DNA of 62,570 nucleotides, filler included, from Collodictyon triciliatum (taxonomy: Eukaryota): the NCBI GenBank assembly GCA_043381765.1. It is 9 parts of 9 records of this genome, joined end to end, with 100 filler letters (N's around TTAATTAATTAA, not from the genome) between each part and the next. Parts side by side here need not be neighbours in the genome. Positions count along the whole stretch, not along the records: positions 50,831 to 58,386 come from JBHJMP010003840.1; 8 more parts are not named here. One strand, 5' to 3'. The notes under the pieces were generated by a model. The model worked only from the letters and a program-made list of their open reading frames with translations, did no database searches and was not told the origin of the DNA. The first letter of the stretch is position 1. Every line of letters starts with the position of its first letter. The translations under genes and the position numbers were made by a program. Below are positions 1-62,570 of the stretch, piece by piece.

Positions 1-48
<48 letters not shown>

Positions 49-83
49 GTATTATTAGTATTATTAGTATTATTAGTATTATT

Positions 84-117
<34 letters not shown>
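1..117. repeat. (TTA)n microsatellite with TTATTAGTA variants
   Basis: Direct reading; lies upstream of the first visible exon of the EH-domain gene. Confidence 0.95.
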
Positions 118-118
<1 letters not shown>

Positions 119-176
119 ATGCAACTGAAAGGATTCGGGTCTTCTCACTTTCCTTCTTTCTTTGTCTTTTCAATAG

Positions 177-3122
<2,946 letters not shown>

Positions 3123-3667
3123 ACCTGTTGATGTCGATTTGGCCTCGTTTGTGCCGGCTGCACCTCCAAAGGCCATCTCGGGGAACAAAGTGGTAAGAAG
3201 AAGAGAAAAGTGAATTGGGTAGTCTGATCACTGCGCTATTTTGATTGATGTGCGCATGATATACTAGTTCGCGGACGGCAAGTTTACTCTCCCAACAGCA
3301 ACATTTGAGCAGCGCGCCAACCTCGACTCCGAGCTGAACGCAAGAATTGCTGCTCGCAAGCACAATTGAATAAATATTCAATAAAAAGAAAAAAAATGGG
3401 CGTGAATTATTGATAATGAAGGCTGATTCGACAAGTCGGTCTTCCTTTCCTTTCCGTTTTTCTCTTTTAGGTTTATGATGAAGCAAGAAGGCAAAGGAAG
3501 ATACACGGGCTGGCTCACTGAGTGGTTGGCTTTGGTGATCTCTTCTTGTCGTTGTTGTCTGTCCTCCTTCATGACCTTCGTGTTTGAGCAAGGAGAAAGT
3601 ATGGGAGATTATGTCCAATTCGCACCAGGTCGTGTTGGTGCTGGAGATTTGTAAGATGCGAGAGTGG

Positions 3668-4729
<1,062 letters not shown>

Positions 4730-6169
4730 CGGAATGACAACTGCAGTGGATTCTTCCTAGCTGTCTCTGCTTGAAAAGGGAGCAAGTCAGTTGTAGAGCA
4801 AGAGGAACAAAGTCGCACAATCACAGATGATGGATCACTGTCTCAAATTTCTTCCACAGCCAAATATTGCTGAGTCACCAGAGAGAGAAAGAAAGAAAAA
4901 AAATACTTCGCCCAACCTAAGTTGTGAGATCTTATTGAGACCAAAATACAAAACGACAAGTCACAGGGACACGACGTCGACAATCGAAAAAGTACTTCAA
5001 ACCACAGACATACGAGGCCGAGGATATTAGTGCGATCTTGAAGGAGACGAAGGGGAGTTTGGAAGAGAAGAAAATGAACAATGAACAATGAAAAGAAATA
5101 AACCACAATGTGAATAAGACAAGAGGGAAAATAGAGGGGAAAGAAGCAAAAATGAAAAAAAAATACATGAATTGATCAAAGTATAGAAAATGAGCAGCTT
5201 AACAACGCAACATTCGAGTCTGTTGGGGGTTTGCCTCGTCCTGCAGCAGACTTGGCAGCAGCTTCCCACCACTTTTCCCCTGCATTCGCCTAATGCGCAC
5301 GTTGTGCAGACTTTTCTTCGCCTGAGAAGGCACTTTCGTCCATCTTCCCATGCTGTTGTCAATTTGAGACGATCTTTTTAAGCGGCAAAATCGAAGGTTT
5401 CAGATAATTCATTGAAATATGACATAAGGAAATCGAATTCTCAAAATTCCACATAAGCATCATTTGACTTAACTGTATGTAAATGATAACGTAAATGGAT
5501 AATTGTTTGTCCAAAGATTGTCGCTGGACGGCACCGCTTTGTGTCCGGCGAATCGGTTGTGTTTGTGTTCTTGCAGAACGGTTCGGCGAGAGGATACCAT
5601 GTAATTGGTATAAATTGGAATATATAATACTAAATTCTTATGTTCTCTATTTATATTACTGTATATATTAAGTAAATACTAAAAGACTATTTTAATATGC
5701 TTAAATCAATTACAAAGGTTTGTGTGCGTTCAGCATCAATCGAAACAATGTTCCATGTGGAAGCATACCGAGTTCCTCTGTTTCTCTTCCTCGTATAGAA
5801 ATAATTTACCATTCACCTGTCACCGGAGTACAGAATAGTCGAGACATTGATCGGTCTCTCCAAAAGCCACACACGGTCTCTCGCGGCTATAAGGTCGTGG
5901 CCGCCGGTTTCCCTTATTTTCTTTTGTTTTCATTTGCCTACAGCTGGTATGTAAAAGGCGTCGGAGAGGCTTAGCTCTCAATTCCATCAGAGCCACAAGC
6001 AAACATCATATATTTGGACTCTTCCCTTCAAGGAGAGCACTATCCGCAAACATATTCGCAACACGCCCCCTCTTTTTTTTTTTCTTATTGGCCTCTTCCT
6101 TATCCTCACCAATCAGGGACAACCGAGCCCACACAAGGATGCTTAACCATATTTCTTTCTTCCCTTCGG

Positions 6170-6260
<91 letters not shown>

Positions 6261-6273
6261 CACTATCATTCGC

Positions 6274-7317
6274 ATGCAAAGCGGAACTAATCCCACAGCT
6301 CTGCAGCAGAAAGAGCCAGCGGAGGAGCAGGAAATGGACGGAAGCCAACCGGACTACACGCTTGCCAATGCTGTGGAGCAGTTGTCTGTGGATTCGGAGG
6401 CTTTGCGACGCATTATCGCACACTTCCGCTCTGAAATGGTGTCGGGGCTGCTTCGAGAGCGAAGCACACTGCGCATGCTTCGATCGTATGTGGGGAAGGC
6501 AAAGGGGACTGAAGAAGGTATACCAGAGATAATCGCATTTTGCCTCGGCTCCTTTTACGTGCATACGATTACTTTGTCTTTCTTTGTATATTTCTCCTTT
6601 TTTTTTTATTATATTTTATTTTTACAATTTCCTTTTCTCTATTACGATGGTTATTCTTCCTTACAATGAACTCAAGCCATACTTTTTTTTTTATTCTATT
6701 CAGTTTATGAACTAGCATAATCTCGATTATTATGTATTGATGCCCCTATTCACTCTCACTCGCAAGGTGTCTACTTTATATGCCCGAGTTTATCTTGCTT
6801 ATATCAATTACACAGAATAATCTATAGCTGTAAATCATTCTCTTATGGTCCAAATAAAATCCATCGTATAAGAAGAAAACAACTTCACCGCCCTTCTATA
6901 AGACTTTGAAACCTTAGTTGCTTTTGATTTTCTCTAATGTAATGGTACCATCAACACACTCTCTTCTGTGACCGACTTACGCAGACTTTTTATGCAACAG
7001 GTTCTTTTCTCGCTCTAGACTTGGGAGGAACAAACTTTCGTGTATTCCTTGTGACTATTAAAGAAGGCAAGGTCACAGAGAACAAGTTCAAAAGCTTTAC
7101 TGTGCATCAGGATGCCATGAAAGGTGTGGCCTCAGACTTGTTCGATTTTCTGGCCGACTGCGTCGCGCAGTTTATTACCGAGGTTGGAGCTGCAAGCCAT
7201 TCGTACAAACTGGGATTTACTTTTTCTTTCCCAGTTCAACAACATTCCATTAACCGCGGTACATTATTGGCCTGGACAAAAGGCTTCGACGTGGATGGTG
7301 TTGTCGGTCGTGATGTG
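6274..7317 (+). CDS. Hexokinase, N-terminal part (3'-truncated by contig end; start codon uncertain)
   Basis: Exons 6274-6517 and 7001-7317: LRMLRSYV...GTEE|GSFLALDLGGTNFRV (phosphate-1 motif), LFDFLADCV, and LGFTFSFPVQQHSINRGTLLAWTKGF (sugar-binding signature). Confidence 0.93.
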
Positions 7318-7577
7318 GTAATTTATCTACTTGGAATTTTTATGGAATATCAGTGTCACAAAACAACGAAAAACAAATGAAAAAAATCTTCCCCATATCC
7401 TTACGTCTTTCATCACCACACCATCAACACATCATCACCACATCATCACCATCACCACATCATTACCACATCATCACCACCACACCATCACCATCACCAT
7501 CACCACATCATCACCACATCATCACCACATCATCACCACATCATCACCATCATCACCACCATCACCATCACCACATC

Positions 7578-7677
7578 NNNNNNNNNNNNNNNNNNNNNNN
7601 NNNNNNNNNNNNNNNNNNNNNTTAATTAATTAANNNNNNNNNNNNNNNNNNNNNNNNNNNNNNNNNNNNNNNNNNNN
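7578..7677. other. Artificial contig spacer N44-TTAATTAATTAA-N44
   Basis: 100-nt spacer with stop codons in all six frames; identical copies occur 8 times. Confidence 0.98.
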
Positions 7678-7995
7678 CGCGTTGACGTATGCGACGGCGG
7701 TGCCGCGCGGGTCTGTGTTGGAGCTGAAGCCGATGGTGTAGTCTGCGAGTTCTCCTGGGGCGGGATGGGTCGATAGTCAGCAGCTGGTTGTGTCTATGTG
7801 TCTATGTGTCTATGTCTATGTGTCTATGTCTATGTGTCTATGTGTCTATGTCTATGTGTCTATGTCTATGTCTATGTCTATGTCTATGTCTATGTGTCGG
7901 TTGGCTGATTGGTCAAGGGCGCTACCTTGCTCGATGGGGAGTGCGGCGGCGGTGGCGACAAGGGCCAGGATGACGGCGGCGATGACAGACTTCAT
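7678..7995 (-). CDS. Putative secreted protein, N-terminal fragment only
   Basis: MKSVIAAVILALVATAAALPIEQ is a typical signal peptide. A donor (GTAGCG) at 7925 opens an intron containing a (TAGACA)n repeat. The contig ends in the next exon. Confidence 0.55.
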
Positions 7996-8824
7996 GGGGT
8001 GGCTGGTTGGCTTGCTGTGGATTGGGGTAAGGGTTAGGATGAGGGGGGAAGAGGAGAGATTTGCCCAGATGAGTGTTAGTATCTTGGTTGTTGTTTCTGC
8101 ACTTGGAATGGCCTTCTGGCCGGGCTTCTCTGGGTGTCCGTTGCCCTCGTTTCGTTGGTATCTTCCTCGTCTCACTTCCTTGCATTCCATGATGCCCCAA
8201 GACCCAATACTCAAGTTTCCTTGATGCAAAATATATAAACGTCGCGGAGGTTATTGTAGCCCACGGATTCTTATAGCCTCGGGCTTGGGAACGGCGGCAT
8301 GGAATTGGGAATTTAGACGAATATAGGCATAGATGTGCAGATTGTTCCCAGTATAATTATGGAAAATACAGTATAATTACATTCATGTCTCTAAAATCTG
8401 CTATTATCATCATGCTTCATGTCACATGCAAAAAGATTAGCCAAATCTCACACCATTATCGGTGCAGAATGCTCATATTCCCTATTTGTCGTACCTCATT
8501 TGTCGAAACTTGCGCCTGTGGTACGGAACCAGCGGGAGGGAGCTTCGGGGTTATTAGTTTATCAGCTGCCAGAGGCGAAAAGACAAAGCGGGGTGTAAGA
8601 CAGAGTGGCATTAAACGGAGGATGGTGCACAAGATTTTCTTCCCTGAGGCCGGAGGAAATCAGGAAGCAGGAACAAGGGCAAGGAGAGGGAAAGGAAGAG
8701 AGCGGGTGAATGAGCAAGTGGGGCGGGAGATGCGATGAAGCCCTTATCCCAGAGACCATTTGCGACAGTGTCTTGACTGCATACTCTTTTTCTTTTTCTT
8801 TCAAGGTGCTCATGAACTTAGGGA

Positions 8825-9237
8825 TTATTTCGGCTCCTTTGCAATCTTGCGCATTTCCATGGCCAGCGTATGCTTGGCCAGATCGTAGGCCGTCTCGTTG
8901 TCGCCCGTGGCAATGTCAGGGTTGGCTCCGTTGCGCATCAGAAACTTTGCAACCTCGTTGTGTCTGCGTTATTAGGGAATAATAAAAAGAAAAAGGAATA
9001 TGAGAGCGAGAATAATGCCGTTTAAATGGCAGGATAAAAAAGAAAAGAAAAGAAAAGAGGAGAGAAGCGAATTTCAGAAAGCCTGGCAGGCAGAAGGACG
9101 CACCCGAACATGGCAGCCAGGTGGAGCGGAGTGTAGCCTGATCGATCCTTGACGTTCACATCAACACCTCCTGCCTTCACAATGGCTTGAACCTTGGCCA
9201 GGTCTCCAGACTTTGCCGCTTCTCTCAGATCGGACAT
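8825..9237 (-). CDS. Small ankyrin-repeat protein (90 aa, 2 exons)
   Basis: Exons 9237-9104 and 8963-8825: MSDLREAAKSGDLAKVQAIVKAGGVDVNVKDRSGYTPLHLAAMFGHNEVAKFLMRNGANPDIATGDNETAYDLAKHTLAMEMRKIAKEPK*. Confidence 0.9.
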
Positions 9238-10162
9238 TGTGTTCTTTGGCTCTGCTCTTCTGGTGGGGCAGCGAATATTGCGTTAGAGGAAAAGACAAGG
9301 CTTGTCTCTGTTCCGGCCAGCCGAGCGGCCCACAGATCGGTGCGGCTTATTGTATACGATTGCGTCAGAGTTGGGCAAGTCTCTTTGCTTCACGGCTTGC
9401 TCACGACAGAAGAGTCGCAGCAGGACTCGCTTTGCGGCAGCCGCTTTGCTTGTGAATGGTGACGATGCAGACCCGATTGGCGACTTGTGTGAATAAAGTG
9501 GAATTGAAGAGTTGAAGAATTAAATCAAACAAAAAACGAATAAAGCAAAACACAGGGGACTAGGGGACACAATGCCTTGGGGTTGTCGGGAACTCTCCAA
9601 ATCACATCTGATTCCGTGAAACAGCTACTGTGCGAAGCAAGAGACAAATATGTATTGTTGACATAAAATGACCATAAGCTGAGGGATAAGATCTATATCC
9701 AAATAAGTATATAGATTGTATTTATAAACAAACACGAATTCAGAACGTTCTTGGAAAGCAAGTGGGTCTCTTCCTTGAATGTTCGGGGAGCCTTCTGTGG
9801 TCGCTTCCTTGTGGAATTTGCTGTGGGTGGAAGGATCATTTATTGATGTGTGAGATCAAACACATAATCTCCATCGCCAGGCGACACAAAGCAGCTGGAA
9901 AAACGAAAGAGTCTGTGAGCAGAGACCAAAGCCAACTCACAGAAAGAGCTCGGCCAGTGAAGTCGCTGAATACGTGCACACCTGCTTGTCGACCAAAGAA
10001 GCCGCTCGTTGCAGAGACGCAGACCCTCACTCTTTTACATACATGATGATTGGTTATACTTAACTTACCTTTCTCTCTGTTTGGACTATCTTGGGGCGCA
10101 GTCCAGCGACTTCGAGGAAGCCTCCTTCACCAACAAAAGGAACAACTACTGCTGCTAAAGTT

Positions 10163-12194
10163 ATGGCGATTCGTAAGAGAACTTTCCTCCGTGATAAATC
10201 CGCCTCTCTCTTTACATTTCCTTCTATTGTTTTGATGTTTTTTTCTTCTTCAACCCACCCTTGCGCGACATTGAGAAGAGTATTACAGAATAGCTACTTT
10301 CCTGCATGAAAAAACCTTAGTGCATCTCTATTGGAACCTCAAGCCTAAGAGAAAGCCCTCTAATTCCCATCGATTCAAACAGGTGCCCAGTTTGAAAACA
10401 GCAGCGAGGTCGGTGTCTTTGCCACACTCACCAACGCATATGCGCTTGTGTCCATCGGCCGCTCAGAAAACTTTTACAGTGTCTTCGAATCCGAACTTGC
10501 CGGTGACATTCCCGTGGGTGTTCCTTTTCCTTTTCCTGTTCCTTTTCCTTTTCCTGTTCCTGTTCTTGTTCCTTTTCCTGTTCCTGTTCCTTTTCCTTTT
10601 CCTTTTCCTTTTCCTTTTCCTTTTCCTTTTCCTTTTCCTTTTCCTTTTCCTTTTCCTTTTCCTTTTCCTTTTCCTTTTCCTTTTCCTTTGTCAACATCCT
10701 CGTTTTGCTCGTCCTCCTGTTCCTCATTGCGTCTCTCACTTCCCTGTGCAGAGTCAAACGCCTTTCGTCACTATCTTCAATTTCCCTATAGATTGTCCGC
10801 TGCTCTGTCGCCAGCTGCAGAATTATCGGCCGTCTTGCTGTTGGTAATTGTAGAACAATACTTGTATTTGTCCTGCTTCACACGCCTCTCTAGAACAACC
10901 AATACCTTTTTTTCGTCAAAGTCTAAGATTCTGCGAAGGCTCATGCATTTCTCTTTTTCAACAAACATGATCCAAAGAATAGACCACACTGAAAGCTGCT
11001 ACCCTCGGTGGCTTTATGTCCAGTCCTAACGAAACAGCGAGTCATAGACTGAGACGAGCTTCTTTTCCTTTTTTTCTTCTCAGGAAACAAGAAGGGACTT
11101 CTTCTGCCCAACACAACCACTGACCAGGAGCTTCTGCACATCAGAAACTCGCTTCCAGACGAGTATGTCTCTCAATATAGGAAACGAAGTGTGACAAACA
11201 CATTCGCATTACTCTGAAGATGTCCATCCTTTTCTTATTTTTTCCATAATTCTCTCTAAGCTCGCTGCAACCCTATACAAACACTCGTATATATAACACT
11301 ATATCGTCATCATGTTTCAGGGTCGTAGTTCAACGCGTAGAAGAGCGCCTCTCTGCTCTAGGGAACGTCATTGCCTGCAATGACCACGTTGCATTAATTC
11401 ACCCCGACATTGACCGTGTATGTTTCCCATTCAAACGATTTGATTTTGGTAAATACCAGCAATACATTCACCCACGGTATATCTTTTTATTCCCCTCTGA
11501 CGAAGTGGCTTGTGACTCCCAGGAAACCGAAGAAATCATAGCAGATACTCTCGGCGTCGAATGCTTCCGCCAAACAATTGCAGGAAATGTACTTGTTGGA
11601 AGCTACTGCCGCTTCACCAACCAGGGCGGACTTGTTCACCCACAGACAACTATTGAAGAGCAGGACGAACTTTCCTCGCTACTGCAAGTCCCACTCGTTG
11701 CTGGAACCGTCAACCGTGGCTCCGACGTCATTGGGTATTTCCTTACGCCCTGTTATCATCAATATATATATATATATTACTTACCACACCCGTCGCTATT
11801 AGACTACCAATAGTATGCATGCGTTGGTATTCTCTTTATGTGTATTAAACGTAACTAATAGTGCTGGTCTTGTTGCCAACGATTGGAGTGCATTTGCCGG
11901 GCTCGACACAACATCCACCGAGCTCTCTGTTATTGAAGGTTTGTGGCAATCGCCCATGCTTCTTCCTCTCCTTAATACTGGATAAGGAGCGCTGAGTGCA
12001 TTTATACGTGTATATTTGGCTTCGGAATGTAACTCACTTCCACCCAAGATGTGCTTATACTGATATTTGTATTTCATCTTCTGTAACCATCCTTCGCTCA
12101 TTCACCCATAGCTATATTCAAGCTCCACGATGCACAGCCCGCGCCCATGCTCCAGAAGATGAGAAAGTCCCTCATCGACTCTATGATGAGCTAA
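10163..12194 (+). CDS. EIF6: Eukaryotic translation initiation factor 6, complete, 8 exons
   Basis: [23 protein letters not shown]...[12 protein letters not shown]...[34 protein letters not shown]...[35 protein letters not shown]...[41 protein letters not shown]...SLIDSMMS*. All junctions are GT-AG and in phase. Confidence 0.97.
10520..10689. repeat. (TTCCTT)n intronic hexanucleotide repeat
   Basis: Direct reading; inside eIF6 intron 2. Confidence 0.9.
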
Positions 12195-12542
12195 AGAGAC
12201 AAGCAAGCACGCAGCAGAAACGAAGTGTCCTCCCTGGAAAAAAACAAACAAACAACCACCCCTTTCTCTTTCTCCTCATTCGTCATCCTCTGATTGCACC
12301 TACCCGTGAATACTAACCGCATATTCAATAAACCCTTATTTTTTCCCCTTGTAAAAAACAAAAAAAAACGCGGCTCTACAGTCCAGCAACAAACCCAACA
12401 AAAGCCATTACTCAGCCCGAGAATATGATTCCTAGCAAAGATCCACTTTATCCTACAGAACGAACCACCGGCCAATCACGGAGATCAAACCCCAGTCTGC
12501 CCCCCATCTGATGCGACCGCAAAACCACGATTGCGAAGCGCC

Positions 12543-15251
12543 CTAATACGCAGCAAATCCGGGCGGATCCGCCAGCTCCACCGAGTGCATCAGGCTCTCC
12601 GAGGAAGGAAGCCTCGGAGACTTGGCCGACTCTGCAGGGGGCTCCAAAGCAGCTTCCTCCTTGGCCGCCGCCGGATGCGCCGCCTTGGAGCGGGAATACT
12701 GGTGCTTCTCCTGCAGCGTCCGGTCGCAGTAATCGGCAAAGATCTGCGTGTCAAAGAAGGCGCGCGTGAATGCGAGCTCCTTCTTTGAGGAGATTTGCTC
12801 CAGGTACGAGTCCTTGAGGAAGACGGCCACGGGTTGGGTGCCGTCGCTGACGTTCGTCACGGTGTGGCTCGACAGCCTGGCAAAGACAATCTCGTAGTGA
12901 GTTCGGAAGATCCGGGCGATGTTTTCGAGAAAGCCGTCGAGCAGGAAGGACGGGTCGTGCGTGGCTTCTCGCGTGGTGATTTCCTCGGCGACTGGCTTCA
13001 GCCGTGCCAACCTGCAGACCGAGGAGATGATTACTTGGGCCATCATGACTAGCAGCGTGATTGCTGTTCGGGTCCGCCTGTGTTTCCACAAGAACGTGTC
13101 GTTGGCAAAGAAGGGCAAACTTACAGCTCTTTGCGCCTGGGCAGCTTCATCTTCTGCATGCCTTTGGCCAGCGTCAGCTTCCCTGTGCCCACGTCGAGCA
13201 GGACAAACGGTACCCTAGCCGACTTTGCCGCGTACTCTGCTGGCAGGCTCGGGACTCCGACAAAGAACGGCACGGGGGCCTCCAGAATCGGGGCCAGTCT
13301 GGCCGGCAGGATTGGGATGAAAGGCGACTGCAGGGCGAATGGGCGCAGAAGCGGGATGACTGCAATGCTGGGTGGGGAGTTGCAGGTGTTTTTTGTCAGA
13401 TGCAAAAGCAGAGAAAAATGAAAATAGATGCAACGCCCTGGAGTGACCCCTTGGGGGCTCCTTATTTGTGGGGCCGTTGCGGCGCATGACAGGCAATATA
13501 TCTGCATCTCTTTCCGTTCAAGAAAGAAACAAAGAAAAACAATGAAGAGGTGCACATGCGTATGTGTGTGTGTGTTGTTTTTGACGGGCTCGGGAAAGGA
13601 AAGACCATATCGCCCCAAGGACGTGCAGGTTCGGGCAGCACACAACAACAGGGCGCTCCAGAAGGACGTTTGTCACGAGCTTGATGATGGTCTTTGGCTT
13701 CAGCCTGCGTATCGCCACGGAGACGGCCCAGCGGGTGAGCAGACTCGCTTCCAAGTCCCGAGTCTCGGGGAACGGGAAAAGGCTGCAGACGACTCCGTCA
13801 TTCGCCTTAAACTCGATGCGACGCAGCACAGGGTTGACATCCGGCGGGACTTTGCGCAGCTGCTCGAGAGTGTCCAAGAGTTCCTTCATGTAGTCGGCTT
13901 TGGTGCGTGATGCTGGGCTGCTTGCAGACGGCTCGGCCTTTTCTGTGTCTGCCTTCCTTGCAGAGTCTGCGTCGCCCACAGAAGAGCCTGTGCCGACGTC
14001 GCTGGCCTAGTGGGGTTGTGGAGAGACAGGTGAAGGGGTTCAGCACATCCTCACCATTAAATCATTATACACTCTCGCTTCTGGCGGGTGCGGTCTGGTT
14101 GCAAAGGGTGGTTTGTCGAGGTGGGGGGTTTTAAAAGGTAAGAAAAAGAGAGAGGGGGAGAGAAAAAGATAGATGCTGACAGGGTTAGTATACTCATATA
14201 CCAAATCGGATGACTCTGATGTATCCTGTGCAATCATTGTGGCTGGATTCGGGTCTGCATTGGAAAGGCTCTCCACGGACAACGAAGCAGGACTCGATAA
14301 CCGTTTCATGGATGCCTGCGAACAGTAGTATTTCAATCATTTCTGACGACTGAAGCCTTAGCATGAATCCATAGCGCTTCTTGCATAATTGTACTCTACT
14401 TTATTTCCCTCCAAGCCGTATCGTTTATAATCCATTTGCTTTGTATACCCCTTCAAAAACTAAAGCTACCTTCTTCCTGGGTGGATCGAGAGTATTTCGA
14501 AGAACTGTGTTCCCCCCGTGGGAGCTGACATGCTCGATGATTTCGCTGCAGACATGGCCTCGCACAGCACGCAGATGTTCCAGGGCTGAATCGTGTGTGT
14601 TGATTTCGTTTGAGGGCGAAAAAAAATAAATAAAAAATCATTCATGACAGCATCATCCTACTATCAGTTTGACGGTATATAGGCATATGTTTTATCTTTA
14701 AGATATCACGATGGTTTCGTAGAGATATCTTTTCCATATTGTAGATAAAGACATGACGCACCAACAATCCCTTCGAGAATGTCAAAGAAAAAGTCAAAAT
14801 AGGGGTTTCTTGTCAGGAAACAATAGCAGGTCGGAGTGAATATCACATGCTTCTGAAGGCCGATGTGCTGCCTAGGTGAGGTTTGCTCTTGGGAATCGAA
14901 TGCGGGTGCGTCCTTGATTACATTCGAGTAAAAGAATATAATTTAAATTGAAAGGAAGAATATATAAAGAGCACAATTTAAAGAGCCAGGCACGAATCAT
15001 TTTGGACCAAGCGAAAAAGAGTTTCTTTATCATCAAACTTACATGCCCCAAGAAATTCAATTTTTACAGAGAAATATCAACAGGATGAATATTAAGTGCA
15101 ACTATTTTGGAGGGGGAAAAAAGGAATTAATATGTTATTGTAGTTATTACATCGAATAAATCCAGAGTTTGAACGCAAATTCCATATAAATAGCCATCGG
15201 GCGTGTTCAGCATAAAGACATGGGCATCTGTTTTTCTGGATTCTCTTGAGG
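12543..15251 (-). CDS. DENN-domain protein (Rab GEF family), spliced, 5'-partial
   Basis: uDENN: HVFMLNTPDGYLYGICV. Core DENN: TCYCFLTRNPYFDFFFDILEGI, LLERPVVVCCPNLHVLGAI, LLRPFALQSPFIPILP...LEAPVPFFVGV. dDENN: FTRAFFDTQIFADYCD. Stop at 12543. Confidence 0.9.
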
Positions 15252-15351
15252 NNNNNNNNNNNNNNNNNNNNNNNNNNNNNNNNNNNNNNNNNNNNTTAAT
15301 TAATTAANNNNNNNNNNNNNNNNNNNNNNNNNNNNNNNNNNNNNNNNNNNN
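15252..15351. other. Artificial contig spacer
   Basis: N44-TTAATTAATTAA-N44. Confidence 0.98.
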
Positions 15352-15461
15352 TTAGTTTAAGAATAAAAAAAACTTTATTCCTTTTCCTTTTCTTTTTGTT
15401 TTATGGATGAGCCAGTGAGTCAAAAAAAAAAAAAAAAAAAAAAAAAAGGTAAACAGCAAAC

Positions 15462-16908
15462 CCGTTGAGTATACTTGTTCGGAATATTCCGAATCATGCA
15501 GGTTGTGCGGCTATCTTCACCGCTCATTATGCGCCCAATGTCGATCTTAAACTAGAGTTTATTTTTATGGATTTAATTCATATGATTTTGATTTTTTTTC
15601 TTTAAAAAAAAAAGTCTGTGAGAGTCATGGTGATAAATATTTAATTATGAATGAATATACAGTGACGATGACCCTTTGTCTCGTTGGATTTATCGAGCGA
15701 GGAAAGATTGAGAGTGATACATAGAAAATGCTAAAAATGATACGTGAACGTGCCGCGAATCCATTTGCAACGGTACCATGCGAGGAACTTGATAGTATTT
15801 ATCTCCGCAATATGGAACCGACTAATAATAATTTTAAGAAAAAGCAAGTTGGCAATATAATTAGGATATCCTTCATTTCCTGTATTTGGTGATGAATGAG
15901 ATAAACAAATCGTTAAATAAATAGAAATTCATCATAAGGGAAAAAAGAACTCAGGTAAGACTTACAAAGTATTGATTTTCTGTCCCTGTTGATGGGCGCA
16001 GTGAATATTCCAAGTCAGGTATTTGGTCTTTGAAGTGAAAAAAAAATAAGAAAATAAGCATAATGCCACAAAATTGAGCACTACTTTTTGTAGTAAATGA
16101 GGAAATACACAGCCGTATCTTACCAGGTCGATGCCCGTCTGCATACACAATTTGGGACATCAGAATGGGAGATACAACCGTTGCATTGCTCGCTACGCTA
16201 AGCGTTGGAGACGGGGTCAAGGTTGGTGACATGTATTGCACCATCGGACTTGGTGCAGCTGATGAGCGGAGACGACTGTCCTCATAAATGCCTTTGTAGT
16301 GAAATGTACACGCCAATCAATCATGGTGCGTAAAGATTCTCCATAAATAATCAATCGGATGAACCGCAAAAGAAATTGGAACCAAATGATGAGATAGTAA
16401 ACCTTGCAAACTGGCTACAAAAGAATGTTTTACCTTCGTCTTCCATATTCGCTCCTACACGGCTGCGGACACCACCGGGGCGAGAAATCTCGATTTTGAT
16501 TTTTTTGCCCTGATTTTTTTTTTCATGTTTCAGTGTTCATGTCGGGGTTTGTGGTTTTTGGCTTTGGTCTGATTCTATCCATAATCAAATATCGATATGG
16601 ATTTGTCAACCTTTATCTCAGTTCTATTGAGATTTTGAAGAGCACGCTCTGCATCTCGAACATCATAAAACTCGACAAAACGATGATGTTTTTTGTTTGG
16701 TGTCTCGCGTATTTCCAAGATGTCTCCAAACCGCCCAAAGATAGTCTGATAGTTCCGATGAGTAAATGAAAACGAAACATATGTAGTCAGACGCAAATAA
16801 AATCATTAATTATCCCACAACCTTAAGATGCTCTTTAGTGAGTGAAGAGTCGAGGTTGAAAACAACTAACGTTCCTTGATTCTTCTCAGATTCATTTGGT
16901 GGTTCCTT

Positions 16909-16999
<91 letters not shown>

Positions 17000-53644: not shown

Positions 53645-54852
53645 TTCTATATGTCCAAGAGATTTATCCATAGCGTGGTTGATATTTTTTCTCAGTTACT
53701 CTTGCAATATTGCTTGGCTTTTCCCTTCTACACATAAAGTAAATACGATATTATCAAAAACTTCGTTGAGTAAATGCTCCGATTCAGTCAGAGACAAAAA
53801 AGAGAGACAAAAGGTGATGATAGAACACAAAAGATATATTGAAAGAATCAATTTTAAGAACCATTCACTAAATTTGAATCGAATAAAGAAAAAAAAGAAC
53901 CATTCACCAAAACATAGTCTCCTTGGTTCATCCATCAGTTGGATTATTTCTATTTCAAGAAATACAGTTGTGTGCAGCACCCTAGAAAATGATTATAGCA
54001 TCTCGAACCGTACTAACGATGCATTCATCAACTTTCTGTCTTCCTCTGCTGTTACAACATGCATCAAGTTGTAGCAAAAGCATCTCACTGTAGTTTTCGA
54101 ACATTATTAAGCAAGTAAGGGCACTATATGACCTCCGCTTTCTGTTGAAGTGTGTTCATCAGTATTCATTCTTGCAATAGTTTTCTTGGACATCAATCAT
54201 TCAGTCAAATAAGAAGTGAGCAGCGGAGAATTGGTTCCTTTTTCTCCAAATGTTTCAACAAATCACTTTTGTTGATATCAGATATTGTTTTCTTCATGCG
54301 TTAATATCTTATACTCGTACAATATTTTAGTTGCTGATTAATTGTTATTTCTAAAAAATAGAATAAAATAAAATAAAATTGCAATTATACCCAAATCAAA
54401 AAAAAAATCATAGCTATATAAGGATACCTTAACATAAGCCTTAAAAAACAGAAATTAGAAAATATGGCATGAAAGGAAGAAAAGAAAGAAGACTTGGGAG
54501 CTGTTAATCCTATTAAAGTCTTGATTTTCAATTTCTCTTTTAAACTTTCATTTTATGACTAATATATATTGCACAGCCGTCATTGGTTCGAATGGTGTTC
54601 TCACATGATTATGACGCTGCCGAAGATATTAGACTTTACACCATTAATACGAAACTCAATACTTGAGCAAACACATGATTTGTGCATGCACCCTGAAGCG
54701 ATCCATGCTTTTCTCAACCCCCTCGCTATTTTTCACGACTACATAGCATCGCAAAATATTTACTCCAAGGCATCAGTGTGTAATGGCCCCACTTTATTCA
54801 GTCAAGCCAAGGGTAAGTATCTCAAATTCGACCTCCACGGCGTTCAGCAGAA

Positions 54853-57800
54853 TCATCCCAAAGAATTAATATATTGAATCTGAGAATAAAATCGCGACAG
54901 CAAGGAACGCAGAGAATCTGAAGAGAGTCGTAAAAACCCCTCGCTGGATGAAACCTGAGACAAATATAATCAAAACAAATTTATATGTATTAGACACTTT
55001 GATAAATTAATAAGACAAACAAGTAAAAAAAAAATATCTACAACGAATGGGCATACCTCTGCCCAGTTGTCGAGGCAGAATAGTTCACACATCAACATTA
55101 ACTTTCTGGTTCCGTATTGGGCAGAAATAGAGTATGTATCGCAAACGCTTTGGATATCGATGCTCTCAGAGAGCGTCTTTAATTAAATATGAAAAGTGAA
55201 GTAAGGCCTTATTGTCACTGAATAGACGAGCTATCAAAGGACAGCATCATATGTAAATGAGTAGTTTTTTTTTTTTTTTAAAAAAAAATAGCCAGACCAA
55301 ATCCTATACCTGCTCGATTCTTAGCAAGAGACCCTCGACCTTAAAATAATCCGCAGCGATTAAAAGCTCGTAAATATTCTCCTCGTCAATTTCTGTAGGC
55401 TGATTGTAAATGAATCCCACGACGAGTAATAGAATATTCGGCTTGACGATGCTAACTGACAGATGCTCACCGTCTATGTTTTCATTGAATAATCATAGTG
55501 CTTAAAAGTAATCGACACACGATCGCAAAATTCAAAGAGCTTGAGTATGTCCTGTACCTCTGGACTCCTTCATTTGATTTCCGAACATCACCTTGAAGTA
55601 GTCGCTCCCTCGAATCAGGACACTCTACAATCAAATAGAATATATACGGTCAATTATTTAAGACAAAAGTGGTATGTTTTATTACATATTATATAAAAAT
55701 ATGTTTGTTGTTACTGGATGAATATAAACCTTATGTGCGTGGATTATGATTCCATCAGACTCTATTTTAATATCGAAATCTTGCGGGTTATTGAATGGTA
55801 AGTTTTCTGGATTCAACCTCTCTGGGTAGTGAAAGCTAGGGGTTATTTCCCCTAAATAACGTATATTTCATAAATAAATCATTTAGGCGTGCGAAGGATT
55901 GATTTTTAACCTATCATAAAAAATGTAGTATAGCTGTGGCAGGATGCCTCGCAATGACTGAAATATTAAATTTTGAATTACTTTTATATGCTCTAATTTT
56001 GAAATCCTTGACCTCCTTCGCCGTGGGCAGTATCAGGTCTCCATAACTAACTTCTGCAATCTACCGACATAAGCGCTTCAGTTTTTTTTGATAGTGCGAC
56101 TTGAGCCAATTACTTGGGCCAGTATTATATTGTGAATATGCGAGTTTTTATGGCTGAATTAAGCCGTAATTATTGTGCCCACCACTTCCTGCTGAAGTTC
56201 TCCACTTTCATCTTTTCTTATTCTCAACATCTCATCATCACAAGGAACCTGTCGAAATTTACAGTCGTAACTATTACGAAGCGAATGATGAACATTGGAT
56301 ACTGCAAGTCCATATCATTTGTATATATGGTCATTCCTCTCACCACTAGTATACCACCAGGGGCCAGATACTGCAACAGGTCATTTAACTTATCTTTCGG
56401 ACATTGAGCACCGCAATGAATGCGGTCAAATGAAGGGAGAGGATCAGATGCATCATTTAAAAAGCAGTTCCGAAGAATACATTTGGAGGCACTGCTCGAA
56501 AGAAGGGGTTAAAAAAAAAAGGCAACTATCAGTTAAGCAAACGCCATATTCGACATTAAAATTAAGAAATGGAAATGTACCTAATATCTACTTCATCTCC
56601 CTTTTGATGGCGAAATGTGCGAATATTTTCATTTGCAAAGTCAACAATACTTTGTCGAATGTCGATTCCGATGGAAAGTCCTGTCTATTCAGCGCGACAA
56701 AAAAATGACAAAAAAAAAACCATAAAAATGGTCAAATTTTTCGATTTTTTTTATTGCATAATATCAATCAATCAATCAAATCAATCAACCAATCAATCAA
56801 TCGAATCAAATCAAATCAAACAAATCAATCAACCGAATTAAAGCAAATCAAAATCAAACAAAATCAGACAAAATCAAATCAAATCAAATCAAAAAAATTA
56901 TTCTATTATAATCAATACTAGTACCGGTCCAACAAGATATGCTCCCAAAGCAGTCATGTGCCCACATCCACATCCAATATCCAGAAATTTCATTCCTGGT
57001 TCGATATCCAAATGGCCTAGACACCTTGCATACATATGAGGCGCCCTGCAACATATTTTTTATTTAGTTTTTTTTTTTTACAAAGATATTATGAATTCTC
57101 GCAATTGGGTAACAAACAAACAAACAAACAAACAAACAAACAAACAAACAAACAAACAAACAAACAAACAAACAAACAAACAAACAAACAAACAAACAAA
57201 CAAACAAACAAACAAAGTAAAACGACTTTACTATCTCTCAATATATTACATGATGATTTGAATACAATTTTTTTTTAAAAGGCATTCAAGAATGGTGGGG
57301 TGCTTGTGTCTTACGAAACATTAAATTTGTATTTTTTCAAGCGAATGGGGCGATCTTCAAATGCCATATCCTGAGGTTGATTAGTAAGTACAAATACTTT
57401 GAATTTTACACTGTCAATTTTCATATTCTATTGTTGATACTGGTTTTTTTATTCTCTACTCTCAAAAAAAAGAGGTCATCATCGAAGATATATACATATA
57501 TATATATAATAAAGTCAGTAACAAAATCGAAAATTGTGGACTAAGCATGGAATGAGGTCTTCTACCTTTTGTTCAGTGGGGAAGAAATAGAATCTAGAGA
57601 TACTTTCCATGGCCCTTTTTGTACGCTCATCCTGAGTGAGTCCCTGTTATGAGGCATACGTGAGCAATTTTTTTATCTTGAAAATAATGATTTTTCTCCC
57701 TTCAGAGTCAAATTATTGTTAAGAAGTTCATATCAAAAAGCAAATCATCAGAATGCACCAATATTCTACGAATAGACGGCTAAATTACGATTTTAAAAAA

Positions 57801-58149
57801 AACCTTCGCGTGTAGATATCCGATTAGCTGTATAAATGATGGATGGTATTGTTGAGAGGGCATTCCAAAATCAGACCGAAGTCGAAGCAAACCAGAGAGA
57901 GATTCGAAAAGAACAAATGATAACGTTTTTAGTAGAATGCAAGCAGGTAAGTACCTTTTCCTTTTTAAATCACAAAAACATACTCGTACTGATAATCCAC
58001 CTTCAGAAGGTAAAAGAGAATTGAAAGGGGATAATTTTGTAGAATTAATCCTGCTTGGTAAGTATGATTACCGATTCATGGTCTTTGAACTTAATTTCAG
58101 ATTGGTCACCCACGAAGTATGATAGCAACGCTGAGAAATCTTGTGGATC
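54853..58149 (-). CDS. Protein-L-isoaspartate O-methyltransferase (PCMT-like) fused to BTB-BACK; many short exons, 5'-partial
   Basis: PCMT part: FKDHES|LIGYLHAK|GLTQDERTKRAMESISRFYFFP|...AFEDRPIR...NVS|APHMYARCLGHLDIEPGMKFLDIGCGCGHMTALGAYLVGP|TGLSIGIDIR...FDRIHCGAQCP...LAPGGILV|VP...VSYGDLILP. It continues in phase into BTB (DIKIESDGIIIHAHK|SVLIRGSDYFKVMFGNQMKES...FIY...YELLIAADYFKVEGL) and BACK (CELFCLDNWAE|VSSSEGFLRLS). Confidence 0.85.
57111..57216. repeat. (AAAC)n intronic microsatellite
   Basis: Direct reading. Confidence 0.95.
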
Positions 58150-58386
58150 CTAATAGTGAATAAAAAAGAAAAGAAAAGAAAAGAAAAGAAAAGAAAAGAA
58201 AAGAAAAGAAAAGAAAAGAAAAGAAAAGAAAGAGAAAAGAAAGAGAAAAGAAAGAGAAAAGAAAGAGAAAAGAAAGAGAAAAGAAAGAGAAAAGAAAGAG
58301 AAAAGAAAGAGAAAAGAAAGAGAAAAGAAAGAGAAAAGAAAACAACTTCTCAGTGATAATAACTCTAAGCTCAATATTAAGTTATT

Positions 58387-58486
58387 NNNNNNNNNNNNNN
58401 NNNNNNNNNNNNNNNNNNNNNNNNNNNNNNTTAATTAATTAANNNNNNNNNNNNNNNNNNNNNNNNNNNNNNNNNNNNNNNNNNNN
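58387..58486. other. Artificial contig spacer
   Basis: N44-TTAATTAATTAA-N44. Confidence 0.98.
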
Positions 58487-58515
58487 CAAGCTTATATTTT
58501 TATCTTGGGAAATGT

Positions 58516-58875
58516 ATGATTGTAAACTACGCACAACGAGGAGCACGAGGAGTTGGTCGATTCCTTACTACATCAACTAACAGAGCTATTCGAAGATTGG
58601 AGGGACTTAACGACGCCTATAACAGACTAGATGATGCGAGTATGGGGTTGGTTGATAATTTACTTACAACAAGTGGAGTAAAGCCAGCCATCCAAACAAT
58701 TACCAACCCTTTAGTCTCTAGTATCAAGGCAGCTAATTACCTGGGACGGGGTTTGAGTACCTTGGGTGAAATGGACTTGAAAAAGATAAACACTAAATCA
58801 CTGGGTTCCGGCATCCACGATTTGGGGCAGGCTTATGCCTTAACAACTCACGGTAGGGAACTCCGATTTAGATAA
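58516..58875 (+). CDS. Hypothetical viral protein (119 aa), basic and Gly/Ala/Leu-rich with amphipathic character
   Basis: Clean ATG-to-TAA ORF upstream of the capsid gene; shares its upstream motif. Confidence 0.65.
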   Translation: MIVNYAQRGARGVGRFLTTSTNRAIRRLEGLNDAYNRLDDASMGLVDNLLTTSGVKPAIQTITNPLVSSIKAANYLGRGLSTLGEMDLKKINTKSLGSGIHDLGQAYALTTHGRELRFR

Positions 58876-58926
58876 AATGGGATATGCGTTTAGCCCCTCT
58901 TATAATGGGTAGGGTTGTGTATTGGT

Positions 58927-59064
58927 TAATTTCCCCTTACTCTTTTATATAAGGGGTATATATGCATAACTATATGTACACCCTTACTTGTACAGGTATA
59001 TAAATATAAAGTTATAGGATACCTTACCCCATTTTATATGAAAAAGAGCTAGGGTGGTAAATTA
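58927..59064. promoter_or_regulatory. Long imperfect inverted repeat (hairpin) between viral ORFs
   Basis: Left-arm blocks TAATTT, CTCTTTT, ATATAA, GGGGTA, ATAACT and ACC are mirrored in order by their reverse complements in 58995-59064. Confidence 0.65.
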
Positions 59065-59157
59065 TAAAGTTTGAAAAGGGAGCCGTGCAATTGGAGCTGT
59101 GCAGAGCAGCTTTTTATTTTATTGCGTTTGATTTGAAATTAATTTCTCAGGTATGTT

Positions 59158-60718
59158 ATGGAGTACCCTAGCGAAGCAAAGTATATAAAGATTCGGAACT
59201 ACAATGACAAAGTTTTAGCCCGTCACACAACTCGCATAACGCCTTTTAACGGTGGTATCTTTGGTCCAACTAAAGTAGACAGAATTCTGTGGAATATTCC
59301 TAGCGAGACAGGTATGGAAATAGACATGGACACATTGATGATTCACTTTGACGTCACCATTGTTCCAGGAGCGGGGACAGCTGCCACCCACGATTATTTT
59401 TTTAACAACTCGATCGAATCAATTATTCAAACACTCCGAATTAGGAAAGGTACTAGTTTCCTTTTAGAGGATATACAACGGTATAATTACCTAGATAGTA
59501 TGTTTATGAATTATGTGGCTGATGACTACAACAAATGTGTAGGTGCCGCGACAATGGGAATCGGGGACGCCTATGAACGAATTTTTAATCATAAATCAGA
59601 GAATAATGCAATTAATTCAGATCTAGTTAAAAAAAAATTATACGATACCATTGAGATTGTCAGGAATCTCTCAGTATTCGGGTTTAATTAGTACATCACT
59701 GATTGATACAACGGCTGCCTTCCAAATCGAAATAGAATTGGCTCCTGCTAATCAATGCATGCAGGCATATAGACGCGACGGTACTGTTGCTGATGGATTG
59801 AGTACGCCTGATACAACAGCGACTTATGAAGTAACAAATTGTTTTATAACATACGATCTAGTTAGAATGGCCCTAGAGTATCATGCTCAGCTTCAGAGCT
59901 CGATCAGCAGAGGAGTACCGTTTCAGATTCCGTATAAGACTTGGCGCACGAGTCTTTACAGTCTACCAGCTGCAACACAAAATATAGTTTACAATATTAA
60001 CGATACTGTGAAATCGTTAAATGCTGTATATGTGGCATTTTTTGACGCTGCCGAGCAGGGGAAGCTTTTGATACCGGGTCGTGACCGAAAGCATTTTCCT
60101 CAGAAATTAAAGACGGCGCAGCTTCAACTAGGTAGCTTTTATTATCCTCTCCAGCCAATGGACTGTTTAAATGGAGCAAGTCAAGTATTTCTAGAGGTGC
60201 AGAAAGCGATGGGTCTGACTTTTGTTAGAAGTGAATATACAGGGCCGTTTGGTTATAACGGCCAACATTTTGCTAGACCACCTGTTGATCGTACATTTAA
60301 TTTACTAACCGGATTTAATGGAGTCCAGCCAGTTACAGTAAAAAAAGGAGGTGTTGATATTGTGGCACCATATGGTCTAGTGGGAGCACAGGCTGTTGAT
60401 ACTTCATATAATGCGTTAAGACAAGGTGATGGCACAGCATTGGAGGAGTATGATGACCCATCAGTCGCTAGATTTTTGCGTGAGGGATGTGAGAATCCTT
60501 GTGAGTTTATGCTAGGCTTTAATCTAAAAAAGGTATTAGATATAGCCGAGGGGGAGATTGTCGGAACAGATATCCAGTCTTCCGGCAGCGGCTTGATGAG
60601 TTTGAGATTAGAGTTTGAAGATAACACTGCAACAAAGTCATACAATGTATTGGTAGCTAGTCTATATGACGCCGTGCTTGAAATCCAAAGTAATCAACAA
60701 ACGTTCCGAGTGGAATAA
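59158..60718 (+). CDS. Major capsid protein, double-jelly-roll Polinton-like-virus type (about 519 aa once one extra A at 59629-59637 is removed)
   Basis: ITPFNGGIFGP...ILWNIPS...IDMDTLMIHFDV; SIIQTLRIRKGTSFLLEDIQRYNYL; YTIPLRLSGI; FQIEIELAP; YEVTNCFITYDLV; IPYKTW; SLNAVYVAF; QLQLGSFYYPLQPM; FMLGFNLKK; GTDI; YDAVLEI. The order and spacing of these beta-strand motifs match PLV-type capsid proteins as I recall them. Confidence 0.8.
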
Positions 60719-60733
60719 TTTTCTAATATGTGT

Positions 60734-60889
60734 ATGGACGCAGTTACTATTATATCCTTGTTGATGACCTGTGTGCTTGTGATAGAGCGCGTGTGGAAAT
60801 ATACAGTTGATCATTTGAAGCGGTCAAGTTGTTGCGGGGGTAGTGTTGAATTTAAAAGCGAAAAGGATTTATTACATCCGTCGGTATAA
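60734..60889 (+). CDS. Small single-TM Cys-motif protein (51 aa), not in the ORF track
   Basis: MDAVTIISLLMTCVLVIERVWKYTVDHLKRSSCCGGSVEFKSEKDLLHPSV*; begins 15 nt after the capsid stop (alternative ATG at 60728). Confidence 0.7.
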   Translation: MDAVTIISLLMTCVLVIERVWKYTVDHLKRSSCCGGSVEFKSEKDLLHPSV

Positions 60890-60950
60890 AATTGAAATGT
60901 TGTATAATATTATACCACATATCAAAACCTTAGACAGTCAAGCAATTACA

Positions 60951-61298
60951 ATGGTCACAATAACCCGCACCCAAATATTTCAAGGCAATAATTACAACTA
61001 TGTTGTTACTGAGTACAGTACGGGCACGCACGATTTCAGAATTGTGTTTACCGATGGCGAGGCCATTGGCTACACTGTACTGCTTGAAGACTGGGAGAAA
61101 CTTACATTGTCTAATGCGAGAACCAAAGCACTGTGGAGAACAAGGATGGAGGATATAGTTATGACACACGTGCATTTTAATGGCACTGGCCCAGGCGATG
61201 AAGTTACTGCTGAGAGAATTCAAAGACACTTGGAGGCTACACAATCTGCTGCCTGGGGAGCTTTGAATGTGCCGGTTTACGCAACCCAAATCCAGAAG
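60951..61298 (+). CDS. Hypothetical protein of the viral segment, 3'-truncated by the N gap
   Basis: Open frame MVTITRTQIFQGNNYNYVVTEYSTGTHDFRIVF...VYATQIQK; no family recognised. Confidence 0.55.
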
Positions 61299-61782
61299 NN
61301 NNNNNNNNNNNNNNNNNNNNNNNNNNNNNNNNNNNNNNNNNNNNNNNNNNNNNNNNNNNNNNNNNNNNNNNNNNNNNNNNNNNNNNNNNNNNNNNNNNNN
61401 NNNNNNNNNNNNNNNNNNNNNNNNNNNNNNNNNNNNNNNNNNNNNNNNNNNNNNNNNNNNNNNNNNNNNNNNNNNNNNNNNNNNNNNNNNNNNNNNNNNN
61501 NNNNNNNNNNNNNNNNNNNNNNNNNNNNNNNNNNNNNNNNNNNNNNNNNNNNNNNNNNNNNNNNNNNNNNNNNNNNNNNNNNNNNNNNNNNNNNNNNNNN
61601 NNNNNNNNNNNNNNNNNNNNNNNNNNNNNNNNNNNNNNNNNNNNNNNNNNNNNNNNNNNNNNNNNNNNNNNNNNNNNNNNNNNNNNNNNNNNNNNNNNNN
61701 NNNNNNNNNNNNNNNNNNNNNNNNNNNNNNNNNNNNNNNNNNNNNNNNNNNNNNNNNNNNNNNNNNNNNNNNNNNNNNNNNN

Positions 61783-61925
61783 CAAACCCTTGCATACTTT
61801 CCAATCCAAATATTTATTGATACATCCAATCGATATAATTTGCTATATATTTGCCATCTTTCGCCGAGTTGAGGAAACACTTTGTAAGTAATTTGATCAT
61901 TAATTATAATTCCAAGGTATTCTTA
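61783..61925 (-). pseudogene. Possible decayed non-LTR reverse transcriptase fragment
   Basis: The minus frame reads *EYLGIIINDQITYKVFPQLGERWQIYSKLYRL, resembling the RT 'YLGI' motif and thumb; it is preceded by an in-frame stop. Confidence 0.3.
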
Positions 61926-62343
61926 GAAATTTACAACCAAATACTAAGTCTTAACCATAAAAAAAAAAATAACTGTGAAAGGACACACTGATACCTCAAT
62001 TACTCGCTTCATTTATAGGGGATAAATCATGCCCATGATTTGGTTTCCTTTGTTTTGTGTATTTTTTCACTGTGCTTTCTTCGTTCACACACCTTTTTTC
62101 ATTTCTTTTTGCGAATTGTTGAAGAAATGTACCTTTTTGCGCGCGTTTATTGTTTTTCTCACGCCCAAAGTCGGGCTTTGGTTGAAAACAGTGGTTCGCG
62201 TCAGATTCTTCTAACATCCAAAGTTAAATAACGAAGCCAACAATTTTTCAACTAATTCTGACCACCAAGTATATCACATTACTCAGATTTCGTCCGTTAT
62301 GTAAAACAACACATTTAGTGAGACAATCATACCACCATGGTAG

Positions 62344-62494
62344 TTTTTTTTTTTCACCCCCTTTATTCGATTCAAAGTGCAACAAGGTTATGCCATGCAA
62401 GGGGCGAGATGTGCATATGTCAGAGCAAACGCAAGTAAGAGATGCTACTGTGAAGAAGCAAACGCTAGAAAGAAATCAGTGATAGCGAGTTGGT
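62344..62494 (-). mobile_element. Second copy of the retroelement-like 3' end, with AATAAA and an A11 tail
   Basis: Homologous to 50276-50420; the minus strand reads ...GAATCG-AATAAA-GGGGGTG-A11. Confidence 0.6.
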
Positions 62495-62570
62495 TGGGGG
62501 GGGGGGGGGGGGGGGGGACGTACAGGGTCGATGCAGCAGGGGCGCGACGGGGGTGGGGGGGGGTGGGGGG

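Follow-up and report, generated by a model that had tools for sequence, protein, structure and literature searches.

A PCMT-BTB-BACK fusion gene of Collodictyon triciliatum encodes a candidate CUL3-coupled isoaspartyl reader

Gene structure and transcript evidence

The window analysed here is a stretch of 62,570 nucleotides, filler included, from Collodictyon triciliatum (GCA_043381765.1), made of contigs of about 7.6 kb joined by N-linkers; neighbours across the linkers are not genomic context. A PHROGs search with the ORFs of the neighbouring contigs in the window gave no significant match. On the contig at 50831-58386 (JBHJMP010003840.1), a gene of 14 exons runs on the minus strand from 58149 to 54853 (Table 1). 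The exons total 1329 nt, corresponding to 442 codons and a stop codon without any internal stop, and all 13 introns, 84-269 nt long, are bounded by GT-AG. The initial annotation had described about 14 short exons encoding a protein isoaspartyl methyltransferase (PCMT) domain joined to BTB and BACK segments, and this exon count holds. All five of the PCMT motifs that it had named could be located, and the phase-1 intron between the PCMT and BTB halves is as described, splitting the Arg codon A/GG. The 24-nt microexon is predicted at 57804-57827, one base off the 57805-57828 first reported. The exon starting at 58149 is preceded by an AG acceptor, and no ATG is found upstream of it as far as the contig end at 58386. 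The gene model is therefore 5'-incomplete: the start codon, on one or more further upstream exons, must lie past the end of the contig.

Table 1. Features of the PCMT-BTB-BACK gene and its product, in window coordinates
Feature	Position	Strand	Remark
Exon 1 of the model (internal)	58149-58072	-	AG acceptor, GT donor
Exon 2, 24-nt microexon	57827-57804	-	fills profile positions of the family's first helix
Exon 3, PCMTD-type methyltransferase core	57643-57566	-	
Exon 4, PCMTD-type methyltransferase core	57370-57315	-	
Exon 5, PCMTD-type methyltransferase core	57045-56925	-	
Exon 6, PCMTD-type methyltransferase core	56684-56581	-	
Exon 7, PCMTD-type methyltransferase core	56491-56344	-	
Exon 8, last PCMT strands to start of linker helix (exons 8-9)	56248-56183	-	
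Exon 9, last PCMT strands to start of linker helix (exons 8-9)	56060-55982	-	
Intron 9, phase 1, between PCMT and BTB halves	55981-55852	-	130 nt, GT-AG
Exon 10, BTB	55851-55730	-	
Exon 11, BTB	55624-55558	-	
Exon 12, BTB	55473-55310	-	
Exon 13, 3-box / short BACK (exons 13-14)	55176-55057	-	
Exon 14, 3-box / short BACK (exons 13-14)	54954-54853	-	stop codon 54855-54853
3' UTR	54852-54779	-	poly(A) addition site near 54779; 22-nt poly(T) loose end in X1
Pre-motif I, FNVSAPHMYA	57325-57027	-	interrupted by intron 4; channel residue is Asn
Motif I	56984-56961	-	
Post-I, GIDI	56669-56658	-	
Motif II	56430-56407	-	
Motif III	56367-56344	-	
Post-III, VSYGDL	56051-56034	-	
HAHK in BTB	55741-55730	-	
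Putative CUL3-binding phi-x-E motif, M-K-E	within 55576-55562	-	from family alignment

Contigs of three runs (X1, X2 and X3), each matching a small share of the stretch, were placed on positions 54200-56735 only, with introns 1-5 outside this range. X1 and X3 belong to one study, and their RNA nature is presumed from a label guess; their scattered sequence differences from the window indicate that the sources are close strains. X2 spans only 54657-54891 without a joint and was left out of the evidence. X1 record 3 (359 nt, depth 5) runs from 56415 to 55730 and skips introns 7, 8 and 9, joining PCMT motifs II and III via the linker exon to a BTB exon. It carries the joint 55982/55851 with 81 letters on the shorter side and ends with a 17-nt loose end identical to the start of exon 11, the next BTB exon. 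Intron 6 is skipped by X1 record 4, intron 12 by X3, and intron 13 by both X1 and X3. In all, 6 of the 13 introns are bridged (6, 7, 8, 9, 12 and 13), intron 10 is touched only by the loose end and intron 11 is uncovered; this support comes from separate contigs, none of which spans the whole gene. X3 record 6 runs on to at least 54620. Six of the eight coding differences from the cDNA contigs alter the amino acid, with three in the last ten residues and three in one depth-5 contig.

Both halves, PCMT and BTB, thus lie in one spliced transcript. The initial annotation had proposed RNA evidence across 55982/55851 as a check; one cDNA contig bridges this joint, and separate transcripts for the two halves were not seen. 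It should be mentioned that two contigs with differing starts begin inside BTB exon 12. The sequence at these starts is presumably a template-switch adapter, and the contigs are therefore read as truncated cDNAs.

The encoded protein, its paralogue and partner genes

Pfam matches were obtained for PCMT on one exon (E 1.2e-10) and for BTB on another single exon (E 3.2e-6), and a single-exon search of the lone BACK exon gave no Pfam match. Exons 13 and 14 match family members by tblastn (E 9e-4 and 3e-3). The 3-box of the window protein aligns with the family 3-box, and the phi-x-E plus 3-box pattern is kept. The canonical PCMT features (pre-motif I, motif I, an acidic post-I, motifs II and III) are all found, and the SAM motifs and remaining pocket residues are intact. 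According to the profile alignment, the PCMT domain would take its first helix from the 24-nt microexon. Where family members form BTB helix alpha1, the window copy contains three prolines; among 56 other parsed members, only one does so.

The same genome contains a paralogue, C3509, whose first ten exons equal those of the window gene in length, including the 79- and 122-nt exons flanking the PCMT/BTB intron. The 78-nt counterpart of the first exon of the model is 61% identical over 31 aligned residues, and the C3509 intron matching the microexon contains one in-frame AG..GT candidate of 18-30 nt, which is also 24 nt. The two proteins are identical at 286 of 441 residues (PCMT 74%, BTB 54%, BACK 57%), with dN of 0.17-0.32 and saturated synonymous sites. 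The phi position of C3509 is Thr. Its best identity to the family being 38%, the window copy is best described from its sequence as a divergent, duplicated member.

The genome also encodes a canonical protein isoaspartyl methyltransferase (PIMT) with the sequence T-I-S-A-P-H-M-H; the two remaining matches to the PCMT profile belong to unrelated methyltransferases. The genome further has a CUL3-like gene, the first exon of which has Cullin-3 in all 14 of its 14 PDB matches (best E 9e-5).

The PCMT-BTB-BACK family

One exon used as query found 12 proteins, 10 of which are PCMT+BTB fusions. A family profile was built from the proteins found in this way, and both domains are present in 67 of the 83 homologues that it retrieved at E<=1e-40. 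The window model is colinear with the fused proteins for some 400 residues, sharing 30-38% identity with them (best E 7e-89), with PCMT, linker, BTB and BACK in the same order and the pattern Asn-[IV]-S-A-P-H-M; the PCMT-to-BTB linker is 37 long in the window protein compared with 34-39 in 52 of 57 members. The prediction of a single PCMT-BTB-BACK protein is thus borne out both by the cDNA joint and by the homologues that carry the two domains.

The named members, of which those from transcriptome records may be contaminants, fall in Amoebozoa, in green, red and glaucophyte algae and in a heterolobosean. They are from Arcella, Difflugia, Pyxidicula, Rhizamoeba, Flabellula, Copromyxa (two genes), Acanthamoeba, Nematostelium, Physarum, Acytostelium, Bryopsis, Asterochloris, Bangiopsis, Porphyridium, Cyanophora and Pharyngomonas. 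A member with the identifier prefix 'Clim' is taken by us to be the holozoan Corallochytrium. The ESM Atlas holds a 62-member PCMT+BTB cluster, mostly from Chlorophyta. As judged from these sequences, the fusion is old and widespread and not unique to the Collodictyon genome.

A prokaryotic source was considered. A GTDB scan with two peptide patterns only returned nine loci and no prokaryotic member: two loci are really similar, but have broken frames and look like eukaryotic DNA in bacterial MAGs, and the other seven are weak motif-I matches. In a metagenome search for close relatives, the two loci among the matches listed are both unrelated methyltransferases without a BTB match.

The family is apparently unstudied, though its architecture sits in public databases under automatic names (for example, Acanthamoeba XP_004339934.1 and an Arcella UniRef entry). 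No description or characterisation of a PCMT-BTB family, which by the initial annotation would have removed the novelty, was found in the open-access literature, as searched by titles and abstract openings. The accessible part of the PCMTD1 structure paper (PMC12590147) makes no mention of BTB, CUL3, amoebae or evolution.

Channel residue and catalysis

In the sections available of the PCMTD1 study (PMC12590147), PCMTD1 is reported to bind isoAsp peptides only with SAM and without methylating them, and to bind isoAsp, not Asp, peptides of two sequences. A Thr-to-His change blocks its channel, and the same change removes most PCMT1 activity; ubiquitylation by CRL5-PCMTD1 was not demonstrated there. 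By alignment, we mapped this Thr/His to the residue before I/L-S-A-P, the only Thr/His pair seen in the alignments, and infer that this is the channel position described in the accessible text.

At this position, Thr is found in 122 of 124 canonical domains (one Asn, one Ile) and His in 23 of 23 animal-type rows, while 106 of 111 BTB-type domains have Asn (one Thr, two Arg, two unparsed). The window protein also has Asn, neither Thr nor His. Asn had at one stage been counted in nine canonical PIMTs, and inspection and a recount traced most of these to an alignment shift. The rest of pre-motif I is strongly conserved over the 111 family domains (S 100%, A 97%, P 99%, H 92%). Post-III has changed from the canonical VxYVPL to VxY[GS][DE]L in the family. 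Considering the channel Thr-to-Asn replacement and the altered post-III, with the SAM and pocket residues kept, the window protein is probably a binder with impaired catalysis, either weak or dead. The suggestion that repair and degradation are coupled in one protein becomes less likely, because of the channel Asn and the separate PIMT in the genome.

Origin of the PCMT domain

Among solved proteins, human PCMTD1 is the top match of a PCMT-only profile (E 9e-39), followed by archaeal PIMT (8e-28) and human PCMT1 (4e-24). A profile search of 1.84 billion representatives was also carried out, and the best 150 were inspected. Among these 150 there are 53 with BTB, 10 with RING, 10 with a SOCS box and 77 with no such module detected, many of the last being fragments or His-type; only three of the 150 are canonical PIMTs. 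Trees with a bacterial root were built from rows obtained by redundancy reduction of about 330 domains, with archaeal sequences left out. The BTB-, RING- and His-type domains, including animal PCMTD, form one branch apart from eukaryotic PIMT, with support of 100 in a quick tree of 73 rows and 100/100 in a mixture-model tree of 46 rows. A constraint that groups the BTB-type with canonical PIMT costs 25-32 log-likelihood units and is not rejected by the AU test, run with two long rows left out (p 0.078 and 0.144). Monophyly of the BTB-type has support of 94 in the quick tree and is not resolved in the mixture-model tree, nor is the order of module swaps.

Comparison of folds does not discriminate: a confident homologue model gives Z of 29.3-29.8 with PIMT/PCMT1 (1I1N, 1JG1; rmsd 1.6-2.2; 29.3-29.7 for PCMT1) and 27.8 with PCMTD1. 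An AlphaFold model made from 10 sequences was poor (pLDDT 67), and its Foldseek result was not discriminating either. We consider a shared origin of the BTB-type PCMT and the PCMTD1 domain likely, and not stronger than that because the AU test is not significant and the fold comparison is indecisive. The earlier proposal of an independent solution is thus half retained: the docking module does differ from that of PCMTD1 (BTB-BACK versus BC-box/Cul5-box), but the sensing domain looks like the same ancient paralogue as that of PCMTD1, with the AU test not significant, and the fusion is not special to this genome. CUL2 and CUL5 are animal-specific, and the CUL3 clade occurs across supergroups, according to the part available of PMC12816148. 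On that basis, BTB coupling is likely the older.

The CUL3-binding module

Adaptors contact CUL3 through a phi-x-E motif and the 3-box, as stated in the portion available of PMC3616122. In sequence, SPOP is the nearest match of the family BTB-BACK (E 1e-34); phi-x-E is present in 52 of 109 members and phi-x-[E/D] in 101 of 109. The N-terminal domain of the window protein is PCMT, not MATH. Its C-terminal half can be aligned as BTB-BACK throughout, as far as the stop codon, and a BC-box and Cul5-box are absent. A homologue, P0036, was used for modelling (pLDDT 92.7), and the model superimposes on SPOP BTB-BACK with Z 22.5 and rmsd 2.0 over 175 residues, through BACK. The phi-x-E motif in the family alignment and this fold match support the window protein as a candidate CUL3 substrate adaptor, as first proposed.

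The BTB-BACK of P0036 is also predicted to form a homodimer, with a score of 0.65 compared to 0.32 for the best control; the runs share at least 84% of contacts, with pLDDT of at least 88. Of 29 eukaryotic homodimers, 17 attained the score mark (for those lacking an older solved relative, 1 of 7), compared with none of 30 monomers, and the P0036 score may reflect likeness to, or memory of, SPOP. Given the three prolines in the alpha1 stretch, a dimer of the window copy is less certain than that of the family.

Proposed function and alternative explanations

On balance, we lean towards a PCMTD-type isoaspartyl reader that serves as a CUL3 substrate receptor, holding isoAsp proteins without repairing them. 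The single spliced mRNA encodes a methyltransferase-fold domain, a linker helix, BTB, a 3-box and a short BACK. The kept motifs suggest that the N-terminal domain would bind SAM and isoaspartyl-bearing chains. Asn in place of the channel Thr would weaken or block methyl transfer, and a damaged protein would be held and not repaired, with the repair left to the separate canonical PIMT. From BTB-3-box adaptor biology and the kept motifs, BTB-BACK would dock on CUL3-RBX1, probably as a dimer, and the bound protein would then be ubiquitylated and degraded. The domain's sister proteins with SOCS-box or RING modules are counted in favour of a ubiquitin-ligase role.

An active methyltransferase on a CUL3 adaptor, which methylates isoAsp as repair or as a methyl-ester/succinimide mark and passes failed substrates to CUL3, seems to us rather unlikely. 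S-A-P-H-M, motif I and the post-I Asp are nearer to canonical PIMT than to PCMTD1 (SAPCIY, motif I Asn), the homologue fold is as near to active PIMTs as to PCMTD1, and Asn is smaller than His; yet the near-invariant channel Thr has been lost family-wide along with the canonical post-III sequence, and repair has its own enzyme in this genome. Slightly more doubtful is an adaptor for particular regulatory substrates, in which the methyltransferase fold acts as a protein-binding or SAM-sensing domain. PCMTD2 binds the tails of IL2RB and CD247 and raises their ubiquitylation, isoAsp dependence going unreported in the accessible part of that study (PMC10798966), and the duplications here and in Copromyxa suggest specialisation. 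Against this, the pre-motif I pocket is strongly conserved, as for a fixed chemical ligand, and the discrimination of isoAsp from Asp in two peptide sequences by PCMTD1, as given in the text available of PMC12590147, argues in the same direction.

It is quite improbable that BTB-BACK of the window copy serves only oligomerisation or self-turnover, or is decaying, and delivers no substrate to CUL3. The altered alpha1 region, Thr at the phi position of the paralogue and the lower conservation of BTB-BACK between paralogues (54-57%, versus 74% for PCMT) would fit such a loss, whereas M-K-E persists together with the 3-box pattern, dN is 0.29-0.32 (synonymous sites being saturated), and spliced transcripts of the gene are made. 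That the model joins two adjacent genes, or is otherwise mis-joined, can be practically dismissed. The junction is bridged by only one contig of depth 5 from one study, and two other contigs start inside a BTB exon; but the bridging contig joins at the predicted GT-AG sites, the paralogue shares the exons, the alignment to natural fusions is colinear over about 400 residues with E down to 7e-89, and the linker length falls in the range of 52 of 57 members. The internal contig starts differ and carry the presumed template-switch adapter, as in truncated cDNAs.

The isoaspartyl-reader proposal can be extended, tentatively and with the odds against it as a joint reading. A non-catalytic isoaspartyl reader would have been coupled to CUL3 via BTB-BACK by about the time of the last eukaryotic common ancestor; with the appearance of CUL5, animal PCMTD1/2 would have exchanged BTB-BACK for a SOCS box, and in other lineages the reader would have been fused directly to RING fingers. 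If so, isoAsp would be a general degron of ancient origin, recognised by a single receptor family whose ligase modules can be exchanged. Isoaspartyl damage is so far a candidate degron: PCMTD1 binds isoAsp within a CRL5 complex, with ubiquitylation undemonstrated in the available part of PMC12590147. The sister CUL3-linked and RING-fused families provide comparative evidence that the domain feeds ubiquitin ligases. They would also be easier to study, with a CRL3 receptor of two components, RING versions in a single chain, and the genetics of algae or amoebae. Recognition of damage degrons would reach beyond animals into a large part of the eukaryotic tree.

Comparison with known systems

The window protein has the same architecture, motifs and linker length as the PCMT+BTB family in databases, and differs from most members in its altered BTB alpha1 stretch. 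With human PCMTD1 and PCMTD2, receptors of CRL5 (PDB 9OMA), it shares an N-terminal PCMT-fold domain of the same branch, replacement of the channel Thr, a C-terminal module predicted to recruit a cullin, and a canonical PIMT in the same genome. It differs from them in having Asn instead of His, in keeping S-A-P-H-M and the motif I Asp, and in having BTB-3-box-BACK, putatively for CUL3, instead of a BC-box and Cul5-box with Elongin BC; its family is probably dimeric and occurs outside animals. The fold, motifs I-III and S-A-P-H-M resemble canonical PIMT/PCMT1 (1I1N, 1JG1), in contrast to the channel Asn, the altered post-III, the BTB-BACK fusion and the separate branch (AU test not significant). 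SPOP and plant BPM have the same layout of an N-terminal substrate domain, BTB, 3-box and short BACK, and phi-x-E is kept; in place of their MATH domain, the putative substrate domain of the window protein has a methyltransferase fold.

Paralogue, other genes in the window and bacterial records

The Collodictyon genome carries a paralogue of the PCMT-BTB-BACK gene, L008 (Table), in which Thr, not a large hydrophobic residue, stands at phi, the first residue of the CUL3-binding phi-x-E motif in the BTB domain. The second gene on the contig of the PCMT-BTB-BACK gene, which is presumably similar to 2-phosphoglycerate-kinase-like proteins, gives weak AAA_33/AAA_18 matches, and no connection was seen between it and the PCMT-BTB-BACK finding.

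Table. Locations of the paralogue, other genes in the window and the loci in bacterial records
Feature	Location	Strand	Description
Paralogue L008	G000:C3509, 5882-2590	-	14-exon layout as in the window gene; 65% identity
Second gene	window, about 50994-53400	+	multi-exon, P-loop; same contig as the PCMT-BTB-BACK gene, convergent to it
Intronless ORF pair	window, 59143-60718	+	reading frames of 182 and 363 codons that overlap; next contig
L010	1170-2842		interrupted eukaryotic-type PCMT(-BTB) gene; bacterial MAG record
L011	618-1476		interrupted eukaryotic-type PCMT(-BTB) gene; bacterial MAG record

On the following contig, the 363-codon ORF is similar to double-jelly-roll major capsid proteins. 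Its ESM Atlas matches (0.96-0.98) are chiefly to viral clusters, with low recognition, and Capsid_NCLDV is present in 10-18% of the members of some of these clusters. No match to either ORF was found in Pfam or PHROGs. The two ORFs are probably part of an element of Polinton-like or giant-virus type that is endogenous to the protist.

L010 and L011, two of the nine loci retrieved by the GTDB peptide-pattern scan, most likely represent contaminating sequence in the assemblies, derived from an alga and an amoeba. One of them sits inside a 6.9-Mb 'chromosome' record.

Other PCMT-domain architectures

In many of the non-animal-like, His-type PCMTD relatives (P0165-P0244), a long C-terminal region matches nothing in Pfam. 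Three domains were each found in a single protein of this set: TIR in P0197, whose channel position is Gly, a SAM domain match in P0200, and a weak UBA-like match in P0191.

A C-terminal RING follows the PCMTD-type domain in P0112 (Pelomyxa), P0137 (Mastigella), P0113 and P0156, with a protein kinase between the two in 2 of these proteins. These are apparently additional, separate couplings of the PCMTD-type domain to ubiquitin ligases. Six further proteins, P0084, P0085, P0129, P0144 (Euglena), P0150 (Apiculatamorpha) and P0190 (Papus), combine a RING finger, a PCMT domain of the Asn type that carries a large insert, and a C-terminal Yippee/Mis18 domain (Pfam Yippee match in 3/6). This architecture may represent an E3 ligase in which a single chain carries two sensor domains; the fold of Yippee is common to the imide-binding domain of cereblon.
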